IMG/VR virus record: IMGVR_UViG_3300013105_000002
Location: 64,001-128,000 of that record
DNA length: 64,000 nucleotides
Source of the DNA: a virus
Lineage: Duplodnaviria > Heunggongvirae > Uroviricota > Caudoviricetes
Strand: one strand, 5' to 3'
The notes beneath the pieces are model-generated. The model saw only the letters and a list, made by a program, of their open reading frames with translations. It did not search any database and was not told where the DNA came from. Below are positions 1 to 64,000 of the stretch, piece after piece. The translations under genes and the position numbers were made by a program. Each line of letters begins with the position of its first letter. Position 1 is the stretch's first letter.

Positions 1-507
1 GGTGGACGCGTTATCTACACCGGATGGGACAACACTGGTTACGGTAACTACACTGAGATTCAGTCATCTGATGGCTCCATGTATGGATATGGTCACCAGT
101 CAAGCATCGGCGTTCGCGCCGGTATGAAGGTGGCCACTGGTCAGATGATCGGTCGTGTCGGTTCAACTGGTAAGTCGTCCGGTCCTCACCTTCACTTCCA
201 GATCGGTAGAAATGGTCAGTGGTTCAACCCTAAGACCGTTATGCCTCAGTTGAAGACTGGTGGATTCACGATGAACGAGGGCCTTGCTAACCTACATCCA
301 AATGAGACCGTATTGACCGCTCCTTTGACAGAGCAGTTCAAGCAGGGTGTGCAAAACTTTGCAGAATCGGGCAATAGCCACTATACTGTTACTATCGACA
401 TGACCGGCGCACAGATCAATTCAGATATTGATTGGGAGACCGGAGTCGAGAATGCCCTTCGCAAGATCGACAGAAGGCGCGGCGTAAACAGAAAGGTGGG
501 TGGCTGA
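1..507 (+). CDS. Tape measure protein C-terminus with M23 peptidase domain (5' truncated)
   Basis: Frame is open from base 1 (GGRVIYTGWDNTGYGNY...YGHQ...STGKSSGPHLHFQ, the M23 HxH motif). It is followed by an ANLHPNETVL tail typical of tape measures and lies directly upstream of the tail genes. Confidence 0.8.
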   Translation, partial: GGRVIYTGWDNTGYGNYTEIQSSDGSMYGYGHQSSIGVRAGMKVATGQMIGRVGSTGKSSGPHLHFQIGRNGQWFNPKTVMPQLKTGGFTMNEGLANLHPNETVLTAPLTEQFKQGVQNFAESGNSHYTVTIDMTGAQINSDIDWETGVENALRKIDRRRGVNRKVGG

Positions 508-908
508 TGCCATCAATGATTTTGCCCAAGGGCTCAATTATGAAGTTCAACGGCACTGACTTGTCCGAGCACAATCGCGGGGAAGTAAAGGTAGATGTAA
601 AGCGTATCGAGAACTCAAAGCGTATGCACAACGGTACGATGCGAAAGGTCGTTATTGCTGACAAGTTGCAGTGGTCTGTATCTTGGGATGGCATTCCTGA
701 CCTAGACGCAAAGACTGTTGACGGCAAGATGGGCGGCAAGTCCATGGAAGATTTCTACATGGCCAACCCCGGTGTATTCACTCTTGTGGTGGTAAACTCT
801 GGAACCCCAAAGACCTACAACGCAGTCATCACTGATTTCTCAAAGAGCATTCAGAAGCGTGGAACTGCTGAACTGTGGACCGTAGACATGACAATCGAGG
901 AAGCATAA
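507..908 (+). CDS. Minor tail protein (distal-tail-like)
   Basis: ATG overlaps the upstream TGA; 133 aa; first gene after the tape measure. Confidence 0.7.
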   Translation: MPSMILPKGSIMKFNGTDLSEHNRGEVKVDVKRIENSKRMHNGTMRKVVIADKLQWSVSWDGIPDLDAKTVDGKMGGKSMEDFYMANPGVFTLVVVNSGTPKTYNAVITDFSKSIQKRGTAELWTVDMTIEEA

Positions 909-909
909 T

Positions 910-3900
910 TTGAAGACGGTAACAACGGCGACAAGCAATGAACTGAAGCAGTCATATGACGTAAACACTACAGCCCGCTTGATCGCAGAATGGAACATGA
1001 ACAGGTACTCGCCAATCTCTGTTGTACGCAATACTGCGGCAGCATTGGAGGATGGCGATGCTGACCTGTACCCAATTTCATCCATCGTTCTACCGCACCG
1101 CCCAACATCTTCTGGAATTGTGAAGGCCCGTGCCAACAGCGCTGCTCGCGCTGGATACAGCCCTGACGGATACACGTCTAGCGGCTATAAGAAGACGCCC
1201 GGTGCTGCTCGCTACGTCACTGCAAGCCCAGACTCAAAGTACAAGTATTGGTCATCACCAAATGAGTCTGCTGGCGGTAGCGTGGGTCCGACCTTCTCAA
1301 ACATGACAAACACGCAGCCTACCGTGATCTACTCAAACAACACGTGGACGAACAAGATTTTCGTACGCATCGAGAACTCATATTCATTCCCTACGGCATG
1401 GACCGTGGAGACGACGACGGACGGTACCAACTGGACCACCGTTTCCACCAACCCTACGATTGCCTCAAATGGCGCGGTGTCACTGTGGCGTCAGGCCAAC
1501 GGCTCTTGGGGAACAACGCCATACTACGACAACCCTACACAGTTGCGCGGTGTGCGTATCACTGTTACCCAGATGAACCGTTCAAAGGTGTATTTCAACC
1601 TTATCGAGTTGGGCCTACGCCTAGAGTCTGACCTGTCTGCATACATGATTGACTGGGAAGTCAACAACAGCATGTCAGAATACTCCTTCATCACACCGCT
1701 GGGAACGGCATCTGCAAATGATGGCTCTGTCACGCTAGCCAACTTCGACAACAGATTCTCCAATGACAACCCGTCATCGATGTACTTTGGCCTCATCGAC
1801 AAGAACGTAACCATGCGTCTTGATCTTGGAATCACCACCGATGCCTACACGGCCACTACCAAGAACTACGAATGGATTCGTATGTTCACCATGCGCACCG
1901 AAGACTGGAATGGCAAGGACTTGGACGTGGTGAGTGTTCCACTGAAGGACGATTCTGTCGTGCTTCAGGCAATCAAGCCAAACCCAACGCTTCTAGAGTC
2001 AAAGACTGTTGCTGAAATCATCTGGACCCTGCTGGATGGAATCGGCATGACCAACTACTTCGTTCAGGTCATCGACGCTGACGCCACCACCCTGATTCCG
2101 TACTTCTGGACTGACGGTACGGAGACGATGTGGGATATCATTCAGAAGTTGTCTCAGGCCACGCAGACGGCTGTGTATTTTGACGAGTACAACGTCTTGC
2201 AGATCAAGACGCGTAGCACCGCCTATGATTTGACAGCCACCCCTGTGTGGCAGTTCGACGGTGTTGTCAACGGCACCAAGTTGCCGGATATCGTTGATCT
2301 GGACAAGACCAACAACTTCGAAGCAAATGTGGTAAACGTGGCCTACAAGGACACCAAGCCAGCCGATGAGGTTTCTGGTATTGCTCCCATGCAGTCAATG
2401 TGGGAGCCTGAGGGTGACGTTGTGCTGCGTGCAGCACCGCTAGTTCACTCAATCACCACCACCTCACCGTCACTTCGCATTGACCCTTCTGCTGCAAAGA
2501 CATGGCCTTACGCTGGACTGATTCAGGTCGAGGGCGAGTTCATCCGTTACACGGCCAAGGGCTACTCATACTACCTTGCAAATGGTACGCTGACCTCAAA
2601 GTACATTGCCAGCAATGACGAGAAGATTGCGCTGGACAAGTTGAACCCAAATCTCTCTTACCAGAACGCATTCAATGGCTACCTGTGGACACCAGTGCGC
2701 GGTGAGTTCAGCAGTGCACCAAAGGCTCACACCATCGATGCTGCTGGATACACCACCAGACTGAAGACTGGAAACGGAACCATGAATCCATGGACCGGAG
2801 GATGGAAGGCTGTCAGTGGAAAGTCCATTGCCAGAATCACCACCAACTCAACATTCAAGGCTTCTACGTGGTATACCGTAACACACGGTTCTGAGTTTGA
2901 CTCACCTCCGTACTACTACGGTACCCGAATTCGATTCCCGAACGAGGGATACAACGGTGGTCTGGGTGGTCTCGTGATCAGCGCGGGTGGCACTGGCGAT
3001 GCAGGCTACTACATCGAACTATGCCGTACGTCTTTGTTCTCAAAGTACCCTACGTGGAGAAGTTCTGTAAACGAACTGTCATTCTACGTTCGCTATGCTG
3101 ACGGAACCATGAAGCGCCTTGGCGCAAACGGAAACAAGGGAACGATTGCAAATATCGCGCCGGGTGTGTGGTATGACCTTGACGTCACTGTTTCCTACAA
3201 TGCCTCCATCCCTACATTCAACATCTTCCTTAACGGTGTTCTTCAGATGAACGTCACCGTTCCATCAGCCATGCGTCCACCAACTGGAAACACTGGTCGC
3301 TGGGGTGTGTTCACGCGTGGATACACAAATGCAGAGTTTGAGTACGTCTACGCATCATCGTCAAATGAGGCAGTGAACTTCGATGGCACTGCTCGCTACA
3401 ACCGTATTGATGGTGGATACCAGTCTGATCAGGTAACCTCTGAATGGATTTACAACACTCGTAACGTCATCAGAATGTACCGTAACAAGAAGACCAGCGT
3501 CATTCAGCGTTACAACCAGTTCTTCTTCGATGACTTCGGTGCCACTGTGCATGAGGTCAGAGAGTTCAACGTAAAGTACAATGTGGCTACCGATACCGGG
3601 CCTGCGCTGTATTCCAAGATTTACTTCAGCAATGACTCTCAGGTCGTGTGCCCTGAGTTCATCCCGAACCCATTTGGTGCCAAGTTCATTCTTGCAAACG
3701 CAAGCCGTATCAATGCCGTGGTAAACGGAAACGATGCTGTGACCTATGGTCCAGAGAATGCTGTTGACCAGAAGTTGATGGTTTACGGACGAGCAATCAA
3801 GGTTGGTGAAGAGAAGATCAAGACGACCCGCAACGAGAATGCAATTCTACGACGCGGTGAGGTGGCTGTGGACTTCCCTTCAGACTTCATCCAGTCAGAG

Positions 3901-4134
3901 GGCGAAGCGACAAACCTAGGAAATTGGATCACGTTGCACTGGGCCGGTGGGCAGGATGAAATCACCATCGAGTCCTTCATGAATCCTCTGCTACAGTTGG
4001 GTGACCTCGTTACCATCAATCACCCTCTTGGAAATATGGCTCCTACAACACACAAGTATTTCGTTGTTGAAGCAAAGCACACATATTCCGAGGGAATGGA
4101 ATCAGAATTCACTCTTCGACGTGCAAGGATTTGA
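910..4134 (+). CDS. Minor tail / baseplate hub-like protein
   Basis: 1074-aa beta-rich ORF; C-terminal NPLLQLGDLVTI...Y.V...HTY hub-like motif; tail position. Confidence 0.75.
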   Translation: MKTVTTATSNELKQSYDVNTTARLIAEWNMNRYSPISVVRNTAAALEDGDADLYPISSIVLPHRPTSSGIVKARANSAARAGYSPDGYTSSGYKKTPGAARYVTASPDSKYKYWSSPNESAGGSVGPTFSNMTNTQPTVIYSNNTWTNKIFVRIENSYSFPTAWTVETTTDGTNWTTVSTNPTIASNGAVSLWRQANGSWGTTPYYDNPTQLRGVRITVTQMNRSKVYFNLIELGLRLESDLSAYMIDWEVNNSMSEYSFITPLGTASANDGSVTLANFDNRFSNDNPSSMYFGLIDKNVTMRLDLGITTDAYTATTKNYEWIRMFTMRTEDWNGKDLDVVSVPLKDDSVVLQAIKPNPTLLESKTVAEIIWTLLDGIGMTNYFVQVIDADATTLIPYFWTDGTETMWDIIQKLSQATQTAVYFDEYNVLQIKTRSTAYDLTATPVWQFDGVVNGTKLPDIVDLDKTNNFEANVVNVAYKDTKPADEVSGIAPMQSMWEPEGDVVLRAAPLVHSITTTSPSLRIDPSAAKTWPYAGLIQVEGEFIRYTAKGYSYYLANGTLTSKYIASNDEKIALDKLNPNLSYQNAFNGYLWTPVRGEFSSAPKAHTIDAAGYTTRLKTGNGTMNPWTGGWKAVSGKSIARITTNSTFKASTWYTVTHGSEFDSPPYYYGTRIRFPNEGYNGGLGGLVISAGGTGDAGYYIELCRTSLFSKYPTWRSSVNELSFYVRYADGTMKRLGANGNKGTIANIAPGVWYDLDVTVSYNASIPTFNIFLNGVLQMNVTVPSAMRPPTGNTGRWGVFTRGYTNAEFEYVYASSSNEAVNFDGTARYNRIDGGYQSDQVTSEWIYNTRNVIRMYRNKKTSVIQRYNQFFFDDFGATVHEVREFNVKYNVATDTGPALYSKIYFSNDSQVVCPEFIPNPFGAKFILANASRINAVVNGNDAVTYGPENAVDQKLMVYGRAIKVGEEKIKTTRNENAILRRGEVAVDFPSDFIQSEGEATNLGNWITLHWAGGQDEITIESFMNPLLQLGDLVTINHPLGNMAPTTHKYFVVEAKHTYSEGMESEFTLRRARI

Positions 4135-4160
4135 CGTATCCATAGCCCGTACAATATAAT
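4131..4160 (+). promoter_or_regulatory. Sigma70-type promoter
   Basis: TTGACG-N18-TATAAT in an intergenic gap. Confidence 0.7.
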
Positions 4161-4163
4161 GTA

Positions 4164-4526
4164 GTGATGGAAGAATTCGACAACACCACTGCAACCAAGG
4201 GACTAGACCCGTCATTCTTTCTACCACCTAATGTTATCGATCTTCGATACACCTCACCCACGACTGGTGAAGTTGATGGCGAGGTAGAGGGCGGTCCAGA
4301 GTCCCAAAATTCAGAGGTCGAACCCGTCAATGAAGTACCCGACACGGTTGAGATTACTGACCTGACACCAGAGTCATCGTCATTTCTTCCAGTACCGGAG
4401 ACGTTCACCGTGATTTCTCAAACGGTTAGAACCAAGCCCGGTGGCGGATATACAGTTGACGTGGTTGTTGACGTTGGCGATCTTCCCGGTGTGGAAAACT
4501 TCGACTTGGCGGTGACAAAGGCGTAA
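4164..4526 (+). CDS. Hypothetical protein (tail module)
   Basis: 120-aa acidic ORF between tail genes. Confidence 0.7.
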   Translation: MMEEFDNTTATKGLDPSFFLPPNVIDLRYTSPTTGEVDGEVEGGPESQNSEVEPVNEVPDTVEITDLTPESSSFLPVPETFTVISQTVRTKPGGGYTVDVVVDVGDLPGVENFDLAVTKA

Positions 4527-5410
4527 TGCATGGAATTTACAGGTTTTATCAGAACGGTGAATTGGTAGGAGAGGCAAAGAACCTCCTTACCACCAATGGC
4601 AAGACTGCCATTATGAAGTACCTAGCAGGATACAGCGGCCACTTCGGTCGAAGCATTCGTCTGGGTATTGGAGCAACCGCAGCAGCAGTTGGAGACGCAA
4701 CAATGAACTTCGAAACTGCTGCTATTCCTGTGTACCTGATTTCCCCGGATTACGTCAACACCGCCTTGGTATTCAAGGGCAGAATGGACGACGCAAGTGC
4801 CATGGTGATTTACGAGGCTGGACTGTCAACGGCAATTCCAGACTCTACAGCCGCGAACTCTTCGCGTCTCCTTCTGGGCTTTGACTCCAACATCGATGTA
4901 TGGAGCGCTGGTGTGTGGACGACTACTTCTCGCTTCGGCGGTGACGCTCTGCGCCTAGCCCCTGCGACCTCCACAACGGTCTCAGCAAACATGCAGGACG
5001 TGCTGATGGACCTGTCAGGCTATTCCAACGCTGACGAATTTAGACTGGCATACAACTCCAACAACGCCAACACGGCATCTGTGTTTGTGAGACTGTTCAC
5101 GGATGCATCAAACTACTTCACCTACACCGTGGCATCGCCCGGTACAGGTTTCCAGATCAAGACCTTCAACAAGTCAAACTTCGTTGCAACAGGAACGCCT
5201 TCGTGGTCAAACATCACTCAGGCAACCGTATCGGTGACAGCCGGTGCTGGTGGTTCAGCACAGGTGGACTTTGAAGGATTGCGCATCGATGACCGAGACA
5301 CCTTTGCAGACAGCGACATTCTAGTTTCACGAGCAGTTCTCGGAACTCCAATCACCAAGGTGCCGGGACTACCACTCGACATTGAATATACCTTGGACCT
5401 AACACTATGA
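4526..5410 (+). CDS. Minor tail protein
   Basis: 294 aa; NLLTTNGK...LGIG motif typical of baseplate/fibre anchors; translationally coupled to neighbours. Confidence 0.7.
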   Translation: MHGIYRFYQNGELVGEAKNLLTTNGKTAIMKYLAGYSGHFGRSIRLGIGATAAAVGDATMNFETAAIPVYLISPDYVNTALVFKGRMDDASAMVIYEAGLSTAIPDSTAANSSRLLLGFDSNIDVWSAGVWTTTSRFGGDALRLAPATSTTVSANMQDVLMDLSGYSNADEFRLAYNSNNANTASVFVRLFTDASNYFTYTVASPGTGFQIKTFNKSNFVATGTPSWSNITQATVSVTAGAGGSAQVDFEGLRIDDRDTFADSDILVSRAVLGTPITKVPGLPLDIEYTLDLTL

Positions 5411-8400
5411 GATTTCTACTATCAGACCTTCAGCCCGGTACGGCCTATGTGGTGCGTGCCCGTTCAAAGAACGGATCAGACTTTTCAGACTGGTCTCGTG
5501 ATTTTTCTGTATCCACGAGCGGTGACACCGTTGCACCAAAGACTCCTACCAACCCTGTAGGATCAATGAATGGTACGTCATTCACACTGAAGTGGGATGC
5601 CGTTACCCAGAGCGCTGACAACTCAGCGGCATCTGACCTTGACCGTTACGAGGTTGAGGTTTCATCTACCGGCTCTGCCAACACTGGCGTCTATGTCACA
5701 AAGGACACCAAGTTCGAATTCTCATTCGAACAGAATGTCAACCTGTTCGGTACGCCTCAGGCAAACGTGCGCATGCGCGTACGCGCTGTGGACAGTGCTG
5801 GAAATGCCTCAGCATACACCGCTCTGGTGGCCCAGACCAACCCTGCTCCTGCTGCTCCTACCGGATTCGCCGGTAACGCGGGTCAGAACAGCCTGTCCTT
5901 CTCTTGGAACGCTGTAACAGATATCGACTTGAAGCAGTACCGTATCTATTCTGGAACGACCTCTGGTACTCAGGGAACGCTGGTATGGACCGGAACCGCT
6001 CTCAATGCAACCATTCAGGTTACCGACACATCTACCGACCGCTGGTACAAGGTGGTAGCCGTTGACGTATTCAACACCGAGTCAGCAGCATCAAATGTCG
6101 TTGGCCCTCTAAAGCCTCTTTCACCTACCACGGTTGATACCGTGGCTCCTGCCGTACCAACTGGACTGGCCGGTACGTTGACTAATGCTACCGATGGCAA
6201 GACTGCATCAATGGCAGTAACATGGACAGCAGTTGGTGACTCAGACCTAGACTCATATGTGGTTGCATTCCGCCAGCAGGCTTCTCCTGTTAACGACTGG
6301 CAGTACGTGTATGTTGACAAGTCTCTGACCAGCACGACCATTCAGGGTCTTGTGCCTTACAAGGCATACGATATCCGTATCCGTGCCAAGGACTTCTCAG
6401 CGAACTACTCAAACTGGACGACCATCGTTGCTGTGTCTGCTCAGGCAAACACCGCTCCTGCTGTGCCAACTGGTTTGGCAGTTGTAGCAGGTCGAGACAA
6501 CTTGCAGATTTCTTGGACTGAGAACTCTGAGCCAGATATGGCAAACAACGCCGGTACGTATGACGTAACTGTGGCAACCAACTCTGGATTCACCACTGGT
6601 GTATTGCAGTATCGTACTGGTGCAACCACGCTGTCAGTAAACGGTCTTGCTAATAACCAGATTTATTACGTACGAGTTCGCGCTACTGACTCTGGTGGCC
6701 TGTCATCTGCGTACTCATCATCTGTCAATGCCACGACAAGCAGTTTCCCATCGACCGCATTGTCTGATGGCGCGGTGCCAACTGGTGCAGTAACTCTTTC
6801 TGCGTCAGCAGGTTTGGGATACGTATATCTGAACTGGACGCCTCTGGCAAACGCCGACCCAGTGATCTATGACGTATACATGTCAACCACTTCTGGTTTC
6901 ACGACATACGACGCAACCACCAAGATCACTGAGGTTTCTGGAACATCTGCATTCATCGACACGACAGTCTCTGGTGCCACCTTGGCATATGGAACTCCAT
7001 ACTACTTTAAGGTACGAGCACGCGACCGTGACGGTTCAAGCACCTCTGTTTCTAATCAGGCAACTGCAACACCTCTACAGGCTGCAAGCGCTGACCTTGA
7101 CCCTGCTGTAAATACAAGCATCACTAATGCACAGACCGCTGCAAACAACGCTCAGAACACTGCTGATACTGCTGATGCTCTAAATGCCAACCCTAACTTC
7201 AGCCAGTGGGCCGGTGGTGCTGGCACTGCTCCTGACAACTGGGCGGTATGGACGAATGCACCTACAAAGGAAACGACGCTGGTTCGTACCTCTCCTTATT
7301 CTGTTCGATTCAACTGTACCGATACCACGACTGCAAAGGGTATTCAGCAGTCCGCTGGTAACATTCCAATGGCTATTGGCATTGAATATGTAACCCTCAC
7401 CTACGAAGTTATGCTGAACAGCGGTACGTCGTTCGGCGGTGCCGGATTCCTGCTTGACTGGACTGGCATGACAGGCGTTAACAGAGCGACCCTTCCTATT
7501 TCAAGCGACATTACAACTCCTGTAACTGGAAAGTGGTATCGAGTTACCAAGGTCGTTCGTCGTCCAACAACAGCAACAGGAACTCAGACTCAGTACAACC
7601 TATTTATCATGGGTCAGTATGCTTCTATTGGATCGACCCCAGTAGTAAAGGACGTTGTATTTAATCGCGTTGCAGTTCGTCCTTCTACAACTGAGGAAAT
7701 TGCTGCATACAATGCTGCACCAGTAACGATGGTAAGTGACCTCGATGCAAGGATTGCTTCAAAGGCAACTGACCTTGTTACCAATGGTTCTGGTCTTCTG
7801 GGAACGAACTACAACTTCCCCGGATTCGACTACAACGGTGCTGACGCTCCTACTGGTGCAAACGGCTCCTTTGTCATCAAGACTTCTGCAAACCAGTCTT
7901 CTACGATTACTGAGAACATTCCTTTTGACCCAACGAAGGCATACAAGTTCTCATTCCAGTGCCGTCAGACGGTTCCCGGTGCAACTGGAAACAACATGTA
8001 TGGTTTCCTTTCAGCATTTGATGCTTTCAATCTATCTATTGGCCCACAGAACTACATGTACATTGCCAATACGACAACTACTCTTGCAGCGCCTCTAAAT
8101 CCCGGTGATACGACAATTACCCTTACTTCTGCTGCCAACTGGTTTGGACAGACTGGTAAGCCTGCCGGTTCTTCCGGTTACCTTCGCAATGCAATCTTCT
8201 GGGATTATGTTGATGCTGGTGGTAAGGCGTGGCCGGTAGGCACATATTCTAGAAACCTACTAAGCCCAAATGCTACTTCAATGTGGGCCGATGGTGGAAT
8301 CACTGGAAATGTTATTACTCTTTCAGCGCCTTATGCTGGAACTGCAAAGCCTGCCGGTACGCCGCTGTCAAATGCATCTGCTGGCGGATCATATGTTTAT

Positions 8401-11400
8401 ATGCCAAGCGCTACAAACACTGTAGTTACTGAAACATGGACGACATACTCTGACGTATTCAATGCAGGAATCATGAATCCTGCATTGCAGGCTGTAACAA
8501 CTACTGGAAACGCTTCTTGGACAACTGGTATGCCACCGGGAACTGCAAAGATTCGTGTTGGCTGGCTTCTAAACTACCCTTCTGGTGGTGGAAAGTTGGC
8601 TGTAGCATCAGTATCTCTTTCAGACGCTGCTGCTGCACAGGCTGCTGCCGCGACCGCTCAGTCAACTGCTGATGGCAAGAACAAGATTATCCGTACAACG
8701 GCTGACGCCGCCGGTACAAGCGGATATGTTACTGGCGACCTCTGGTGGAAGTTGGACGGTTCTGGCAATGTCATCAAGCAGTGGAAGTACACTGTAGGAA
8801 CTGGTTGGACCGTAGAAACACTGATGGACGGTGTTCTCGGAAGCCTGACCGCTAACAAGATTTCTGCCGGAAGCACGTTCACTAATGACCTAGGCGTCAA
8901 GAGCACCTTCACGCTTGGAGACGCAACGACTCCGGGTGTCATCAAGTCATACGACTATGCAGCAAACACGACCGGCTTCACACTTTCATCTGCTGGTCTT
9001 CAGATCAACAACGGTGATATCGATGCCAAGACGCTTCGTGCAAACTCATCATTCGTCACCAACCTGTTCATCGGCACGGGCGGTGCCATTCAGTCTACTG
9101 GTTACTCTTCTGGTGTAACTGGATTCCGTTTGAGCAACACCGGGCTGATCATCGAAGGTGCAGGAAACACTGTTAGCGCATCTGTCCTAAAGGGTGGAAC
9201 CATCACTGGTACCACGATCACGGTTGGCGCGGGCGGTGTGCTTATTGTTGACTCTACCGCTGCAATCCGTTCAAACAACTATGCAATCGGTTCTACTGGA
9301 TACCGAATGGACGCCACTGGCCTAGAGGTCAACGATGGATCAATCGATGCAAAGGCACTGAAGACCAACACGGCTGTTATCGGTGACCTTACCATTGGTC
9401 GTTCTGCCGACTCACTTGGTACGCTGAAGTCATTTGACTACAGCGCCGGTACGGCTGGATGGAAGATCGGTAAGGGTCTATTCGAAATCAATCAAGGTGT
9501 CATTCGCGCTCCTGCTTTGCAGATTCAGTCTGGTGCATCAAACCTAGAGCGTCCAGAGTATTCAGCGTTTGAGTTTGGCACAAACTTCTACACTGGAAAG
9601 TTCTCTACTGCAAACGCTACAACATCAATTCAGACTTCAGGTGGCGTTCAGGGAAACCAGTTCCTACGAGTTTCAACGACAACTGCTGCCGCTGCATCAT
9701 GCGTAATTGGAGACACGGCAACCGACTACCACGTATCTGTAGAGGCTGGAAAGACCTACATCATTTCTGCTTGGATGAAGGCTGCTACTGCCACTGCTCA
9801 GTCTGCGTACCTGCGACCACGATACAGTGATGGATCGTTTGGCTCTGGTGGTGGAGCGACCCCTTCACTTCCGGGCAGCGGCGCATGGGCAAGATACTCA
9901 TGGGCATACACTGTTCCTACTGGAATCACAAATCTAGTTGTTCAGTTGTTCAACAACTCAACAACCGCTGGTGCTGGTGTTGACATTGATGGCTTGATGA
10001 TCGAGCAGCAGGTTGGTGGATTGACCACTCCTTCAACATATGTAATGCCGGGTATGACTTCTGCCGATGGTGGATTCCTACGCACTGGTCAGATTGTGTC
10101 AAACGCAAATGTCACGGTCAACGGAGCCCAGCAGCCTGCATGGAGCATCAACCTCTCTGGTGGTGCTCAGTTCGGTGATGCTGCAATTCGTGGATCGCTG
10201 GTTGTTGGTCCAAGCACTACCACCAACCTTGCACCGGGATCAGGTAACTTCGAAAGCAACGTAACCGGATACACGGCATATGCTGTTGGCGGTACTGGCG
10301 TTGCGCTGACACGTACTACCACCGTTGGTGAACTGATTACCGGAACAGGCTCTATGAAGGTCGGATGGACCACAACTCCATCGAAGTATGGTTTCAGCAT
10401 CAGCCTGATCAACGGTACGGTCAGCCCTGCCGGTATCCCTGCGAACAACGTTGTAAAGATTGCAATGAAGGTTCGTGGTCTGAACACTGGATCAAGCGCC
10501 GGTATCGATGTATATGCTGAGTTCTTGGATGGCTCAAACAACGTTGTCTACACGACTCCGAACATGCTGCCTACCCCAACGTACCTTGTTCCGAACACGG
10601 TAATGACGATCAACTACAATGCCGTGCTTCCTGCCGGTATTGCCAATGCAGCAAGCGTACGCATCGTTACCACAAAGACGAACACCACGCCAGACTCAAC
10701 TGGAATCATCTATGACGACGTTTCAGTTTCTGCTTCTGATGACATGGGCGGATCGTTCATTTCCTCTGGAAACTACGTTGTCAACGACTCTGGTTGGAAG
10801 ATCACCTCTGGCGGTATTGCAGAGTTCAACAACGTTATCATCCGAGGTGGATTTGAGTCTGCAACCAGCGGCCTACGTTGGAGAATTGGTACTACCCCAC
10901 AGTGGTACGGAAACACCGCAGAAATCACCGCTTACAACCCAAGCGCTGGTGTTACAGATTCTGGTAAGTTGCTGGCTAACCCCGGCGGTATCTATATGTA
11001 TGGTGCTCAGGCAGCAGATGTTGCTGGACGCCCATACATTAGCGTATCAAACCAGAACTTCCTAGACACTGCTCCTAACTTGTACAAGGGTCTTTTGAAC
11101 ATGGAGGCAAGTAGCATCAGAATCACCGGAACCGATGGTCCTGCCGCAAATGGTTCCAAGTATGGTTCTCAGATCAACATTGATGCAAACCCGGACAGCG
11201 CCGCATCGCCATATAACTCAGCAAGCCTGCATTTGCGCTCGGTGGGTATCGACGGACCAGCGTCATTTGTTGGAAGCGCACAGGGAGAAATGTACCTGCT
11301 CAGCGATGGTGGTACAGGAAGCACGACTTCAAAGTTGACGCTTGCTGTAAATGGATGGTTTGGTGGATCAGCCGAGTCAAGCATCATCCTACAGAGAAAC

Positions 11401-12198
11401 AGCCTGAGCGTTAACACCGCAACAGGCTTGCAGTCTCTGACTGGAAACGTCATGGACCAGATGATGTGGCAGAGCCGTGCTGTTGACATGTTGACTGGTG
11501 GTGGAGTCATCACCGTTGACACATCTTACAACATTAGATGGTCTCAGAAGTTCATGATCGCATCACTTGGTCGTGGAGCAAACTTCTACACAAACGGGTA
11601 CCTAGCAATTGACATGCCTCCTGTGGGAACGGTTATCAATGGCTACGGTGGAGCGCCTGCTACCACCACGGTTACCTCCGCTGGAATTACAATGCCGGTG
11701 TGGGGCGTGCTATACTACGTACCTACCTTTGGCACTGACGGATCAACAACCGATCAGACTGCGTGGAGAATGGTTGGATATTCTTCTGACTTCACCGTGC
11801 CTGCTCACTGGATTCCTATTGCAATCCGTAACTATGACCTTAACATGGTCTACTTCGGTAACGGAATCGGATACACGCCATGGTACACGCCTACGTTCAC
11901 AAACTCATGGGTGGCATTCGGTAACGCATCCTACCAGAACCCACAGTATCGACGTAACAGCATGGGTCGTGTGGAAATGCGTGGACTGATGAAGTCTGGA
12001 ACCGTAAACGTGCAGGCGTTCATGCTGCCTGCTGGGTTCAGACCAGTCAATGGTGAAATCTTCGTCACTGCTGCAAGCACTGGTATCGCAGACCTCAGAG
12101 TCTTTGTGTCCGGTGAAGTGAGAGTTGCTGGATACTTCGCTGGTGGAACAAACGGCTCCGTGTCGCTGTCGGGCGTGACCTTCACGGCTGAGAACTGA
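5407..12198 (+). CDS. Large tail fibre / receptor-binding protein with FN3 repeats and carbohydrate-binding-like modules
   Basis: 2263 aa. N-terminal repeats AP..PTGL...W..Y (FN3-like), internal NPNF..W and NL...S.FE modules, and a C-terminal fibre-tip motif (W...TFTNSW...YRR...GRVEMRG). Confidence 0.85.
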   Translation: MRFLLSDLQPGTAYVVRARSKNGSDFSDWSRDFSVSTSGDTVAPKTPTNPVGSMNGTSFTLKWDAVTQSADNSAASDLDRYEVEVSSTGSANTGVYVTKDTKFEFSFEQNVNLFGTPQANVRMRVRAVDSAGNASAYTALVAQTNPAPAAPTGFAGNAGQNSLSFSWNAVTDIDLKQYRIYSGTTSGTQGTLVWTGTALNATIQVTDTSTDRWYKVVAVDVFNTESAASNVVGPLKPLSPTTVDTVAPAVPTGLAGTLTNATDGKTASMAVTWTAVGDSDLDSYVVAFRQQASPVNDWQYVYVDKSLTSTTIQGLVPYKAYDIRIRAKDFSANYSNWTTIVAVSAQANTAPAVPTGLAVVAGRDNLQISWTENSEPDMANNAGTYDVTVATNSGFTTGVLQYRTGATTLSVNGLANNQIYYVRVRATDSGGLSSAYSSSVNATTSSFPSTALSDGAVPTGAVTLSASAGLGYVYLNWTPLANADPVIYDVYMSTTSGFTTYDATTKITEVSGTSAFIDTTVSGATLAYGTPYYFKVRARDRDGSSTSVSNQATATPLQAASADLDPAVNTSITNAQTAANNAQNTADTADALNANPNFSQWAGGAGTAPDNWAVWTNAPTKETTLVRTSPYSVRFNCTDTTTAKGIQQSAGNIPMAIGIEYVTLTYEVMLNSGTSFGGAGFLLDWTGMTGVNRATLPISSDITTPVTGKWYRVTKVVRRPTTATGTQTQYNLFIMGQYASIGSTPVVKDVVFNRVAVRPSTTEEIAAYNAAPVTMVSDLDARIASKATDLVTNGSGLLGTNYNFPGFDYNGADAPTGANGSFVIKTSANQSSTITENIPFDPTKAYKFSFQCRQTVPGATGNNMYGFLSAFDAFNLSIGPQNYMYIANTTTTLAAPLNPGDTTITLTSAANWFGQTGKPAGSSGYLRNAIFWDYVDAGGKAWPVGTYSRNLLSPNATSMWADGGITGNVITLSAPYAGTAKPAGTPLSNASAGGSYVYMPSATNTVVTETWTTYSDVFNAGIMNPALQAVTTTGNASWTTGMPPGTAKIRVGWLLNYPSGGGKLAVASVSLSDAAAAQAAAATAQSTADGKNKIIRTTADAAGTSGYVTGDLWWKLDGSGNVIKQWKYTVGTGWTVETLMDGVLGSLTANKISAGSTFTNDLGVKSTFTLGDATTPGVIKSYDYAANTTGFTLSSAGLQINNGDIDAKTLRANSSFVTNLFIGTGGAIQSTGYSSGVTGFRLSNTGLIIEGAGNTVSASVLKGGTITGTTITVGAGGVLIVDSTAAIRSNNYAIGSTGYRMDATGLEVNDGSIDAKALKTNTAVIGDLTIGRSADSLGTLKSFDYSAGTAGWKIGKGLFEINQGVIRAPALQIQSGASNLERPEYSAFEFGTNFYTGKFSTANATTSIQTSGGVQGNQFLRVSTTTAAAASCVIGDTATDYHVSVEAGKTYIISAWMKAATATAQSAYLRPRYSDGSFGSGGGATPSLPGSGAWARYSWAYTVPTGITNLVVQLFNNSTTAGAGVDIDGLMIEQQVGGLTTPSTYVMPGMTSADGGFLRTGQIVSNANVTVNGAQQPAWSINLSGGAQFGDAAIRGSLVVGPSTTTNLAPGSGNFESNVTGYTAYAVGGTGVALTRTTTVGELITGTGSMKVGWTTTPSKYGFSISLINGTVSPAGIPANNVVKIAMKVRGLNTGSSAGIDVYAEFLDGSNNVVYTTPNMLPTPTYLVPNTVMTINYNAVLPAGIANAASVRIVTTKTNTTPDSTGIIYDDVSVSASDDMGGSFISSGNYVVNDSGWKITSGGIAEFNNVIIRGGFESATSGLRWRIGTTPQWYGNTAEITAYNPSAGVTDSGKLLANPGGIYMYGAQAADVAGRPYISVSNQNFLDTAPNLYKGLLNMEASSIRITGTDGPAANGSKYGSQINIDANPDSAASPYNSASLHLRSVGIDGPASFVGSAQGEMYLLSDGGTGSTTSKLTLAVNGWFGGSAESSIILQRNSLSVNTATGLQSLTGNVMDQMMWQSRAVDMLTGGGVITVDTSYNIRWSQKFMIASLGRGANFYTNGYLAIDMPPVGTVINGYGGAPATTTVTSAGITMPVWGVLYYVPTFGTDGSTTDQTAWRMVGYSSDFTVPAHWIPIAIRNYDLNMVYFGNGIGYTPWYTPTFTNSWVAFGNASYQNPQYRRNSMGRVEMRGLMKSGTVNVQAFMLPAGFRPVNGEIFVTAASTGIADLRVFVSGEVRVAGYFAGGTNGSVSLSGVTFTAEN

Positions 12199-12200
12199 GA

Positions 12201-12230
12201 TTGACAGCAGGCCGGTAGGTCTGCTAGAGT
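12201..12230 (+). promoter_or_regulatory. Sigma70-type promoter
   Basis: TTGACA-N18-TAGAGT with an internal inverted repeat AGCAGGCC/GGTCTGCT. Confidence 0.6.
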
Positions 12231-12261
12231 AAGACTACAATTGAGAGAGGTTATACAAGAG

Positions 12262-12465
12262 ATGGATAACACACAGAAGTTGGAACTAAAGATTCAAGCA
12301 CTTAGAGAATCTCTAGCAAATAAGACTGCTCAGTATGAAGATCAGATCGCTGATCTACGTGTTGAGGTCACTTTGAGGGAACAGCAGTTGCAGGAAGTCT
12401 ATAAGCAACTGAAGGATACTCAGGAGAAGGACGTAGATGGGGATTCTGAGTCGGAAGAAGGCTGA
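12262..12465 (+). CDS. Small coiled-coil hypothetical protein
   Basis: Heptad-like Leu pattern; ATG follows an AG-rich RBS. Confidence 0.65.
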   Translation: MDNTQKLELKIQALRESLANKTAQYEDQIADLRVEVTLREQQLQEVYKQLKDTQEKDVDGDSESEEG

Positions 12466-12841
12466 GCCCATCAAGGTCGTTCCCATTGACTTCCCATCGG
12501 GAGTTTGTGTGAGAACTGACAAGGGTCACTTCTACATCAGCGGAAAGTACCGTCATCGTCTTGGCTCTCAGCGTGTCTTTGAGTCGTGGGCTTTTCCTAG
12601 GGTCATCAAGACTACCGAGTCTGCTCTTGCCAATTTTAGACAGGCAAAGACTCTCGGATTCAGGGACGGTACGCTGATCCGACAGACCTCCACAGGTCAT
12701 CTATACTTCATTTCTCAGAGGAAGCGCCGGTTGGTTACCAACCCAGACACTCTAACCGTTATGGGCCTAAAGCCCGAGGACGGTACGTGGGTGGCTGACT
12801 TTGAGGTGGAACTTCATGAGGAAGGAGAGAACCTAGAATGA
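12437..12841 (+). CDS. Hypothetical protein
   Basis: 134-aa ORF with an internal duplication (G..VRT.KG..Y.IS..R); overlaps neighbours. Confidence 0.7.
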   Translation: MGILSRKKAEPIKVVPIDFPSGVCVRTDKGHFYISGKYRHRLGSQRVFESWAFPRVIKTTESALANFRQAKTLGFRDGTLIRQTSTGHLYFISQRKRRLVTNPDTLTVMGLKPEDGTWVADFEVELHEEGENLE

Positions 12842-13272
12842 CACAACCATACAAGGCAGTATCATGGAACGAAGAACCTGTATCAACTGACAAGTTGAAC
12901 ACCATGACGAACAATGACCAGTGGCTCTTTGAGAACACACCCAGAATGAAGTACCATGGGTACAACCTCATCAAGACTTCTGGTCTGAAGATTTTGGCAA
13001 CATACGTTACCATTCCGCCGACAACTGCTACATCAGCAGGGCGAAACCTTTACTTCGGATCGTTCTTCTCGGCAGGCTGCCAGCCAATTGTCGTGGCATC
13101 ACCAGCATCAACAAACGCGCAGCGTAGATTTTTCATCGCTGTCAACGGAATCGGCAAGGCCGTTCCAGATCACAACGGAGCACAGATTTATCTTGTACCC
13201 TCTGAGGCAAACCCAAAGAACAACAAGATCGGCGCAACCGTTTACTGCCACGTGATCGCCATTGGCTGGTAA
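12838..13272 (+). CDS. Hypothetical protein (possible virion component)
   Basis: 144-aa ORF with ATGA overlap. Confidence 0.7.
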   Translation: MTQPYKAVSWNEEPVSTDKLNTMTNNDQWLFENTPRMKYHGYNLIKTSGLKILATYVTIPPTTATSAGRNLYFGSFFSAGCQPIVVASPASTNAQRRFFIAVNGIGKAVPDHNGAQIYLVPSEANPKNNKIGATVYCHVIAIGW

Positions 13273-13540
13273 CTACACACCAATCCAAGATTGGGCCGGT
13301 AGACAGACAAAGATAAATGAACATGGATACACACTAGTAAAGGTACCAGAACATCCAAAGTCTTTCTGCGGAGGATGGTATTACGAACACAGACTGGTTG
13401 CTGAGAAGCGATACGGTCGTGTGCTAAAGTCATGGGAGACGGTTCATCATATCTCAGAAGTCAAGACAGACTGTTCTTGGACTAATTTGATCGTGGTGAC
13501 TCGCAAGGAGCATGACAAGGCAGTGTGGTTGACAGCATAA
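13262..13540 (+). CDS. HNH endonuclease
   Basis: YEHRLVAE...VHHI...D...NL motif. Confidence 0.8.
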   Translation: MAGNYTPIQDWAGRQTKINEHGYTLVKVPEHPKSFCGGWYYEHRLVAEKRYGRVLKSWETVHHISEVKTDCSWTNLIVVTRKEHDKAVWLTA

Positions 13541-13558
13541 TGACTCGTAGGGTAGACT
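13529..13558 (+). promoter_or_regulatory. Sigma70-type promoter
   Basis: TTGACA-N18-TAGACT. Confidence 0.65.
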
Positions 13559-13564
13559 TGACCT

Positions 13565-14254
13565 ATGAAGACTGTCAACATTAGCAAGAAGGTAAGGGCT
13601 TTCGTTGTAGAAATACTACTAACAGCCGTTGCCTTCTTTGCTTTTATGATCCCATCCTCAGCAGCAGCACCCACACCTCAGGCGATTTGCGTGCCGGGTG
13701 TCACGTGTGTTACACTGCCCCCAGTCACTGTAGAAGTGCCGAAGTTGGTCACTGTGAAGGTTACACTTCCGGCAGCCACAGTCACGGTGCCCGGTGCTGT
13801 CAGAACGATTACACAGACAGTGACCAAGGTCATTAATGGATCAGTGACGAGAACCGTCACAGTCCCTGTGCGCGTGACAGCGCCAGCAGTGCAGGGTCCG
13901 GTCAACACCGTGACTCGCACGCTCAGGGAGACAGTCACAATCGGACAGAATGGACAGCCCACCATGGGCCGTGCTACAGTTGTCCAAGACCCAGCACCAG
14001 CAGCAAGCACTGCCACGGTAACGGGAACCCCTAGCCCAAACGTCACGAGAAACGTCGAGACGGTCAAGCAGGGTGAGACGGTAACATTGACCAGACTGAA
14101 GTTGGTTGGAATTTCTCTGGCCGCTCTGATCATCGGTGCAGCCCTAGCAGGGCTCGCGGTGCTCCTAGCATACAGGTTCGGATGGATCAACGGAGACTCT
14201 GGCAATAGAGAGTTCATCGAGGAAACTGTCGATGACCTCAAAAATAACAGGTAA
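13565..14254 (+). CDS. Membrane-anchored Thr/Val/Pro-rich surface protein
   Basis: N-terminal hydrophobic signal-like segment, TVT-repeat stalk, C-terminal transmembrane helix. Confidence 0.7.
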   Translation: MKTVNISKKVRAFVVEILLTAVAFFAFMIPSSAAAPTPQAICVPGVTCVTLPPVTVEVPKLVTVKVTLPAATVTVPGAVRTITQTVTKVINGSVTRTVTVPVRVTAPAVQGPVNTVTRTLRETVTIGQNGQPTMGRATVVQDPAPAASTATVTGTPSPNVTRNVETVKQGETVTLTRLKLVGISLAALIIGAALAGLAVLLAYRFGWINGDSGNREFIEETVDDLKNNR

Positions 14255-14262
14255 GGACATTA

Positions 14263-15054
14263 ATGAGCAACACGTTCAAATGGGCGTTTGTTGGCGACCT
14301 TCAGATTCCATATGAGGATCAGCGGGCGGTAGCCCTGTGGTTCAAGGTCATGAAGAGTTGGAAGCCAGACGCCATTGATCTAGTAGGAGACATTGATGAC
14401 CAGTTGGAGTATTCTTCCTTTTCTGACGGAACCACTGACGAGTTCTTTGCACAGTTGAAGAAGGAAGAAGACCCTTCTCCGCTGGCATTCATCAAGAAGA
14501 ACGCAGATGGTGCGAAGTCCTTCTACGCAAAGATCAGAAAGCAGCATCCCGATGCAGACATTCATTCGTCTCTCGGTAACCACGATATCAGAATCTTCAA
14601 GTATATTGACAAGAAGGCCCCGGCGTACAATGACTTCGTGACGCCAAATACTCTGTGGGGTCTGGATGACGCCGGTATCACATGGAGACAGTATAGCGAT
14701 AAGCCATTTGAAAGGCACGGAGGTATCTATGTCCATCACGGAGCAACTACCACCACATCTGGCCTTGCTGTCAAGTCAAATATCGAAGAGTATGATGTTT
14801 CCCTTGTCCGTGGGCATGACCATCGCGGCGGTGTCGTCTATAAGTCGTACCCGCTGTCTGGAAGAACGCTACAGGGAATGGGAACGGGGCACATGTGTGA
14901 TCCAGACCTATACGGTCTACAGTACACAATCAATCCGTCATGGGAACTGGGCTTTGGAATTGCCCATGTAGTTGACGGACATGCCCACCTTCAGTTTATC
15001 CCGATCACCAAGGATTACACCTGCGTTGTGGATGGACGCGCATTCCAAGGATAG
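14263..15054 (+). CDS. Calcineurin-like metallophosphoesterase
   Basis: GDLQ, GDIDD, GNHD, HHG and GHDH motifs. Confidence 0.85.
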   Translation: MSNTFKWAFVGDLQIPYEDQRAVALWFKVMKSWKPDAIDLVGDIDDQLEYSSFSDGTTDEFFAQLKKEEDPSPLAFIKKNADGAKSFYAKIRKQHPDADIHSSLGNHDIRIFKYIDKKAPAYNDFVTPNTLWGLDDAGITWRQYSDKPFERHGGIYVHHGATTTTSGLAVKSNIEEYDVSLVRGHDHRGGVVYKSYPLSGRTLQGMGTGHMCDPDLYGLQYTINPSWELGFGIAHVVDGHAHLQFIPITKDYTCVVDGRAFQG

Positions 15055-15103
15055 TCCAGTGGTATAATGGAGTATATCTTGGAGCAAAGGAGGTAAAAAA
15101 CAA

Positions 15104-15430
15104 GTGGTTGGATTTATTGTATTCGGATCAGTTCTGCTGGTCGTTCTGGCAACGTCTCTTATCAAGAACGTCAAGATGAGTGACCGTGTAAAGAACCTGA
15201 TTGCCGTCGTGCTATCAACTGTGGCCGGTGTGATCATCGATCTACAGACCCACGGTTTCGACTTTGGCTCCTATGCAGCGCAGGACGTTCTGGGAACGGT
15301 TCTAGTGATCTATGGTGCTTCTCAGGCAGTCTACAACTTCATTCTGAAGGGAACTACCGTTGAGGCGAAGTTGGAGCAGGTTGAGGTCATTCCTGTAAAG
15401 GATGACAATGTGAATCGGGAGGGCTTCTGA
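15104..15430 (+). CDS. Holin-like membrane protein
   Basis: 108 aa, three hydrophobic segments, charged C-terminus, GTG start after AAGGAGG. Confidence 0.55.
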   Translation: MVGFIVFGSVLLVVLATSLIKNVKMSDRVKNLIAVVLSTVAGVIIDLQTHGFDFGSYAAQDVLGTVLVIYGASQAVYNFILKGTTVEAKLEQVEVIPVKDDNVNREGF

Positions 15431-15431
15431 T

Positions 15432-15947
15432 TTGGCCCTTCCTAAAAAGAAGAAGGTTCCGCGCAAGCGCTATTTCTACTGGAATGGTGAAGTCCACAAG
15501 GTTCTGAGGATTGTATACCCGCAGAACCTTGTGGAAGCGTGGAACTTCCCACAGAGAAAGTCTGTGGCATTGCTATACACAGATTACCGCCGTGACGCAG
15601 GAGTTGCCCTACAGACACATGATGTGGCAGACTTGTTCAACGTCGAAGTGAAGGTGCTGAAGAGAGCACTGCAACGCGGCGACATTGCACGCCCACAGCG
15701 TACCTACGCTTTGGACGGCAGATTTAACGCACGTGACTACCGTTGGTCCGAGAAGGACATTCTAGACGCCCACGATGCGCTTCTGTCTCGTCACATGGGA
15801 AGACCTCGCCGTGATGGTAAGATCACCCCGAACAAGAACCTACCGACAAGGGCTGAACTAATAGCCAAGTTGCGTGGCGAGCAGACTCTCTACATTCAAA
15901 CAGATGATGGTCGAATGGTACCAGTGTTTGAAGCACAAAGATGGTAG
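15432..15947 (+). CDS. Putative helix-turn-helix DNA-binding protein
   Basis: THDVADLFNVEVKVLKRAL MerR-like HTH; basic protein. Confidence 0.6.
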   Translation: MALPKKKKVPRKRYFYWNGEVHKVLRIVYPQNLVEAWNFPQRKSVALLYTDYRRDAGVALQTHDVADLFNVEVKVLKRALQRGDIARPQRTYALDGRFNARDYRWSEKDILDAHDALLSRHMGRPRRDGKITPNKNLPTRAELIAKLRGEQTLYIQTDDGRMVPVFEAQRW

Positions 15948-15960
15948 GAGGCCATATACA

Positions 15961-16284
15961 TTGAGTAAGAATTTGAAGTACAAGCCGACAAAGCAGTACA
16001 TCGGAGTAGATACCGGATTCATTCAGGCGGCTACGCTGCTTGACATGGCAGCCGTAAATGCTGTAGAGTCAAAGGACTTCGCAGCAGTAGCGCAGATCGC
16101 TAGGCAGTGGGTAGAACTCTCACTTGCGATGAAGGCAGCGCTTACCCCTGAGCCGGGTGGCGAAGACGATGACGAGGAAGACCACGGATCATCCCATGAA
16201 CATGGGCCGGTAGGTTTTGGAGTCACCGTAAAAGACATTAAGGAGCATAATGACAGAATCAGCCGTGCAGCCCGCGAGGATTAG
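15961..16284 (+). CDS. Hypothetical protein
   Basis: TTG start after AGGAGG, in frame with ORF-track 15874-16284. Confidence 0.6.
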   Translation: MSKNLKYKPTKQYIGVDTGFIQAATLLDMAAVNAVESKDFAAVAQIARQWVELSLAMKAALTPEPGGEDDDEEDHGSSHEHGPVGFGVTVKDIKEHNDRISRAARED

Positions 16285-16462
16285 AGTCGGGTACCACTAC
16301 ACTGTAAACATGGGTAACTACGAGAGTGCCAAGATTGTGGTGGAGATTGAGGACAACGTGCGTGATGGTGAGACTGTAAAGTCTGCATACCTACGCGTCA
16401 AGCAGTTCGTCTCGGATGAAGTAGAGAGCGAAGTAGCCGAGGCCCATAAGCAGGCCAAGTAA
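16250..16462 (+). CDS. Hypothetical protein
   Basis: 70-aa ORF after GGAG, coupled to the next gene. Confidence 0.65.
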   Translation: MTESAVQPARIRVGYHYTVNMGNYESAKIVVEIEDNVRDGETVKSAYLRVKQFVSDEVESEVAEAHKQAK

Positions 16463-16806
16463 TGGCTAAGATCACTACGCAGCAGACACACACCTTGATC
16501 AGTCTGTTCCTGAAGCATTACAAGGATCGGTACGGAAGAGACCCTTTGAACTTCAACCGTTACCGTGACAAGTGGGGTTTCCAGTCAATGGCTGAAGACC
16601 TTGGCGTTGAGCGTGCCAAGGAAGTGATATCCTACTACTTTGAGACTGGTAAGGCGGGCCATCCTACCTCCTACCTGTTGCACAACTATGACAAGATCAA
16701 TGCTCACATGATTGATCGTGAAGAGGATGCGATCAACCGCAAGAAGTTGATGGAAGAGTCAGCAAAGCGTGTTGAGGAATGGAGGGCCAAGAAGAATGGC
16801 AAGTAA
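16462..16806 (+). CDS. Hypothetical protein (possible helicase loader)
   Basis: 114 aa, directly upstream of and overlapping DnaB; function is a positional guess. Confidence 0.6.
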   Translation: MAKITTQQTHTLISLFLKHYKDRYGRDPLNFNRYRDKWGFQSMAEDLGVERAKEVISYYFETGKAGHPTSYLLHNYDKINAHMIDREEDAINRKKLMEESAKRVEEWRAKKNGK

Positions 16807-18013
16807 GGAAGCGGCGGTACTAGCCGCTGTAATCGAAAACAAGGACGTTCACGTCATCCTCGGTGAGAACCCGGAACTATTCGGATTCTACAAGGACGGC
16901 ATGGAGTGGATCAAGAGGCACTACGTCCACCACCGATCAGTTCCAAGTCGTGACCTCTTTGCTGGCGAGTTTCCCGATATCGAACTTCCACAGGTCGATG
17001 CACCCAGCAAGTATTACCTAGAAACCCTGAAGTCTGAGTTCCTGACGAACCGTATGCAGGAAATCATGCTGAAGGCCGCATCTGCAAAGGACACTCTGCC
17101 ACCGGCTGAGATTCTACAGAAGATGCAAACATCGCTGGCTCGTCTGGGCCAGTACGCAACACAGTCACGTGACCTTTCCCTTATCGACTCTGAAGATGCA
17201 GCCATGCATTTTGAGCGAGTGCGTGAGGTAACAGACGCCAACGGTGGCACGCCCGGTATTTCCATGGGCCTTGACGCCATCGACAGCGCCTACGTGACGG
17301 GTATGGCACCCGGCCACTCCATCATCATGATGGGTTATACTGGTCGAGCCAAGTCCATGTTCTCCGCTTTCGTGGCGGTGCAGGCATGGCTACAGGGCTA
17401 CAAGGTCATGATCATTTCTCTGGAAATGTCTCCCGAGGAATACCGTGATCGTGTGTATGCCATGATGAGTGAGGGTATGTTCAAGATTTCAGACCTGTCC
17501 CGTGGTGATGTTGACCCGGATCAGTTCCGGACTTGGGCATCAAAGAAGTTCAAGGACGCCGCTGACTTCATTGTGGTTTCCAACGAGGGTGCGTCTGTGG
17601 TTACGCCTAATCTGGTTCAGGCCAAGATTGACACCCACCGACCTGATCTGGTAGTGTTGGACTACTTGCAGTTGATGCAGGACAACGCAAAGACTCAGGC
17701 CATGACTCCGAGAATGATGAACCTTTCTCGTGAAATCAAGTTGATGGCAGTCAGCAACAGCATTCCGATCATTTCGATCACCGCTGTTACGGACGAGGAC
17801 AACGACAAGCGCGATGGTCCTCCTATGCTTAGCCAGATTTCATGGTCATCGGCTATTGAGTACGATGCAAACCTCGTTATGGCAGTCCACAGACACGACG
17901 ACACCAACTCGGTGGAGGTCATCTGTAGAAAGAACCGAAATGGCGACATGTTCGGCGTGTTCTACGAGGTAGACTTCAATGCAGGAGTCTGGGTAGAAAG
18001 ATTTGGCACGTAA
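16796..18013 (+). CDS. dnaB: DnaB-like replicative helicase
   Basis: Walker A GYTGRAKS, ISLEM, LVVLDYLQLM and KNRNG motifs. Confidence 0.92.
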   Translation: MASKEAAVLAAVIENKDVHVILGENPELFGFYKDGMEWIKRHYVHHRSVPSRDLFAGEFPDIELPQVDAPSKYYLETLKSEFLTNRMQEIMLKAASAKDTLPPAEILQKMQTSLARLGQYATQSRDLSLIDSEDAAMHFERVREVTDANGGTPGISMGLDAIDSAYVTGMAPGHSIIMMGYTGRAKSMFSAFVAVQAWLQGYKVMIISLEMSPEEYRDRVYAMMSEGMFKISDLSRGDVDPDQFRTWASKKFKDAADFIVVSNEGASVVTPNLVQAKIDTHRPDLVVLDYLQLMQDNAKTQAMTPRMMNLSREIKLMAVSNSIPIISITAVTDEDNDKRDGPPMLSQISWSSAIEYDANLVMAVHRHDDTNSVEVICRKNRNGDMFGVFYEVDFNAGVWVERFGT

Positions 18014-18327
18014 TGATTCAGCACAAGAATATCAAGCGATTTCATTTGGAGTCCACCATCGTGGACGACTCGCATTTCATCCGGCAGCGTGAGTCGCAGG
18101 AGCAACTGCTTGTACAACAGATGAAAGACCTTGGCTATATTCCTGTGCTCGATCTGGGGCCATTCTGGTCTACATCACTGAACGAGAAGGGCCGGTACGA
18201 GTCGGTCCTGTCCATCTATGGAGTGTATATAGGAGTTAAGAAGTCATGGGAGTATATGGGAGTGGACGGAGCAGGCAATCTGTATCCAAGCAGTACACCG
18301 AAGGCCAAGTCCGATCAGTCCTCCTGA
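18013..18327 (+). CDS. Hypothetical protein
   Basis: 104-aa ORF between helicase and primase. Confidence 0.65.
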   Translation: MIQHKNIKRFHLESTIVDDSHFIRQRESQEQLLVQQMKDLGYIPVLDLGPFWSTSLNEKGRYESVLSIYGVYIGVKKSWEYMGVDGAGNLYPSSTPKAKSDQSS

Positions 18328-19334
18328 CTCTTGGGATCACCATTGATGGTGAGACTTTCAATGATTTCACGTGCATGTGTCCATTTCATGGAAACAGGCA
18401 CACACCCTCCATGTCGGTCGGAAAGACCAATGGGAAGTTCCTGTGCTTCAATGGTTCCTGTGGAGCCTCTGGTGACCTGACCGAACTGGTCAAGTCCATT
18501 AAGCACACCAACGAATTCCAGACGGCAAGGCTCATCGCCAAGGCCAAGAAGGACGATCCTACCGATTTTACAACCCTTCTCACGAAGGCGTTGGAGCCGG
18601 TGGACTTCAAGGAGTGGCAGTATGCCTCCACCATTCCAGCAATGGAAGAACGCCTCTTTGAGAGCGAAAAGGCATATGACTACATGGTCAACACACGCGG
18701 GTTCGAAGAATCCGTTCTCCGCGAGTACCATGTAGGATACAACGCAAAGCGAGACCTGATCTGCGTACCCATGTACACTGAAAAGGGATTGTGCGTTGGT
18801 GTGGTGGGTCGCCCGGTGCAGAAGGGCAAGGTAGCCTTCAAGAACTCACCGGGTCTACCACAGTCGAAGACGCTATGGAACATCCATAACGCAAAGCGAA
18901 CTGGCGACGTAGTTATCGTGTGTGAAGCAACTTTCGACGCCATGAAGATCGTCCAAGCAGGTTATCCAAATGTTGTAGCCTGCTTGGGCGGTAACTTCAG
19001 CGAGTACCACGCGCAGCAGTTGAGAAAGTATTTCAACACTGTCATCATCATGACGGACTTTGACGATGCAGAAAAGTACAAGTACAAGGATTGCCGCAAG
19101 TGTTTCAAGCGTGGCCTGAAGGAATGCGTTGGTCACAATCCGGGTCGAGCAACCGGAGAGAAGATTGCCGATTTGATGACCGGAAAGGCTGTCAAGTGGG
19201 CGGCGTATGATCACAAGTTGATCTACCCGAATGGTGCCAAAGACCCCGACGAAGCCGGGACGGCAGCCATTCGCCAGTGCATCCAGAACTCAGTCACGAA
19301 CTTTGAATATCAGAGTTGGGGTATTGCCTCGTAG
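18246..19334 (+). CDS. dnaG: DNA primase (CHC2 zinc finger + TOPRIM)
   Basis: CPFH...TPS...CFNGSC zinc finger; VCEATFDAM and TDFDD TOPRIM motifs; KDPDE. Confidence 0.9.
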   Translation: MGVYGSGRSRQSVSKQYTEGQVRSVLLTLGITIDGETFNDFTCMCPFHGNRHTPSMSVGKTNGKFLCFNGSCGASGDLTELVKSIKHTNEFQTARLIAKAKKDDPTDFTTLLTKALEPVDFKEWQYASTIPAMEERLFESEKAYDYMVNTRGFEESVLREYHVGYNAKRDLICVPMYTEKGLCVGVVGRPVQKGKVAFKNSPGLPQSKTLWNIHNAKRTGDVVIVCEATFDAMKIVQAGYPNVVACLGGNFSEYHAQQLRKYFNTVIIMTDFDDAEKYKYKDCRKCFKRGLKECVGHNPGRATGEKIADLMTGKAVKWAAYDHKLIYPNGAKDPDEAGTAAIRQCIQNSVTNFEYQSWGIAS

Positions 19335-19352
19335 CCCTTGGTCTGGTATAAT
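19324..19352 (+). promoter_or_regulatory. Sigma70-type promoter for SSB
   Basis: TTGCCT-N17-TATAAT. Confidence 0.65.
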
Positions 19353-19409
19353 AGACAGTACGGCCAAAGCGAACAACGGCCAAATAACACTAGGAGAAAT
19401 AAAACATAC

Positions 19410-20132
19410 ATGGGTATTCAAGAGGGACTTGACGCCATCAAGGCGTATAAGGCAGAGCAGGAGCGTCGTAAGGAAGCGGCGGACAAGCCAAAGACAGTTT
19501 GGCTGAACATTCCAGATGGAAAGACTTTCGAGATTCGATTCCTACAGGAGTTGGACAAGAGTGGTGCCGGGTATTCTGAGAAGAACGGTCTAGGATTCTT
19601 CGCCACGGAGCACTCAAACCCTGATGACTTCCGCAAGAAGGCACTATGCACCATCGAGACTGGTGAGTGCTACGGCTGCGAGCAGAAGGAACTATTCTAC
19701 AAGGCAAAGGACAATGTGCGCGGTGGTGGCTGGAAGGCCAAGAGCCGTCTGTACATCAACGTTCTGGTCCGTGACGACAAGGGCGAGGAATACGTCGCTG
19801 TCATGTCACAGCCGAACGGTGCAAAGTCCGTCATTGCACCAATGCTTGTCGATGAGGCAATCGACGGTGGCGTGACTGGTGCATGGTGGAAGATCACCCG
19901 TACTGGCAAGGGTTCCGAGACGGCCTACCGTGCTCGTATTTCCCCGCCGAAGGATGACGTTAACCCAGAGGACTACGAGTTGTTCGACCTGAAGAACTGC
20001 GTCCGTGAGGTTGACTACGAAGACCAGCCTGAGCATTTCTCAGTAACCGCAGAGCGTCCTGACTCTGGCGGCGAGCGAGAGACAGCATCGGCTGGATCAA
20101 GCAGCAAGGTTGACACCTCCGAAGAGTGGTGA
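19410..20132 (+). CDS. Single-stranded DNA-binding protein (gp32-like)
   Basis: IRFL...C...C..C zinc site, YINVLV, ITRTGKGSETAY, acidic tail ending in EEW. Confidence 0.75.
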   Translation: MGIQEGLDAIKAYKAEQERRKEAADKPKTVWLNIPDGKTFEIRFLQELDKSGAGYSEKNGLGFFATEHSNPDDFRKKALCTIETGECYGCEQKELFYKAKDNVRGGGWKAKSRLYINVLVRDDKGEEYVAVMSQPNGAKSVIAPMLVDEAIDGGVTGAWWKITRTGKGSETAYRARISPPKDDVNPEDYELFDLKNCVREVDYEDQPEHFSVTAERPDSGGERETASAGSSSKVDTSEEW

Positions 20133-20138
20133 AACTAG

Positions 20139-20164
20139 GAGGCAGGGCCGAAAGGCCCTGCCTC
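20139..20164 (+). terminator. Terminator-like hairpin
   Basis: GAGGCAGGGCC-GAAA-GGCCCTGCCTC, an 11-bp perfect stem; weak U tract. Confidence 0.7.
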
Positions 20165-20171
20165 TGCTGTT

Positions 20172-20486
20172 ATGCTAGACAAATCTTATCACGACTACAT
20201 TAACTCGCCACGCTGGAAAGCGAAGCGCGAAATGTACTTTGCGGCAAAAGGCAGATTCTGCAAGGCTTGCCGCTCGACGGATAACGTCAAAATCCACCAC
20301 ATGACCTACGAGAACTTCGGGCACGAGCCCCTGAGCGATCTGGTATCATTGTGCAACCCCTGCCATGTGGAGGTGCATCGACTCCACAGGAAGGCCGGTA
20401 GGTCGGCCAACCTCAGATTGATCACGATGCAATATATCAAAAACAAGACGCTTCAACGGCTGCGTCCAAAAACGCCTAGGAGATAA
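20172..20486 (+). CDS. HNH endonuclease
   Basis: W...R...CKAC...IHHMTY...LVSLCNPCHVEVH. Confidence 0.85.
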   Translation: MLDKSYHDYINSPRWKAKREMYFAAKGRFCKACRSTDNVKIHHMTYENFGHEPLSDLVSLCNPCHVEVHRLHRKAGRSANLRLITMQYIKNKTLQRLRPKTPRR

Positions 20487-23400
20487 GTGAAGAACTACAT
20501 CAACCTGCACACGCACACGTTTTACAGCCCGCTTGACGGGCTCAACTCGCCCGAAGAGTACATCCTCCGTGCAAAGGACTTGGGCATGTCGCACCTTGCG
20601 ATCACAGACCACGGCACACTCTCTGGACACCGAGACTTCCAGAAGGCCGCTAAGGAACACGGTATCACCCCCATTCTTGGAATGGAAGGCTACGTCTCGG
20701 CTACAGATCGATTCGACAAGCGAGCCGCCACAAAGCGTGAGGACGGCACATCGATCTACAACCACATCACACTTCTGTCAAAGGGCGAAGAGGGTCTGAG
20801 GACTCTGAACCGTCTTTCTGAGGTTGCATGGACCGAGGGCTACTACTACAAGCCACGTATCGACACCGAACTGCTGGAAGAACACCACAATGGAATTGTG
20901 GTTCTGTCTGGCTGCATGTCAGGTCTCGTGGCCCGCTCCATCCTGAATGGAAATGTGGACACCGCTGAGCAGTGGGCGGTACGTTACAAGGAACTCCTTG
21001 GTGACGACTACTACATTGAGGTAATGTCATCCAACGATGCAGCCCTCAACCACGAACTTCTGCGCATCGCTGACAAGTTCAGCATCAAGCCGATCATGAC
21101 CACAGACTGTCACTACGCAAAGCCGGAAGACCTGTGGATCGAAGAGGCCATGCTGATCCTTTCCACAAACCCGAAGAAGAACCACGCGGCTGATCTGTCG
21201 AAGGCCAAGAAGATGGAAATTCTGGACAGGTTCGACTACCTGTTCCCAGAGCGTACCATGACCTTCCGCGAGATTGAGATTTACCTGCGCGAGTACAAGT
21301 CTGAGGTTGAGAAGTTTACGGCTCAGGGCATCACCCGTACGGACATTTACGAAAGCACGTACGATGTAGCCAACAAGATCGGTGATTACCCGTTCTTTGA
21401 GGGTCTCGATCTGCTGCCTTCTCCTGACAAGGAAAACCCGGATCAGGCTCTGAAGGCCAAGGCTCTCGCGGGTGCGCGTAAGCGTGGCTTTGCTGACGAC
21501 GAGATTTACATGGCTCGTCTCCGTGAGGAACTGTCCATCATTCAGGGCAAGGATTTCTCAACGTACTTCTTGATCGTTGAGGACTCGATTCGCTGGGCCA
21601 AGGAAAACAACATCATGGTTGGGCCGGGACGTGGTAGCGCTGCCGGTAGCCTCGTGTGTTATGCTCTGGGTATCACTGACGTAGACCCAATCAAGTATGG
21701 TCTGCTGTTCTTCCGATTTATCGACCCAAGCCGTGATGACTTCCCCGACATTGACGTTGACTTCGCTGACCGTGGACGTGAGCAGGTTAAGGAATATGTT
21801 CGTCGTCGCTACGGTCACGTGGCATCAATTGCTACATTCAACTCGTTCGCCGGTAAGTCCTCAATCAAGGACGCATCACGAGCACTGGGCATTCCGCTGG
21901 CCGAGGTCAATCGTGCAACAAAGGACAATGACGGTCCTGCCGGTGCCGACTTCTTCCAGCACTTCCTTGGAACCGAAAAGGGCCGAGAGTTCAACAAGAA
22001 TCACCCCGAGGTGGTTCCTCTGGCCAAGGCACTTCACGGTAAGTTGCGAGGCGGAGGTATTCACGCTGCTGGTCTTGTGGTGTCCAAGGAGCCTCTAGAG
22101 AAGTACGTGCCAATCGAAACGGCTAACAACCCATCCGATCCGGGTGGTGCGCGAATCCGTTATGTTGCCTGCGACATGAACGCAGCCGCTGAGATTGGTC
22201 TGATCAAGATGGACTTCCTAGGACTGAAGACTCTTTCTGTGCTTCAGGACTGCCTTGACGAAATTGCAAAGCGTCACAAGAAGCGCATCAATCTGTCTGA
22301 GGTCGATCTAGAGGACAAGGGTGTTTACGAAATGCTGTCACGTGGCTACACGAAGGGTGTATTCCAGTGTGAGGCTGTTCCGTACACCAACCTTATCCTG
22401 AAGATGGGCGGCGTACGTACGTTCGATGAACTGGTCGCTTCTAACGCCCTTGTTCGTCCCGGTGCCATGAATACCATTGGTGCTGAGTACATTGCGCGTA
22501 AGGAAGGCAAGTCCATGGTAGAGTACGCTCACATGGATGCCAAGGTGTTCACCGAAGAGACCTATGGTGAGGTTCTGTATCAGGAGCAGGTTATGCTGAT
22601 GATGACGGAAATCGCCGGTATGTCGATGGTGGATGCCAACAAGGTCCGAAAGATCATCGGTAAGAAGAAGGATGTTAGCGAGTTCGAAGCATACCAGAAG
22701 GCATGGATGGACGGTGCTACCCAGAAGATCAAGGCAAAGAATGCCGAGAAGTTGTGGCATGACTTTGAGGCTCACGCTGGTTACTCGTTCAACAAGTCTC
22801 ACGCTGTGGCCTACTCAATGGTGTCTTACTGGACTGCATGGCTGAAGCACCACTACCCGCTAGAGTTCATGGCGGCGGTGCTGAAGAACGAAAAGGACAA
22901 GGATGTAATCACGGACTACCTGATCGAAACTAAGCGTCTAGGAATCAAGGTTCTTCTGCCTCACGTCAACGAGTCTGCCCTGAAGATTTCTATTCAGGGC
23001 GAGGCCATTCGTCTGGGCTTGACCAACATCAAGTTCATTCGTGACAAGGTTGGCGCTGCCATTCTTTCAAACCGCCCGTTTGCGAACTACGCGGAACTGG
23101 AAGAGAAGACCATGGAGCGCGGTAGCGGAATGAACAGCCGTATGCTTCAGGCAATGAACGCGGTGGGTGCGGCTGTATTTGCAGACAATCCCAAGCGTGG
23201 TAACGAGCGAGACAACTTCTACGAGTACCTACAGATTCCTGCCTTTGAGCAGAAGTCTCTAGAGCCCAGTGTGAAGTTCAAGTTCCGCCCGCTGGACGAG
23301 TACGGCGAGAATGAGGTCTTCCCCATCCTTGCAATGGTCCGAGGAATTAAGCGCGGCGATGGATGGGCTAGGGCTGAGGTTCTGGACGAAACGGGCTCTG

Positions 23401-23792
23401 CTGGAATTTTCACGGACGTGGACACCCTGCTAGAGACCGGCCAGATGTATGCTATCCTAGTTGCCAACAACAGGATCGCTCGGTACATGACGATGGATGA
23501 GTTGCATGACAGGGTAAACACAGAGTTCTCTCGCTTCCTGTATGACGACCTTCCAGAAATGAACGAGGGTGAGTACCGTATTATCTCGTTCAAGAAGTAC
23601 GTGACGAAGGCCGGTAAGAAGATGGCCCACCTCGTGACGATGAACCACCTAGGGCATCTGGAATTCGTCATGGCGTTCCCCACGATGTATCGTGAGGCGT
23701 TCATCAAGTGCCCAGAGGGCAAGATTGTGAAACTAGAGATTAAGGAGACCAACGACGGCGGTACGCTGTTCTTGGATAAGATTCTGAAGTGA
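20487..23792 (+). CDS. dnaE: DNA polymerase III alpha subunit
   Basis: PHP domain (LHTHT.YS.LDG, TDHG), GRGSAAGS, PDIDVDF, HAAG, YSFNKSHA; no intein visible. Confidence 0.97.
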   Translation: MKNYINLHTHTFYSPLDGLNSPEEYILRAKDLGMSHLAITDHGTLSGHRDFQKAAKEHGITPILGMEGYVSATDRFDKRAATKREDGTSIYNHITLLSKGEEGLRTLNRLSEVAWTEGYYYKPRIDTELLEEHHNGIVVLSGCMSGLVARSILNGNVDTAEQWAVRYKELLGDDYYIEVMSSNDAALNHELLRIADKFSIKPIMTTDCHYAKPEDLWIEEAMLILSTNPKKNHAADLSKAKKMEILDRFDYLFPERTMTFREIEIYLREYKSEVEKFTAQGITRTDIYESTYDVANKIGDYPFFEGLDLLPSPDKENPDQALKAKALAGARKRGFADDEIYMARLREELSIIQGKDFSTYFLIVEDSIRWAKENNIMVGPGRGSAAGSLVCYALGITDVDPIKYGLLFFRFIDPSRDDFPDIDVDFADRGREQVKEYVRRRYGHVASIATFNSFAGKSSIKDASRALGIPLAEVNRATKDNDGPAGADFFQHFLGTEKGREFNKNHPEVVPLAKALHGKLRGGGIHAAGLVVSKEPLEKYVPIETANNPSDPGGARIRYVACDMNAAAEIGLIKMDFLGLKTLSVLQDCLDEIAKRHKKRINLSEVDLEDKGVYEMLSRGYTKGVFQCEAVPYTNLILKMGGVRTFDELVASNALVRPGAMNTIGAEYIARKEGKSMVEYAHMDAKVFTEETYGEVLYQEQVMLMMTEIAGMSMVDANKVRKIIGKKKDVSEFEAYQKAWMDGATQKIKAKNAEKLWHDFEAHAGYSFNKSHAVAYSMVSYWTAWLKHHYPLEFMAAVLKNEKDKDVITDYLIETKRLGIKVLLPHVNESALKISIQGEAIRLGLTNIKFIRDKVGAAILSNRPFANYAELEEKTMERGSGMNSRMLQAMNAVGAAVFADNPKRGNERDNFYEYLQIPAFEQKSLEPSVKFKFRPLDEYGENEVFPILAMVRGIKRGDGWARAEVLDETGSAGIFTDVDTLLETGQMYAILVANNRIARYMTMDELHDRVNTEFSRFLYDDLPEMNEGEYRIISFKKYVTKAGKKMAHLVTMNHLGHLEFVMAFPTMYREAFIKCPEGKIVKLEIKETNDGGTLFLDKILK

Positions 23793-23974
23793 ATATCGAA
23801 CTAGAAGGTGTCCTAGCGGCACTGATTGACCAGAATGACGGCGAACTGTTTCTCGGATCAGAGTTCATCGCCAAGGATTACGCAGGAAAGGCCATTGCCA
23901 TTCAGGCCGACGCTCTACGCGACGGATGGGTGATGTGTCTAGTTAACACAGAGGAAGTGCAATTTGAAGACTGA
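23789..23974 (+). CDS. Hypothetical protein
   Basis: 61-aa ORF with GTGA overlap. Confidence 0.6.
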   Translation: MNIELEGVLAALIDQNDGELFLGSEFIAKDYAGKAIAIQADALRDGWVMCLVNTEEVQFED

Positions 23975-24335
23975 CGAATACATTGACGAGTACGCAGACG
24001 CTTTTGACAACTACCAGTTGCAGACCGCAAAGACAGCAAAGTACCCAGAGGTTGGCGAGGGCACTCCGCTCGCGCTGGCGTACGTGGGGCTGGGTCTCGG
24101 TGAGGCTGGTGAGGTGCAGGGCAAGATCAAGAAGATTCTGCGTGACGATGAAGGTATCGTCACCGATGAGAAGCGTAGCGCAATCATCGATGAATTGGGA
24201 GACGTGCTTTGGTACGTTACCCGCGTGGCAGACGAACTAGGAGTATCCCTCTCCGAAGTCGCTGACCGCAATCTAGTGAAGTTGTTCGGTCGCCTAGAGC
24301 GCGGAACAATTGGTGGTTCTGGCGACAATCGCTGA
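23964..24335 (+). CDS. MazG-like nucleotide pyrophosphohydrolase
   Basis: GLGEAGEV...KK...DELGDVLWY...N..KL..R motif. Confidence 0.9.
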   Translation: MKTDEYIDEYADAFDNYQLQTAKTAKYPEVGEGTPLALAYVGLGLGEAGEVQGKIKKILRDDEGIVTDEKRSAIIDELGDVLWYVTRVADELGVSLSEVADRNLVKLFGRLERGTIGGSGDNR

Positions 24336-24357
24336 CAAGGGCATGGTAGAATAGACT

Positions 24358-24543
24358 ATGCTTAGAGCATATTTCCTGAACGGGGTGGATGACGATTCCA
24401 TTCTAGTCTTTAGAAGTGAAGACTCTGAAGCCCTGTTCAGGATTATCTCGCGTCTAGCGGCCTCACGCGACAAAGAAATTAGAGGACTCGCACAACAACT
24501 AGAACTAGAATGGTTCAAGCGAACCTATCAAAAAGGAGAATAA
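24358..24543 (+). CDS. Hypothetical protein
   Basis: 61-aa ORF coupled to recA. Confidence 0.55.
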   Translation: MLRAYFLNGVDDDSILVFRSEDSEALFRIISRLAASRDKEIRGLAQQLELEWFKRTYQKGE

Positions 24544-25598
24544 TGGGATATCAGGATTTCATCGCACGTCTCGATCCGAAGACTGCGAAGAGAATTAAGA
24601 CGGCTCAGGAGACTGAGGTCGTCAGACTACCGCTCGCTTCATATGGTCTGACAAAGGCACTAGGCGGCGGTATTGCAAAGGGGCGTCTGACAACCATCTT
24701 TGGTAATCAGAGCGCCGGTAAGTCAATGCTCATGATGCAGTCTGTTGCTAAGTGGCAGAAGGAAGGTCTTGTCTGTGCATGGGTGGACGCCGAGGGCGTC
24801 TGGGACAAGGAATGGGCGGCACGCCTAGGAATCAACAATGACGAGTTGATCCTCATTCAGAGCAAGCACTCTGGACGAATCGAGAAGGAACTCGTGCCGT
24901 ACCTCATGAACGGGATTGATGTAGTCATCATCGACTCAATCTCAGATATCATGCCCGCTGTCTTTGTGGACAAGGATGGCGTGGTCAATGATCAGGATGA
25001 TCGTAAGCAGATCGGTGCACACGCAAAGGCTATCAAGGCTTTGATCAGTGGTTTGCAGTATGTACTGGAAGACACAGCGCTGGTGTTCCTTTCACAGACC
25101 ACCACCGCTTTCCACACGTGGGGTGTCGAGCAGGTTCCTCACGGTGGTCAGAAGGTGCTCTTCGCGTCCAGCCAAATTGTCCGACTGTCCTCTTCTGCCG
25201 CAGATGCCAAGCAGATCAAGGGAGACTTTTACGTGGGCGATCTGGTCATGGAGCAGCCCATTGGCCGTCAGGTCAAGGCCGAGGTGAAGAAGAACAAGTT
25301 GGGCCGACAGGGCGCAACATGTGAGTATGACATTTACTACGCTGGTGAGTCAGTCGGTATCGACTTCACCGGAGAGGTAGTGAAGGAAGCAATCAAGTAC
25401 GACGTTCTGGCAAAGGGCGGCGCATGGTTCAAGTGGAATGGTCAGCAGTGGCAGGGTGAAACCAAGGTCACAAACCACTTCAAGGAGCATGGCGACGATC
25501 TTGACCGATTGATTTCGGAAATCAGAATGGTCGAAACCGGGGAGGTGCCAGACGATGAGCCGTTGGGACAACTTGACGAGTCCGAAGCAACCTTCTGA
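24543..25598 (+). CDS. recA: RecA-like recombinase
   Basis: GNQSAGKS, WVDAEG, IIDSIS, GGQKVLFASS, KNKLG and KGGAWF motifs. Confidence 0.93.
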   Translation: MGYQDFIARLDPKTAKRIKTAQETEVVRLPLASYGLTKALGGGIAKGRLTTIFGNQSAGKSMLMMQSVAKWQKEGLVCAWVDAEGVWDKEWAARLGINNDELILIQSKHSGRIEKELVPYLMNGIDVVIIDSISDIMPAVFVDKDGVVNDQDDRKQIGAHAKAIKALISGLQYVLEDTALVFLSQTTTAFHTWGVEQVPHGGQKVLFASSQIVRLSSSAADAKQIKGDFYVGDLVMEQPIGRQVKAEVKKNKLGRQGATCEYDIYYAGESVGIDFTGEVVKEAIKYDVLAKGGAWFKWNGQQWQGETKVTNHFKEHGDDLDRLISEIRMVETGEVPDDEPLGQLDESEATF

Positions 25599-25752
25599 GC
25601 CAAAGTGGGATCAGGTTCCAGTGGATGGCTCTTTCATGTGCCAAGTCTGTGACATGTATGTAGACACCGCTGTTTACATCCCACAGGAACACGTGCTAAC
25701 ATGGAAGTGCGCAGACGGACACAAGTCCTTTATTGAGAAGTTCAGCATCTGA
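25555..25752 (+). CDS. Small zinc-finger-like protein
   Basis: CQVC...C..GH pattern. Confidence 0.6.
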   Translation: MSRWDNLTSPKQPSEPKWDQVPVDGSFMCQVCDMYVDTAVYIPQEHVLTWKCADGHKSFIEKFSI

Positions 25753-26075
25753 TGGTTGCAACTGCAAAAAGCGAGGCCGCCGAAATCAAGCGTTTCGGCG
25801 GCACGCCGCAGCCCAACTCAGGGCGCGGTAAGCACAATAAGGGCGATGCCATCATTGATAAGTTCGTTGTCGATGTTAAGGAGTATGGCCGTTCATTCGG
25901 ACTGTCTATCCCCATGTGGGCAAAGATTTGTACCGATGCAATTAAGCAGGGCAAGCGTCCTGCACTGAATGTGGTCCTTGGTGAAGGGCCTAAAAGGGTA
26001 CGCATGTGGGTGATCAGTGAATCCGACATGATGGAGTACCTAGAGTTTTTGGAGGAACGTGATGATTCAGGTTAA
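25752..26075 (+). CDS. PD-(D/E)XK nuclease, Hjc-type Holliday junction resolvase-like
   Basis: E...KRFGG..QPNSG...KGD...DVKE motif. Confidence 0.7.
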   Translation: MVATAKSEAAEIKRFGGTPQPNSGRGKHNKGDAIIDKFVVDVKEYGRSFGLSIPMWAKICTDAIKQGKRPALNVVLGEGPKRVRMWVISESDMMEYLEFLEERDDSG

Positions 26076-26307
26076 GTTCAATCGTGGCCCAATGAAGAAC
26101 AAGAGACAGATGGTTGAGGACAGTAGTGTCCAGATGTACAGAGTTCGTGGGCCAGTCTTTGCTGGGTTTGATCGGCTAAATGGATACTCCAAGGACAGTT
26201 GGGACGGCAATGTCACCTTCGAATACCGCGAAGGCTTGTACCGAAGGTCCAACGTAAAGTTGAAGGACGGAACAGTAGTCTTTGAATGGATGGGATGGTA
26301 TGAGTGA
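26059..26307 (+). CDS. Hypothetical protein
   Basis: 82-aa ORF. Confidence 0.6.
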   Translation: MMIQVKFNRGPMKNKRQMVEDSSVQMYRVRGPVFAGFDRLNGYSKDSWDGNVTFEYREGLYRRSNVKLKDGTVVFEWMGWYE

Positions 26308-26666
26308 GTTGCACGAAATGCCTCAGGATAAGGGAGGAAGATATGTCTGACGCTACGATGGAATTGGTTTCATCAGTCACCGAATTCAATGACCTTCATG
26401 ACTTCATGGAAGATGATCAATTGGACAGAGCGCTCCATTTGGTGGTAAAATTGTACATGGAGAAGGGTCGTATGAATCCCACCACGGCAGCCGCACTTAT
26501 TGTTGAGTTGCAGGCGCTGGCGACAAAGTTCGCCCTGCTGGGTACATACTACATGACTATCGGAAAGAAGGGTGCCGAGGAAATTCACAAGAAGAATGTC
26601 TACATGACTTTGAAGGATTCAATCACGAAGTTGGTAGACAGTCTGAAGTACGTTTCCAAGGCTTAA
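26304..26666 (+). CDS. Hypothetical alpha-helical protein
   Basis: 120-aa ORF; alternative ATG at 26343. Confidence 0.65.
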   Translation: MSCTKCLRIREEDMSDATMELVSSVTEFNDLHDFMEDDQLDRALHLVVKLYMEKGRMNPTTAAALIVELQALATKFALLGTYYMTIGKKGAEEIHKKNVYMTLKDSITKLVDSLKYVSKA

Positions 26667-26669
26667 TGT

Positions 26670-27476
26670 ATGGGTATTAGAGATATTGCCAAGGGCAAGC
26701 ATTTTCGCCAATCAGGTCTAGATGCCAAGGTTATTGAAGATTTGGTTGAGCGCGGATACATGTCTCAGGTACGCGAAACGAAGATCGCCAAGAAGGAGAC
26801 CTTCGCACCTTCCTCAATCGGCTACGACGGAAACGCTCGTTGTCCACGCTATTGGTATATGGCGTTTGAGGGAAAGTACGTATTTGAAGAGACAACGGAC
26901 GCCATGGGCATGGCTACCATGATGAACGGTCGGTATGCAGGAGAGCGCTTCGGTGAGGTCTTTGAGGCTTCCGGCTCTCTTGTAGCACTAGAGGTTGAAA
27001 TGAAGATGGAGAACCCTCCTATTCGTGGATACATTGACGCCCTCATCAGAATCCGAAATGAAGAGACCGGCGAGGACGAGATTGTCGTGGGTGAGTTCAA
27101 GACCACACGATCAGAAATGTTCATTCACCGTGAGAACACGATGAAGCCGCTGCCCTACCACCTGTACCAAATCCTTCTCTACATGAAGGCTACAGGAAAG
27201 AAGAATGGGTTCCTCTTCTACGAGAACCGAAATGATCTGTCGTTCCTTGTGATCCCAGTCGAAATGAACGAAGAGAACGAGAAGATTCTTGAAGACGCTC
27301 TAGAGTGGCTGAGAGAAGTCAGGGCCAATTGGGAAGCCGAGGGTGACACGTTGCCCACCCGACCGTTTACCCAGAAGTCCAAGCAGTGCAAGACATGCCC
27401 AGTGTTCAACGAATGCTGGAACAATCTAGGGGAAGGATCGGTTACCATCAAGCCGATGGTAGTCGCAAAGCCTTGA
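26670..27476 (+). CDS. Cas4-family exonuclease (standalone)
   Basis: RCPRYWY, GYIDA, GEFKT, Q..LYM and C-terminal CKTCPVFNEC Fe-S cysteines. Confidence 0.8.
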   Translation: MGIRDIAKGKHFRQSGLDAKVIEDLVERGYMSQVRETKIAKKETFAPSSIGYDGNARCPRYWYMAFEGKYVFEETTDAMGMATMMNGRYAGERFGEVFEASGSLVALEVEMKMENPPIRGYIDALIRIRNEETGEDEIVVGEFKTTRSEMFIHRENTMKPLPYHLYQILLYMKATGKKNGFLFYENRNDLSFLVIPVEMNEENEKILEDALEWLREVRANWEAEGDTLPTRPFTQKSKQCKTCPVFNECWNNLGEGSVTIKPMVVAKP

Positions 27477-27766
27477 CTCTAGAAAATAGAGTATGCGCGT
27501 GGGAGGAATGCCGTCAGGTGTTCACTCCCACGACGCATAACATGATCTATCACACTGATGAGTGCTGCAAGAGGGCAACGAACGCACGAATCATGAAGCG
27601 CTATCATGAGCGCAAGGCGGCACGTAAGGGTGCACGTCGTATTTGTAAGACTCCTAACTGTGGAACGCTCCTGTCACGTTACAATGAGTCAAAGTATTGC
27701 GGGCCGTGTGAGCATGCGGCTGAGGAAAACAGGAACAAGGACATTTTGAAGTTGTTGGTATCATGA
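27473..27766 (+). CDS. Cys-rich zinc-finger hypothetical protein
   Basis: CAWEEC...HTDECC and CKTPNC...CGPC. Confidence 0.65.
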   Translation: MTLENRVCAWEECRQVFTPTTHNMIYHTDECCKRATNARIMKRYHERKAARKGARRICKTPNCGTLLSRYNESKYCGPCEHAAEENRNKDILKLLVS

Positions 27767-28356
27767 ATTGGAATCAGGTGGGAAAGGAAAGGGTCGTCAG
27801 GGCTCTGGGTATTGACTGCTCAACGAAGTCGCTGGCATATGCGTGCTTTGAGGGCGACAAGCCACTCTACTGCGGTGAGATTTTCTTTGAGGGCAAGACG
27901 GTGTTCGCACGTCTGAAGGACGCTCGCGTGAAAACTCAGGCACTACTTGACAGCAGTGATATCATGGGCACAGACCACTTCAAGGCAGACTACGTGGCCA
28001 TTGAGGCTGCTATTGCAGTCAAGAATGTAAAGACAGCGATTCTTCTGGCCTATGTATATGGAGCCGTGATGAGCGTGCTGATGCAGAATGGTGCTGAGGT
28101 TGTGGAGGTGCCGCCCATCACGTGGCAATCTTATATTGGAAACCCAAATCTGAAGAAGGCTGAAAAGGACCAGATGAAGGCAGAGAATCCCGGCAAGAGC
28201 GCATCGTGGTACCAGAACAAGGGGCGTCTGTTTAGAAAGCAGCGCACATTGGAGTTCGCACGACAGTTCTTTACAATCGAGTCCGGGTCTGATAACATCG
28301 GTGATGCGGTAGGTGTTGCCTACTACGCAGCAAACAAACTGACACGAACGGAGTAA
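27763..28356 (+). CDS. ruvC: RuvC-like Holliday junction resolvase
   Basis: LGIDCST, VAIE and DNIGDAVGVA catalytic acidic residues. Confidence 0.8.
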   Translation: MNWNQVGKERVVRALGIDCSTKSLAYACFEGDKPLYCGEIFFEGKTVFARLKDARVKTQALLDSSDIMGTDHFKADYVAIEAAIAVKNVKTAILLAYVYGAVMSVLMQNGAEVVEVPPITWQSYIGNPNLKKAEKDQMKAENPGKSASWYQNKGRLFRKQRTLEFARQFFTIESGSDNIGDAVGVAYYAANKLTRTE

Positions 28357-28357
28357 G

Positions 28358-28549
28358 ATGGAAGAACTGCTAAAGGCTTTGGAAGGCAATGTCTTCTACA
28401 GAAGTCCCATCCGACTTTCATGCTCAGAACAGAGCGAGATTCTTGCATACATCAAGAGGCAGGATGCTACTATCGCTGAGTTGAAAGAGGAAGTCCGAGA
28501 ACTACAGGTAGAACTTGCTGACGCTTGGGCTCAGGTGTTGCACGGATGA
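28358..28549 (+). CDS. Hypothetical protein
   Basis: 63-aa coiled-coil ORF. Confidence 0.6.
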   Translation: MEELLKALEGNVFYRSPIRLSCSEQSEILAYIKRQDATIAELKEEVRELQVELADAWAQVLHG

Positions 28550-29034
28550 TCGTTGCAATCAGCGGGCACCGCCCCGAGAAGATTCCTGATATCAATGCGG
28601 TGGTGGATGCCCTGAAGGTGGCCTACCACGAACTGGGAGTCAGCCATGTCATTCAGGGCATGGCTGCTGGTGTAGACCTAGCAGCGGCATATGCTGCTTG
28701 GGTGTCCCAGATTCCCTATACCTGTGCCAAGCCGTGGGCTGGACACAAGCCACGCGTGCAGGACAGAGAAATGTATGAAAAGGTGCTGAAGCACGCGCAG
28801 AGCGTTGTGGACGTGAGCCCGGAAATGAACTACACAGGTCCATGGCTTTACCAGACTCGCAACATCTGGATGATTGACAGCGCAAATATTGTCATTTCAG
28901 TGTGGGATGGTTCCGAGGGTGGAACTGCCAACGCGGTGGCATATGCGTTTGAAGAGGGGCGGCATGTGTACAACATCAACCCCAAGACAATGGAGAAGGA
29001 ATGGCTAAACTCTACCAGTCGAAAGCGTGGCTGA
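28546..29034 (+). CDS. SLOG-family (YspA/DUF1273, DprA-like) protein
   Basis: ISGHRP, GMAAGVD, RN.WMID, VWDGSEGGTANAV motifs. Confidence 0.8.
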   Translation: MIVAISGHRPEKIPDINAVVDALKVAYHELGVSHVIQGMAAGVDLAAAYAAWVSQIPYTCAKPWAGHKPRVQDREMYEKVLKHAQSVVDVSPEMNYTGPWLYQTRNIWMIDSANIVISVWDGSEGGTANAVAYAFEEGRHVYNINPKTMEKEWLNSTSRKRG

Positions 29035-29144
29035 GAAGACGGTACCTTGTGGAGCGTAAGAGCCCAGAGGAAATTGCGAAGGAATGCGGAGTGAGTCATA
29101 TGACCATCTACCGCAAGTTGAAGGAGTTCGGATTCAGTCGATGA
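29001..29144 (+). CDS. Small HTH protein (absent from ORF track)
   Basis: Manual translation MAKLYQSKAWLRRRYLVERKSPEEIAKECGVSHMTIYRKLKEFGFSR, a classic HTH. Confidence 0.75.
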   Translation: MAKLYQSKAWLRRRYLVERKSPEEIAKECGVSHMTIYRKLKEFGFSR

Positions 29145-29785
29145 TCTACACGATCTTTAGCATCAATGAGTCGCGCCTTCACTATAAGAATGCTATTAGG
29201 TTCCAGTTGTCACACTGGGACGAGTTCAAGCACCTAGCAGTTGACGGACACCGACGTGATGTGCTAGAGTCGTACTCAGATTACTACAAGATCGCTGTCC
29301 ACAATGCGCCCGGTAGGCTAGAGCGTGTGGGACAGTTGGGAATCTGGTACTCAGTGATTAATGCTCTGAAGGTTGCGACAACCATGCCCATGGTGACCTT
29401 TGAGGATGACGCCATCCTGCACCCTAATTTCGTGCCTGAGTTCTACGCACGCATTGCTGAACTGCCGGATGACACTGATTTCTTCGCGCTGTTTTTGCCG
29501 CGTGATCAGGACCATGTGTACACCGAGGAAATGTCTGTATCACCGATGCTCTGCAAGGCGTATCAGCGATATGGCGGTGTGTCCATGTTCTACACGGTTC
29601 AGGGAGCAAACAAGATTATCAGGCTTCTAGAGCGTGATGGGCTGACTGACCAGTATGACGATCAACTTTTCAAGTACGTCAAGGCTGGTGAGTTGAACGG
29701 ATATACTTCAAAGCCGTACTTCCCAGACTTGGTTTACATTACCGGGCAGGAAGCAAGCATTGTACAAGAATCGGAGATTATTTAA
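29141..29785 (+). CDS. Glycosyltransferase (GT25-like)
   Basis: G.LG.WYS...FEDDA.L DxD-type motif. Confidence 0.7.
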   Translation: MIYTIFSINESRLHYKNAIRFQLSHWDEFKHLAVDGHRRDVLESYSDYYKIAVHNAPGRLERVGQLGIWYSVINALKVATTMPMVTFEDDAILHPNFVPEFYARIAELPDDTDFFALFLPRDQDHVYTEEMSVSPMLCKAYQRYGGVSMFYTVQGANKIIRLLERDGLTDQYDDQLFKYVKAGELNGYTSKPYFPDLVYITGQEASIVQESEII

Positions 29786-30309
29786 TGCCGGGTAGTGTAA
29801 GAGAGAATGACGAGTTCGTTCGCAACTGGGTTGTGGATAATGATGTAAGAACGGTTCTCGACATGGGGGCCGGTAGGGGTACATATAGCACCTTGCTCCG
29901 TGACCTTATTCAAACCATCGATGGTGTAGAGGCATGGACTCCTTACATCGATCAGTTCGATCTAGAGAGTAAGTATGATTTCATTTACAACGAAGACATT
30001 CGTGGGTTCGAACCAGAGATTGATGACTATGACCTTGTGATCTTCGGGGACGTTCTAGAGCACATGAGTGAGTTCGACTCAAAGGCTGTGTGGAATGCCG
30101 CCAAGGACTACGCAAAGACTGGTCTAATTTCGGTACCCATCATTCACTATCCACAGGGTGCAGAGTTCAACAACCCATTTGAGGTGCACGTTCAGGAGCA
30201 CCTGACCCCAGCAGATATCAGAAGTATATACGGCCCGTTTGACGACGAGGAAGTTTACCAGATTACTGGAACATTTATTAGGAGATTCGATGCCAGTACA
30301 AAGATTTAG
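29785..30309 (+). CDS. Class I SAM-dependent methyltransferase
   Basis: VLDMGAGRG, GVE and GDVLEHM motifs. Confidence 0.85.
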   Translation: MPGSVRENDEFVRNWVVDNDVRTVLDMGAGRGTYSTLLRDLIQTIDGVEAWTPYIDQFDLESKYDFIYNEDIRGFEPEIDDYDLVIFGDVLEHMSEFDSKAVWNAAKDYAKTGLISVPIIHYPQGAEFNNPFEVHVQEHLTPADIRSIYGPFDDEEVYQITGTFIRRFDASTKI

Positions 30310-30586
30310 AACAAAGATTGTTGAGATTGAAGCCGTGCAATTTACCGGCGACAATCACGATGAGTTGAAGGGATGGACTGAGGGTCAGTGGGATGACACA
30401 GAGCCTTGGAACATGTTTGGCGATGAGGATTTCGAATATGCCGGTCAGGTTTATGACGAACTTCATGACACGTGGATTAACGTAAAGCCCGGTCAGTGGA
30501 TTGTGCGCGGTGCCAAGGGAGAATTCTACCCAGTGGACCCGGAAACATTTGATTGGAAATACGAGGAAATTGATACACACGATTGA
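30290..30586 (+). CDS. Conserved phage hypothetical protein
   Basis: IEAVQFTG...GQWIVRG.KGEFYPVDP..F..KYE pattern. Confidence 0.7.
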   Translation: MPVQRFRTKIVEIEAVQFTGDNHDELKGWTEGQWDDTEPWNMFGDEDFEYAGQVYDELHDTWINVKPGQWIVRGAKGEFYPVDPETFDWKYEEIDTHD

Positions 30587-30959
30587 GTCGCTTCATAAAA
30601 CTGGGAAGGTTACAAGGGAAGGGGATTGCATCATTTGGAATGGTGCCAAGGCTGGGAAAGGCTACCCCTTGGTCGCTGACGACCGAGAAAGATACGTGCA
30701 TAGGCTTGTGAAACTTTTAGAGGGTAGTCCCGTTGGAAAGGGCTTTCAAGCCGCTCATAATTGTGGAAATAAATCATGTATCAATCCAGATCACATTCGC
30801 CAAGCGACTCAATCTGAAAACGAAAAAGACAAAATTATACACGGTACATACAACCATGGCAAGCCCGGTGTAACTCACTGTGGCAAGTGGATTGAAGTCC
30901 GTGTTAAGCAGTGCAGAATGGCCGCAGGGCACGAAGGAATTTGCAAGGAGACAGTATGA
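30570..30959 (+). CDS. HNH endonuclease
   Basis: CIIWNG...GY...VHRL...AAHNCGNKSCINPDH..ATQSEN..D; AT-richer than neighbours. Confidence 0.85.
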   Translation: MIHTIESLHKTGKVTREGDCIIWNGAKAGKGYPLVADDRERYVHRLVKLLEGSPVGKGFQAAHNCGNKSCINPDHIRQATQSENEKDKIIHGTYNHGKPGVTHCGKWIEVRVKQCRMAAGHEGICKETV

Positions 30960-31579
30960 TAATTGGCCTTTCAGGGTACGCTAGGTCTGGAAAGGACGAG
31001 GCCGCAAGGGTTCTCGTAGAGAAGTTTGGTTTTGAGCGCATCGCATTTGCAGACAAGTTGCGAGACTTCCTCTACGCCCTGAACCCAATGATCTTCGTGA
31101 CATACAGAGAGTATGACAGAAAGAAGTTTTTGGACCCAACTGAGTATGAGTCGGACAGGCTGCAAAGCGTTATCGATGAGTACACGTGGGATGGATATAA
31201 GGAGACTATTTATGGCACGGAAATTCGTGGACTTCTTCAGAGGCTCGGAACCGAGGCAGGAAGAGGCGTTCTTGGTGACAATGTATGGATCGACGCCGCA
31301 CTTGGTAGTATCAAGCCGGATGGCCGATACGTTGTTACAGACGTTCGATTCCCCAACGAAGCAGACGCCGTTCGAAGCCTCAATGGTGAAATTTGGCGGG
31401 TATCCCGTAGTGGTGTCGGACCTGCTAACAACCACGCCAGCGAAACGTCACTGGATGACTACGATTTTGATGCGCGCATCAACAATGATGGAACGCTTGA
31501 AGAATATCATGCCGTAGTCAGTAAGTCTTACGTAGAAGGGCCTTTCAAGGAGGCCCTCAACACACCGATAGGAGTCTAG
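30956..31579 (+). CDS. Deoxynucleoside monophosphate kinase
   Basis: GLSGYARSGKD, LQRLGTE.GR and TDVRFPNE motifs. Confidence 0.9.
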   Translation: MIIGLSGYARSGKDEAARVLVEKFGFERIAFADKLRDFLYALNPMIFVTYREYDRKKFLDPTEYESDRLQSVIDEYTWDGYKETIYGTEIRGLLQRLGTEAGRGVLGDNVWIDAALGSIKPDGRYVVTDVRFPNEADAVRSLNGEIWRVSRSGVGPANNHASETSLDDYDFDARINNDGTLEEYHAVVSKSYVEGPFKEALNTPIGV

Positions 31580-31580
31580 A

Positions 31581-32123
31581 TTGAAGAACGCACACGAGTT
31601 TGAGGGTCTATACGACGACCTTTTTGACTTCACCAAGGCCGGGTATGCGATGATTAATCTTTCATCGCCATATCATACCGAGCCAACGGGTATTGTTAAG
31701 GAATTGCAGTACGTTTCCACCGATCCCGACAAGTATTGGATGAAGGGTCTGGCGACAAAGTGGCACGTAACAGCACGTGGACCACTTGATCCAAAGGTTC
31801 GTATCAAGCATTGTGCTCAGGTTATTGGAGCAACGTCTGTTCCTGACAGATTCCTTCTTGGCGACTATGAGGTTTTCCCATCGCCTTATGAGGATGAGAA
31901 GTACGAATGCATTGTTCTTCGTATTGACGATCAAGAACTTTACGATATCAACACGCAGTTGGCTGTGCTGCCCGGTGTGCAGACATACCTTCCATACAAG
32001 CCTCACATGACCCTTGGCTATTTTAAGTCTGGCTACACAAGCGAACTAATTGATGCTCTGGATGACTGCGTGCTGGACAGCGTTGAGTTCAAGGGTTGGG
32101 ACTTTGGAAGGATGCAGCCGTGA
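31581..32123 (+). CDS. 2H phosphoesterase (Acb1 / T4 57B-like)
   Basis: Two HxT motifs (HVTA and YKPHMTLGY) in 180 aa. Confidence 0.7.
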   Translation: MKNAHEFEGLYDDLFDFTKAGYAMINLSSPYHTEPTGIVKELQYVSTDPDKYWMKGLATKWHVTARGPLDPKVRIKHCAQVIGATSVPDRFLLGDYEVFPSPYEDEKYECIVLRIDDQELYDINTQLAVLPGVQTYLPYKPHMTLGYFKSGYTSELIDALDDCVLDSVEFKGWDFGRMQP

Positions 32124-32272
32124 ATATTCTAACGGGTAAATTTGAGTTTGTCGAGGACCACCACAAGGGGTGGTTCAGGGTTTTCAAGTTCAGCACCATG
32201 ATCGAGATTTGGTTCGGCAACCGCTGGATCGAAATTGAGTGGAAGAGAGACAAGAATGCGCGTAGGATTTGA
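32120..32272 (+). CDS. Small hypothetical protein (absent from ORF track)
   Basis: 50-aa ORF with GTGA overlap that fills the gap between genes. Confidence 0.5.
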   Translation: MNILTGKFEFVEDHHKGWFRVFKFSTMIEIWFGNRWIEIEWKRDKNARRI

Positions 32273-32852
32273 CTTGGATGGAGTTTTGTTCAACTTTGGA
32301 CAAAGCGTCAAGGAGTATTTGGAAGCGATCGGCAAGGACGATCTTTGGAAGTCTGGGCCTAATCCCAAGCCGTTTTGGGATTTCTACAAGGACTGGAAGT
32401 GGACCACTCCACAGTTTCTACAGTTCTGTCATGATGGCGTGGATGCCGGATACATTTTCCGTGGCAATGTCCGTGACAATGCTGTAGCGGCGGTGCAGGC
32501 CGTAAAGGATGCCGGTCACGAGATTATCGTTGTCACTGACAGATTCTTTGGCAGCGATGAGCGAAACAGTCACATTGCAACCATTGAGTGGTGGCAAGAG
32601 TACGGTTTTCCAGAGGTTGACGAACTGCACTTCTCTCCCGTAAAGACTGTCGTGCCCACGGATATCTTCGTGGAGGACAAGGTGGAGAATTTCAAGGCAC
32701 TCTGGAAGGCCGGTACGCCGACGTATCTCATCACCCGTCCATGGAACGATGATTTCGACGCAGGAGACTACCGTATCTCAGATGTGGTAGAATATCCTAA
32801 TAAGGTTGATGAGTTGCAGGTCGGTAAGGACTTGCTGGCGCAACTCGCCTGA
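32256..32852 (+). CDS. HAD-family 5'(3')-deoxyribonucleotidase-like protein
   Basis: FDLDGVL, VTDR, K...FVEDK..N and ITRPWN motifs. Confidence 0.8.
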   Translation: MRVGFDLDGVLFNFGQSVKEYLEAIGKDDLWKSGPNPKPFWDFYKDWKWTTPQFLQFCHDGVDAGYIFRGNVRDNAVAAVQAVKDAGHEIIVVTDRFFGSDERNSHIATIEWWQEYGFPEVDELHFSPVKTVVPTDIFVEDKVENFKALWKAGTPTYLITRPWNDDFDAGDYRISDVVEYPNKVDELQVGKDLLAQLA

Positions 32853-32866
32853 CACAGAAAGAGATT

Positions 32867-33037
32867 ATGCCGAACTATAGTTACACGTGCCTTGCATGCG
32901 ACAAGGACGAGGATAGAATTGTCAAGATCGATGATCGTGACACTCAGCGATGCAATCATTGCGGAAACAAGTTGAATCGTCAGTGGCGCTTTGAGGGGTC
33001 TGTATGGGCACCCACAGCCAATGGTGGTCACAAGTGA
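32867..33037 (+). CDS. FmdB-like zinc-ribbon protein (absent from ORF track)
   Basis: MPNYSYTCLACD...CNHCG, 56 aa. Confidence 0.75.
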   Translation: MPNYSYTCLACDKDEDRIVKIDDRDTQRCNHCGNKLNRQWRFEGSVWAPTANGGHK

Positions 33038-33576
33038 GGTTGCGCACCGCACTCAGAACCCCGTCCTTCGTGGATGGGGTTTCTGAGTATTCGCAGGTTG
33101 TTGGCGGCAGCGGTAACACCTTTGACTTCATGTGCAAATGTGGAAATGGATTCTCCTTGTCCAAGGAGTATGACATTTATGAGCCAGAACAACTACGGTG
33201 CTCTGCGTGCAAGCGCAGCGTTCAGCCACTCGTGGGCGAGCGTGCTGTCTACAAGAGGGTCAAGTCTGACGCCAACAGAGCGGGCAGAGAATTCGATCTA
33301 CCCATGGACTGGTTCAAGCATGCCATCCATGCTCCCTGTCATTACTGCGGGCGATCTGATCGCAACTCGATCAGCGTTCCTTCCAAGCGCCCCGGAGAAT
33401 GGCTAGTCAGGGATTTCAAGTATAACGGTCTTGATCGACTGAACAATGACATTGGATACGTAATTCAGAATTGCGTACCGTGCTGTTACATCTGCAATAG
33501 GGCTAAAAACAGCATGGTCTACCAAGACTTCATTGAATACATTAACGATATGGTACAATATAGGAGTAACCTCTGA
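33034..33576 (+). CDS. HNH endonuclease
   Basis: CHYCG...NGLDRLNN..GY...NCVPCC..CN.AK motif; start uncertain. Confidence 0.8.
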   Translation: MRLRTALRTPSFVDGVSEYSQVVGGSGNTFDFMCKCGNGFSLSKEYDIYEPEQLRCSACKRSVQPLVGERAVYKRVKSDANRAGREFDLPMDWFKHAIHAPCHYCGRSDRNSISVPSKRPGEWLVRDFKYNGLDRLNNDIGYVIQNCVPCCYICNRAKNSMVYQDFIEYINDMVQYRSNL

Positions 33577-33838
33577 AGGAAAGGTAACTGCTGTGTCGTA
33601 CACAGAAAATGCTACAATTTCACACACGCTAACCTTCAGAAACGAGACTGTAAAGTCTGGTGCATTTCTGAAGGTTAGTGGCATATATGGGCTGGTGCAA
33701 TTTGAGTGCATCGTCCACAACCTCGACAATAATAAGGACTATCTGCTGGTCCACGTGCGGGGAGAGAAGAGAATGATTCCAATTGGAAGATTGCTTAGCG
33801 TCGTCCAGTTGAAGAGAAGCAGAAGGAAGACAAAATGA
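33533..33838 (+). CDS. Hypothetical protein
   Basis: 101-aa ORF filling the gap; start uncertain. Confidence 0.55.
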   Translation: MNTLTIWYNIGVTSEGKVTAVSYTENATISHTLTFRNETVKSGAFLKVSGIYGLVQFECIVHNLDNNKDYLLVHVRGEKRMIPIGRLLSVVQLKRSRRKTK

Positions 33839-34383
33839 CTGAACTACAAACTGCGGAATATTACGACGAAATGAATAAAGTCGTTGAGAAACTGCTTACG
33901 GGTACGAAGCATCCAGCGACCATTGCCAAGGAACTCGGTATGCAGCGCAAGGACGTGGTGCACTACATCAATGAATGGAAGCAGATCGCACAGAATCGAC
34001 CTGACATTCAAGAGCGTGCCATGGAAGCGCTGTCGTCAATGGATCGCCACTATGACATGATCATCAAGGAAATGTGGCTGATCGTTGATACAGAAGTCGA
34101 AAACAAGACTCGTGCAACCGTGCTGAAGAATATTGCTGATATTGAGGCAAAGCGCCAAGAGACACTGCAAAAAGCCGGTATGTATGACGACTCTGGTATT
34201 GCTGACCAGTTGGCAGAAATGGAAGAACACGCCGAGGCAATTAGAAAGTTGCTCACGGAAGTTGCTACAAAGTACCCAGAGACAAAACTCTTCATCATGG
34301 AGGGTATTTCACGCATCTTCGGACAGGCACCAGCCGTGCCAGATGATGATGGGGTAATCAAGGGGGAAATCAGTGGCTCTTAA
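33835..34383 (+). CDS. Putative terminase small subunit / HTH protein
   Basis: N-terminal HTH (PATIAKELGMQRKDV); overlaps the terminase large subunit. Confidence 0.55.
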   Translation: MTELQTAEYYDEMNKVVEKLLTGTKHPATIAKELGMQRKDVVHYINEWKQIAQNRPDIQERAMEALSSMDRHYDMIIKEMWLIVDTEVENKTRATVLKNIADIEAKRQETLQKAGMYDDSGIADQLAEMEEHAEAIRKLLTEVATKYPETKLFIMEGISRIFGQAPAVPDDDGVIKGEISGS

Positions 34384-36259
34384 TTTTACTGATCTAATGA
34401 ACGCGGTGGGAGGTGACGACTTCGAAGAACGCCCGGTGGACATTAGACGATTTGTGACAGATGAGAAGTACCTAGACATGGGTGATACGCCTTTGTCCGA
34501 ATACCAATACCAGTTGATTGAGGCATCCAGCCAAATCTACTTCAACCACACGCTGATCAGTCTGTATGGAGAGGTAGAGGGAACGAGGCGCTGGAAAAAC
34601 ACAGTTCGTGAAGTCATCGCACAGTTGGGAAAGGGCTCTGGTAAGGACTTTCTTTCCACCATCGCTTGTGCATACATCGTGTACCTCTTGCTGTGTCTTC
34701 GTGACCCGGCAAAGTATTATGACAAGCCTCGCAATGACTCTATCGACATTCTGAACATCGCTATCAACGCTGATCAGGCGCGGCGTGTGTTCTTTGAAAA
34801 CTTCAAGAAGCGAATCAAGGACAGCCCGTGGTTTCTCAACAAGTACACCGAGCGTCAGGGTCACATGGAGTTCATCAAGAATATCAACGTTTACTCTGGT
34901 CACTCAGAGCGTGAGGGCTTTGAGGGTTATAACGTGCTGTATGTCGTGCTTGACGAGATTTCAGGTTTTGCTCTCGACTCCAACACTGGTAACGAGCACG
35001 GCAAGACCGCTCAGGGAATTTACGACATGTACCGAGCATCGGTAACAAGTCGATTCCCCGATGTGGGCAAGTTGGTTCTACTGTCGTTTCCCCGATTCAA
35101 GGGAGACTTCATCCAGAAGCGCTACAATGAAGCGCTGTATGGAAAGGACGATGCTGCAATCAAGGTTGAGGGAGAGGTTCACGTTCTTCCACGAGAGCAC
35201 ACTTTCCAGATCAACCCTGACCTACCGCCCGGTACGCAGGGCAATGAGTTCACCATCACGTGGGACGAGGACCACATCGTACGCTACGCAGAGCCCCGTG
35301 TATTTGCTCTGAAGCGTCCATCGTGGGAGGTAAACCCAACCAAGCGCATCGAGAATTACATGGAGGATTTCTTGTCCAACAAGGTCGATGCTCTTTCTCG
35401 TTATGCATGTATGCCTCCTGAGGCTATCGATGCATTCTTCAAGGACCGCGAGAAGATGGAGCAGGCTTTCCGTGGTCAGAACGGTATCGATGACGAGAAC
35501 AGGTTCAACGAATGGTTCAAGCCAGAGGATGGCAAGAAGTATTACATTCACGTTGACCTTGCACAGAAGCAGGACCGCTGTGTCGTCACCATGTCTCACG
35601 TGGAGAAGTGGATGACCAGAAATATCGGCGGTAACATGACAGAGCCAGCCCCGGTAATCAAGGTTGATGTGGTACGTTGGTGGACACCTACCAGCGAATA
35701 CACCGTTGACTTCACTGAGGTTCGTGAATTCATCCTGTCGCTACAGAGACGAGGATTTGACATTGGTCTGGTGACATTTGACCGTTGGCAGTCTCACGAT
35801 ATCATGAACGAACTTCGACGTTACGGATTGCAGTCAGAGATTCTTTCCGTAGCCAAGAAGCACTACACAGACATGGCGATGGTGGTACACGAGGAACGTC
35901 TCTCAGCACCCAAGAACGACCTGTTTGTAGATGAGTTGATGGCCCTGAGAATTACGAAGGCCGACAAGATTGACCACAGCCGTTCAGGAACGAAGGACTT
36001 TTCTGACTCCATCTGTGGATCGATCTTCAACTCCATCGCTCATACCCCAAGAGAAGCATACGGTGATGTGGAGGTATACACCCTGACCGACATGATCGCA
36101 AAGGAACGTGAGCAGGATGAACTGAGAAAGAAGGAGGCCGGTATCTATGAAACACCAGATGCTCAGGCTAATATTGCACCTATCCGAGCACCACAAGATA
36201 CTAAGATGCCAGACATTCTGTCTTCGTTCATCGACGGTATGAAGGTGATCGGGGGTTGA
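34373..36259 (+). CDS. terL: Terminase large subunit
   Basis: GKGSGKD Walker A, VVLDEI Walker B, HVDLA, VTFDRWQS and KIDH...TKDFSDS nuclease motifs. Confidence 0.9.
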   Translation: MALNFTDLMNAVGGDDFEERPVDIRRFVTDEKYLDMGDTPLSEYQYQLIEASSQIYFNHTLISLYGEVEGTRRWKNTVREVIAQLGKGSGKDFLSTIACAYIVYLLLCLRDPAKYYDKPRNDSIDILNIAINADQARRVFFENFKKRIKDSPWFLNKYTERQGHMEFIKNINVYSGHSEREGFEGYNVLYVVLDEISGFALDSNTGNEHGKTAQGIYDMYRASVTSRFPDVGKLVLLSFPRFKGDFIQKRYNEALYGKDDAAIKVEGEVHVLPREHTFQINPDLPPGTQGNEFTITWDEDHIVRYAEPRVFALKRPSWEVNPTKRIENYMEDFLSNKVDALSRYACMPPEAIDAFFKDREKMEQAFRGQNGIDDENRFNEWFKPEDGKKYYIHVDLAQKQDRCVVTMSHVEKWMTRNIGGNMTEPAPVIKVDVVRWWTPTSEYTVDFTEVREFILSLQRRGFDIGLVTFDRWQSHDIMNELRRYGLQSEILSVAKKHYTDMAMVVHEERLSAPKNDLFVDELMALRITKADKIDHSRSGTKDFSDSICGSIFNSIAHTPREAYGDVEVYTLTDMIAKEREQDELRKKEAGIYETPDAQANIAPIRAPQDTKMPDILSSFIDGMKVIGG

Positions 36260-36285
36260 CTGGATTTGGAAGCGTGTGCTAGAAT
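36256..36285 (+). promoter_or_regulatory. Sigma70-type promoter
   Basis: TTGACT-N18-TAGAAT preceded by TG. Confidence 0.6.
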
Positions 36286-36547
36286 GAGTCTAAATTATCA
36301 ATTAATAAGAGTACAAGATACTGAAGAGGAATGTAGATGTTCTGTAAAACATATACCAAAACCTCTAATGTTGGCAAGACTAGAAGAAGTCGCAGGGGTC
36401 CATCTTTGTCCTTCAGGTCTCTTCAACTTGCAAGACTTGCTCCATGAGTATGCCTTGACAGGGGGCCTGCCTGCTGGTAGTATCACCAAGCACTATGGCA
36501 AGTTTCTGCGTGATCTTGCCGCAGAAATCTATGCATCTAGGAAGTGA
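36266..36547 (+). CDS. Hypothetical protein
   Basis: 93-aa ORF with an AT-rich 5' half; true start probably the ATG at 36287. Confidence 0.55.
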   Translation: MEACARMSLNYQLIRVQDTEEECRCSVKHIPKPLMLARLEEVAGVHLCPSGLFNLQDLLHEYALTGGLPAGSITKHYGKFLRDLAAEIYASRK

Positions 36548-37092
36548 TTTGTATGACACTAATCGAAGTTGGTGACCGAATACGATTTGACAGACAGTTG
36601 GCCATCGCTGCGCTGATCGAGCGTGACGGTAACAAGTGTCAGTACCCCGGTTGTCGCCTGCCATTTGATGAAAACCCTGACTCTCGCTACGGCCTGAGTC
36701 TTGACCACATCTACCCGCAGGTTAAGGCGAATGCAGATGGCTGGACCTACGAGGAAATCTGGGCACTGGACAACTTGCAGTTGATGCACCGTGTGTGCAA
36801 TGCTCGCAAGTCTGATCTGACATATGACGAGAATGGCGAACTGCCAAAGCGTGGTAGGGTCAGAAGCGCAAAGTTGCCAAGACCTGAATGGTGTGAAATG
36901 TGTGACAGCGGTAGGCTTTTGTACCCCGGCGAATTCTGTCCGGAGTGTGAGTCTGGCCCACAGCCAGCCGCATGGCCTGCCGTTCTACAGAAGGCTCCGA
37001 AGGAATGTGACCACAGCACGTACCACTGCTGGATGTGTGTTATCGGCCATGTTCCAAGGATATCTGCCATAGAGCGCATAGCGTTCGGATAG
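36544..37092 (+). CDS. HNH endonuclease with C-terminal zinc fingers
   Basis: CQYPGC...SLDHIYP...NLQLMHRVCNARK motif. Confidence 0.85.
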   Translation: MICMTLIEVGDRIRFDRQLAIAALIERDGNKCQYPGCRLPFDENPDSRYGLSLDHIYPQVKANADGWTYEEIWALDNLQLMHRVCNARKSDLTYDENGELPKRGRVRSAKLPRPEWCEMCDSGRLLYPGEFCPECESGPQPAAWPAVLQKAPKECDHSTYHCWMCVIGHVPRISAIERIAFG

Positions 37093-37098
37093 GAAAAG

Positions 37099-37371
37099 AT
37101 GAATCTAGAAGACGAGCCGGATTATGTTGAGGCGTTGGCTGACGTTGACCACAAGGTGATTGACGGGAAACTGTTTATCGCAGCCAACGACCTTGACATT
37201 CTCACCAACACCATCATTGCAGCAATGATGCAGTATAAGCACTGCCCGCATTCGTTTGCGGTTGCTGACGTGATCCTCTCCAACTACAGCGCATTCACAG
37301 ATACATTGAATGCTCTGAACGCATCTGAAATGGTTCCAGATACCGTTCCCGATGATATAATGGGAGAATGA
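37099..37371 (+). CDS. Hypothetical protein
   Basis: 90-aa ORF. Confidence 0.6.
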   Translation: MNLEDEPDYVEALADVDHKVIDGKLFIAANDLDILTNTIIAAMMQYKHCPHSFAVADVILSNYSAFTDTLNALNASEMVPDTVPDDIMGE

Positions 37372-37988
37372 ACTTCTGGAAGGGTGCATTTGCACCAATG
37401 CAAAAGCACGTCGTTTCGGTACGCCTAGTCCTCCTGAGCAACATGACTCAGGAGGATTGGGACGTATTGGACTTTGACGAATTGAGGCCATCTGCCAAAG
37501 AGGCGTTGGCCGAGGCGATTCTCGATGGAGTGGTCGCCGGATTCTGGCGCGTGGACGTTGATATGCATAAGTCATCCAGACCACACGGAGGAAAGGCACG
37601 TTACTTTTATCCGGCCCCAAAGAGCGCGGTGGAAAGTGGGCAAACACCAGACCCACAAGAGTTCCAAACCTATCAAAACTTCGACGGTAACGTAGATCAA
37701 GACCTACTTGACACACCAGCCGCAGATAGGCTAGCGTACCTCTTGTTCATGCTGAAGGCTCTGTCTCCTGACGAGCAGGTTCGGATGATGGACATGATCA
37801 ACAAGGAACTGCCAGACTACGAAGACGTAGACATTGAAAACCTGAAGGCACGAGACGCTGCACTGGCCCTCGCCATCCAACTGTTCCTGATGAACCGTCC
37901 AGCCGCTGCCAAGAGAATCCTGCGTGCTGTTGACATTCAGGACGACGAACTGTATGCTATGGTCAACGACGAAGAACCTACTGACTAG
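37368..37988 (+). CDS. Hypothetical protein
   Basis: 206-aa ORF with ATGA overlap. Confidence 0.65.
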   Translation: MNFWKGAFAPMQKHVVSVRLVLLSNMTQEDWDVLDFDELRPSAKEALAEAILDGVVAGFWRVDVDMHKSSRPHGGKARYFYPAPKSAVESGQTPDPQEFQTYQNFDGNVDQDLLDTPAADRLAYLLFMLKALSPDEQVRMMDMINKELPDYEDVDIENLKARDAALALAIQLFLMNRPAAAKRILRAVDIQDDELYAMVNDEEPTD

Positions 37989-37996
37989 GAGTTCTC

Positions 37997-38155
37997 ATGA
38001 AGAAGTATTGCGACTTCTGTGCCGCCCGCAAGGGCTGGCCCTACAGCATTGAGCGCATCACCGCCAAGTGCGAGGTCTGCAATACTGAAGACCTGTGCAA
38101 CAACGTTGCTAAATGGCTACTGAAGGAGAGAACTCGTGACGTTCAAGGATGGTGA
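37997..38155 (+). CDS. Small Cys-rich protein (absent from ORF track)
   Basis: 52 aa, CDFC...CEVC; AGGAG RBS. Confidence 0.55.
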   Translation: MKKYCDFCAARKGWPYSIERITAKCEVCNTEDLCNNVAKWLLKERTRDVQGW

Positions 38156-38345
38156 CAGGCTCTACATCGTTTCAGAGCGAAACGGTGTACGCAAATTCAT
38201 CAGGCAGCCCTCAGGAAAATGGGTTTGCAGGGGAACAAATCTTTCAGCCACGGATGTAGAGGTTCGTGTGACAATCAAATTCCGTAAATGCTTTCTGGCT
38301 CGCGCCGGTAGCGACGTGATAGAAGGGCATCTAGACAATGAGTGA
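38136..38345 (+). CDS. Hypothetical protein
   Basis: 69-aa ORF. Confidence 0.55.
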   Translation: MTFKDGDRLYIVSERNGVRKFIRQPSGKWVCRGTNLSATDVEVRVTIKFRKCFLARAGSDVIEGHLDNE

Positions 38346-39030
38346 CGAGTACCACAAGATCAATGCGCCATACAAGCGCGACAAGAAGGGCGTAATGCTC
38401 CAAGGTGATTGGTGCATGCCCGAACTGGAATATCTCGCAGAGAATGAGTGGGAGTTCACCGAGAAGGTGGACGGTACCAACATTCGTCTGACGTTCAACC
38501 GCTATGGTGGTTTCAACATTGCTGGACGCACTGACAATGCTCAGACTCCCAAGCCACTGCTGCACCACCTTGAAGACCTGTGTTCCTCACTGAGCGACAA
38601 CGTGGTTGCCGTCATGGAGCAGCACGACATTGGTGAACTTACCGTGTATGGTGAGGGCTATGGTCCAAAGATCAATGGCGGTGGAAAGTACGGTGATGCT
38701 CCACGATTCGTGGCTTTCGACGTACGCGTTGGAGACTTCTGGCTTATGCGCAAGGACGTGGATGACTTTGGTGACAAGACTGGCTTCGACACTGTGCCGG
38801 TGGTCTTCACTGGTAACCTGTGGAGCGGTTTTGGCATGGTTGCAAATGGCTTTTCCCGTGACCTTGCTGGCAACTTCATCGACATGCGATCCAAGGGGCA
38901 CGCCGGTATGAGGTCAGCGTGGGGGGACTTTGAGGCTGAGGGACTTATCGCTGTTCCCAAGGTTCCCCTGTTCACTCGATCTGGTAAGCGCGTCATTACC
39001 AAGATCAAGCACGTGGACTTCCGCCGATGA
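38338..39030 (+). CDS. ATP-dependent RNA ligase (Rnl2-like)
   Basis: TEKVDGTNIR (motif I), YGEGYG (III), FDV (IIIa), EGLI (IV), KIK (V). Confidence 0.85.
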   Translation: MSDEYHKINAPYKRDKKGVMLQGDWCMPELEYLAENEWEFTEKVDGTNIRLTFNRYGGFNIAGRTDNAQTPKPLLHHLEDLCSSLSDNVVAVMEQHDIGELTVYGEGYGPKINGGGKYGDAPRFVAFDVRVGDFWLMRKDVDDFGDKTGFDTVPVVFTGNLWSGFGMVANGFSRDLAGNFIDMRSKGHAGMRSAWGDFEAEGLIAVPKVPLFTRSGKRVITKIKHVDFRR

Positions 39031-39323
39031 TCTGGCTATTCGTGGGGCTGGCGTTGTACTGGTTTGCAGGATACATTGCTGTCAGGATCAACGCGTACGA
39101 GCACATTCACTACTACAACTTCAAGTTGACACTCGGCTTCTGGGTTGCTAGAGTGATCATGATGTTCCTGTTCGGGGTCTTCTACCTCGCAGGAATTTGC
39201 ATCGATGCTGAGTCTGAGAACAGGCGACGTGGATTCTTCATGTCACCTCACAAGCATCCCAACGACCACCTACGAGCCAGAATGGTTCTGGGCAACCTTT
39301 TCAATATCAAGGAGGACAGATGA
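39027..39323 (+). CDS. Membrane protein
   Basis: Two hydrophobic segments. Confidence 0.65.
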   Translation: MIWLFVGLALYWFAGYIAVRINAYEHIHYYNFKLTLGFWVARVIMMFLFGVFYLAGICIDAESENRRRGFFMSPHKHPNDHLRARMVLGNLFNIKEDR

Positions 39324-40051
39324 GTATTGCTGACAAGAAGGACGAGATTCTTGCCAAGGGCGAGGCCCAGCGAGGACAGTTCGACCCGGAGCCCGGTTCT
39401 GCGCCCGTGCGCATGTACCAGTATTGGGTCGAGAACTCGTGGGTCCATGGACAGCCCGCTCCCGCTCGTGAGAATTTCTGCCACTACTGGCGCATCGTTC
39501 TCATCTGGGGTCCGCTGTGGTGGGTTTTCCTTCACACGCTCTACCCGGTCTTCACCTCACGTCCTGCCAAGGCGGCGGCACGTGGTCTGAAGAAGATTCA
39601 CATTCCTCAGGCAATCAAGTCCTTCTTCAACAACAACGAAGAGAAGATTCTTCTGGGAATGGTGTATGCCCTGTCAGTGGCGTTTGGCGCTGTGGTGCTC
39701 GGAATTCTGGTCTATTCTCTGATCACCCATACTGCTAACACACTGATCATCCTTGGAATCATCGCTGGTGTCATCGCGTTCGTGACGCTGATGGTAATGG
39801 TTCTCTCTCACTTCATTGACAAGGCTGATGCCAAGAAGCGAAAGATCGAAGACGCTGCATTTGAGGCGTATTTCAAGGGTGAAGGTCCGCACCCGTATGA
39901 CCACAAGGAAGAGAACAAGCAGCCGGGTCGTCTGAAGCGATTTTTCAAGGCTGTTGGCGAGTACGTCAGCGTATTCTTCACTGTGCTGCGTACCAAGAAG
40001 TGGAAGATTTGTCCCTTCGTGACCGTGCCGGGTGTGGACAATGGGCGTTGA
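39320..40051 (+). CDS. Membrane protein
   Basis: 243 aa with 2-3 transmembrane segments. Confidence 0.7.
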   Translation: MSIADKKDEILAKGEAQRGQFDPEPGSAPVRMYQYWVENSWVHGQPAPARENFCHYWRIVLIWGPLWWVFLHTLYPVFTSRPAKAAARGLKKIHIPQAIKSFFNNNEEKILLGMVYALSVAFGAVVLGILVYSLITHTANTLIILGIIAGVIAFVTLMVMVLSHFIDKADAKKRKIEDAAFEAYFKGEGPHPYDHKEENKQPGRLKRFFKAVGEYVSVFFTVLRTKKWKICPFVTVPGVDNGR

Positions 40052-40367
40052 GCGAGTCCCGCTAAAGACGTATGGAAAACTTGACGAGTGGGACACCTAC
40101 CCTTCATATGGTAATGTGAGGTGGGATACCAACGTTCGTTTCGAAGCCCACATGGAGGTGACCGGCATGTACTCTGGTCGGTCAGCCAAGGGAGCCTGTG
40201 TCACTGACAAGAATACCGGCAAGGAATACCACATGTTCATGACCGATCTGATCAAGGCTCTGAGGGCTTTGACGGTTGACAAGGGAGTGTTCCCTGTCAT
40301 GGAGTGGGAAGCCTGCAAGCGTGGCATGAACTATGGCATCCGACCAGTGTTGACAGCCAAGAAGTAA
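40041..40367 (+). CDS. Hypothetical protein
   Basis: 108-aa ORF. Confidence 0.65.
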   Translation: MGVERVPLKTYGKLDEWDTYPSYGNVRWDTNVRFEAHMEVTGMYSGRSAKGACVTDKNTGKEYHMFMTDLIKALRALTVDKGVFPVMEWEACKRGMNYGIRPVLTAKK

Positions 40368-40378
40368 CCTGCTACAAT
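40350..40378 (+). promoter_or_regulatory. Sigma70-type promoter heading the tRNA array
   Basis: TTGACA-N17-TACAAT. Confidence 0.75.
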
Positions 40379-40425
40379 TTAGATGAGGTCGAAAGACCGA
40401 CCGGGCGCGGTGGACAATACGCAAT

Positions 40426-40496
40426 GTGGGTGAAATGTTACGGTAGCATTCCAGTTTTCCAAACTGGCCGCGAGGGTTCGACTCCCTCCACCCGCA
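40426..40496 (+). tRNA. tRNA-Gly(TCC)
   Basis: GTGGGTG/CACCCGC acceptor, CCAGT-TT TCC AA-ACTGG, GGTTCGACTCC. Confidence 0.9.
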
Positions 40497-40583
40497 CGCC
40501 CGTGTTCGTATGGTTAAAAGGTAAAGCGTTGACGGAGCAAGAGGCAACATCCCTATGGGACCGTCAGAAATCCATACACTTAA

Positions 40584-40655
40584 TCCCCGTTCGTATATTC
40601 GGTAATACGTCAGGTTCTGGTCCTGAAAAGCGAGGTTCGAATCCTTGACGGGGAG
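40584..40655 (+). tRNA. tRNA-Gln(CTG)
   Basis: TCCCCGT/ACGGGGA, TCAGG-TT CTG GT-CCTGA, T arm. Confidence 0.9.
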
Positions 40656-40680
40656 CAATACCTACAAGGTATATCAGGGC

Positions 40681-40708
40681 TTGACAGCCTCTGAGAATCT
40701 GGTAGAGT
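40681..40708 (+). promoter_or_regulatory. Sigma70-type promoter
   Basis: TTGACA-N16-TAGAGT upstream of a structured non-coding block. Confidence 0.55.
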
Positions 40709-40713
40709 AGTTC

Positions 40714-40988
40714 TTGTTGGAAGGGAACGCATGGTGCGGCGGCGAGAGAAACCTCGGCGCAGACAAACAAAGTGAGTTCGACTCTCACGCCAGTCCAACG
40801 GTTCGAACCCCAAAGTCGCGGGGTGTAGGGCCAAACGCCTGCTGAGAAGCATACGTAATAAATGCGCTGGCGTTCAGTGGAGTAGGTGGAGGTTGAAACT
40901 AGTTAAAGCCATAGAAGCCTTTGATCCCACTGAATGACCAAACTTGATATACTGGTAACAAAGTGGTCCCGGTAATAAACCGCCACTT
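40714..40988 (+). ncRNA. Unidentified structured RNA with a T-arm-containing 5' domain
   Basis: No + strand ORF. GTTGGA/TCCAAC closure, GTGAG-TTCGACT-CTCAC T arm, ACGCCAG/CTGGCGT and TTCAGTGG/CCACTGAA pairings. Confidence 0.55.
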
Positions 40989-41015
40989 GACAGAGCCGAA
41001 GAAAAGGGATAGGCT
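40987..41015 (+). promoter_or_regulatory. Sigma70-type promoter
   Basis: TTGACA-N17-TAGGCT. Confidence 0.7.
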
Positions 41016-41026
41016 CAGTCACACTA

Positions 41027-41100
41027 GTCGGCGTAGGATAATTGGTTAGTCTCTCTGACTTTCAATCAGAGTTGTGCGGGTTCGACCCCCGTCGCCGGTA
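41027..41100 (+). tRNA. tRNA-Glu(TTC)
   Basis: TCTGA-CT TTC AA-TCAGA, GCGGG-TTCGACC-CCCGT. Confidence 0.88.
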
Positions 41101-41129
41101 CGTAAGTTTTAATCTTCAGGAAGGCACAC

Positions 41130-41390
41130 ATGTCTACAGATACGCTAGAACTCATTGAAATGGACCTGAATCTCGATATCAGGCCGGTATGTGAGGATGC
41201 GGCCAACAATGACGGCAATGAGGCACAATGGATTACCCGTCACCCCGGCTGTTCGTATCTGATTTGCACGGTGTGCAAGACCGAGGACCAGAGTGTTGTC
41301 AATGAGTGTATTCAGGATGGAACAGAAGCGTGGTGCGGACAGTGCAACACAATGTTCCAGCCAGAGGAACTGAAGTTCATTCCTCTCTAG
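41130..41390 (+). CDS. Cys-rich hypothetical protein
   Basis: 86 aa; CTVC and CGQC. Confidence 0.6.
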   Translation: MSTDTLELIEMDLNLDIRPVCEDAANNDGNEAQWITRHPGCSYLICTVCKTEDQSVVNECIQDGTEAWCGQCNTMFQPEELKFIPL

Positions 41391-41420
41391 TTGACAGACA
41401 GTAGATCAGGATGCTACACT
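41391..41420 (+). promoter_or_regulatory. Sigma70-type promoter
   Basis: TTGACA-N18-TACACT; GTAGATCA/TGATCTAC inverted repeat straddles the -10. Confidence 0.7.
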
Positions 41421-41434
41421 TGATCTACTCACAT

Positions 41435-41506
41435 AGGGACGAGCGTAGGTTGAGTCACAGAGCCTCCAAAACTCTAGTGCGATGGGTTCGAATCCCTCCG
41501 TCCCTG
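41435..41506 (+). tRNA. tRNA-Trp(CCA), atypical D arm
   Basis: AGGGACG/CGTCCCT, loop CT CCA AA, T arm; D stem pairs poorly. Confidence 0.75.
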
Positions 41507-41527
41507 CTCAACAACTAAATAATCGAT

Positions 41528-41602
41528 GGCCTAGGTGACTGTTGGATTGTGTCACTTCCCTGTCACGGAAGCATGAAGCGGGTTCGATTCCCGTCTAGGT
41601 CG
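41528..41602 (+). tRNA. tRNA-Asp(GTC)
   Basis: GGCCTAG/CTAGGTC, CTTCC-CT GTC AC-GGAAG. Confidence 0.9.
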
Positions 41603-41699
41603 CGCAAAGAGAGAAGGAAAGGTATTGGTCTGAGGCTTCGGCTATTCAACCTCTAACCACCCGGCAGACGCCGAAGCATTGCTAATGCGCTCTTTCAAT

Positions 41700-41771
41700 C
41701 GGAATGTACGCAAGAGGTATGCGGTTTGCTTTGGGAGCAAAAAGTCGGGGGTTCGAATCCCTCCATTCCGA
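41700..41771 (+). tRNA. tRNA-Pro(TGG)
   Basis: CGGAATG/CATTCCG, TTTGC-TT TGG GA-GCAAA. Confidence 0.92.
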
Positions 41772-41839
41772 CGTGAAGCACGGGTTCGAATCCCGGTGCC
41801 CGGTATATGGGTATAGTGTATAGGAGCACACGCCGTCAC
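41772..41839 (+). ncRNA. Circularly permuted tRNA-like element (T arm, closed acceptor stem, D arm; YrlA-like topology)
   Basis: CGGG-TTCGAAT-CCCG, then TGCCC-ggtatat-GGGTA, then TA-GTGT-atagga-GCAC. Confidence 0.55.
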
Positions 41840-41852
41840 TTAAAGGAGAATA

Positions 41853-42161
41853 ATGGCAGACAAGAACGATGCAGTCGCTAAGGTGGTTGCAGAGGATGGT
41901 TTGGAGACTTGGGTCGGACAGATCGAAGCGCTTGTTTCAGACATTGCTGAGTCAATTAAGGAAGAGGCCGACGAGAAGTACGCCGTTAGGGATGGCGAGG
42001 CTCTATTCCTGAATGTCAATGCAATTGCGATCTACGCACATGCTATGCATATGCACGCAATATTTCTCAATGAGTCAGGAAGGCCAGAACTAGCAGATTC
42101 AGTCACACAGCATGTGATTGCTTTGGCTACTCTGGTAGAAGAGGCTCAAAAGCGCTCTTGA
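41853..42161 (+). CDS. Hypothetical protein
   Basis: 102 aa, AAGGAG RBS. Confidence 0.7.
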   Translation: MADKNDAVAKVVAEDGLETWVGQIEALVSDIAESIKEEADEKYAVRDGEALFLNVNAIAIYAHAMHMHAIFLNESGRPELADSVTQHVIALATLVEEAQKRS

Positions 42162-42187
42162 CAGAAGACTTGGTTCCAGTCTATAAT
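42158..42187 (+). promoter_or_regulatory. Sigma70-type promoter
   Basis: TTGACA-N18-TATAAT; TTGGTTCCA/TGGAACTAA inverted repeat around the -10. Confidence 0.8.
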
Positions 42188-42198
42188 GGAACTAACAT

Positions 42199-42273
42199 GG
42201 TGGTATAGCCAAGTCTGGTGAAGGCAATGCTCTGATAAGGCATGATGCGTTGGTTCAAATCCAACTACCACTA
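42199..42273 (+). tRNA. tRNA-Ile(GAT)
   Basis: ATGCT-CT GAT AA-GGCAT, GTTGG-TTCAAAT-CCAAC. Confidence 0.88.
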
Positions 42274-42286
42274 CGTAACAAAATAT

Positions 42287-42358
42287 GGTCCTATCGCCAA
42301 GTGGTAAGGCATCTGTTTTACACACAGACATGCGGGAGTTCGATTCTCTCTGGGACTA
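42287..42358 (+). tRNA. tRNA-Val(TAC)
   Basis: GGTCCTA/TGGGACT, TCTGT-TT TAC AC-ACAGA. Confidence 0.9.
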
Positions 42359-42366
42359 CGCAACAT

Positions 42367-42438
42367 GCCTCTAGGGAGGACGGTGTTCTCAGCGATCCTT
42401 ATAAGTCGTGAAAGCCGGGTCATCCCCGGATGGGGGTA
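42367..42438 (+). pseudogene. Degenerate tRNA-Ile(TAT)-like gene
   Basis: GCCTCTA/TGGGGGT acceptor, 8-nt anticodon loop CCTTATAA, T loop reduced to TCATC. Confidence 0.55.
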
Positions 42439-42446
42439 CACAAATT

Positions 42447-42653
42447 ATGTATGAATATCAGCAAGGCATTGGCGGGTTAATATACACACCTCCCGTCACA
42501 TATGGTGAAGCAAAGCGTGTGATCAAGAGCGTAACAGTAATTGAGACTTTTGATGAGAAGGAAAAGTTGGTCGCACGCAAGACAGTGACAGAGTACGAAG
42601 ACGGAAAGCCTTCAACTCCGATCACATGGAACAATGGCGTACAGCCTTTGTAA
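42447..42653 (+). CDS. Hypothetical protein
   Basis: 68-aa ORF between tRNA genes. Confidence 0.55.
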   Translation: MYEYQQGIGGLIYTPPVTYGEAKRVIKSVTVIETFDEKEKLVARKTVTEYEDGKPSTPITWNNGVQPL

Positions 42654-42684
42654 TTTAACTTAATATAAGGGCTTCGGCCCAAAT

Positions 42685-42767
42685 GGAAGGTCGGCAATTG
42701 GCGTAGCACACAGTCTTGAAAACTGCTAAGGGTAAAACCGATGTGGGTTCGACTCCCTCACCTTCCG
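42685..42767 (+). tRNA. tRNA-Ser(TGA)
   Basis: GGAAGGT/ACCTTCC, G73, loop CT TGA AA, long variable arm; weak D arm. Confidence 0.85.
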
Positions 42768-42773
42768 CCCAAA

Positions 42774-42811
42774 AAGGGCTGGTGGATGCTTTCGGGCGCA
42801 CCAGCCCTTTT
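42774..42811 (+). terminator. Rho-independent terminator
   Basis: AAGGGCTGGTG...CACCAGCCCTT followed by TT. Confidence 0.7.
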
Positions 42812-42832
42812 CTATACCCAAAGGAGGATGAC

Positions 42833-43318
42833 ATGGAACTACTATTCAGCACACCGCATGGATCACGTCTGTATGGCCTGCACCATGCGAACTCTGACCA
42901 TGACCGCATGGAGGTTTATGGTTTCAACAAGTTCAGGCCAAAGCAAAAAATCATCGGTGATGATGATGTTGTCAAGGCATCACTAGACAAATTCCTGCTG
43001 TACTGTGACAAGGGTGTGCCCCAGTATCTTGAAGCCATGTTCTCCGAGCAGGCCACTGTGAACCGCATAGAATTCATCACGGACACCTACATGCCCAACA
43101 TGACACACATGAGAGACACGTATTTTAGAACCATCAAGTCGTTCTGGATGTTCGGTGTTGAGAACGATGACCACAAGAGGCGGCGGCATGCACTGAGGCT
43201 CTTGCTCAACTTGCGCGAAGCCCATGAACGTGGTAGATTCAACCCAACATTGACAGCCGAGCAGGCTAGACAGGTCACCATCGATGCTGATAGACTGACG
43301 GAGTTGCCCGACTTTTAG
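42833..43318 (+). CDS. Pol-beta superfamily nucleotidyltransferase (RlaP-like)
   Basis: HGSRLYGL....SDHD minimal NTase motif (GS...DxD); AAGGAGG RBS. Confidence 0.8.
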   Translation: MELLFSTPHGSRLYGLHHANSDHDRMEVYGFNKFRPKQKIIGDDDVVKASLDKFLLYCDKGVPQYLEAMFSEQATVNRIEFITDTYMPNMTHMRDTYFRTIKSFWMFGVENDDHKRRRHALRLLLNLREAHERGRFNPTLTAEQARQVTIDADRLTELPDF

Positions 43319-43326
43319 GAGTAAGA

Positions 43327-43599
43327 ATGCACAAGACAATTCTATGCAGTTGCGGAAAGCAGATTTCTACCTGTAGGTGTCCAAGTCCAAACAAGACAAT
43401 CGTGGTGTCTGACCAGCCCTGTACTCATGTCAAGACAGAGGTTCAGCCAAGTTCAGAAGAGGTGTACGCAAAGTATGCTGATATCTTTGGAGTCCCTTCT
43501 TGGCTTTTCAAGGAAGTGATTGCCAAGTACAACGAGGAAATCCTTCAGGCACTGGTGACAGAGGCCAGAGACAAGAGCAGGAGCCTTCGTGGAGAGTAG
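43327..43599 (+). CDS. Hypothetical protein
   Basis: 90 aa, CSCG...CRC. Confidence 0.6.
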   Translation: MHKTILCSCGKQISTCRCPSPNKTIVVSDQPCTHVKTEVQPSSEEVYAKYADIFGVPSWLFKEVIAKYNEEILQALVTEARDKSRSLRGE

Positions 43600-43858
43600 A
43601 AACCAAGAAGTTTTCAGAGTGCACGGCGACGTTCCGACGACTGTCACCATTGAATTCAACATTCAGCCGGGGCAGAGTGACAGGGACACCCTTCTCAATG
43701 CCAAGGACTACCTTGAATACTACCTCAACAGTGGTAATCACAAGTCATGGGGTAGAAAGATCAGTATTAAGGGTGTCATGGCAAGGGTCAGATCGTCTAA
43801 GGAGCGGCGCGGCAGTGAAACGAAACCAGTCGTCTCAGATGTTGCACGCCGAGAGTGA
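43589..43858 (+). CDS. Hypothetical protein
   Basis: 89-aa ORF. Confidence 0.6.
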   Translation: MESRNQEVFRVHGDVPTTVTIEFNIQPGQSDRDTLLNAKDYLEYYLNSGNHKSWGRKISIKGVMARVRSSKERRGSETKPVVSDVARRE

Positions 43859-43870
43859 GTATGCTACACT
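43842..43870 (+). promoter_or_regulatory. Sigma70-type promoter
   Basis: TTGCAC-N17-TACACT. Confidence 0.6.
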
Positions 43871-43914
43871 AGTTTTATTCCGGCGCGGATTCGATGAGTT
43901 TCCGCCCCGGTCAT

Positions 43915-43986
43915 GCCGATTAAGTGTTAATGGATGCACGGGCGATTGAAGATCATCAAGTGGGGGATCGTTACCCTCAATCGGCA
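43915..43986 (+). tRNA. tRNA-Phe(GAA)
   Basis: GCCGATT/AATCGGC, loop TT GAA GA (one anticodon-stem mismatch), GGATCGTTACC T arm. Confidence 0.75.
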
Positions 43987-43987
43987 C

Positions 43988-44064
43988 TGGGGTGTATTGG
44001 CGCTGGCTACGAACCAGTAGTGCATAACGGACTGAAAATGAGGGTTCGAATCCCTTCTCCCCAA
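43988..44064 (+). tRNA. Non-canonical tRNA-Arg(ACG): no D arm, D-loop-like motif in variable region
   Basis: TGGGGTG/CTCCCCA (one mismatch), 7-nt linker, GCTGG-CT ACG AA-CCAGT, 21-nt insert containing TAACGGAC, GAGGG-TTCGAAT-CCCTT. Confidence 0.65.
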
Positions 44065-44111
44065 CGCGATTGACGCACATTGATGTGCTATGAAGTTGAG
44101 TAGGAAATACA

Positions 44112-44456
44112 TTGAAGGCAAAAGTTACTGGCCTAATGGCCACCTTCCTGCTGCTCTTTGCAGCGTTGACCATCGCCCCCGCACAGGGTGCGGCGGCAGC
44201 GACGACAGGAAACAAGTTCTGTCAGACAAGTGGCAGTTCAACCGACGCCGTTATTCAGGCGTGGTGGGAGAACGGCACAAAGCAGAATGTCGGCTGGTAC
44301 AAGTGCAGCCCGACAGGTGTAAATGGATTTATTGTTCCTAATGGATTCTACTGTCAGTCACAGTGGGGGTACACCTACAATGGCGATTGGTTCGGTAGGC
44401 TTTACAGGTTCACCACGAACAACAATTACCTGTACCTGACTTGTCGTCACGCCTGA
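44112..44456 (+). CDS. Secreted Cys-containing protein (paralog of 47362-47838)
   Basis: Sec-type signal peptide ending AQG/AAA; F.V..G..C.S.WGY.Y motif. Confidence 0.7.
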   Translation: MKAKVTGLMATFLLLFAALTIAPAQGAAAATTGNKFCQTSGSSTDAVIQAWWENGTKQNVGWYKCSPTGVNGFIVPNGFYCQSQWGYTYNGDWFGRLYRFTTNNNYLYLTCRHA

Positions 44457-44482
44457 TAAAACAGGCAAGGTATAATAGTGGT

Positions 44483-44626
44483 ATGGAAGAGTACACATTC
44501 ACCGTATGCCTCACTGTTAAGGTAGAGGCGTTTGACAAGTCCGATGCTACGGACATTTTGCATGACACTTTCGACCCCGGCAGCGACTGCGGAGTGGAAA
44601 TCGTAAATCTTGATATCAAGGAGTAA
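44483..44626 (+). CDS. Small hypothetical protein
   Basis: 47 aa, downstream of a TATAAT. Confidence 0.5.
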   Translation: MEEYTFTVCLTVKVEAFDKSDATDILHDTFDPGSDCGVEIVNLDIKE

Positions 44627-44627
44627 C

Positions 44628-44837
44628 GTGAGTAACATTGACCAGATTATCATGATCTGTGGTATTCAGGCCGCATGCAAGGGTAACGAAGCAGTGGGAG
44701 AAGTCGAATTTGAAGTGTCCGATGAGGATACGGAACCGTTCGATATCAAGATTCCCTGCTGCTCAGAATGCCTCAACTTCTTGAATCCGGGCGGTACGTA
44801 CAGTATTGACAGCACGTCAGACGGTGTGGTAGACTGA
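44628..44837 (+). CDS. Cys-rich hypothetical protein
   Basis: 69 aa, AAGGAG RBS. Confidence 0.55.
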   Translation: MSNIDQIIMICGIQAACKGNEAVGEVEFEVSDEDTEPFDIKIPCCSECLNFLNPGGTYSIDSTSDGVVD

Positions 44838-44849
44838 AGTACACACTTT

Positions 44850-44921
44850 GGGGGTGTGGCCTGACAGGGAAGCAACTGCTTTGCAAGCAGTCATATGTGG
44901 GTTCGAATCCCATCACCTCCA
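44850..44921 (+). tRNA. tRNA-Ala(TGC) copy 1
   Basis: GGGGGTG/CACCTCC (G3:U70), ACTGC-TT TGC AA-GCAGT. Confidence 0.92.
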
Positions 44922-44986
44922 CGTCGTTGAATCACATGAGGCTAGTGTGATGAGGCCGTCCTGAGCAAGACGTTAAACTACTGAAT

Positions 44987-45058
44987 GGGAGCGTAGTGTC
45001 AACGGTAACACACTTGTTTTGCAAGCAAGCATTGAGGGTTCGAATCCCTCCGCATCCA
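44987..45058 (+). tRNA. tRNA-Ala(TGC) copy 2
   Basis: GGGAGCG/CGCATCC (G3:U70, A4xA69 mismatch), CTTGT-TT TGC AA-GCAAG. Confidence 0.85.
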
Positions 45059-45120
45059 CAAAGGGTAGCGGCATACCTCCTAGAAATAGGTAACTGATTT
45101 CCAGTTAGTAAAAGCCGTAT

Positions 45121-45195
45121 GATCCGGTCGCACAGTCTGGCAGTGCATGGCACTCTTAATGCCCGAGAACGTGGGTTCGAATCCCACCCGGATCA
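45121..45195 (+). tRNA. tRNA-Lys(CTT) copy 1
   Basis: GATCCGG/CCGGATC, GGCA-CT CTT AA-TGCC, T arm. Confidence 0.85.
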
Positions 45196-45319
45196 CAAAA
45201 GTGCTAATATCTAGATGATAAACCTGCTAAGCACTAACGGCACGACCAGACTCCTAACAGGATGGAGGCGAGGCATCATGGCGGCGGTATACCGTGGGAT
45301 CATGGTCTGACTGGTCAAT

Positions 45320-45393
45320 GGGTGTATAGTTCAGTTGGTTAGAACAGCAGACTCTTAATCTGCGTGTCGGGGGTTCAAGTCCCTCTACACCCA
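45320..45393 (+). tRNA. tRNA-Lys(CTT) copy 2
   Basis: GGGTGTA/TACACCC, GCAGA-CT CTT AA-TCTGC. Confidence 0.95.
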
Positions 45394-45394
45394 C

Positions 45395-45595
45395 ATGAGC
45401 GGTATGGGAGAGTCACTAGTAATTCAAGAGGACGTTTTCGCCAGCAGCGATTTGCGTCACCTCTCTTGGACTGACAGCAATGGCGTTACCCGTTTCTACG
45501 AGATTGTGTCTGATATGGCAGATGACGTAGAGTACGGTGTTGACAAGATTGCTACGGCAATTGGTGATATCGGCTACCAGACTTCTCATCAATGA
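45395..45595 (+). CDS. Hypothetical protein
   Basis: 66-aa ORF filling the gap between tRNAs. Confidence 0.5.
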   Translation: MSGMGESLVIQEDVFASSDLRHLSWTDSNGVTRFYEIVSDMADDVEYGVDKIATAIGDIGYQTSHQ

Positions 45596-45679
45596 ATCGG
45601 TGCCAGAGCATGGTCGATTGGGTCGGACTTTTAATCCGTTGCAGAAATGCCATCGTGGGTTCGAATCCCACCCGATTCT
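45594..45679 (+). tRNA. tRNA with Lys(TTT) anticodon and long variable arm
   Basis: GAATCGG/CCGATTC, CGGA-CT TTT AA-TCCG, variable hairpin GCA-GAAA-TGC, U73. Confidence 0.85.
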
Positions 45680-45684
45680 CAATG

Positions 45685-45712
45685 TGCTACCCTTGACGGG
45701 GTAGCATTTTTT
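45685..45712 (+). terminator. Rho-independent terminator
   Basis: TGCTACCC-TTGACG-GGGTAGCA followed by six T. Confidence 0.8.
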
Positions 45713-45724
45713 ATGGAGGGAAAT

Positions 45725-46015
45725 ATGACAATCGCTATTAATGAAGAACAGTCGAAGACAATGAGCAAGTACGAGGCCACAGTAACGCCACAGGGCAAGG
45801 ACGTGTGGTCAGTCAAGGTTGAGGAGGTCCGCTATTTTACAGTGGACCCAGACACCGTGTATAGTCGTAGCATGGTGTTCCAGAGGGACAACTTCGTGGG
45901 CACCGAGGAAGAGGTCAAAGCATTGGCCTCAGACAAGATCAAGGATTTGGTCTCAGACAGGGACGCAATCAACACCAAGAAGACATTTACCATTACGGAG
46001 GACGACTGTGTTTGA
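45725..46015 (+). CDS. Hypothetical protein
   Basis: 96 aa, GGAGG RBS. Confidence 0.65.
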   Translation: MTIAINEEQSKTMSKYEATVTPQGKDVWSVKVEEVRYFTVDPDTVYSRSMVFQRDNFVGTEEEVKALASDKIKDLVSDRDAINTKKTFTITEDDCV

Positions 46016-46172
46016 CAACCAGCGCGGTAGGGAGTGGGCAGCATTCAATATCAAGAATGCCGATCACTTCATCGAGAAGAACGAGAACAAGATCAAATTG
46101 TTGCAGAGAGTCGCCCAGTTCGTGGTGACAGTTACTGGTCTTGCACTCATCAGGAAGAGGATGAAGCGTTGA
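46008..46172 (+). CDS. Small hypothetical protein
   Basis: 54 aa, GGAGG RBS. Confidence 0.55.
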   Translation: MFDNQRGREWAAFNIKNADHFIEKNENKIKLLQRVAQFVVTVTGLALIRKRMKR

Positions 46173-46345
46173 CCCTTGGACTGCTCTTGACAGTCATCTT
46201 CTTCGTGTGTAAGATGGGTGCTGTTGGTGGCTTCGCTGCATGGTCATGGTGGCTGGTGTTCACGCCGCTCATCATCGAGTTTGTGGTAGACTTGCTACTG
46301 CTGATCTTCTGGGGAAGTGTCCTCAGATCAATCTTTAATCGTTAA
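46169..46345 (+). CDS. Small two-TM membrane protein
   Basis: LLLTVIFFVCK...WSWWLVFTPL, 58 aa. Confidence 0.7.
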   Translation: MTLGLLLTVIFFVCKMGAVGGFAAWSWWLVFTPLIIEFVVDLLLLIFWGSVLRSIFNR

Positions 46346-46363
46346 ACGTAAGGGAGAGAGCGA

Positions 46364-46723
46364 ATGCTTTTCATTCTGTATATTACTGGCGTCATCGCCA
46401 TGGCAGTGCCCAACCTTTACCGGGCTCATCTGCATTACAAGGAATGGCAAGGCATTCGCTCTTTCCATTCCTTCCTGCGGGAAAACAGAGAGCACATGTA
46501 CAATGGCTGGTACGACCGTGATGAACTGCGGTGGGCCGGTGAGTCTGCGAAGAGGGATATGACGAACTCTTTGATGTTTGCGTTCATGTCTCTATTTTGG
46601 CATGGTGTGCTCTTTGGGCACCTTACCGTAAAGGGCTTTACGTGGCTTCGAAACAAGAATAGCAGCATGGCTCCCAAGAGCCAGATCGACCACGCGGCAA
46701 TCCGAGAGCAGGAGGGTTTCTAA
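46364..46723 (+). CDS. Membrane protein
   Basis: 119 aa, two hydrophobic segments. Confidence 0.65.
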   Translation: MLFILYITGVIAMAVPNLYRAHLHYKEWQGIRSFHSFLRENREHMYNGWYDRDELRWAGESAKRDMTNSLMFAFMSLFWHGVLFGHLTVKGFTWLRNKNSSMAPKSQIDHAAIREQEGF

Positions 46724-47061
46724 TGTACATTGCTGGACCACTCGCTGCATACTTCACCGTCGCTCTAGTCATTTTCTGGATTCAGGGAATGGCTCACATA
46801 AATGATTACAACCGCTCTGTTGCCCGGTCCTACAGTTCTTGGAAAGAATCGAAGCGGTGGAACGATGGTGATTTGCGTGGTGCTAAGCGTGAGCGCAGCA
46901 ATGCAATCGATCTGGTAAAGAATGTGATGTTCTGGGCTCGGTGCCTCGTGTGGCCTTTGGTCATCCCAACATACCTAGTCATATGGATCGCAAAGTTCTT
47001 CATGCTATGCTTCGAAATTTACAATTCCATTCGTAGGCCCCAAGGCTATGATCAGGCATGA
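46723..47061 (+). CDS. Membrane protein
   Basis: 112 aa, same two-TM layout as the previous gene. Confidence 0.65.
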   Translation: MYIAGPLAAYFTVALVIFWIQGMAHINDYNRSVARSYSSWKESKRWNDGDLRGAKRERSNAIDLVKNVMFWARCLVWPLVIPTYLVIWIAKFFMLCFEIYNSIRRPQGYDQA

Positions 47062-47365
47062 CAGTTCCATGAAGCCGATGAGTCAGGAGCAGGCAAGCGA
47101 GGTTTATGATATCCTCGTTGAGCACTGCGGTGCGCCAGAGAGTTGGCGTGACAATTTCATGTATCATCAGACAGCAAGCGTGTGTGAAGAATACCGCTTT
47201 CAAGGTTGTCTGGGATTCGGCGGCAAGTTCCGTCGATACAATCGCGGCAGCGGTCTAGAACGCTGGTATGTTGACCAGTATCACGAAGACACGACTGACC
47301 GCTCCAAGAAAGTGATTGAAACGGCAAACGATCTGCTTGCCGATCTTAGAAAAGAGTACGAATGA
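47048..47365 (+). CDS. Hypothetical protein
   Basis: 105 aa, EYRFQG.LGFGGKF motif. Confidence 0.7.
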   Translation: MIRHDSSMKPMSQEQASEVYDILVEHCGAPESWRDNFMYHQTASVCEEYRFQGCLGFGGKFRRYNRGSGLERWYVDQYHEDTTDRSKKVIETANDLLADLRKEYE

Positions 47366-47838
47366 ACAAGATCAGAATGGCGATTGCATCGCTGTTTGCA
47401 GCAATGCTGCTTGTCCTGAGTGGTGTGTCCGCTCAGGCAGCGACCGACAATCTTGGTTGTCACTCCTATGGTGGACGAGTTTACAATGATCCGTCGAGCC
47501 GACTTCTTCCACGCATTTATGCAGATGGCCCCGGTACGGGCTGTCCAGCCTATTACAATCTTGGCAAGGGCCAGTGGTCGAACAACTATTACAACTTCCG
47601 TGACGTAGATGCTTTCTACGTTGGACCCGGCTACCGTTGTGTCTCCCCATGGGGCTACATCTATTACGGCAACGTCAACGGAACGTGGTTCTGGCTTGTA
47701 AATGACAGTGTAGTCCTGTCGCTTTACTGCACCCCAGTTCCTGCTGGTTCGTCCCCTGCTGGTGACGGCCCAAGTGGCGGTGAAGTCATCAATGGCGATG
47801 AATCAGAGGCCCTGCCCGGATTGGCACCACCAGCCTGA
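47362..47838 (+). CDS. Secreted Cys-containing protein (paralog of 44112-44456)
   Basis: Signal peptide ending AQA; AFYVGPGYRCVSPWGYIY motif; Pro/Gly tail. Confidence 0.7.
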   Translation: MNKIRMAIASLFAAMLLVLSGVSAQAATDNLGCHSYGGRVYNDPSSRLLPRIYADGPGTGCPAYYNLGKGQWSNNYYNFRDVDAFYVGPGYRCVSPWGYIYYGNVNGTWFWLVNDSVVLSLYCTPVPAGSSPAGDGPSGGEVINGDESEALPGLAPPA

Positions 47839-47841
47839 CGC

Positions 47842-47870
47842 TTGACAGGTGCCCACCGACCTGCTAAACT
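47842..47870 (+). promoter_or_regulatory. Sigma70-type promoter
   Basis: TTGACA-N17-TAAACT; CCACC/GGTGG straddles the -10. Confidence 0.7.
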
Positions 47871-47878
47871 GGTGGAAT

Positions 47879-47961
47879 GCTCCGATAGCGCCGAGGTCTT
47901 CTAAGCCTTCCAGTATAATCAGCGTAACGGACGGATGGGGGTTCGAATCCCTCTCGGAGCG
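47879..47961 (+). tRNA. Non-canonical tRNA-Arg(TCT): no D arm, D-loop-like hairpin in variable region
   Basis: Perfect GCTCCGA/TCGGAGC acceptor, 7-nt linker, GAGGT-CT TCT AA-GCCTT, insert with CGT-AACGG-ACG, GGGGG-TTCGAAT-CCCTC. Confidence 0.7.
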
Positions 47962-47962
47962 C

Positions 47963-48034
47963 CGTGGTGTAGTTCAGTGGCAGAATAGTTCCCTCATAAG
48001 GAAAAGGCCGGTGGTTCGAATCCACCCATCACGA
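47963..48034 (+). tRNA. tRNA(CAT), elongator Met or Ile2
   Basis: CGTGGTG/CATCACG with paired 1:72, TTCC-CT CAT AA-GGAA. Confidence 0.85.
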
Positions 48035-48036
48035 CT

Positions 48037-48122
48037 AGCGGAGTAGAGCAGTTCGGAGTGCTCGCTAGGCTCATAACCTAGAGGTCGCAATTTAAGAGGT
48101 TCAAATCCCGCCTCCGCCACCA
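48037..48122 (+). tRNA. Initiator-like tRNA-fMet(CAT) with an 8-nt T-stem insertion
   Basis: A1xC72 mismatch, TAGAGCAG..GCTCG D arm, CTAGG-CT CAT AA-CCTAG, extra AATTTAAG in the T stem, encoded CCA. Confidence 0.75.
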
Positions 48123-48130
48123 ATTGAATA

Positions 48131-48439
48131 ATGCGGTACAATGGATACATGAATGTTATCCGATCCCTATGGGCGTCAGTTCAGGGCGACCCTGTGTTCA
48201 TGAGAAAGTTGAATGGGCACCTGACGCTACATTGGATTTGCCACTTTCCTGTGGTAATCTTTCTGTACTTCGCATTTCCTCAAACGTGGGACAAGATTTC
48301 TATTCTATATCTTGCACTAGTTAGCATCTATGCAAACGTCGCTGGTCACCTAGCGGCATGGCAGGCTTCTCGTGTTGAGGTTAGACAAGAGGAAATTGCC
48401 ACAGATTCAGAGCCTACACGTCTCAATTCTGGTGATTAA
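48131..48439 (+). CDS. Membrane protein
   Basis: 102 aa, two TM segments. Confidence 0.6.
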   Translation: MRYNGYMNVIRSLWASVQGDPVFMRKLNGHLTLHWICHFPVVIFLYFAFPQTWDKISILYLALVSIYANVAGHLAAWQASRVEVRQEEIATDSEPTRLNSGD

Positions 48440-48464
48440 ACGCATACCATGCTACACTGTTAGT

Positions 48465-48881
48465 ATGGTTGGATTCAGACAGAGACTCAGAAAGATTTTG
48501 AACGCACGCTACAGCGTGTCCGCGTGGCTGTGGATTTTGGTGTCCACCGCCACTGCAATTGTTATGTTCATTCTGATCGCTAGCGGAGAAGGCGCTACGC
48601 CGGGACTACGAGAATTTCTATCCGTGCTTCCCGTCAATGGGTATTTCTGGTCTGGCGGTTTGATCATCACTGGCATTACAAAGATTTATGGAATGGCAAC
48701 AGGGAAGGAACGCGCCGTTGTCTACGGATCATTCTTTGCCTTCTGTCTCTGGGTGTTTGGAGCCATTGCATTCCTTCTATCTGGAAATGCAGTCAGCGTC
48801 ATCTTGTTGATTCTGCCATTTATGATCTTCAACGCCTTCCTCTTCCTAGGTGCACTACTTAGGGAAGAGTCACAACTTTAA
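48465..48881 (+). CDS. Four-TM membrane protein
   Basis: 138 aa, strongly hydrophobic. Confidence 0.7.
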   Translation: MVGFRQRLRKILNARYSVSAWLWILVSTATAIVMFILIASGEGATPGLREFLSVLPVNGYFWSGGLIITGITKIYGMATGKERAVVYGSFFAFCLWVFGAIAFLLSGNAVSVILLILPFMIFNAFLFLGALLREESQL

Positions 48882-48882
48882 C

Positions 48883-48911
48883 TTGACCGCCAGTTGGTGA
48901 GGTGCTAGACT
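48883..48911 (+). promoter_or_regulatory. Sigma70-type promoter
   Basis: TTGACC-N17-TAGACT. Confidence 0.65.
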
Positions 48912-48955
48912 CAACCTGTAAGACCCTCCACAGAGTCTTAGAGTCAGGAGTCACA

Positions 48956-49147
48956 GTGAATCCACGAGCATTTGCTGCCCCTCCCGAGTACGAAGTTCGG
49001 GGGAACAAGCACGTACTAATTCTGCACATGTATCACTGGTGTGCACACCCGCGTTTCGGCTCGTCCAAGCACGAGTTTGAGTTCGACACCGAGAAGGATG
49101 CGCTAGAGCGCATGAAGCGTCTCGGTTACATCATCACTAAGGACTAG
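48956..49147 (+). CDS. Hypothetical protein
   Basis: 63 aa, GTG start after AGGAG. Confidence 0.55.
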   Translation: MNPRAFAAPPEYEVRGNKHVLILHMYHWCAHPRFGSSKHEFEFDTEKDALERMKRLGYIITKD

Positions 49148-49148
49148 T

Positions 49149-49703
49149 ATGGACCGAGAGGTTCCTTGGGAGGAAATTACCATGGAGAACGTAAAGATCG
49201 ACTGGCGCAATGGGCGTATCACGGGCGGTGTCCGTATGGCATCCACCAGTGGCTGGATCGACATTCCGCTTCTGTCTCACGTTGAGGGAAATCTCTATCA
49301 GGGTGGATGCAAGCAGGGCTACGCTCTGGATGACGATTTCGTCAAGGTCGTCTCTCTGTACCCGTGGGAGCGTTACGAGATTGCTGACGGCACTGACCGT
49401 GTTGAAATCCGCATGTACGACAGCCACGACGGTGTGCTAGAGGAAGACCTTTTCCGAGCGTCCGATGAGGTTCTGGCCGGTCTGGAAAAGGGCAAGACCC
49501 TTGTCCACTGTCAGGCTGGACTCAACCGCTCTGGACTTGTTACGGCATTTACCCTGATGCGTCAGGGTATGTCCGCGCAGGACGCCATCGACAAGTTGCG
49601 TCGTGGGCGCGACCAGTTGGTTCTGTGCAACCAGACTTTTGTCAAGCAACTGCACGACTTGGAGCGCCGTCGCTCTGAATGGGAGGGTGATACTCATGAG
49701 TAG
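49149..49703 (+). CDS. Dual-specificity / tyrosine phosphatase family protein
   Basis: LVHCQAGLNRS (CX5R) motif, MYDS acid loop, N..F..QL. Confidence 0.9.
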   Translation: MDREVPWEEITMENVKIDWRNGRITGGVRMASTSGWIDIPLLSHVEGNLYQGGCKQGYALDDDFVKVVSLYPWERYEIADGTDRVEIRMYDSHDGVLEEDLFRASDEVLAGLEKGKTLVHCQAGLNRSGLVTAFTLMRQGMSAQDAIDKLRRGRDQLVLCNQTFVKQLHDLERRRSEWEGDTHE

Positions 49704-49729
49704 GTAAGTAACTACAATAAGGAGGAAAT

Positions 49730-50137
49730 ATGTGCAGCAATTGTTTCGATGGAAAGGGATGGCCCGACCACCGAGAACGTAACGCTTACCGTCCAGAAGA
49801 CGAGGAAGACCCACGTTACGCACACTCACCTCGCAAGAGGTCAAAGAGAGAAAAGGTTCGTACCAAGGGCTGCCCAGAGAACGACAACAAGGCTCACGTT
49901 TACGAGATTGTTGAAGTGATCGAGTGGGGCCAGAAGTATAAGCGAACCGACGAGGGTGTTCGCTATGTTTGGGCTCCTGAAAGCAAGTGGAAGCGTATGT
50001 GCGTTGGCTGCGGCCACGTCCACAACGTTTATTACTGGTGGAGCAGGAGAACATCGCCGGTAGGTAGAGCCTTCAATGAAAGCGATGTCTACGAAGTGAT
50101 CGACAAGACAAACGTAAAGCCTTTTTGGATGACATGA
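49730..50137 (+). CDS. Hypothetical protein
   Basis: 135 aa, AAGGAGG RBS. Confidence 0.65.
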   Translation: MCSNCFDGKGWPDHRERNAYRPEDEEDPRYAHSPRKRSKREKVRTKGCPENDNKAHVYEIVEVIEWGQKYKRTDEGVRYVWAPESKWKRMCVGCGHVHNVYYWWSRRTSPVGRAFNESDVYEVIDKTNVKPFWMT

Positions 50138-50571
50138 TGTATAATGGGTTCATGGCTGTCATGAACATAATCCAAAGGACGATTAATACACACGTCACCC
50201 CTTTGGGATATCTGTTTGCAGTTTGGCAAACCGTATTCGGAGTTAACCATCTGCTGCTGGATGACAAGGGTGGCGCAAGAACTGTGCTGTCAGAAATCGA
50301 TCCCCTTATGCCAACGGAGATTTGGGGATTGATTCTGGTAGTAGCATCTGTTAGTTTGATCATCGGCATGCTGTGTGAGAAAACCTCAGTCGTGCAAGTA
50401 TCTGCTTTTGCAGGGTTTGCGCTCTGGGTCATGGCTATGCTATCGTATGTGCTGAACGGATTCATTTGGCTTCACGCACCGAGCGCGGCGCTTCAAGCGA
50501 TGATGTTTGGCTATTTCTTTCTCGCGGCTGGTATCAACCAGTTGTGGGACTACGCACCAGAAAGGTACTAA
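50125..50571 (+). CDS. Four-TM membrane protein
   Basis: 148 aa, hydrophobic; layout similar to 48465-48881. Confidence 0.65.
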   Translation: MDDMMYNGFMAVMNIIQRTINTHVTPLGYLFAVWQTVFGVNHLLLDDKGGARTVLSEIDPLMPTEIWGLILVVASVSLIIGMLCEKTSVVQVSAFAGFALWVMAMLSYVLNGFIWLHAPSAALQAMMFGYFFLAAGINQLWDYAPERY

Positions 50572-50636
50572 TGAACACGGAGTTCAATTCTACGTGACTC
50601 TTTCCAACTGTTAAAGTTGGAAAGGAGGACACAAAG

Positions 50637-50816
50637 ATGGCTGGTCCTTGCAGTATGCCTTCGGGCGACCGCGAAGAATATGAATTTCTTCGCACCATGC
50701 GTTGCGATGCTCACGGAGAGCATTGCTACGGTGGACAGCGAAACTGCGTCATGGTAACATGGCGTGAGTGGCTGCTGAAGCGTAACCGTCTCAGGACGGG
50801 GAAATCACGGGCTTGA
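50637..50816 (+). CDS. Small hypothetical protein (absent from ORF track)
   Basis: 59 aa, AAGGAGG RBS. Confidence 0.55.
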   Translation: MAGPCSMPSGDREEYEFLRTMRCDAHGEHCYGGQRNCVMVTWREWLLKRNRLRTGKSRA

Positions 50817-50842
50817 CGGCCCGGTGATCGATGTGCTAGACT
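50813..50842 (+). promoter_or_regulatory. Sigma70-type promoter
   Basis: TTGACG-N18-TAGACT. Confidence 0.7.
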
Positions 50843-50941
50843 GAGTACATAATAAATCAGCGAGTTGCTTGGCCTCATAGCCTCTCGTGTAGACATAACG
50901 AGGTCCGTTTCGGGTAGAGTTCGGTTAAACTACCCAACCAT

Positions 50942-51025
50942 GGGCGTGCGCCAACGTTGGAGAGTTGGGGGAGGCTGTAACCCTCTTGCACTGCGTCTGA
51001 GTAGGTTCGAATCCTATCACGCTCA
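50942..51025 (+). tRNA. tRNA-Tyr(GTA)
   Basis: GGGCGTG/CACGCTC, GGAGG-CT GTA AC-CCTCT, long variable arm. Confidence 0.9.
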
Positions 51026-51046
51026 CGCAATAACTAAATAATCTAT

Positions 51047-51124
51047 CGTGGTGTGGTGTGAATTGGCTAGCCGTTCGCCTGCAAAGCGAAGTAAATGCGG
51101 GTTCAAGTCCCGTCACCACGTCCA
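51047..51124 (+). tRNA. tRNA-Cys(GCA)
   Basis: CGTGGTG/CACCACG, TTCGC-CT GCA AA-GCGAA, U73 and encoded CCA. Confidence 0.92.
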
Positions 51125-51179
51125 TTAAAATCTACCGGGTTCGACAAACGCCGGTACTCAAATGAAAGAGAGAAAAACA

Positions 51180-52043
51180 ATGTCACTACAAATTGGAAAC
51201 AAGACGGATCGCTTTTCTATTAATCGTGTCGCTGAAACCGTTCATCTGGGTATGTATCCAGATAACACCCCTGTTGTTGATCTAGAGACTGTCTGGAACT
51301 TCAATGCCAGTCATAACGACACATTCATGATTAGCCGTCCGGAATCACTACACGAGTTCGTTACGCATATGTTCGTAGCGGACTCTTTTGCTGAGAGGGG
51401 CAATCCGATTCGGAGCCTTGTCCTTCCTCGTGTCCCCGGTGCCCGACAGGATCGCATCAAGTGGGAAGGCGACTGGCTCTTTACTCTAAAGAGCGTTGCC
51501 AAGATGGTCAATGAGAGAAACTTCCAGAATGTTGTCACTCTTGATCCTCACTCTCTGGCCACCACCGCCCTGATCGACAGGCTCGTGGTCCCAGAAATTC
51601 GCCTGCGCCACTGCATGGAGACGGCTGGTGTTCACGTCAAGGACTACGCTGGCATTATTGCGCCCGATCTTGGGGCTCAGAAGCGTGCTCAGGAGGCTGC
51701 TGCACACTTCGAACTGCCGGTGTTTCAGGCTGGCAAGACTCGTGACCCGCACACCAACAAGTTGAGCGGCTTCCACTTCTTCGATCACCTCATCCCTGAT
51801 TCCCACTACCTCGTGGTGGACGATCTGTGTGACGCGGGCGGCACGTTCATCGGACTTGCAGAAGAGGCTCACAAGGTATATGGTGTGACTCTCGACCTGT
51901 TCGTCACGCACGGACTTTTCACCAAGGGCACTGCAACCCTTTTGCAGCACTACAACAACCTCATTTCCACCGACTCTGTTGAAATCAACGACCCTCGCGT
52001 CATCACGCTAAAGGTCACGGAAGGACTGACAAACTATGCATGA
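51180..52043 (+). CDS. Ribose-phosphate pyrophosphokinase-like protein (candidate Adps of NARP1)
   Basis: P..PGARQDR, LDPHS, IAPDLGA, VVDDLCDAGGTF and FVTHGLF motifs. Confidence 0.9.
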   Translation: MSLQIGNKTDRFSINRVAETVHLGMYPDNTPVVDLETVWNFNASHNDTFMISRPESLHEFVTHMFVADSFAERGNPIRSLVLPRVPGARQDRIKWEGDWLFTLKSVAKMVNERNFQNVVTLDPHSLATTALIDRLVVPEIRLRHCMETAGVHVKDYAGIIAPDLGAQKRAQEAAAHFELPVFQAGKTRDPHTNKLSGFHFFDHLIPDSHYLVVDDLCDAGGTFIGLAEEAHKVYGVTLDLFVTHGLFTKGTATLLQHYNNLISTDSVEINDPRVITLKVTEGLTNYA

Positions 52044-53514
52044 TATGCTGAATGTTATCACTCTCTGCGATGGTTACAAGGTTGACCACCGCCGCCAGTA
52101 CCCCGCAGGAACGGAGTTTGTCTACTCCAACTGGACCCCGCGCGGTAGCCGAATCGATGGTATCGATCACGTGGTGAACGTCGGTCTTCAGTATTTCCTA
52201 AAGGAATACCTTCAGGACCAGTTTGATGACTTCTTCGATGAAGACGTTGACTTCGTGTGTGCTGAGTACGAGCGTCGTATGAACACGTACCTCGGCCCGA
52301 ATGAGATTGGTTCTGATCACATTCGTGCGCTTCACGAACTGGGCTACCTGCCTCTAGAGTTCAAGTCTCTTCCTGAGGGCGCTCTCGTTCCGCTCCGTGT
52401 TCCGATGTTCACGGTCGAGAACACGCACCCGGACTTCTTCTGGCTGGTCAACTACATTGAGACTCTTATGTCCAATGTTCTGTGGATGCCCATGACCAGC
52501 GCCACCATCGCCAAGCGTATGCGCGGTCTGCTGGAAGAGTATGCTGCAAAGACGGGATCGCCTGCTGAGTTCGTGGACTGGCAGGGTCACGACTTCTCGA
52601 TGCGTGGTATGGCCGGTGTTGAGTCGGCTGCCCTTTCGGGCATTGGTCACCTAACCCAGTTCACGGGTACGGACACCATTCCTGCAATTGAAGCCGTGGA
52701 GAAGTTCTACGTTAGCAACGCCGAGGAATACCTCATTGGTGGCTCTGTCGCTGCTACCGAGCACTCTGTGATGTGTGCCGGTGGTGAGGATGACGAGCAG
52801 GAGACCTACGAGCGTCTTATCAACCTTTACCCGAGCGGTATCCTTTCGGTTGTTTCTGACACGTGGGACTTGTGGAAGGTCATCACCGAGACGCTGCCTG
52901 CCCTAAAGGACAAGATCATGGCGCGTGACGGTAAGTTGGTTATTCGTCCTGACTCTGGTGATCCTGCTGATATCCTTTGTGGTATCAAGGGCTCGTACCG
53001 TTCGCCTGAGGATCGCACTCCTGAGGAAAAGGGTGTCGTTGAACTCCTTTGGGAGATTTTCGGCGGCACCGAGACCGAAACCGGTCACAAGTTGCTCGAC
53101 TCTCACATTGGTGTTATCTACGGAGACAGCATCAACTACGAGCGTGCTAAGGACATTCTAGAGCGTCTTGACGCCAAGGGCTTTGCTTCGGCAAATGTCG
53201 TCTTCGGTATGGGTTCCTTCGGTTACCAGTACCAGACTCGTGACACTTTCGGGTTCGCCATGAAGGCCACCAACGTCACCATCAACGGTGTGGAAAAGCC
53301 GATCTTCAAGAACCCCAAGACCGACAACGGTCTAAAGAAGTCGCTACGTGGTCGCATCGCTGTGTTGAAGAACATGGAGACTGGTGACTACTACGCTGTG
53401 GACGACGCTTCTGAGTGGGCTCTACAGAGGTCCGAGTTGACAACCGTCTGGAAGGACGGTATCTTCCACTCAGTGACCCCATTCCGAGAGGTCCGAGAGA
53501 ACGCGAGGGCATGA
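52036..53514 (+). CDS. Nicotinamide phosphoribosyltransferase-like protein (candidate Namat of NARP1)
   Basis: DGYKVDH..QYP, HDFSMRG, ATEHSVM, SVVSDT, VIRPDSGDP, IYGDSI and KKS..G motifs. Confidence 0.93.
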   Translation: MHDMLNVITLCDGYKVDHRRQYPAGTEFVYSNWTPRGSRIDGIDHVVNVGLQYFLKEYLQDQFDDFFDEDVDFVCAEYERRMNTYLGPNEIGSDHIRALHELGYLPLEFKSLPEGALVPLRVPMFTVENTHPDFFWLVNYIETLMSNVLWMPMTSATIAKRMRGLLEEYAAKTGSPAEFVDWQGHDFSMRGMAGVESAALSGIGHLTQFTGTDTIPAIEAVEKFYVSNAEEYLIGGSVAATEHSVMCAGGEDDEQETYERLINLYPSGILSVVSDTWDLWKVITETLPALKDKIMARDGKLVIRPDSGDPADILCGIKGSYRSPEDRTPEEKGVVELLWEIFGGTETETGHKLLDSHIGVIYGDSINYERAKDILERLDAKGFASANVVFGMGSFGYQYQTRDTFGFAMKATNVTINGVEKPIFKNPKTDNGLKKSLRGRIAVLKNMETGDYYAVDDASEWALQRSELTTVWKDGIFHSVTPFREVRENARA

Positions 53515-54260
53515 TGACCGCAGTTGCAGTGGCTCCACGAGTTGGGCCGAAGAATGACATTCTGGTGAGTCTGGTGGTGGCTGTTGTTGCCACCGGCCTC
53601 TCCTACCTGATCGGCATGGGAGCGGGATGGATCGATAGCGTCAATCTCCTAGAGGCTGCTGCCGTCTTTACCTCTTACTCCTGCACGTACCTGTGCGTCA
53701 AGGAACGCCGCATCAACTACCCCATCGGTGCCCTGAGCACGGCTCTGTACTGCATCCTTTTTGTTCAGAGTGGTCTGCTGGCATCGGCGGTGCTGAACGG
53801 TTACCTGACACTCAGCCTAATTTACGGCTGGTTCCGCTGGCGTTCCGACGCTGCGACTCGCCCTGTCTCTAGGGTTGAAATCAAGTGGGTTCCGGTGTAC
53901 CTTATGGCTACAGGCGCGGCGTATGCAGGTGCTCTTGGTCTGAACACCCACTTTGGTGGATCGTTCGCATGGACCGACACGGTTATCCTTGTTCTGACCA
54001 TTCTGGCTCAGTTCCTTCTGGATAACAAGAAGTTGGAGAACTGGGCGGTATGGGCTGTGGTCAACGTGTTTGCCATCTACACCTACTTCACCGCTGGCCT
54101 GTTCATCGTTGGTGTCCAGTACATCTTCTTCCTTGCCAACACGCTCTACGGGTGGTATGTTTGGAACCAGAGTCGCAAGGCAGGCATTGAGCCGGTGCAA
54201 CCCGCAGCGGTTCAGCCAATCGAAATGCATCCCGGCTGGGATCATCTAAACAAGGAGTAA
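53511..54260 (+). CDS. pnuC: Nicotinamide riboside transporter PnuC
   Basis: Multi-TM protein; YGWFRW, K.LENW.VWAVVN and YGWYVW motifs. Confidence 0.9.
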   Translation: MMTAVAVAPRVGPKNDILVSLVVAVVATGLSYLIGMGAGWIDSVNLLEAAAVFTSYSCTYLCVKERRINYPIGALSTALYCILFVQSGLLASAVLNGYLTLSLIYGWFRWRSDAATRPVSRVEIKWVPVYLMATGAAYAGALGLNTHFGGSFAWTDTVILVLTILAQFLLDNKKLENWAVWAVVNVFAIYTYFTAGLFIVGVQYIFFLANTLYGWYVWNQSRKAGIEPVQPAAVQPIEMHPGWDHLNKE

Positions 54261-54264
54261 ACTC

Positions 54265-55308
54265 ATGACGGTCTGGGTACTTTTGACAGCAATGCCAGTC
54301 ACCAAGGGTCACAAGGCACTGATTCAGTTCGCTGATCAGTACGCCGGGACAATTGGGACAAAGAGCACGGTGGTCGTTTGTACCCAGCCGTCTGAGCCAT
54401 TTCCACTTCATCGTATTCAGGCAGTTGTGGAAATTGCTGACGCACTTCCCAACACCCGCGTCAACAGCGTCTACCATGAAATGGAGCAGAACGCTGACGC
54501 TCCCGGCTTTTGGGACATGTGGCGAGGCATTCTGAACGGCAAGGGTGCAAAGCCCGGAGACACCTACATTGCCTCTGAGGTCTATGGCAAGCGTCTGGCC
54601 GATGAAATGAATGGCAAGTTCATGCCGTACGATCCTGAGCGTTCCATTATGCCAATCAAGGCCACCAAGGTGCGCGAGGATGTTTACGACATGTGGTCGG
54701 CAATTGCTCCTGAGTTTGCCAAGCACCTCACCCGACGCATTACAATCTTCGGCGCGGAGAGCACCGGAAAGACAACGCTGGCCAAGCGTCTCTCGGCAGT
54801 TACAGACTCATACTTTGTTCCAGAGTATGCCCGTCCGTACCTAGAGAACACTGTCAATGAGATTACGGTCTCTTCGATGACAGATATCTGGAAGGGTCAG
54901 TCGGCGTTGCAGCAGTCGGCACAAATGTGGGAGCCGCATCAGTTCATCATTCAAGACACTGACCTGTTCTCCACGGTAGGCTACTGGGAATTCCCGCACT
55001 GGCAGGACACCATCGGAGCACCGCCCAAGGGTCTTGTCGCTGATGCTATTCGCCAGAAGTCAGACCTTTACCTGATCACCAAGAGCAATATCCCATTTGA
55101 GGCAGACCCGCTCCGGTATGGTGGCGATGTGCGCGAGGGTAGCGATGAATACTGGGTCAACGTGTGTGAGAAGTACAGTCTAAACTACATTGTTCTCGAC
55201 GCGGAGGGCTTGAACAGGAGGGCATCTGAGGCACTTCCTCTGATCTTTAATAACTTCGAAGCGTATTCCGAGCCTCTGAGGGCATACGAGAGGAAGCACA
55301 ATGGCTGA
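54265..55308 (+). CDS. nadR: NadR-type NMN adenylyltransferase / ribosylnicotinamide kinase
   Basis: N-terminal P.TKGH (HxGH-like), ASEVYG, I.ATKVR; C-terminal GAESTGKTT, PEYAR, DTD and D.LRYG motifs. Confidence 0.9.
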   Translation: MTVWVLLTAMPVTKGHKALIQFADQYAGTIGTKSTVVVCTQPSEPFPLHRIQAVVEIADALPNTRVNSVYHEMEQNADAPGFWDMWRGILNGKGAKPGDTYIASEVYGKRLADEMNGKFMPYDPERSIMPIKATKVREDVYDMWSAIAPEFAKHLTRRITIFGAESTGKTTLAKRLSAVTDSYFVPEYARPYLENTVNEITVSSMTDIWKGQSALQQSAQMWEPHQFIIQDTDLFSTVGYWEFPHWQDTIGAPPKGLVADAIRQKSDLYLITKSNIPFEADPLRYGGDVREGSDEYWVNVCEKYSLNYIVLDAEGLNRRASEALPLIFNNFEAYSEPLRAYERKHNG

Positions 55309-55489
55309 CCATAAAGGATTTATCAGCGGCTTCTCTACCTATCATGTTGACATGACTCAGGAGGACTATGATACAGTGCAGTCAATCATGCGCAAGTACG
55401 TACCGGCTGAGGAAGACATGGCATATCTAGACCTGAGGTTGGACGGCTGGTGGACACGATTCCAGATTGCCAACGTTAAGGAGATTTGA
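55301..55489 (+). CDS. Hypothetical protein
   Basis: 62 aa. Confidence 0.55.
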   Translation: MADHKGFISGFSTYHVDMTQEDYDTVQSIMRKYVPAEEDMAYLDLRLDGWWTRFQIANVKEI

Positions 55490-55740
55490 TGGAGGTAGGG
55501 TTCAAAGTAGGTGACAGGGTTAAGGTGGTTCGAAACTGCAACCGCTATATGCCTCTACCGCCCGGTACTTTGGGTAAAGAAGGCAGGATCGTAGGCTCCT
55601 TGACACCCATGTCATGCCGTGTTAAGATCGCCTATGGTGAGGAAGTCTGGGTCGAGTTCAGAGAGATTGAACTTGTAAAGGCTTCTACAGAAAAGCCGGT
55701 AGCGAAAAGCGCACCGACTAAGAGGAAGAGGAAATCATGA
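55486..55740 (+). CDS. KOW/SH3-like small protein
   Basis: FKVGDRVKV...G.EG.IV motif. Confidence 0.55.
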   Translation: MMEVGFKVGDRVKVVRNCNRYMPLPPGTLGKEGRIVGSLTPMSCRVKIAYGEEVWVEFREIELVKASTEKPVAKSAPTKRKRKS

Positions 55741-56891
55741 CAAGCCTAGACGAGATTCTAGACACAGAACTGCTTGCAAGGCATATCGAAGACGGAAACG
55801 TCTCTGCCCGCACACATGAGAAGTTTCCTTGGGAAATCTTCAACTACACGCCAAAGGCTCAGTTCGCTCGTGCATGGGACGACGTAACCCTCGCATGTCG
55901 TGGACTTGTCTGGAACTACGAGACAAACACCGTTCTGGCTCGCCCCTTCCCCAAGTTCTTCAATTGGGACGAGGGTGTGATTCAGTACCCTCCCATCGGT
56001 CATACCCTGCGCATGGAGAAGATGGACGGATCGCTGGGTATTCTCGTAACCGATGACTACTGCAACGGCACTCCAACTAAGGAATGGATTTCCACTCGTG
56101 GGTCATTCCATTCAGAGCAGGCCGAGTGGGCAACCAAGTTCTACCTAGAGACAGTGGCAGAGTCTGCAAACAACCTGCCTCCCGAAATGGTGTTTTCGCC
56201 ACTACAGGGTAAGACCTACCTGTTCGAAATCATCTACCCGGAGAACAGAATTGTCGTTGACTACGGTGACTACAAGGGCCTAGTGCTGCTTGACGTTATC
56301 GACAACGAGACCGGCAATTCTGATGTTCAGGAGTTCGACAAGGCTGAGTGGCCTGACAAGGTTAAGCGAATCCTCGCCAACTTTGACTCAGGTGACACCG
56401 CTGCAATTCCCGATGGTGACGAGGGATTCGTGTACCTTTGGACGAGTCGTAAGGATAGGGACGGAAACGACCTTCCTGACTTCCGTACGAAGATGAAGTC
56501 TCCGGACTACATCGCGTTGCACCGATTGGTGACTGGACTTTCTGAAAAGACTGTCTGGGAGCACATGGTGAAGGGCGGTGCGCTTCAAGACCTGAAGCGT
56601 GAATTGCCTGAAGAGTTCCACGAGTTCATCGACAATGCTGGAAAGAAGTTCTTGAAGGAGGCTTCTCAGATTGTTTCGACGGTGTACTCTGCCATCGACA
56701 CTCTGGAAAGCACAGTTCTTCACGAGCGTCTGGACATGGTTGACAGAAAGACCGCAGCCGTGGCCATACAAAAGCATTTCCCTGCTCTGGCAAAGTACAT
56801 GTTCCTCGTACTTGACGGCAGGCCGATCCATCCTGTAGCGTTGCTCTCAGTCAAGCCTCGTAAGGAGGCACCGCTAGTAACGGAGGTGTAA
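55737..56891 (+). CDS. T4 Rnl1-like RNA ligase
   Basis: CRGL, RPFPKFFN, EKMDGSLG, STRGSF, FEII.PENRIVV, EGFV and KMKSPDY..LH motifs. Confidence 0.92.
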   Translation: MTSLDEILDTELLARHIEDGNVSARTHEKFPWEIFNYTPKAQFARAWDDVTLACRGLVWNYETNTVLARPFPKFFNWDEGVIQYPPIGHTLRMEKMDGSLGILVTDDYCNGTPTKEWISTRGSFHSEQAEWATKFYLETVAESANNLPPEMVFSPLQGKTYLFEIIYPENRIVVDYGDYKGLVLLDVIDNETGNSDVQEFDKAEWPDKVKRILANFDSGDTAAIPDGDEGFVYLWTSRKDRDGNDLPDFRTKMKSPDYIALHRLVTGLSEKTVWEHMVKGGALQDLKRELPEEFHEFIDNAGKKFLKEASQIVSTVYSAIDTLESTVLHERLDMVDRKTAAVAIQKHFPALAKYMFLVLDGRPIHPVALLSVKPRKEAPLVTEV

Positions 56892-56893
56892 CC

Positions 56894-57112
56894 ATGAGCC
56901 GACCTCAGCGCTCTCGCACACGTGTTCGACCCCTTCGGCTGTCACCAGCCGAAGCAAATCGTGGGCTCTGCCCATCCAACAAGCGTGCGTACCAGTCGTT
57001 GGAGTCGGCTCTTGGTGCACTTCAGAACATGAAGGGGGCAGGCAGGGATATTTCTGCCTCACGCGCATATCCCTGCCCGCTCTGCAACCACTACCACACG
57101 TCGAGCAAGTGA
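56894..57112 (+). CDS. Small zinc-binding hypothetical protein
   Basis: K.AY...A...RAYPCPLCNHYHT. Confidence 0.65.
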   Translation: MSRPQRSRTRVRPLRLSPAEANRGLCPSNKRAYQSLESALGALQNMKGAGRDISASRAYPCPLCNHYHTSSK

Positions 57113-57606
57113 TGGAGACCGCCATCATCGTGGAGCCTGCGGTTCCCTCAGAATTCGTTGTCCGCAACAATGCGTCCTCGCGTCAGAAGATGCTCCGTCT
57201 GCTTTTTGAGCGAGACGGCAGGAACTGTCGCTACTGCGATTGTGTTCTCACCCTGAAGAATGGTACCATCGAGCACCTTACCCCGCAGAGCCGAGGCGGT
57301 AGCAACAGGATCACCAACCTTGCAGTCTCGTGTGAGCGCTGCAACAGCGACAAGAGCAGCATGACGGACGAAGAGTACAAGGCTTACCTCCGTGGAGAAT
57401 ACGGAAAGCACTGCAAGTTTTGTGGTAAGGGCCTACGTACTCTGGACTATGACTTCTGCTCTGGTCACGAGAAGAGGGCGCGGTGGATCGCTAGACGAGA
57501 GCCCATGTTCTATGCTATGCTCATGTCCATCGAAGACCCGAGCATGCGCCGCATGATCCTCAATGATATGCCGCGTGGCCGAGTCCCAATCACAGACTAC
57601 ATTTAG
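57109..57606 (+). CDS. HNH endonuclease
   Basis: RDGRNCRYC...TIEHL.P.SRGG.N...NL..SC..CN..K motif. Confidence 0.9.
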   Translation: MMETAIIVEPAVPSEFVVRNNASSRQKMLRLLFERDGRNCRYCDCVLTLKNGTIEHLTPQSRGGSNRITNLAVSCERCNSDKSSMTDEEYKAYLRGEYGKHCKFCGKGLRTLDYDFCSGHEKRARWIARREPMFYAMLMSIEDPSMRRMILNDMPRGRVPITDYI

Positions 57607-57614
57607 GAGTAAAC

Positions 57615-58502
57615 ATGACCGTTTTCATCACCGTTGGTGCGCCTGCCAGTGGCAAGTCCACGTGGGCTATCGAGTACGCCAATGAGTTCGGAAACACGAT
57701 GATCACGTGCCGTGACGACATTCGCGCTACCTATGGCATCACCAAGTTCGGTGACAAGGAAACTGAGCAGTTCCTGACAGACGTTCAGCGTGCCCAGATG
57801 GAGGGTGCATTTGCTGCCGGAATGGACGTTATCGTTGCAGACACCAACATCAACAGGCGTTTCCGTAATCAGTTGGTCAAGTTCGCTCATGAGCACGCTC
57901 AGGACGTTGAACTGGTCACCTTCTACGAGCCTCTTGACGTTCTCATCATGAGGGATGCGGCGCGTGAGCGTACGGTCGGTGCTGATGTTATCACGAAGTT
58001 CTACAACGACCTCAACAGTCAGGAAATCATTGATATCCTGCTGCCGCACCCTCGTGCTCTGAAGTACAAGCACAACGAGGCAAGCCCCGAGGCAATTGTC
58101 GTTGACATTGACGGCACTGTTGCTGACCACAAGGGGGTTCGCTCTCCATACGACGAGTCGAAGGTCGGCCTTGACAACCCGAAGTACGATGTTATCAGCG
58201 TTGTCAAGGCTCTTGCCGAGCGTTTCGCCGTCATCTTTGTTTCGGGTCGCAAGGACTCGTGCGAGGCTGAGACGCGTGCGTGGATCGAGAAGCACTTCGA
58301 TTTCACGAATGGTGACTACTTCCTGCACATGAGGAAGCACGGTGACGATCGTCCTGATTACCGAATCAAGGCTGATCTGTATGACCAGAAGGTTATCCCC
58401 AACTGGAACATCAGAATGGTCTTTGACGACCGCGATCAGGTTGTTCGTCACGTTCGCAAGCGCGGTATCACCGTTGCTCAGGTTGCACCGGGCCACTTCT
58501 GA
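57615..58502 (+). CDS. Polynucleotide 5'-kinase / 3'-phosphatase (T4 Pnkp/PseT-like)
   Basis: GAPASGKST, RDDIR, VADTN, DIDGT, SGR and FDDRDQVV motifs. Confidence 0.93.
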   Translation: MTVFITVGAPASGKSTWAIEYANEFGNTMITCRDDIRATYGITKFGDKETEQFLTDVQRAQMEGAFAAGMDVIVADTNINRRFRNQLVKFAHEHAQDVELVTFYEPLDVLIMRDAARERTVGADVITKFYNDLNSQEIIDILLPHPRALKYKHNEASPEAIVVDIDGTVADHKGVRSPYDESKVGLDNPKYDVISVVKALAERFAVIFVSGRKDSCEAETRAWIEKHFDFTNGDYFLHMRKHGDDRPDYRIKADLYDQKVIPNWNIRMVFDDRDQVVRHVRKRGITVAQVAPGHF

Positions 58503-58669
58503 TGGAAAGTGAAAAGTATTGTTGGAGCATTGGGCCAATCCAGAGTGAATGGCGCTTTGATGATCCTGATGATGCTTACGAGGCTGCTGTCAGATGGAAA
58601 GCCAACTCATGGCCCAAGGATCGAGAAATCAAGATTTACCGGAAACTCATCGAGGAAGTGATCTTCTAA
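58502..58669 (+). CDS. Small hypothetical protein (absent from ORF track)
   Basis: 55 aa with TGATG coupling. Confidence 0.55.
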   Translation: MESEKYCWSIGPIQSEWRFDDPDDAYEAAVRWKANSWPKDREIKIYRKLIEEVIF

Positions 58670-58670
58670 G

Positions 58671-58859
58671 ATGGTTGTCAGATACAGCATTCGCAAGAAG
58701 CGCGGTAAATGGTCAATCAACATGATCGAGACCGGTCGTATGGTTCACGTGTCACACCTGAAAGACTGTGATACATGGGACGAGGCAGTCTTCGATGTGT
58801 TGTTCCTGATTAACGCCGACCGTTCTCTCAACAGACTGGTCAACAAGTCGTTCAACTAA
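58671..58859 (+). CDS. Hypothetical protein
   Basis: 62 aa. Confidence 0.55.
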   Translation: MVVRYSIRKKRGKWSINMIETGRMVHVSHLKDCDTWDEAVFDVLFLINADRSLNRLVNKSFN

Positions 58860-58865
58860 TCGTTG

Positions 58866-58893
58866 GGGCGGGTGGGCAAACGCCTGCCCGCCC
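58866..58893 (+). terminator. Terminator-like GC hairpin
   Basis: GGGCGGGTGGGC-AAAC-GCCTGCCCGCCC; no clear U tract. Confidence 0.6.
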
Positions 58894-58917
58894 TATCGGC
58901 ATTAACAAGGAGAAAAC

Positions 58918-59316
58918 ATGCCAGAATTGAAGTATTATGATCAGCCAGTAGTGGACTGCTCAGACTTCGACAGATTTGTCGAAGAGGTCTATGGGCGTAG
59001 GTATTCGACGGTCTCCGGTATGCGCGGTGACGACAGGCTCGGGCACTACACCTATCACTCTGTAGATGTAGAGCAATGGCTTATGGACAAGCAGTGGGAA
59101 GAGTCTGAAGAGGGCCAGCGTGAGTGGCAGAAAATGAAGGAGGAGTATCCTCAATACTACAGCGCTTCAGACGTTCCGGCCACCTTTGAGGAATGGTCGA
59201 AGTTGGAGGGCTATGACGCTCACAACAACTCACCCTCCATTGAAGAAATGGTCTACCACTTGCGCATGGACGGTTACGAGGTTCCTGCCGAGTTCACAGT
59301 ATTGGTGGACTGGTGA
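58918..59316 (+). CDS. Hypothetical protein
   Basis: 132 aa, AAGGAG RBS. Confidence 0.7.
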   Translation: MPELKYYDQPVVDCSDFDRFVEEVYGRRYSTVSGMRGDDRLGHYTYHSVDVEQWLMDKQWEESEEGQREWQKMKEEYPQYYSASDVPATFEEWSKLEGYDAHNNSPSIEEMVYHLRMDGYEVPAEFTVLVDW

Positions 59317-59540
59317 TGGAGTACGAATACGGTGTTCGATGGGTGCGCGACCAGTACGTGCACAGGGAGAATATGACACTGGAAGAGGCTTCTAAATTCG
59401 TCAGATGGATGACAGAGGGCGGAATCAAGGAGGGGGCCGTAGAGATTATTAGGCGACCAAGAGGGGACTGGGAGACCTATGATCCAGAGAGGCCAAAGAT
59501 GGTGGCGATCAAGAGGCCACCGGGTGTTATATGGAGTTGA
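59313..59540 (+). CDS. Hypothetical protein
   Basis: 75 aa. Confidence 0.55.
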   Translation: MMEYEYGVRWVRDQYVHRENMTLEEASKFVRWMTEGGIKEGAVEIIRRPRGDWETYDPERPKMVAIKRPPGVIWS

Positions 59541-59566
59541 CAGGCACTCAGCAGACCTGCTAGTGT
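59538..59566 (+). promoter_or_regulatory. Sigma70-type promoter
   Basis: TTGACA-N17-TAGTGT; a TATAAT also lies just downstream. Confidence 0.55.
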
Positions 59567-59603
59567 AGTTATAATGGAGTAGAGAACAAGAAAAGGTTGA
59601 AAT

Positions 59604-59936
59604 ATGTCTGTAGAAAATGAAGAACATCCTAGAGAACTTAGACTGGTAATCAAGGTTCGTAAGGATGCGAAGATGAGTCCGAAGAAGTTGGCTGCACAGG
59701 CTGTACATGCCGCTCTCCAACTGGTAGAGTCTCACCATGGCGGGCCGGTGATCGTCCTAGATGGCACCAAGCGTCAGATCGAAGAGTGTACAGTTGTGAT
59801 CATTGACGAGGGTAGAACCGAAGTCAAGCCAAATACGGTTACTGCTGGCGCTTATTGGGATGAGCGTGATGTTCCTCCTGAGAAGATCGAGCAGTGGAAG
59901 GCCGAAGAGGCACTTGACCGCAGCAAAACCTTCTGA
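59604..59936 (+). CDS. Peptidyl-tRNA hydrolase, Pth2 type
   Basis: LVI.VR.D.KMS.KKLAAQAVHAA and IIDEGRTEV.PNTVT motifs. Confidence 0.8.
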   Translation: MSVENEEHPRELRLVIKVRKDAKMSPKKLAAQAVHAALQLVESHHGGPVIVLDGTKRQIEECTVVIIDEGRTEVKPNTVTAGAYWDERDVPPEKIEQWKAEEALDRSKTF

Positions 59937-59978
59937 TAGAGTTCCACTCGTCAGCAAGAAACGAACGTCGCAGTCACC

Positions 59979-60007
59979 TTGACAGCCAGTTCCAATCTTG
60001 GTAGACT
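59979..60007 (+). promoter_or_regulatory. Sigma70-type promoter of the large ncRNA
   Basis: TTGACA-N17-TAGACT with TG extension. Confidence 0.8.
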
Positions 60008-60013
60008 AGAATA

Positions 60014-60707
60014 CAGAGGACGGAATAGCAACCGTCGCAAATAAATGCAATCGCTCAGACTTGCGGGTCTGGCCGGTGGGGTAGTGTAGGGTGTGGTCCG
60101 TGCCTTGCATTCAGGAAACTACCTCGCAATCGCAAAAGTCAACGGACACTAAAACTTCATAGATATAAGGATAGCCACATTATCTCCTTTACCAAGGTGG
60201 TCGGAAGGTCAGGTAGTAGAAAGATTGACTGACTTAACGGAGGTCCGTAAATCCTCCAACAAACTTCATAGATTTGTCTGACGTAGGAAAACACGTTGTA
60301 TGTCTACGGAGGTAGGAAGCCGAAAGAGCACTCGATAAGGTAAGTCTCGACAGTGGCAATCTCTCCTAATGATTAGGCGCGAACCGCTTGGACGGGCGTC
60401 CTGCCAGACAATAAATTTGGTGCTTGGGCTTGATGGGTGCTTGCCCAATCACCAATTAGTTTGGCTTAACCAGCCGAAGGTTGCTTCTACCTAAAGAAGC
60501 CGTGGACCACCATACGAAAATTGAGGGTGGAGGTTGTTCTCGTGAGCCAAAATCACAGAGGGAGTGATCCCGCCTGAGGGTCGTGGGTAAGCAGCAGTTG
60601 GTTACTTATGCGAAATCCCACACTTGGGTCAGTGAATAGAACTAGTTTCAGTCTAAAGCCGACAATGGACGCTGAAACCTGTGGGTGCAAGTCCCACCTG
60701 ATCCACA
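60014..60707 (+). ncRNA. Large (~690 nt) multi-stem non-coding RNA, GOLLD/ROOL-class candidate
   Basis: Own promoter, no + strand ORF, more than 12 hairpins, a pseudoknot candidate, a 13-nt direct repeat, and a 3' domain ending in GTGGG-TGCAAGT-CCCAC. Confidence 0.7.
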
Positions 60708-60828
60708 AGCAATAGAGGCTCCGAGACTCTATTCGTGAAGGCTGAGAAATGAGCGCGAACCAAAGTATCAGCAACGCATGGTGTTTTAGGGGCGTGACCA
60801 CATGCATAAAAAGGAGAATTCCCCACCA

Positions 60829-60900
60829 GTCTCTATAGTACAACGGATAGTGCATAAGATTCCTAATCTTAGAATGGGGGTTCGAATCCCTCTAGAGACA
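60829..60900 (+). tRNA. tRNA-Arg(CCT), canonical
   Basis: GTCTCTA/TAGAGAC, D loop CAACGGATA, TAAGA-TT CCT AA-TCTTA. Confidence 0.93.
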
Positions 60901-61065
60901 CGTTTGGTAAGCCGGGAACCCTGAGGCAAAGTAGTTACTAGCATGACGAAAGCCTCTTGACACCACTCATAGCCTGTTACGGCATTTATTAGAACCGAAG
61001 GGCATATGTGAGGAAACCCGCAGAGGTGTGTATATCGGAATGCTAGGGCTGCACACCTCGATCTT

Positions 61066-61140
61066 CCGCGATTAGTTTGAACTTGGATAAAACGCCGGTG
61101 GCAAAGCCGGAATTGAGTGGTTCGAATCCCTCATCGCGGG
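61066..61140 (+). pseudogene. Degenerate tRNA-like gene (Cys GCA-like loop)
   Basis: CCGCGAT/ATCGCGG, GTTT/AAAC D stem, CCGGT-GGCAAA-GCCGG (6- or 8-nt loop), bulged T stem. Confidence 0.6.
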
Positions 61141-61146
61141 CAACAC

Positions 61147-61175
61147 TTGACACCCAGAACTTGGCGTGTTATTCT
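61147..61175 (+). promoter_or_regulatory. Sigma70-type promoter
   Basis: TTGACA-N17-TATTCT, then AAGGAG RBS. Confidence 0.75.
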
Positions 61176-61207
61176 TAGTAGACCAACAACCACCAAGGAG
61201 ATTGATC

Positions 61208-63304
61208 ATGTCCAACACTGCATTTATGTTCCGACGCACCCGCAAGGTTCTCGTCCCGATGCGCCGCGCGGCTGGAAAGAACGCTGCGCTCGTTGCGTCG
61301 TTCGATGCAAACCTGCGCCGTCTGGGATTTGCGCTGGACGCTGACGCCGTGAAGGCCCTTCTTGACGTGCCCGCATCTGACTTCGGCGGTATCGCCAATG
61401 ACGTGATTGCCGAGGCAAAGCGTATCAAGGGTGTCAAGCGTTATTCCCCTATGTATCCCAACTTCCCCAAGCAGGTTATGGAGGCGTCTGACGCTGAACT
61501 GTACCTGAACGCCATCATGCACTACTACGGTGACATGGTTGGTCTTCGCATCCTGCCTGTCTACGAGAAGGCAGAGCGTCCCGAACTGGACTTCGATGAG
61601 TCTCGATTCAAGAAGGTCGGTGTGGCGTACCAGCAGGACTTCTTTGCCACGATCATGTCTGTGGTAAACCAGAAGGCTGGCTACGGTGAGCAGGAGCGAG
61701 AGGATATCTCTGAGTTCTGGGAGCACCTGATGCAGCAGCCTCAGGGCGAGTTCAATTTCGGCAACCGTGAGAACAAGGCGTGGTTTGCTGCAAAGGCTTA
61801 CCGTTACCTGAAGTTCTTTCCAATGGGCGAGGTATTCAAGTTCGACACAGCCACCGACGTTCTGCGTTTCGCTGTTGCCCTGTGTGATGGCGATGTGTCC
61901 CTTGCTGAGAAGACTCGGTTCAAGTCCTTCGCTCGTTCTGAGCGTCGTCTCATCCTTGGTCTTTTCAACCAGATCAATGGTCTGGATGAGGATTTTGCTC
62001 GTCGTCCTGAGACGTTCAAGCGTCTTGGCGAGCGTCTGCACCCTCGTGAGTACAGCGCTCAGTTCCCCATTGCCGCATCTGCCTTTGCAACGGTTCGTGA
62101 CAACAAGCGCAAGCCTGTCACGTTCAACAGCGCTGTCGAGAATGCTCTTTCAAGTGGTGCCACGTCTGCTGCTGTTTCTCTACTGAAGACTCGCCCCGGT
62201 GAGTTTGCGCGTCGTCTCGATGAGGTACTACGCTCTGCCAACAACATTACGCAGGCCCGTGCATTTGTCAAGGCGTTCGATGCTGTCGCTGCTCAGGTGT
62301 CCGCACCTGTGCTTCTTCAGGCTCGTGCTGCCCTTCAGGCTGACCGTGGTGGAAACCGAATCTTCTTCCCGAAGGGCAACGTTTCCAAGTTCAAGGCGAT
62401 CCCTGACACTCGTGGTGACATTGACCTTTCTGTCCGCAATGCGGCGGTGGAGGCGTGCAACAAGGGTCTCGTGGCTCGCTTCAGCGAGAAGGGTTCTCTG
62501 GGCAAGGTGTATGTTGACTCCGCTCTGGACGGCGTAACCGTTCCGCTGACGATTCGTGATGCCTCAAAGGGTCGCGTTCTTGGTCGTGGTTCTCGTATGC
62601 CGTTCAACGAAAAGACCAATGTTCTTCGATTCTTCATCTGGTGGAAGGACATTGACATTGGTGGCCGGAACGGTCGTGTAGACATTGACCTTTCTGCTGT
62701 GCTGCTGGATGACAACTTCAACACGGTGGAGGCTGTGGCCTACTACAACCTCCGTGGTCTGGGTGCTACGCACTCTGGTGATATTACGTCTGCTCCGCAC
62801 GGAGCAAGCGAGTTCATCGACATTGATCCTGCAAAGGTTCTAGAGCGCGGTGCGCGTTATGTCGCCATGACCGTTCACTCCTTCAGCCGTCAGAATCTTT
62901 CGGATATTCCTGAGGTGTTTGCTGGTTACATGGAGCGAAACGACCACGATTCGGGAGAGGTCTACGATCCTCGTACGGTCGAAAACCGTGTTGACCTGAC
63001 GACTCCTACGACCAACTCCGTTCCTTATATCTTCGATATGAAGACGGGTGAGGCCATCTGGATCGACATGGCGCTGCGCCTCGGTGGCTATGGCTACGGT
63101 GGTAACAACGCTGCCAGCACGTCGCTGACCACAGAAAACCTTGTGAGTGCGGTCGTTCGCAAGAACTACCCATCGCTCGGTGATCTATTTAGACTGCACG
63201 CAAAGGCTCGCGGTACGCTGGTTGACAGCCCCGCCGAGGCTGATGTAGTCTTCAACCTAGACAACGCATTCCGCACTGAAGAGGTGCTTGACAAGTACCT
63301 CTGA
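61208..63304 (+). CDS. TROVE/Ro-like alpha-helical repeat + TerD-domain protein
   Basis: 698 aa. YSPMYPNFP.QV, TATDVLR.A, LL..RPGEFARRLD helical region; C-terminal RFFIWW..RVDIDLS...HSGDITSAP.GASEFIDID TerD fold. Matches the described RING-TROVE-like-TerD architecture without the RING. Confidence 0.8.
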   Translation: MSNTAFMFRRTRKVLVPMRRAAGKNAALVASFDANLRRLGFALDADAVKALLDVPASDFGGIANDVIAEAKRIKGVKRYSPMYPNFPKQVMEASDAELYLNAIMHYYGDMVGLRILPVYEKAERPELDFDESRFKKVGVAYQQDFFATIMSVVNQKAGYGEQEREDISEFWEHLMQQPQGEFNFGNRENKAWFAAKAYRYLKFFPMGEVFKFDTATDVLRFAVALCDGDVSLAEKTRFKSFARSERRLILGLFNQINGLDEDFARRPETFKRLGERLHPREYSAQFPIAASAFATVRDNKRKPVTFNSAVENALSSGATSAAVSLLKTRPGEFARRLDEVLRSANNITQARAFVKAFDAVAAQVSAPVLLQARAALQADRGGNRIFFPKGNVSKFKAIPDTRGDIDLSVRNAAVEACNKGLVARFSEKGSLGKVYVDSALDGVTVPLTIRDASKGRVLGRGSRMPFNEKTNVLRFFIWWKDIDIGGRNGRVDIDLSAVLLDDNFNTVEAVAYYNLRGLGATHSGDITSAPHGASEFIDIDPAKVLERGARYVAMTVHSFSRQNLSDIPEVFAGYMERNDHDSGEVYDPRTVENRVDLTTPTTNSVPYIFDMKTGEAIWIDMALRLGGYGYGGNNAASTSLTTENLVSAVVRKNYPSLGDLFRLHAKARGTLVDSPAEADVVFNLDNAFRTEEVLDKYL

Positions 63305-63317
63305 GCGGGTGTAGAAT
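63288..63317 (+). promoter_or_regulatory. Sigma70-type promoter inside the 3' end of the TerD gene
   Basis: TTGACA-N18-TAGAAT; predicted start falls at the first Y-like repeat. Confidence 0.75.
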
Positions 63318-63321
63318 AAAC

Positions 63322-63396
63322 TTGCAGGCTACGGGCAGTGCTTCCTTCTAAACACTTCAATTGGATGAAATCACTAGCGCTCTCACTCTCCTGCAA
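63322..63396 (+). ncRNA. Y-RNA-like repeat 1
   Basis: TTGCAGG/CCTGCAA stem, CTAC/ACTCT internal loop, AGTGCT/AGCGCT stem, loop TCCTTCTAA...AAATC. Confidence 0.65.
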
Positions 63397-63404
63397 AAAC
63401 AAAC

Positions 63405-63472
63405 GGTGGCTAAGGAATGGGCTTCCTTCTAATTGCTTACATCAATCAAATCTAGCCTTTCTACTCTCCACC
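63405..63472 (+). ncRNA. Y-RNA-like repeat 2
   Basis: GGTGG/CCACC stem, CTAA/ACTCT internal loop, GGGCT/AGCCT stem, same TCCTTCTAA...AAATC loop. Confidence 0.65.
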
Positions 63473-63514
63473 ACAAACTCAACATCTGGCAAGGTGCAAA
63501 GATACACTTACCCG

Positions 63515-63588
63515 GCCCGTAAGGGAGATAAGTTCTGGGTCGCAGTCCCAGCGCCAGAAGTGAGTGGTTCGAATCCACCATCACGGGC
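63515..63588 (+). ncRNA. tRNA-like element without D arm
   Basis: GCCCGT/ACGGGC, CTGGG-TCGCAGT-CCCAG, GTGG-TTCGAAT-CCAC. Confidence 0.5.
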
Positions 63589-63607
63589 TTGACACAAGGA
63601 GTACAGT

Positions 63608-63730
63608 ATGGAAGAGTTACCTCCGTTAGACGAGGACTGGCAAGAAGAAATAACATTAGAACAGTCTATTGAGGACAAGGCAATTATGGATGGAATCCTT
63701 CGTCCAAATTGGAGAGACTATACGTCTTGA
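63608..63730 (+). CDS. Small acidic hypothetical protein (absent from ORF track)
   Basis: 40 aa, AAGGAG RBS. Confidence 0.45.
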   Translation: MEELPPLDEDWQEEITLEQSIEDKAIMDGILRPNWRDYTS

Positions 63731-63755
63731 CACCGGCCCTCTAGGGTGATAATCT
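63727..63755 (+). promoter_or_regulatory. tmRNA promoter
   Basis: TTGACA-N17-TAATCT; CCCTCTAG/CTAGGGG straddles the -10. Confidence 0.7.
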
Positions 63756-63765
63756 AGGGGTACAA

Positions 63766-64000
63766 GGGGCCGACAGGTTTCGACAGACATAACTAAACAT
63801 GGTTCTCAGTCATGATTGGACAGATCATTAAAAGGTCCAAAACAACAAATGCAATGGACAACATTGTTTCCGCATCGATGGAAAACATCGATGCCGAGTA
63901 CGAGGCGCTTGTCGCTGAGTTCTCGCTTGTCACTGTCTGAAAGATAAACAAGGATGGGGCACGATACCGCCTTATTAACCAAGAGTATCAAAACACAGTT
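63766..64000 (+). ncRNA. ssrA: tmRNA (3' end beyond the window)
   Basis: 5' GGGGCCGACAGGTTTCGAC signature; tag frame from AAAT-GCA at 63851 to TGA at 63940. Confidence 0.9.

Follow-up and report, generated by a model that had tools for sequence, protein, structure and literature searches.

We sought to determine whether a gene-poor stretch of a large phage genome encodes one giant ornate RNA or a series of separable RNA elements. The stretch lies in the window, by which we mean the whole 64,000 nt of DNA analysed; the virus record from which it comes is 131,350 bp long, has direct terminal repeats and contains the window at 64001-128000. About 1.2 kb without a plausible gene separates a PTH2-like gene (59604-59936) from a gene for a 712-aa protein at 61166. 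Within this gap an earlier note, made from the sequence alone, had described positions 60014-60707 as a single non-coding RNA of ~690 nt with a pseudoknot, an internal repeat and a tRNA-like 3' domain, either a divergent member of the GOLLD/ROOL class or a new class. The coordinates it gave were exact (GTCCGT at 60096, ACGGAC at 60142, TGGGTCAG at 60625 and CTGATCCA at 60698). As described below, this is a real, conserved and structured phage RNA locus whose parts are separable, and it is not one giant GOLLD/ROOL-type RNA. All features discussed lie on the plus strand.

A consensus scan placed a promoter at 59979-60007, TTGACA-17-TAGACT with a TG extension, matching 10 of 12 consensus positions and giving an expected transcription start near 60014. 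The pattern TTGACA-17-TAnnnT was found at equal upstream distance in the window and in all 10 of the full-length relatives checked, and the strong promoter noted at 59979 is present. The predicted lack of any plus-strand open reading frame of 60 aa or more was likewise correct, the longest being 41 and 35 aa. Gene callers placed no genes in the homologous stretches of the relatives, indels did not come in threes and a small frame within the leader was not conserved, and protein coding was rejected. Folding-energy z-scores were weak on their own (-2.4 for the whole stretch, -1.4 to -1.7 for its parts). Together with the structural data given below, these results support the description of a promoter-driven, non-coding, richly structured RNA region beside tRNAs in an actinophage-like genome.

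The genes upstream of the locus encode PRPP-synthase-like, Nampt, NMN adenylyltransferase-like, T4 Rnl1-like RNA ligase, HNH and Pnkp proteins, followed by the 110-aa PTH2-like peptidyl-tRNA hydrolase (Pfam PTH2 match, 35.5 bits). Downstream, 122 nt beyond the tRNA-like element, lies the next gene of the RNA cluster, a tRNA-Arg(CCU) at 60829-60901 (called by ARAGORN; Rfam, 64.3 bits), in a succession that recurs in the relatives. Another unusual tRNA-like element, in which the T-loop is normal and the anticodon region irregular, follows at 61063-61141; the window copy had no Rfam match at E≤10, the element is conserved in relative L002 (tRNA score 36.3 bits, 13-nt anticodon loop) and it is 100% identical in relative L064. 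The 712-aa protein had no TROVE match, and its gene is not syntenic in the relatives. A real tmRNA lies 3 kb downstream of the RNA stretch; ARAGORN on the whole genome located it at genome positions 127766-128125, so that it straddles the window end and only its 5' part falls within the window (63766-64000). In total the genome carries 30 tRNAs and one tmRNA, or 31 such genes. The nearest GenBank relatives of the flanking proteins belong to Microbacterium and Rhodococcus phages, and the tmRNA tags of some related phages end in DYALAA; an actinobacterial host is plausible.

Covariance models were initially built on the window and L002 alone. DNA searches turned up L002/L033, a moderately distant relative, and L064, a fragment nearly identical to the window. 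The productive route was to use the PTH2-like protein as the query, which returned 16 homologs at 53-99% identity whose contigs were then examined. In all, 12 related phage contigs carry the locus just 3' of the PTH2-like gene. The leader model matched every relative, and the model of the tRNA-like element matched all except L089, directly 3' of PTH2. Wherever a contig reached far enough, the order was RNA ligase, HNH, Pnkp, PTH2 and gene-free gap; tRNA-Arg(CCU) lay within the gap in most relatives, and an Rfam-confirmed tmRNA (66-91 bits) was found further downstream in eight. The contig of the 53% PTH2 homolog, L088, was too short to reach the locus. The PTH2-like gene stood directly upstream of the RNA locus in every contig examined; because the homologs all come from one phage clade, this synteny is weak evidence of a functional link. 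Models R1, R2 and R3 found no homologs in 23 loci containing distant relatives of the 712-aa gene or in phages Weasels2 and Cece. Exact-pattern scans (a 17-mer in viral contigs, tRNA-like patterns, hairpin B and the 3' part of the leader) returned the known relative or chance matches only, among which we count L065 from the metagenome scan and an Obscuribacter MAG match from genome contigs. A locus search based on Pnkp also found nothing.

Module A, a proposed 5' leader

The first part of the locus is a structured RNA of ~150 nt, module A (60014-60164), which begins at the expected transcription start. Models R1 and R3 recovered 12 homologs with E values from 1e-8 to 1e-50, and 11 sequences with pairwise identities of 61-84% made up the covariation set. 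The fold consists of a closing helix P0, hairpins P1-P3 with conserved loops, and a long P4 stem carrying an inner hairpin. P0 is formed by GAG at 60016-60018 paired with CUU at 60155-60157, the latter belonging to the junction motif discussed below, and it closes module A ahead of the cassettes. Across the 11 sequences, standard pairs filled 91.9% of the pair cells, compared with 28-45% when the partners were slid, and both sides had changed in 19 of the 41 pairs; none of 500 shuffles reached the observed values. The stems GACGG/CCGTC, CAGAC/GTCTG and GGTAGT/ACTACC and the inner hairpin, all proposed from the single sequence, each showed compensatory changes. Several loops contain invariant sequences of 8-17 nt. 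Neither the gathering-threshold scan nor the scan at E≤10 gave an Rfam match for module A. Module A is therefore a new covariation-supported RNA fold that is undescribed in Rfam 15 and in the literature searched.

The pseudoknot proposed for this region would pair the loop GUCCGU (60096-60101) with ACGGAC (60142-60147). Both 6-mers are invariant in 10 of 11 sequences, so that the pairing lies beyond the reach of covariation and draws on conservation; one end pair is lost in relative L080, and the motif is also present in L089. A loop-to-tail pseudoknot in module A is on this evidence plausible.

Two coding or regulatory roles for module A were tried and rejected. A tmRNA-type tag frame reading from GCA lacks conservation: it runs for 14 codons in the window and for 42 in L002, and meets an early stop in L072. 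A riboswitch or T-box leader was dismissed because there was no Rfam aptamer match, because no terminator was found 3' of module A, and because the tRNA-like element lies just 7 nt away in relative L078.

Module A is present as a single copy in the genome and comes first after the promoter in every relative, independent of what lies downstream. Promoter-proximal leaders that act in cis by modifying the elongating RNA polymerase include the HK022 put RNA and the boxB-boxA-boxC elements of rRNA operons. Module A resembles them in being a structured RNA at the start of a long, largely untranslated operon whose content it does not depend on, but it has no sequence or model similarity to them, and the comparison is a 'works like' proposal only. 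By this proposal module A would act in cis as the leader of a long untranslated transcript, and could protect that transcript against premature (Rho-type) termination or 5' decay through a specific partner, for example RNA polymerase. Alternatively, module A might be released as a stable small RNA. We hold any particular function of module A only tentatively.

The second possibility leads to a different reading of the whole locus, in which module A works in trans, either as a small RNA or as a decoy that binds protein, is freed at the junction motif and is functionally unrelated to what follows. The locus would then consist of small RNAs independent of one another, comparable to the stable RNAs in the tRNA cluster of phage T4. 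That module A is closed by its own helix, carries long invariant loop sequences and does not depend on its downstream neighbours speaks for such an array, as does the recurrence of the junction motif at cassette borders (at 60152 and 60261, and twice in relative L074). Against this, no complementary target emerged in the phage's own tmRNA or in the tRNA-like element: duplex predictions gave z-scores of -2.0 to +1.7, with no consistent site and no signal above shuffles. A cis role would also agree with the placement of module A, which in every relative begins exactly where transcription starts. We regard the array of independent RNAs as possible, though doubtful.

Exchangeable cassettes in the linker

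The earlier note treated 60014-60707 as one molecule. The comparison of relatives shows that the locus is not an obligatory RNA of ~690 nt. We measured linker length from ACGGAC to G1 of the tRNA-like element and found that it ranges from 7 nt in L078 through 64 nt (L079, L076), 112-113 nt (L073, L072), 172 nt (L081), 183 nt (L069), 222 nt (L080), 245 nt (L002) and 414 nt (L074) to 478 nt in the window, the longest of the set. The 478 nt between the two modules do not form a fixed core; conservation across relatives is confined to the first ~150 nt and the last ~80 nt.

The window linker is a chain of four cassettes, each of which occurs singly in another relative. Cassette 1 (60165-60260), an optional, structured insert whose final hairpin bears a CCGUAA loop, makes up the entire linker of L072, with which window positions 59979-60258 align contiguously. 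Its predicted stem GGAGG/CCTCC showed one compensatory pair, the cassette being otherwise too similar to the relative's copy, and in L002 and L080 the CCGUAA loop caps another stem. The junction motif's second copy together with cassette 2 (60261-60416), closed by UUGUCUG/CAGACAA, corresponds to the entire L081 linker at 86.6% identity; cassette 2 is a predicted closed domain whose copies are too similar to show covariation. Hairpin B (60417-60456), with a conserved 13-nt loop, is common to L002 at 85% identity, and its stem TGGGC/GCCCA was upheld, with both sides changed in three of 13 pairs and none broken. Cassette 4 (60457-60623) is a multi-hairpin domain with a long-range helix joining ~60460-68 to 60545-53, followed by a terminal hairpin GUGGG...CCCAC. 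It is shared with L074 at 70% identity, with eight pairs changed on both sides, and its terminal hairpin is also present in L073 and L089. The stems GCTTCT/AGAAGC, CCACC/GGTGG and GTGGG/CCCAC all showed compensatory changes. The stem TTTGGCT/AGCCGAA needed revision: the likelier partner of TTTGGCT is GAGCCAAA near 60545, in the long-range helix with covariation, rather than the local AGCCGAA. The L074 linker also includes a tRNA-shaped piece with T-loop hairpins.

The joints between these pieces account for the internal repeat that had been noticed in the window. The exact 13-mer AAACTTCATAGAT is indeed present at 60152 and at 60261, and we estimate that ~0.004 such repeats would be expected by chance in 690 nt. 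Its first copy (60152-60164) supplies the 3' strand of P0 in module A, and its second marks the joint between cassettes 1 and 2. A related sequence, AAACUUNAUA, stands directly 3' of ACGGAC in nearly all linker-bearing relatives, and in L074 the motif occurs twice, recurring after cassette 4. Since the junction motif follows module A in most relatives and recurs at cassette joints, it is the site of cassette addition. The window holds more cassettes than any relative, and its RNA looks large for that reason.

Relative L089 bears on the same question from the other end of the locus. In this low-coverage 1.3-kb contig, a gene for a 107-aa lipoprotein-like product comes after module A, then the terminal hairpin of cassette 4 and then tRNA-Arg; no tRNA-like element was detected. 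Module A can therefore stand without the tRNA-like element, and the two modules are separable.

We compared the locus with GOLLD and ROOL, which it resembles as structured non-coding phage RNA of unknown function beside tRNA genes. The Rfam scan called for by the earlier note gave only tRNAs at gathering thresholds in the window and did not confirm GOLLD or ROOL; no covariance-model match to either appeared at the gathering threshold, nor at E≤10 in the window, L002 and L074. Instead of a multi-domain core of hundreds of nucleotides, the conserved core here amounts to only ~230 nt in two separable modules, and the size of the window's RNA is due to optional cassettes. No Rfam match was found for most of the region, which makes most of it undescribed, an outcome the note had allowed for. 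At E≤10 the interval 59900-61200 also gave no Rfam match to group I/II introns, RNase P, OLE, raiA, 6S, SRP, YrlA, HEARO or known ribozymes. The collection of homologs for covariation, also suggested at the outset, gave strong signals for module A and the tRNA-like element and a detectable one in hairpin B and cassette 4.

These data allowed us to weigh the proposal of one large ornate ncRNA of the GOLLD/ROOL kind (460-690 nt), which would work as one folded unit, possibly oligomeric, and would have the tRNA-like part as its integral 3' domain. In its favour, the whole stretch lies behind one promoter without an ORF, hairpins occur in every segment, several with compensatory changes, the phage setting beside tRNAs is that of GOLLD and ROOL, and L064 is 98% identical over 60268-60706 while the spacers beyond cannot be aligned. 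However, besides lacking a GOLLD/ROOL match, the locus has a middle whose content and order vary between relatives and which shrinks almost to nothing in L078; module A is closed by its own helix and occurs in L089 without the proposed 3' domain; and no long-range covarying pair joins the two ends. A single large ncRNA is accordingly an unlikely description of the locus. Since all cassettes are structured and two show covariation, a functional single long RNA is nonetheless conceivable in this particular phage.

The tRNA-like element and its likeness to message-less tmRNA

The 3' end of the locus is formed by an RNA element of ~80 nt at 60626-60706. The tRNA-like 3' domain of the original description is present, and its acceptor stem, long arm and T stem covary, but it is better named an anticodon-less alanine-identity element that resembles the 'TLD only' tmRNA of phage DS6A. 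In a consensus structure derived from 11 sequences, 96.8% of cells were paired and both sides had changed in 12 of 24 pairs. The 7-bp acceptor stem GGGUCAG/CUGAUCC is followed by A73 and C74 in all relatives. G3·U70 occurs in 10 of 10 sequences and persists in L080 beside the covarying pairs 4:69 and 7:66; the GGG...UCC-A-C end is identical to that of both tRNA-Ala genes of the phage. A D stem is absent, and the acceptor strands lie 70 nt apart. The position of the anticodon arm is taken by a stem of 8 bp that leads through an asymmetric, A-rich internal loop to a tip of 3 bp, with no readable anticodon. The T-arm is present with the loop UGCAAGU, and T-loop and D-region change together between sequences, UGCAAGU occurring with AAUAGAAC, UUCAAUU with AACAGGAAG and UGCGAUA with AAUAGAAUGA. 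This co-change suggests a preserved elbow contact.

The element is not a canonical tRNA. Its tRNA score at 60626-60705 was 24.8 bits, below the cut-off of 29, and the match carried an insert of 16 nt in the anticodon region; ARAGORN made no tRNA call in 60014-60707, and CCA is not encoded. The near-identity of L064 to the window over 60268-60706 stops exactly after the acceptor stem and AC, which marks a discrete 3' boundary; beyond the unalignable spacers, the next two RNA genes are 95-100% identical between the two.

A score just under the tRNA threshold, a tRNA-shaped piece in the L074 linker and a phage with so many tRNA and tmRNA genes are what one would find if the element and the cassettes were decaying tRNA pseudogenes without a function of their own. 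Yet every helix is kept by compensatory changes, and neither G3·U70 nor A73 varies. Relatives that share an identical stretch of 40 nt have just 79.5% identity in the neighbouring true tRNA-Arg, and the internal loop of the arm that replaces the anticodon stem-loop is conserved in all relatives and in DS6A. We consider decay to be highly improbable.

Several known RNA types were considered for the element. A full tmRNA was rejected on the absence of an ARAGORN or Rfam match in the stretch, the 70-nt separation of the acceptor strands and the presence of the real tmRNA 3 kb downstream. Bacterial Y RNA (YrlA), a permuted tRNA-like module attached to a Ro-binding stem, was also set aside: here the acceptor stem is open and the arm closed, in contrast to the closed acceptor and open 'anticodon' stem of YrlA, and there was no Rfam match. 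RAGATH-21 from Rfam aligned weakly over the whole element, with an unpaired AAUAGAA junction, a UGCAAUU-type loop and a cloverleaf-like frame in common, but its 18 bits against a cut-off of 70.3 mean that the element is not a member; the likeness may reflect a shared elbow motif only, and a literature search on RAGATH-21 found nothing. tRNA-like processing handles are known from MALAT1-mascRNA and from the tRNA-linked stable RNAs 'species 1 and 2' of the phage T4 tRNA cluster. As in those systems, a tRNA-shaped element on the 3' side could attract RNase P, whose cut would then set where the upstream RNA ends. The window element differs in keeping full alanine identity and an invariant D-region and internal loop, and it is therefore under more constraint than a processing handle needs.

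The closest resemblance was to a tmRNA without a message. Model R2, built from this family only, matched Mycobacterium phage DS6A at 28467-28567 over the full model length (30.7 bits, E 8e-6), and this was the sole R2 match in the 60.6-kb DS6A genome, in a search that covered 61.6 kb. The Rfam tmRNA model, its middle deleted, gives the same DS6A element 43.2 bits, which identifies it as the published element, listed as 'TLD only' (PMC4131195). Only nine 'Standard, no CDS' sequences were counted in the 2025 tmRNA database, and the TLD-only form is reported to have inhibited endogenous tmRNA in E. coli (PMC11915505).

Both the DS6A and the window elements are phage RNAs of ~80 nt with a G3·U70/A73 acceptor stem and a T-arm and with neither D stem nor anticodon loop, and in both the anticodon arm gives way to a closed helix that has an A-rich internal loop and ends in a 3-bp CCG...CGG tip. 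The window element differs in its variant T-loop and D-region, in its place 3' of a conserved structured leader and beside a PTH2-like gene, and in its coexistence with a full tmRNA in the same phage. It is also not recognised by Rfam tmRNA models: tmRNA and tmRNA_permuted gave no match at E≤10 to the window element or to the L081 variant, and its D-region lacks the tmRNA GG...CGAC motif. For these reasons the tmRNA kinship rests on one cross-match and the shared architecture. The window element looks like, and would work like, a TLD-only tmRNA; its tRNA-like part appears to be a divergent new member of the rare CDS-less tmRNA kind, an assignment that the evidence bears out only in part. Independent descent from a tRNA-Ala is possible.

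Proposed mechanism and biological meaning

Taken together, we think it probable that the locus has a modular, processed architecture containing a mini-tmRNA-like element and forms the 5' part of the phage's non-coding RNA (tRNA/tmRNA) operon. In such an arrangement the conserved promoter would start transcription at module A, and we infer that the region is made as one precursor. Module A would come first, followed by zero to four optional structured cassettes, swapped between relatives at the repeated junction motif. RNase P would cut between 60625 and 60626, and 3' trimming and CCA addition would free the RNA of ~80 nt; its excision would also set the 3' end of the leader. The freed element, which retains the alanyl-tRNA synthetase marks G3·U70 and A73, might be charged with alanine and/or bound by SmpB, possibly engaging stalled ribosomes. 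It could then either damp host trans-translation by competing with the host tmRNA, in line with what is reported for the DS6A-type RNA, or rescue ribosomes without tagging, with the PTH2-like hydrolase as a candidate for releasing the peptide. We note that no SmpB gene was found in the phage. Because a phage without SmpB carries a full tmRNA, pure titration of SmpB would also hit the phage's own tmRNA.

A more far-reaching version joins the PTH2-like hydrolase, module A and the alanine-type anticodon-less RNA into a dedicated phage system that would rescue ribosomes without tagging or sabotage rescue by the host. On stalled ribosomes the nascent chain would pass to the mini-tmRNA and then be freed by the hydrolase. 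Module A, with the cassettes, would serve as a new type of RNA domain for controlling or scaffolding the process, for example by binding polymerase, SmpB or the ribosome. We offer this version as a speculation with a small chance of being right.

What the locus adds to phage biology lies at three levels. Module A is a new RNA fold without a family assignment, supported by covariation, and the cassette system around it is likewise undescribed in Rfam 15 and in the literature searched. The swapping of cassettes at a repeated junction demonstrates how a phage RNA locus can come to resemble a giant ornate RNA without being one. Finally, message-less tmRNAs are known from very few sequences, the nine database entries of 2025 and one phage, DS6A, and their role is unsettled between inhibition of host trans-translation and tag-free rescue. 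Here a divergent form is fixed across an entire clade of large phages, whose genomes encode a full tmRNA, a peptidyl-tRNA hydrolase and enzymes of tRNA repair as well. This combination of genes in one phage clade provides a natural system for testing the roles of message-less tmRNA during infection.

Possible kinship of the tRNA-like element, and its neighbor

The Rfam family RAGATH-21 could be aligned to the anticodon-less tRNA-like element of the window (60626-60705) over its full length, but only weakly. Both share an AAUAGAA junction and a UGCAAUU-type loop, and it may be that RAGATH-21 too folds like a tRNA and has this variant elbow. Another unusual tRNA-like gene lies 3' of tRNA-Arg, at 61063-61141 in the window and at 5106-5184 in the related contig L002. 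It has a normal acceptor stem, a T-arm GGTTCGAATCC and an irregular anticodon region. The L002 copy reached a tRNA score of 36.3 bits with a 13-nt loop; the window copy gave no match at E≤10. Between the window and the relative L064 this gene is 100% identical.

Unusual tRNA shapes and tmRNA tags in relatives

In L074, the linker that follows module A, the structured RNA at the transcription start, holds a tRNA-shaped piece of ~140 nt (4600-4735) that was called neither by ARAGORN nor by Rfam. Its closing stem, GGACGG/CCGTCC followed by A-C, is accompanied by three hairpins, each carrying a 7-nt T-loop-like loop. In three other relatives, ARAGORN reported tRNAs 3' of the tmRNA whose 'anticodons' are two or four bases long (ta, ttga, ttat; L002:7315-7390, L069:7682-7758 and L078:5606-5680); these could be of the frameshift type or have altered anticodon loops. 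The phage tmRNA of the window (63766-64000; genome 127766-128125) has a predicted acidic tag of 29 aa with C-terminal LVTV. Since the tags of its relatives (L002, L069, L072, L074 and L078) are split between a short ADYALAA type and an acidic 21-30-aa type, the tag varies sharply inside one clade.

Protein genes and spacers

In L089, module A and tRNA-Arg are separated by a lipoprotein-like gene of 107 aa (531-854), which encodes a signal peptide and a Cys and takes the position of the cassettes (optional structured inserts) and the tRNA-like element. Thg1 catalyzes 3'-5' nucleotide addition and repairs tRNA 5' ends; a Thg1-like gene 3' of the tmRNA in L069 (8162-8321) joins Rnl1, Pnkp and PTH2 in the set of tRNA-repair genes. 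The spacers at 60707-60828 and 60902-61062 could not be aligned between the window and L064, whereas the RNA genes that they flank are 95-100% identical. This juxtaposition suggests that the spacers between the RNA genes either turn over very rapidly or have been exchanged in a mosaic manner.

What the first reader, a model, noticed from the sequence alone, without database searches (positions are those of the whole stretch)
61147..63588. Candidate new ribonucleoprotein system: TROVE/Ro-like-TerD protein with its own Y-like RNAs
Seen: promoter, RBS and a 698-aa helical-repeat plus TerD protein; a second promoter in its last codons; two structurally conserved short RNA repeats; and a T-loop element. 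The neighbours are tmRNA, Pth2, tRNAs, two RNA ligases, Pnkp and an NTase. Established: Ro60 (TROVE plus vWA) binds Y RNAs encoded beside its gene and works with RNA repair or decay enzymes. A bacterial family with TROVE-like repeats and C-terminal TerD, often with a RING finger, has been predicted to act in RNA processing. Inference: a Ro60-analogous RNP in which TerD replaces vWA and non-canonical Y-like RNAs tether partners, protecting or repairing RNA during infection. I know of no experimental description of RNAs for this family.
Basis: partly seen in the sequence, partly recalled or inferred. Interest (0 to 1): 0.92.

Follow-up and report, generated by a model that had tools for sequence, protein, structure and literature searches.

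The report
Ro60-like TerD protein with partner RNAs
A large phage encodes an unstudied 698-residue protein (a helical ring resembling the RNA-binding Ro60 autoantigen, plus a TerD domain) followed by two small folded RNAs, and this protein-RNA pair recurs side by side in hundreds of phage and bacterial genomes, so it looks like an undescribed counterpart of the Ro60/Y-RNA particle.

Summary
These are two sigma70-type promoters, an RBS, a 698-aa ORF (61208-63304), two ~75-nt RNA repeats (63321-63397, 63402-63475) and a T-loop element.

The repeats belong to a strongly conserved RNA "handle": P1, GGCUAU, P2, CUUCCUUCUAA, a variable apex, UAG, P2', NNUUUCC, P1'.
- A covariance model finds it on the gene's strand beside the homologous gene in at least 78 of 80 phage loci and 74 of 80 bacterial loci.
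- It is found nowhere else in the 131-kb phage genome or in five whole bacterial genomes.
- Covariation is heavy: 93% paired against 55% when shuffled.
- Rfam has no such family.
- About one in seven copies elsewhere carry a YrlA-type permuted tRNA mimic in the apex.

The C-terminal TerD fold is clear. After TerD, the best structural matches are the three Ro60 structures (Z 7.9-9.3, over 300 residues). Pfam TROVE and profile-profile comparison find nothing, so the protein is Ro60-like, not a proven TROVE member. It is a RING-less relative of NCBIfam NF041916.

The T-loop element is not conserved and is not part of the module. Binding and function remain inferred. This scan has reported the same pair before on other DNA. 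I found no publication describing it.

The parts
61147..61175 (+). sigma70-type promoter of the protein gene (TTGACA, 17 nt with TG, TATTCT)
   Evidence: Consensus scan, 10 of 12 positions. It is conserved in the 82% relative L167. It is one of a cluster of six CTTGACA boxes on the + strand between 59978 and 63732.
61195..61200 (+). Shine-Dalgarno sequence AAGGAG, 7 nt before the ATG
   Evidence: Read directly from the sequence.
61208..63304 (+). 698-aa protein with a Ro60-like helical part (1-~455 and ~640-698) and a TerD beta-sandwich (~458-650); a RING-less relative of NCBIfam NF041916
   Evidence: Translation. Model pLDDT 84.5. TerD fold: Foldseek E 2e-6 to 2e-8, VIA Z 14.6 and 12.6. Ro60 structures 1yvp, 9l5y and 2nvo rank next, at Z 9.3, 8.2 and 7.9 with 306-331 aligned residues. 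NF041916 E 1e-117, 394 bits, below its 600-bit cut-off. At least 3259 homologues in the word-index search and 2896 cluster representatives at E<=0.001 in the exhaustive search.
63288..63317 (+). promoter of the RNA genes, inside the last codons of the ORF (TTGACA, 18 nt, TAGAAT)
   Evidence: 11 of 12 consensus positions. Identical in L167. The predicted start at ~63323 coincides with the first paired bases of RNA 1.
63321..63397 (+). handle RNA 1 (P1, GGCUAC, P2, CUUCCUUCUAA, small apical hairpin, UAG, P2', ACUCUCC, P1')
   Evidence: Covariance model R1, 47.6 bits, E 4e-9. Fold z -3.1. The apical hairpin keeps pairing through changed bases in L167.
63402..63475 (+). handle RNA 2 (same plan, different stem sequences)
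   Evidence: R1, 44.9 bits, E 1.9e-8. Fold z -2.8. Two compensatory double changes in P2 relative to L167.
63515..63588 (+). degenerate tRNA-shaped element with a perfect T loop; adjacent to the module but not a conserved part of it
   Evidence: T-loop motif. A 6-bp acceptor-like stem read. Not called by ARAGORN or Rfam. Absent from L167, where the tmRNA follows handle 2 directly.
61066..61141 (+). upstream twin: a tRNA-shaped element with an aberrant anticodon loop, ending just before the gene's promoter
   Evidence: 86% identical to the downstream twin over 36 nt. ARAGORN calls it only at relaxed settings, as a tRNA of unknown identity with a 2-nt anticodon. The acceptor stem is kept by two compensatory changes in L167 while the T-loop consensus is lost.

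Best explanation
The ORF and the two small RNAs behind it form one two-part module: an RNA-binding protein and its dedicated partner RNAs, analogous to Ro60 with Y RNAs.

The protein is predicted to be a helical ring of the Ro60 type that carries a TerD (calcium- or ligand-binding) beta-sandwich.

Each RNA has a constant 'handle': two stems around a conserved internal loop (GGCUAU opposite NNUUUCC), then the invariant single-stranded CUUCCUUCUAA and UAG. I infer that the protein binds this handle. Each RNA also has a variable apex, which I infer is the working end.

In this phage the RNAs are made from their own promoter in the last codons of the gene, so they act in trans. Their apexes are short hairpins. 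In other genomes the apex is a YrlA-type tRNA mimic.

By analogy with Rsr-Y RNA-PNPase, and with phage phiLo Ro60-Yrl which attenuates host PNPase (PMC12135203), the particle most likely recruits, blocks or decoys an RNA-processing enzyme. It would do so during infection, within this phage's island of tRNA, tmRNA and RNA-repair genes.

Shown here: genetic linkage, strand, exclusivity, RNA structure and the protein folds. Inferred: binding, ring closure, the partner enzyme and the biological role.
For: Linkage.
- The exact 11-mer CTTCCTTCTAA occurs beside the gene in 47 of 80 viral loci whose proteins are only 33-47% identical. It is always on the gene's strand and never on the other.
- The covariance model gives 317 matches in at least 78 of 80 viral loci; all 300 listed are on the + strand.
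- In bacterial genomes of many phyla it gives 114 matches in 74 of 80 loci, 113 on the gene's strand.

Exclusivity.
- There are only these two copies in the complete 131-kb phage genome.
- In five whole bacterial genomes of 4.6-7.9 Mb, every match lies next to the gene.
- No protein-coding neighbour is conserved.

RNA structure. 90.7-93.4% of cells are paired, against 54-55% when shuffled. There are 220 and 683 double-sided changes against 74 and 212. Slid controls score 0.28 or less against 0.91-0.94.

A trans-acting RNA rather than only a leader. Copies lie upstream or downstream of the gene, often in tandem arrays of diverged copies. Here they have their own promoter.

Y-RNA-like design. 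Long copies embed a T arm, a closed acceptor stem and a D arm. These match Rfam YrlA below threshold (24-43 bits, E down to 2e-6).

Protein. After TerD, the top three structural matches among 48,161 PDB chains are the three Ro60 structures, and they are the only matches longer than 300 residues (the N-terminal part alone).

Breadth. Bona fide RING-bearing NF041916 genes also have a weak handle just upstream on their own strand. Cultured phage XacN1 has two handles in front of ORF396.
Against: Sequence methods do not link the protein to TROVE: Pfam finds nothing at E<=1 and hhalign gives under 1% probability.

A Z of 8-9 is within the range that unrelated helical repeat proteins can reach, as the tool's own notes say.

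The window's RNAs do not match Rfam Y_RNA or YrlA and carry no tRNA-like module.

In several bacterial loci the handle abuts the start codon, and in Paenibacillus the SD lies inside P1. A cis-regulatory role is therefore real there and could be the primary one.

RNA-repair genes are not conserved neighbours, so the link to repair is local to this phage.
Confidence: 0.7

Rival explanations
1. The RNA is only a cis-acting regulatory element of the gene, a translational operator or leader (or 3' UTR element), perhaps bound by the protein for feedback, with no function as a free RNA or particle.
For: In many bacterial loci a single handle ends 1-10 nt before the start codon. In Paenibacillus loci the GGAG Shine-Dalgarno sequence lies inside the 3' strand of P1. 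Bacterial loci carry only one or two copies.
Against: In roughly four of ten bacterial loci, and in this window, the RNA lies downstream of the stop codon. Here it has its own strong promoter. Phages carry arrays of up to nine diverged copies. Some copies carry complete tRNA-mimic modules, which a leader does not need.
Confidence: 0.12
2. The gene and RNA are linked for another reason: the protein does not bind the RNA. For instance, the RNAs could be independent tRNA-related decoys or processing signals that travel with a TerD-type stress protein on one mobile cassette.
For: No binding data exist. TerD proteins are not known RNA binders. In phages the locus sits among tRNA genes (48 of 80 loci have a tRNA within 3 kb).
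Against: The linkage holds in bacterial loci without tRNA genes nearby (3 of 80). It also holds across many phyla with no other conserved neighbour and with strict strand agreement. The helical part resembles an RNA-binding ring and has many invariant Arg and Lys residues.
Confidence: 0.08
3. It is a type III toxin-antitoxin-like pair in which tandem RNA repeats neutralise a harmful protein.
For: Tandem RNA copies lie next to a single protein gene with no other conserved partner. The pair has a patchy, horizontally spread distribution in bacteria and phages.
Against: The copies are diverged, not near-identical repeats (80% over 25 nt here). They lie on either side of the gene. No nuclease fold was found. 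There is no PADLOC match.
Confidence: 0.05

Closest known systems
Ro60 (Rsr) with Y RNAs: bacterial Rsr-YrlA/YrlB and Yrn1 (PMC4201824; Rfam RF02553), and phage phiLo Ro60-Yrl1/Yrl2 (PMC12135203; PDB 9l5y)
   Same: A large helical-ring protein is encoded next to one or several small structured RNAs on the same strand. The RNAs have a terminal stem with a conserved internal loop and a variable module. In some genomes that module is a permuted tRNA mimic of the YrlA type. The pair occurs in both bacteria and large phages. The fold resembles three Ro60 structures.
   Different: There is no detectable sequence relation to TROVE. A TerD domain is present, and no vWA domain is detectable by sequence. 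The handle sequence is different and does not match Rfam Y_RNA or YrlA. The handle is found beside this gene and not beside the canonical TROVE gene that coexists in 3 of 5 genomes checked.
NCBIfam NF041916, MXAN_6230/SCO0854 family RING domain-containing protein (Pfam Prok-RING_4 bearers)
   Same: Clear homology over most of the length (E 1e-118; Atlas and AFDB matches). True members of that family also have a handle-like RNA just upstream.
   Different: The phage protein lacks the RING finger and scores 394 bits against a 600-bit cut-off. It belongs to the ~700-aa RING-less branch. I found no experimental or published description of either branch.
TerD/TerE/TerZ proteins (Pfam PF02342; PDB 2kxt, 3ibz, 2qz7)
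   Same: The beta-sandwich fold of residues ~458-650 (VIA Z 14.6 and 12.6; Foldseek probability 1.0). The DxDxS and SGD motifs are invariant in the family.
   Different: TerD proteins are ~190-aa stand-alone proteins of ter operons. Here the domain is embedded in a 698-aa RNA-linked protein with no ter genes nearby. Pfam TerD matches only 4 of 36 family members and not this protein.

Membership tests
TROVE / Ro60 (Pfam PF05731) | Sequence match to the TROVE profile | tested here: not met
   No Pfam hit at E<=1. None among 36 relatives. hhalign of the family profiles against a 15-sequence TROVE alignment gives probability 0.3-0.7%. That TROVE alignment was shallow, mostly Paenibacillaceae.
TROVE / Ro60 (Pfam PF05731) | Ring of HEAT-like helical repeats as in solved Ro60 structures | tested here: inconclusive
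   By VIA-align, 1yvp_A scores Z 9.3 (rmsd 4.5, 331 aligned), 9l5y_B Z 8.2 (306 aligned) and 2nvo_A Z 7.9 (311 aligned). These are ranks 3-5 of 48,161 chains, directly after TerD. With the N-terminal part alone the Z values are 7.6, 6.5 and 6.2. Foldseek did not list Ro60. Z values in this range can arise between unrelated helical repeats.
TROVE / Ro60 (Pfam PF05731) | C-terminal vWA domain closing the ring | tested here: inconclusive
   No vWA match by Pfam. The model has alpha/beta elements before and after the TerD domain, and the Ro60 alignments extend to residue 698 and to the ends of the Ro60 chains. This is compatible with a vWA-like remnant that carries the TerD insert.
Y RNA / YrlA (Rfam RF00019, RF02553) | Match to the family covariance model | tested here: not met
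   No match in the window even at E<=1 to 10. In other loci only the embedded tRNA-like module matches YrlA, below the 69-bit gathering score (24-43 bits).
Y RNA / YrlA (Rfam RF00019, RF02553) | Encoded next to the gene of its protein partner, same strand, with a terminal stem plus conserved internal loop | tested here: met
   This is a likeness of design, not proof of common descent.
NCBIfam NF041916 (RING_SCO0854, equivalog) | Score above the 600-bit cut-off, with the RING finger present | tested here: not met
   394.5 bits, E 9.8e-118, matching profile positions ~170-760 only. No RING or zinc-finger Pfam hit. The protein is homologous but belongs to a RING-less sister branch.
TerD (Pfam PF02342) | TerD beta-sandwich fold | tested here: met
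   Foldseek PDB hits 3ibz, 2kxt and 2qz7 at E 5e-6 to 2e-4. AFDB TerZ at E 1.6e-8 with TM by hit 0.74. VIA Z 14.6 with 156 of 169 residues aligned. By sequence, Pfam TerD matches only 4 of 36 relatives.
Type III toxin-antitoxin (ToxIN-like) | Near-identical short tandem RNA repeats next to an endoribonuclease toxin | tested here: not met
   The copies share only the loop motifs and differ in their stems. No nuclease fold was found. No PADLOC match.

The most novel reading that the evidence does not exclude
The module is a general 'display platform'. A constant protein-bound handle presents exchangeable RNA heads (tRNA mimics, mini-hairpins) as decoys or adaptors for RNA-cleaving or RNA-processing enzymes. 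Bacteria and their large phages would use it on opposite sides of conflicts over tRNA and rRNA.

A further possibility is that the invariant pyrimidine stretch UUCCUUCUAA is itself functional. It can pair with GGAGG-type Shine-Dalgarno sequences through one G-U pair, and it matches the 3' tail of 16S rRNA at 8 of 11 positions (CCUCCUUUCUA in two host genomes). If so, the particle would act on translation initiation or on enzymes that attack the 16S tail.
Probability: 0.15. Interest if true: 0.92.

Novelty: new variant of a known kind. Interest (0 to 1): 0.85.

Why it matters
Ro60 and Y RNAs are so far the only known system of this design: a ring protein plus adjacent modular small RNAs that steer RNases. 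A second system would carry a different RNA handle and a TerD-bearing protein, and it is spread over many bacterial phyla and large phages. Its existence would show that the design is a general solution and not a single family.

It would also:
- add a new, easily recognised class of structured bacterial and phage RNA that is absent from Rfam;
- give a first functional lead for a named but unstudied protein family (NF041916 and its RING-less branch, with thousands of members);
- give a new entry point into how phages with large tRNA, tmRNA and RNA-repair islands manage RNA during infection.

Cultured systems exist for testing: Xanthomonas phage XacN1, Rhodococcus phage Weasels2, and Paenibacillus, Niallia and Heyndrickxia isolates.

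Tried and rejected
Searches that found nothing:
- Pfam and a PDB sequence search with the protein or its profile.
- Foldseek with the N-terminal model against PDB, no hit at E<=0.001.
- hhalign against a TROVE alignment.
- Megablast of the locus against GenBank phages.
- PADLOC.
- A canonical TROVE gene in the phage genome.

Ideas rejected:
- Conserved protein neighbours. Clustering of flanking ORFs gave only antisense shadow ORFs of the gene itself.
- RNA-repair genes as conserved neighbours (Pnkp in 2 of 80 viral loci, the RNA ligase in 1 of 80 bacterial loci).
- The T-loop twins as tRNA genes or as conserved parts of the module.

Literature searches gave nothing relevant. I searched for the RNA motif, TerD with TROVE, TerD with Y RNA, Prok-RING with TerD, and SCO0854/MXAN_6230/NF041916. 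The only related text was general remarks in PMC7824862.

The resemblance of the invariant loop to the 16S rRNA 3' tail is only 8 of 11 positions. I keep it as a speculation.
Full report
WHAT IS IN THE WINDOW

The window is the second half of a complete 131,350-bp virus genome with direct terminal repeats. It has GC 51% and a long array of tRNA genes.

The finding's features are all present, in this order:
- A sigma70-type promoter at 61147-61175.
- AAGGAG seven bases before the ATG at 61208.
- A 698-codon ORF ending at 63304.
- A second, near-consensus promoter (TTGACA, 18 nt, TAGAAT) at 63288-63317, inside the last codons.
- Two ~75-nt repeats at 63321-63397 and 63402-63475.
- A tRNA-shaped element with a perfect T loop at 63515-63588.
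- Another promoter box and a 40-codon ORF.
- A tmRNA gene from 63766 that runs off the window.

CTTGACA boxes are enriched in the window (27 against 13.6 expected). Six stand on the + strand between 59978 and 63732, each in front of an RNA gene or ORF.

Upstream lie tRNA-Arg (60829), PTH2, Pnkp, an HNH endonuclease and an Rnl1-type RNA ligase. An RlaP nucleotidyltransferase lies further away.

THE RNA

The two repeats share GGCUA..., GCUUCCUUCUAA and ACUCUCC, differ in their stems, and fold alike.

I fetched 80 loci from large viral contigs whose proteins are only 33-47% identical. In them the exact 11-mer CTTCCTTCTAA appeared in 47 loci. It was always on the gene's strand, within about 1.3 kb up- or downstream of the gene, and never on the other strand.

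The instances align into one plan:
- stem P1;
- GGCUAU;
- stem P2, 8 bp;
- invariant (C)UUCCUUCUAA;
- a variable apex;
- UAG;
- P2';
- (G/A)NUUUCC;
- P1'.

On 39 instances, 90.7% of cells pair against 53.9% after shuffling. There are 220 double-sided changes against 74, and the score is 0.91 against 0.28 or less when partners are slid. I had pre-filtered these instances on pairing.

On 116 distinct model-found sequences the figures are 93.4% against 55.3% and 683 against 212. That alignment is fitted to the model, so it leans towards the structure. The slid controls and the number of pair types make the two helices secure all the same.

A covariance model (R1) gave these results:
- Exactly two matches in the window and in the whole phage genome.
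- 317 matches in at least 78 of the 80 viral loci, with all 300 listed on the gene's strand.
- 114 matches, 113 on the gene's strand, in 74 of 80 loci from bacterial genomes of many phyla. These include Paenibacillus, Bacillus-group isolates, cyanobacteria, Armatimonadota, Acidobacteriota, Planctomycetota, Bacteroidota and Saccharimonadia. Most of the six empty loci are cut at a contig end.
- In five whole bacterial genomes, the only matches are those beside the gene. Only the top 150 candidates per genome were scored.

Rfam 15 has no family for the handle, in the window or in 13 other loci.

About one in seven matches is 110-148 nt long. In these the apex holds a T arm, a hairpin-closed acceptor-like stem and a D arm. 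This is the permuted tRNA mimic of bacterial YrlA Y RNAs (PMC4201824). Rfam's YrlA model matches these modules below threshold (24-43 bits).

The window's two RNAs are short versions with small apical hairpins. A mini-hairpin of the type UUGAC...AAUCAAA recurs in distant loci.

CLOSE RELATIVES

In a contig whose protein is 82% identical (L167), the RNA promoter and both handles are conserved. Two compensatory double changes occur in P2 of handle 2, and the apical hairpin of handle 1 also changes in a compensatory way.

There the tmRNA follows handle 2 directly. The T-loop element and the 40-codon ORF of the window are therefore an insertion or deletion difference and not part of the module.

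The upstream twin (61066-61141) keeps its 7-bp acceptor stem in L167 through two compensatory changes but loses the T-loop consensus. ARAGORN calls it only at relaxed settings, with a 2-nt anticodon.

Relatives at ~50% identity have weaker handles in the same downstream position.

THE PROTEIN

Pfam finds nothing. PHROG 33734 is of unknown function.

The family is large: at least 3259 hits in one search, and 2896 cluster representatives at E<=0.001 in the exhaustive search. Some members carry N-terminal ankyrin repeats.

NCBIfam NF041916 (MXAN_6230/SCO0854 RING domain protein) matches at E 1e-117 but below its cut-off, because the RING is missing. AFDB and ESM Atlas neighbours are named TerD family or RING finger proteins.

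The AlphaFold model (pLDDT 84.5) has a clear TerD beta-sandwich at ~458-650.

For the helical part, Foldseek finds nothing. The exhaustive VIA-align search puts the three Ro60 structures on top: phage phiLo, D. radiodurans Rsr and Xenopus Ro.
- With the N-terminal model they score Z 7.6, 6.5 and 6.2.
- With the full model they score Z 9.3, 8.2 and 7.9, with 306-331 residues aligned out to residue 698.
- All other rows are ~100-residue HEAT fragments.

This supports a Ro60-like ring with TerD inserted near the part that closes it. The Z values are moderate for helical repeats.

Profile-profile comparison with a TROVE alignment is negative. I therefore call the protein Ro60-like and do not file it as a TROVE member.

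A canonical TROVE gene coexists in 3 of 5 carrier genomes. The handle is not found beside it.

CONTEXT AND FUNCTION

No protein-coding neighbour is conserved. tRNA genes lie within 3 kb in 48 of 80 viral loci but only 3 of 80 bacterial loci. Pnkp and RNA ligase are almost never adjacent. PADLOC has no match.

The conserved unit is therefore just the protein plus its RNA or RNAs.

The most likely mechanism is a Ro/Y-type particle. The protein holds the handle and the apex engages another factor. The only experimental guides are the known systems: Rsr-Y RNA-PNPase, and phiLo Ro60-Yrl which attenuates PNPase (PMC12135203).

A cis role is real in some bacteria. There the handle ends 1-10 nt before the start codon, and in Paenibacillus the SD lies inside P1. 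This suggests feedback control and, indirectly, that the protein binds the handle. In this phage the RNAs lie downstream with their own promoter, so a purely cis role does not fit here.

BREADTH AND NOVELTY

- True RING-bearing NF041916 genes (1138 bits) also have weak handle matches just upstream on their own strand.
- Cultured phage XacN1 has two handles in an unannotated gap before ORF396. Weasels2 and WXIN have weak or marginal ones. All these proteins are annotated as hypothetical.
- I found no paper describing the pair. The jumbo-phage survey PMC7824862 mentions only canonical TROVE proteins and stand-alone TerD.
- Earlier notes of this scan report the same protein-RNA pair on other genomes. 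They are not independent evidence, but my tests here agree with them.

LIMITS

The structural likeness is model-based. E-values from R1 are rough.

Noticed in passing
window 61066-61141 and 63515-63588: Twin tRNA-shaped elements, 86% identical over their 3' 36 nt, each ending directly before a TTGACA promoter box. The upstream one is kept in an 82% relative by compensatory acceptor-stem changes. The downstream one, with the 40-codon ORF 63608-63730, is absent there. This may be a duplicated tRNA-3'-half-plus-promoter cassette.
   Followed up: partly
window 59978-60707: A CTTGACA box is followed by about 700 nt with no + strand ORF over 41 codons, just before tRNA-Arg. The only Rfam hit is a chance-level RAGATH-21 match.
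   Followed up: no
window 40800, 41485, 41783, 44043 (+) and 30004 (-): T-loop motifs (GGTTCGAATCC with at most 1 mismatch) that ARAGORN does not include in any tRNA call. These may be further aberrant or permuted tRNA-like elements inside the tRNA array.
   Followed up: no
L147, L113, L148, L127 (Paenibacillus loci), ~2985-3000: The handle ends 5-9 nt before the start codon, and the GGAG/GGA Shine-Dalgarno sequence lies inside the 3' strand of stem P1. This suggests translational feedback control of the protein gene by its own RNA handle.
   Followed up: partly
L002, L003, L005, L011, L018, L019, L022 (apex of handle RNAs); window 63430-63455: A mini-hairpin of the type UUGAC-N4-5-AAUCAAA recurs in the apex of handles from distant loci. 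It is a second conserved apex type besides the tRNA mimic.
   Followed up: no
window 63341-63351, 63422-63432; L179, L181: The invariant CUUCCUUCUAA is pyrimidine-rich. It can pair with GGAGG through one G-U pair and matches the 16S rRNA 3' tail (CCUCCUUUCUA in Paenibacillus and Chitinimonas) at 8 of 11 positions.
   Followed up: partly
proteins P0136, P0140, P0152, P0167: Some family members carry 150-400 extra N-terminal residues made of ankyrin repeats. That is a protein-protein interaction module, which may point to a third partner.
   Followed up: no
genomes G002, G003, G005 (loci L163-L165): Three of five bacterial genomes that carry the TerD-type gene also carry a canonical TROVE/Ro60 gene elsewhere, so the two systems coexist and do not replace each other.
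   Followed up: partly
window 42716-43318 and 49149-49703: An RlaP-family (RNA-repair-associated) nucleotidyltransferase and a dual-specificity phosphatase lie within the tRNA island. They add to the RNA-repair set of Rnl1, Pnkp, PTH2 and tmRNA.
   Followed up: no
window 63766-64000: A tmRNA gene with its own TTGACA/GATAAT promoter is cut by the window end. In the 82% relative it follows the second handle RNA directly.
   Followed up: no

What the first reader, a model, noticed from the sequence alone, without database searches (positions are those of the whole stretch)
63322..63472. Two tandem repeats with Y-RNA architecture, conserved loops and compensatory stems
Seen: repeat 1 is TGCAGG-CTAC-GGGCAGTGCT-TCCTTCTAA..AAATCACT-AGCGCTCTC-ACTCT-CCTGCA; repeat 2 is GGTGG-CTAA-GGAATGGGCT-TCCTTCTAA..AAATCT-AGCCTTTCT-ACTCT-CCACC. 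The stems differ yet still pair, while GG-CTAM-GG, GCTTCCTTCTAA, AAATC..TAGC and ACTCTCC are kept. Transcription from the 63288 promoter should start at repeat 1. Established: Y RNAs have a terminal stem, a conserved protein-binding internal loop, a second stem and a pyrimidine-rich loop. Inference: the CTAM/ACTCT loop is the protein-binding site; it differs from the classic Ro60 site.
Basis: partly seen in the sequence, partly recalled or inferred. Interest (0 to 1): 0.85.

Follow-up and report, generated by a model that had tools for sequence, protein, structure and literature searches.

The report
Small partner RNAs beside TerD-domain protein
The two repeats are genes for small folded RNAs of a widespread family, absent from Rfam and from the papers I could search, that sits beside one large uncharacterised protein gene in phages and bacteria. 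The arrangement resembles Y RNAs beside Ro60 and points to an unstudied RNA-protein particle.

Summary
Window 63321-63397 and 63402-63475 (+) are two tandem 74-77-nt units. Each has a terminal stem P1, an internal loop CUAY/ACUCU, a second stem P2 and an invariant single-stranded UUCCUUCUA. The stems differ between the units but still pair.

They belong to a large RNA family:
- Covariation is strong (about 90% of cells paired against 41-51% when partners are slid).
- The family always lies on the strand of, and next to, homologues of the 698-aa protein at 61208-63304. This held in 22 of 23 phage loci and 43 of 46 bacterial loci.
- In 61 Brevibacillales genomes, 26 had both RNA and protein, 1 had RNA only, 1 had only a pseudogene and 33 had neither (p = 6e-15).
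- A model built only from bacterial copies finds exactly these two sites in the window (E 5e-10 and 1e-8).
- Longer family members carry a YrlA-type permuted tRNA-like insert and give sub-threshold Rfam YrlA hits.

The protein has a clear TerD fold (Z 18). Its helical part is only weakly Ro60-like (Z 7-8), and neither the TROVE HMM nor a profile-profile comparison matches it.

Best reading: these are Y-RNA-like partner RNAs of this protein (0.7). The family is not in Rfam 15, and no paper was found. This scan has already met the same family in at least eight other genomes.

The parts
61148..61177 (+). Promoter-like site (TTGACA, 17 nt, TATTCT) ahead of the protein gene
   Evidence: Read from the sequence. 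It was not scored by the scan tool.
61208..63304 (+). Partner protein gene, 698 aa from ATG 61208 (RBS AAGGAG at 61196). Residues are numbered below on the 712-aa frame from GTG 61166. The N-terminal part is helical repeats (about 150-445) and the C-terminal part is a TerD fold (about 480-660).
   Evidence: Start codon. AF2 model with pLDDT 79.5. TerD fold at Z 18.0, rmsd 2.7 over 157 residues (3ibz); Ro60 entries at Z 6.5-7.7 over 303-321 residues. NCBIfam NF041916 at E 1e-117, below its cut-off. phrog_33734 at 1e-104.
63288..63317 (+). Sigma-70-like promoter (TTGACA, 18 nt, TAGAAT) inside the last codons of the protein gene. The predicted start falls at the first bases of RNA 1.
   Evidence: 11 of 12 consensus positions.
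63321..63397 (+). Handle RNA 1 (minimal form): P1, loop CUAC/ACUCU, P2, UUCCUUCUAA and a 25-nt variable apical region
   Evidence: 56.7 bits with model R1; 43.9 bits, E 5e-10, with the bacteria-only model R2.
63402..63475 (+). Handle RNA 2 (minimal form): P1 GGUGG/CCACC, loop CUAA/ACUCU, P2, UUCCUUCUAA and a variable apical region
   Evidence: 55 bits; 39.4 bits, E 9.5e-9.
63513..63590 (+). Degenerate tRNA-like element with no D arm: a 7-bp acceptor-like stem, an anticodon-like hairpin and a T arm (GUGG UUCGAAU CCAC). It may be a processing signal at the 3' end of the RNA 1 - RNA 2 transcript. Whether it belongs to the system is inferred.
   Evidence: Sequence and fold. ARAGORN and Rfam do not call it. 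A paralogue lies at 61065-61143.
61065..61143 (+). Paralogous tRNA-like element (T arm GAGUGGUUCGAAUCCCUC) just upstream of the protein gene's promoter

Best explanation
The two repeats are genes for small (about 70-75 nt) stable non-coding RNAs that are partners of the neighbouring 698-aa helical-repeat + TerD protein. The design follows Y RNAs with Ro60.

Each RNA is a conserved 'handle'. It consists of a terminal stem closed by two G-C pairs, an asymmetric internal loop (CUAY opposite RCUYU), an 8-bp stem of free sequence, and an invariant single-stranded UUCCUUCUA opposite UAG. On top of the handle sits a variable apical region. In other genomes that apical region holds payloads, including a YrlA-type circularly permuted tRNA-like domain. 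The two window copies are minimal forms without a payload.

Proposed course of events:
1. Transcription starts at the 63288 promoter and yields a dimeric precursor.
2. The precursor is cut into units, possibly with help from the tRNA-like element at 63513-63590.
3. The handle binds the protein.
4. The resulting particle acts in RNA surveillance or repair during infection, beside the phage's tRNAs, tmRNA, RNA ligase, PNKP and Pth2.

Shown here: the structure, the strand, exclusive synteny with the protein gene, the promoter, the tRNA-like payloads in relatives, and the TerD fold. Inferred: processing, physical binding and the biological role.
For: Structure:
- A MAFFT alignment of 25 phage copies has 87.5% of cells paired, against about 46% when partners are slid. 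It has 152 double-change cells against 24-47, and 0 of 500 shuffles reach this.
- An independent set of 33 bacterial copies plus the 2 window copies has 90.5% paired against 41-51%, and 202 double changes against 41-72.

RNA rather than DNA, and the strand:
- There are 51 G-U pairs against 9 A-C pairs in the helices.
- All 73 model hits in the phage loci lie on the gene's strand.

Synteny:
- 22 of 23 IMG/VR loci found through the protein carry 1-8 copies beside the gene.
- 43 of 46 bacterial loci from many phyla carry copies.
- In 61 Brevibacillales genomes the RNA occurs at most twice per genome. Every hit whose gene is listed lies beside it, and a second copy lies about 1.8 kb upstream. Counts were 26 both, 1 RNA only, 1 pseudogene only and 33 neither (p = 5.8e-15).
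- The window genome (131 kb, complete) has only these two copies.

Trans-acting gene rather than leader:
- The window copies lie after the stop codon and have their own promoter.
- Other loci also have copies downstream of the gene (L093, L086, L091, L120).
- A Brevibacillus copy stands alone, with its own promoter, a U7 tail and opposite-strand neighbours.
- Phage loci hold up to 8 copies, with tRNA genes among them.

Link to Y RNAs:
- Long copies hold a T arm, an acceptor-like hairpin and a D arm in YrlA order.
- They give RF02553 hits of 30-43 bits (E 2.5e-6 to 0.012), two of them across the full model.
- These phages lack a canonical TROVE gene.
- There is a precedent in Thermus phage phiLo, where Ro60 binds two adjacent Y-like RNAs (PMC12135203).

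Protein:
- Ro60 chains are the only long matches to the helical part (236-245 residues, Z 7.3-7.9, in a search of 48,161 chains).
- Among the weak Foldseek matches outside the TerD domain, Ro60 chains have the highest probabilities or nearly so (0.84-0.96).

Context: Rnl1-type RNA ligase, PNKP, Pth2, tRNAs and tmRNA lie nearby.
Against:
- The protein is not a detectable Ro60. Pfam TROVE gives no hit at E <= 10, and hhalign gives probability 0.24%. Z 7-8 is within the range that helical repeats reach by chance.
- The Ro60-binding motif of YrlA (GNCGAA) is absent.
- The window copies lack the tRNA-like domain, and Rfam YrlA does not hit them even at E <= 10.
- In most bacteria the RNA ends 6-100 nt before the start codon, often with a U-run. 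That position would also suit a cis-acting leader.
- There is no terminator after either window copy, so the 3' ends must be made by processing, which has not been shown.
Confidence: 0.7

Rival explanations
1. The motif is a cis-regulatory RNA for the TerD-protein gene. It would be either an orphan riboswitch or an operator that the protein binds on its own mRNA to control termination or translation. The phage copies would then be degenerate or decoy versions.
For: In most bacterial loci a copy ends 6-100 nt before the start codon. P1 is often followed by a U-run, and in several cases no Shine-Dalgarno sequence is obvious. The conserved unpaired nucleotides could form a ligand pocket. TerD domains are thought to bind small ligands (PMC7159879).
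Against: The window copies lie downstream of the stop codon behind their own promoter. Other loci also have downstream copies. A free-standing copy has its own promoter and U-tail between opposite-strand genes. Phage loci hold up to 8 copies, some with tRNA-like inserts. Extra copies sit outside the stretch fetched around the gene in two jumbo phages.
Confidence: 0.13
2. The RNAs are base-pairing regulatory sRNAs. Their CU-rich loop (UUCCUUCU, resembling the anti-Shine-Dalgarno sequence) would sequester purine-rich ribosome-binding sites or another purine-rich target. Linkage to the protein gene would be incidental or chaperone-like.
For: The invariant single-stranded CUUCCUUCUA is complementary to GAAGGAAG-type Shine-Dalgarno sequences. 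One such site lies just before the ORF that starts at 33835.
Against: Outside the motif itself, complementary sites in the window number 5, against 3.0 +/- 1.4 expected. Every U and C of the stretch is invariant across hosts from several phyla. Wobble-tolerant pairing with diverse Shine-Dalgarno sequences would not demand that. This reading does not explain the strict one-to-one linkage with one protein gene.
Confidence: 0.07
3. The repeats act at the DNA level or as plain transcription terminators, for example as protein-binding inverted repeats or as the terminator of the protein gene.
For: They directly follow the stop codon and contain inverted repeats.
Against: No terminator-like site is found in 62800-64000, and there is no U-run after either unit. 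G-U pairs outnumber A-C pairs 51 to 9, and every hit lies on one strand. Two separate helices covary around conserved unpaired bases. A promoter fires into the repeats.
Confidence: 0.02

Closest known systems
Bacterial and phage Y RNAs YrlA/YrlB with Ro60 (Rsr); Rfam RF02553; Chen et al. 2014, PMC4201824
   Same: Small RNAs encoded on the same strand within a few kb of the partner protein gene, often two or more per locus. The 5' and 3' ends pair in a terminal stem, followed by a conserved loop and a second stem, with a module on top. In longer family members that module is the YrlA-type permuted tRNA-like domain (T arm, acceptor-like hairpin, D arm). The genes sit in an RNA-repair neighbourhood.
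   Different: The protein-binding motif GNCGAAN0-1G is absent. This family has GGCUAU...UUCCUUCUA...UAG...CUYUCC in its place. Rfam YrlA does not hit the window copies, and related copies reach only 30-43 bits against a gathering score of 69. The partner protein is not recognised as TROVE and carries TerD where Ro60 has vWA. The window copies have no tRNA-like domain.
Thermus phage phiLo Ro60 with Yrl1 and Yrl2 (PMC12135203; PDB 9L5Y)
   Same: A phage-encoded pair of tandem Y-like stem-bulge-stem RNAs lies directly beside the protein gene. 9L5Y_B is the best long structural match to the helical part of the window protein (Z 7.9, 236 residues aligned).
   Different: phiLo Ro60 is a canonical TROVE + vWA protein. 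Its RNAs carry the CGAA motif and lie upstream of the gene. Here the protein has no detectable TROVE sequence, the handle differs and the RNAs lie downstream.
MXAN_6230/SCO0854 family RING domain-containing proteins (NCBIfam NF041916) and 'TerD family proteins' of bacteria
   Same: The window protein and all 17 aligned relatives match this profile (E down to 1e-136). Bacterial homologues are annotated as TerD family protein or cytoplasmic protein.
   Different: The score is below the family cut-off (394 against 600 bits). The best-matched stretch covers profile positions 385-757 of 842, and no RING or zinc-finger family matched in Pfam. I found no literature on the function of either form.
Eukaryotic Y RNAs with Ro60
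   Same: The overall plan is the same: a terminal stem, a conserved protein-binding internal loop or bulge, and a pyrimidine-rich single-stranded region.
   Different: There is no sequence relationship. The conserved nucleotides, the protein and the transcription machinery all differ.

Membership tests
Y RNA / YrlA (Rfam RF02553) | Encoded near, and on the same strand as, the partner protein gene | tested here: met
   The window copies start 17 nt after the stop codon on the same strand. The pattern holds in 22 of 23 phage loci and 43 of 46 bacterial loci.
Y RNA / YrlA (Rfam RF02553) | Terminal stem from the 5' and 3' ends, a conserved internal loop or bulge, and a second stem | tested here: met
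   Covariation supports P1 and P2 in two independent alignments.
Y RNA / YrlA (Rfam RF02553) | Ro60-binding motif GNCGAAN0-1G (GGUCCGA in vertebrates) in the 5' strand (PMC4201824) | tested here: not met
   The window copies read GGCUAC and GGCUAA followed by P2. No CGAA motif is present.
Y RNA / YrlA (Rfam RF02553) | tRNA-like domain (T arm, acceptor-like stem-loop, D arm) | tested here: not met
   It is absent from both window copies, whose apical regions are 21-25 nt. It is present in longer family members elsewhere (L012, L014, L015, L010, L001).
Y RNA / YrlA (Rfam RF02553) | Score at or above the Rfam gathering threshold (69 bits) | tested here: not met
   No YrlA hit at E <= 10 in 63200-64000. 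Related long copies reach 30-43 bits.
Y RNA / YrlA (Rfam RF02553) | Physical binding to the partner protein | not testable with these tools
   This needs RIP, CLIP or gel-shift experiments.
Ro60 / TROVE (Pfam PF05731) for the partner protein | Match to the TROVE sequence profile | tested here: not met
   No match in the whole phage genome at E <= 10. None of the 17 relatives hits TROVE. hhalign against 18 TROVE proteins gives probability 0.24% and E 0.25.
Ro60 / TROVE (Pfam PF05731) for the partner protein | HEAT-repeat ring fold | tested here: inconclusive
   Ro60 chains score Z 6.5-7.9 over 236-321 aligned residues, with Foldseek probability 0.84-0.96 but E 0.04-0.6. This is within the chance range for helical repeats.
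Ro60 / TROVE (Pfam PF05731) for the partner protein | C-terminal vWA domain with a MIDAS site | tested here: not met
   The C-terminal domain has a TerD fold.
TerD domain (Pfam PF02342) | TerD beta-sandwich fold | tested here: met
   3ibz at Z 18.0, rmsd 2.7, 157 residues aligned. 2qng, 2qz7 and 2kxt score Z 14.7-17. Foldseek E is 2.8e-6.
TerD domain (Pfam PF02342) | Match to the Pfam TerD profile | tested here: not met
   No hit at E <= 10 in the genome, nor at E <= 1 for 17 relatives. One distant homologue carries a precomputed PF02342 annotation.
MXAN_6230/SCO0854 RING family (NCBIfam NF041916) | Score over the curated cut-off, and presence of the RING domain | tested here: not met
   394 bits against a cut-off of 600. 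The best-matched stretch covers profile positions 385-757 of 842. The protein is a homologue, not an equivalog.
Cis-regulatory leader / riboswitch | Lies in the 5' UTR of the regulated gene | tested here: not met
   The window copies lie downstream of the gene's stop codon behind a separate promoter. Many bacterial copies do lie directly upstream.
Intrinsic terminator | GC-rich hairpin followed by a U-run | tested here: not met
   No terminator-like site in 62800-64000.

The most novel reading that the evidence does not exclude
The handle RNAs and the helical + TerD protein form a widespread and so far undescribed ribonucleoprotein of bacteria and large phages. It would have arisen independently of Ro60/Y RNA, or have diverged beyond recognition. 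One constant RNA handle would dock interchangeable payloads (none, hairpins or tRNA mimics) onto a TerD-domain protein. Phages would use the particle to guard or repair their tRNA and translation apparatus against host RNA-targeting defences.
Probability: 0.45. Interest if true: 0.85.

Novelty: new variant of a known kind. Interest (0 to 1): 0.75.

Why it matters
Ro60/Y RNA is the only well-studied particle of this type, and its bacterial role is still only partly understood. Here the same plan appears with a different handle and a protein that sequence methods do not call Ro60. That plan is small RNAs encoded beside one protein, a conserved docking module and, in some members, tRNA-mimic payloads.

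The system is widespread:
- More than 2,400 protein homologues were found.
- It occurs in many bacterial phyla.
- It occurs in cultured phages such as Xanthomonas XacN1, with weaker hits in Rhodococcus Weasels2.

If binding is confirmed, three things follow. It assigns a function class to a large group of 'TerD family' or 'hypothetical' proteins. It adds an RNA family that is missing from Rfam. It gives a tractable system for asking why RNA-surveillance particles carry tRNA mimics, and how phages protect translation.

Tried and rejected
- Megablast of 61100-64000 against cultured phages found no match.
- The exact pattern GGCTAMGG..GCTTCCTTCTAA found nothing in IMG/VR; it was too specific to this phage.
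- A looser 24-mer gave 57 loci, of which 18 had no model hit and are probably chance matches.
- Rfam: no family covers the motif in the window or in seven bacterial loci. A 0.053 E-value match to the archaeal snoRNA sR30 on the minus strand is chance.
- Pfam, PADLOC and a PDB sequence search found nothing informative for the protein.
- An AFDB cluster hit named 'ZorC EH domain-containing' (33% identity) is not backed up. Pfam EH_Signature gives no hit at E <= 10, and no ZorC chain was listed among the top 50 PDB fold matches shown.
- The ESM Atlas feature search gave only unnamed clusters.
- A TROVE search over 201 genomes at E <= 1e-20 found nothing because my threshold was too strict for split matches. 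It is uninformative.
- A search for complementary targets of the CU-rich loop showed no enrichment.
- Complex prediction was not used, because it cannot take RNA.

Full report
**What is there.**
The window is part of a complete 131,350-bp phage genome with terminal repeats; it covers genome positions 64001-128000. The region holds many tRNA genes and the start of a tmRNA at 63766. It also holds an Rnl1-type RNA ligase (55737-56891), a polynucleotide kinase-phosphatase (57615-58502) and a Pth2 (59604-59936).

The finding sits directly after the stop codon (63304) of a large ORF. The real start of that ORF is ATG 61208, behind an AAGGAG site, giving 698 aa. A sigma-70-like promoter (TTGACA, 18 nt, TAGAAT; 11 of 12 positions) lies at 63288-63317. 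That places the transcription start on the first bases of repeat 1.

The shared 12-mer GCTTCCTTCTAA occurs nowhere else in the window. Both units fold on the + strand into a terminal stem, an internal loop, a second stem and a large loop (z = -2.6 and -2.9). No terminator-like site follows either unit.

**The repeats belong to a large RNA family.**
Homologues of the 698-aa protein (25-43% identity) were fetched from 23 IMG/VR contigs. Nearly all carry, right beside the gene, 1 to 8 tandem units with the same plan. The plan is:
- P1
- GGCUAU
- P2
- C-UUCCUUCUA
- a variable region
- UAG
- P2'
- RCUYUCC
- P1'

A MAFFT alignment of 25 short copies (A3) shows 87.5% of cells paired in the two helices, against about 46% when partners are slid. 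There are 152 double-change cells against 24-47, and no shuffle out of 500 reaches this. A covariance model from that alignment (R1) finds 73 units in 22 of the 23 loci, all on the strand of the gene. In the window it finds only the two repeats, and in the whole phage genome only those two.

**The family extends to bacteria and is exclusive to this gene.**
The protein family is large, with more than 2,400 hits. Its bacterial members are named 'TerD family protein' or 'cytoplasmic protein'. In 46 bacterial loci the model finds units on the gene's strand in 43, mostly ending 6-100 nt before the start codon and some right after the stop. The phyla and genera include:
- Brevibacillus, Paenibacillus, Heyndrickxia and Tepidibacter
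- Planctomycetes and Armatimonadota
- Saccharibacteria
- relatives of Cyanobacteria
- Bacteroidota
- Nitrospinaceae
- Verrucomicrobia

An independent MAFFT alignment of 33 bacterial units plus the two window units (A5) gives 90.5% paired against 41-51% slid, and 202 double changes against 41-72. G-U pairs outnumber A-C pairs 51 to 9, so the folded molecule is RNA of the gene's strand.

A model built from the 33 bacterial units alone (R2) hits exactly the two window repeats and nothing else in the window at E <= 10. The scores are 43.9 bits (E 5e-10) and 39.4 bits (E 1e-8).

In whole-genome searches of 61 Brevibacillales genomes, 27 have the RNA and 27 have the protein. The breakdown is 26 with both, 1 with RNA only, 1 with protein only and 33 with neither (Fisher p = 5.8e-15). 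The 'protein only' case is a pseudogene with five stops. There are at most two RNA hits per 3-7 Mb genome. Every hit whose gene is listed lies beside it, and a second copy lies about 1.8 kb upstream.

That test fails.

**Gene or leader?**
Several facts favour free-standing RNA genes:
- The window copies lie downstream of the gene and have their own promoter.
- So do copies in Heyndrickxia, Paenibacillus, a Saccharibacteria genome and Entomomonas.
- One Brevibacillus copy has its own promoter (TTTACA, 17 nt, TATGGT) and a P1 followed by seven U. Its neighbours are on the other strand.
- Phage loci hold up to eight units, with tRNA genes among them.
- Two jumbo phages carry an extra unit that lies outside the stretch fetched around the protein gene.

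Against this, the common bacterial position is hard up against the start codon, often with a U-run and little room for a ribosome-binding site. That keeps a cis-regulatory or autoregulatory role alive as a rival or as an added function.

**Link to Y RNAs.**
Units longer than about 100 nt carry, in the apical region, a T arm, a closed acceptor-like hairpin and a D arm, shut by a short stem. This is a circularly permuted tRNA, the topology that defines YrlA (PMC4201824, sections 5 and 6). Rfam's YrlA model hits these units below threshold: 30-43 bits, E 2.5e-6 to 0.012, against a gathering score of 69. Two hits span the full model.

The base of the YrlA model holds the Ro60-binding GNCGAA motif. 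That part does not correspond to the handle found here. The window units have no such insert, and Rfam does not hit them. Within this family they are the minimal form.

A close precedent for two tandem Y-like RNAs beside a phage Ro60 gene is Thermus phage phiLo, where binding was shown (PMC12135203).

**The protein.**
No Pfam family is found by sequence for the window protein or for 16 relatives. NCBIfam NF041916 (MXAN_6230/SCO0854 RING family) matches at E 1e-117 but below its cut-off. The best-matched stretch covers profile positions 385-757 of 842, and no RING or zinc-finger family matched in Pfam.

An AlphaFold model (pLDDT 79.5) shows a C-terminal TerD fold, with 3ibz at Z 18.0, rmsd 2.7 and 157 residues aligned.

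For the helical part, Ro60 chains are the only long matches:
- 9L5Y_B scores Z 7.9 over 236 residues.
- 2NVO scores Z 7.3 over 245 residues.
- Both come from a search of 48,161 chains.
- Among the weak Foldseek matches outside the TerD domain, Ro60 chains have the highest probabilities or nearly so (0.84-0.96).
- E-values are not significant, however, and Z below 8 is common for helical repeats.

Sequence tests for TROVE are negative. Pfam TROVE finds nothing in this genome at E <= 10, nor in five related phage genomes at E <= 0.01. hhalign of the family's N-terminal profile against 18 canonical TROVE proteins gives probability 0.24%.

'Ro60-like' is therefore a structural lead, not a membership. 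'TerD' is solid.

**Mechanism.**
I commit to the following, at 0.7. The 63288 promoter makes a transcript containing both units. The transcript is processed to RNAs of about 70-75 nt, perhaps using the tRNA-like element at 63513-63590 as a handle for RNase P or RNase Z. The conserved handle binds the neighbouring protein, and the particle works in RNA surveillance or repair during infection.

The handle's conserved parts are the two closing G-C pairs, the CUAY/RCUYU loop, and UUCCUUCUA opposite UAG. They are invariant across hosts whose local GC content runs from 22 to 59%. That fits recognition by a conserved protein surface better than pairing with variable targets. Sites complementary to the pyrimidine stretch are not enriched in the window.

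Processing, binding and role are all inferences.

**Novelty.**
The motif matches no family of Rfam 15. Full-text searches for the motif, and for Y RNA together with TerD, found nothing relevant. The two Aravind-group papers most likely to mention the protein are not held.

Notes from this scan show that other agents met the same RNA-protein pair in at least eight other genomes and reached the same reading. I read those notes only after my own tests.

The pair also occurs in cultured phages. XacN1 has three units upstream of ORF396 (37-45 bits). Weasels2 has three weaker hits in the unannotated gap downstream of gp266, the same arrangement as in this window.

Noticed in passing
window 61065-61143 and 63513-63590 (+): Two paralogous tRNA-like elements with no D arm share the stretch GAGUGGUUCGAAUCC..CAUC.CGGGC. 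One lies before the protein gene and one after the two handle RNAs. Each is followed at once by a TTGACA promoter box. Neither ARAGORN nor Rfam calls them. They may be processing signals or decoys.
   Followed up: partly
window 55737-59936 (+): An RNA-repair and translation-rescue gene set lies next to the system: an Rnl1-type RNA ligase, an HNH endonuclease, a PNKP (kinase + HAD phosphatase) and a Pth2. tRNA-Arg(CCU) is at 60829 and a tmRNA starts at 63766.
   Followed up: partly
window 63766-64000 (+), continuing in L083 to about 2310: A phage tmRNA is cut by the window's end (RF00023, 30 bits, truncated). Its own promoter, TTGACA..GATAAT, lies at about 63728-63756.
   Followed up: no
window 63608-63730 (+): A 40-codon ORF with a good AAGGAG site lies behind another TTGACA box at 63589, between the tRNA-like element and the tmRNA. 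It has no family match.
   Followed up: no
L085 150-345 (genome 128850-129045, outside the window): Another promoter (TTGACA..GATACAAT) is followed by an RNA that begins GGUGGCUGCUAUAGGG and contains a T arm (CAGGUUCGAUUCCUG). It looks like a long or interrupted tRNA-like gene. Model R1 does not hit it.
   Followed up: no
L109 84-149 (Brevibacillus fortis chromosome): A free-standing handle-RNA gene has its own promoter and a U7 tail, 1.8 kb upstream of the TerD-protein gene. An AhpC gene and an unknown gene lie on the opposite strand between them. Many Brevibacillus genomes have this second copy.
   Followed up: partly
G220 and G215 (Brevibacillales genomes): In G220 the protein gene is a pseudogene with five stop codons and the RNA is gone. 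In G215 a good RNA copy (63 bits) remains and no protein gene was detected. The first case suggests joint decay; the second is unexplained.
   Followed up: no
bacterial loci L088, L102, L121, L099: The handle RNA ends 7-14 nt before the start codon of the protein gene, with no visible Shine-Dalgarno sequence. How these genes are translated is unclear.
   Followed up: no
window 41772-41839 (+): A first-reader note reports a permuted tRNA mimic after tRNA-Pro. An Rfam search of 41650-41950 at E <= 10 gives no YrlA hit there, and it has no handle.
   Followed up: partly
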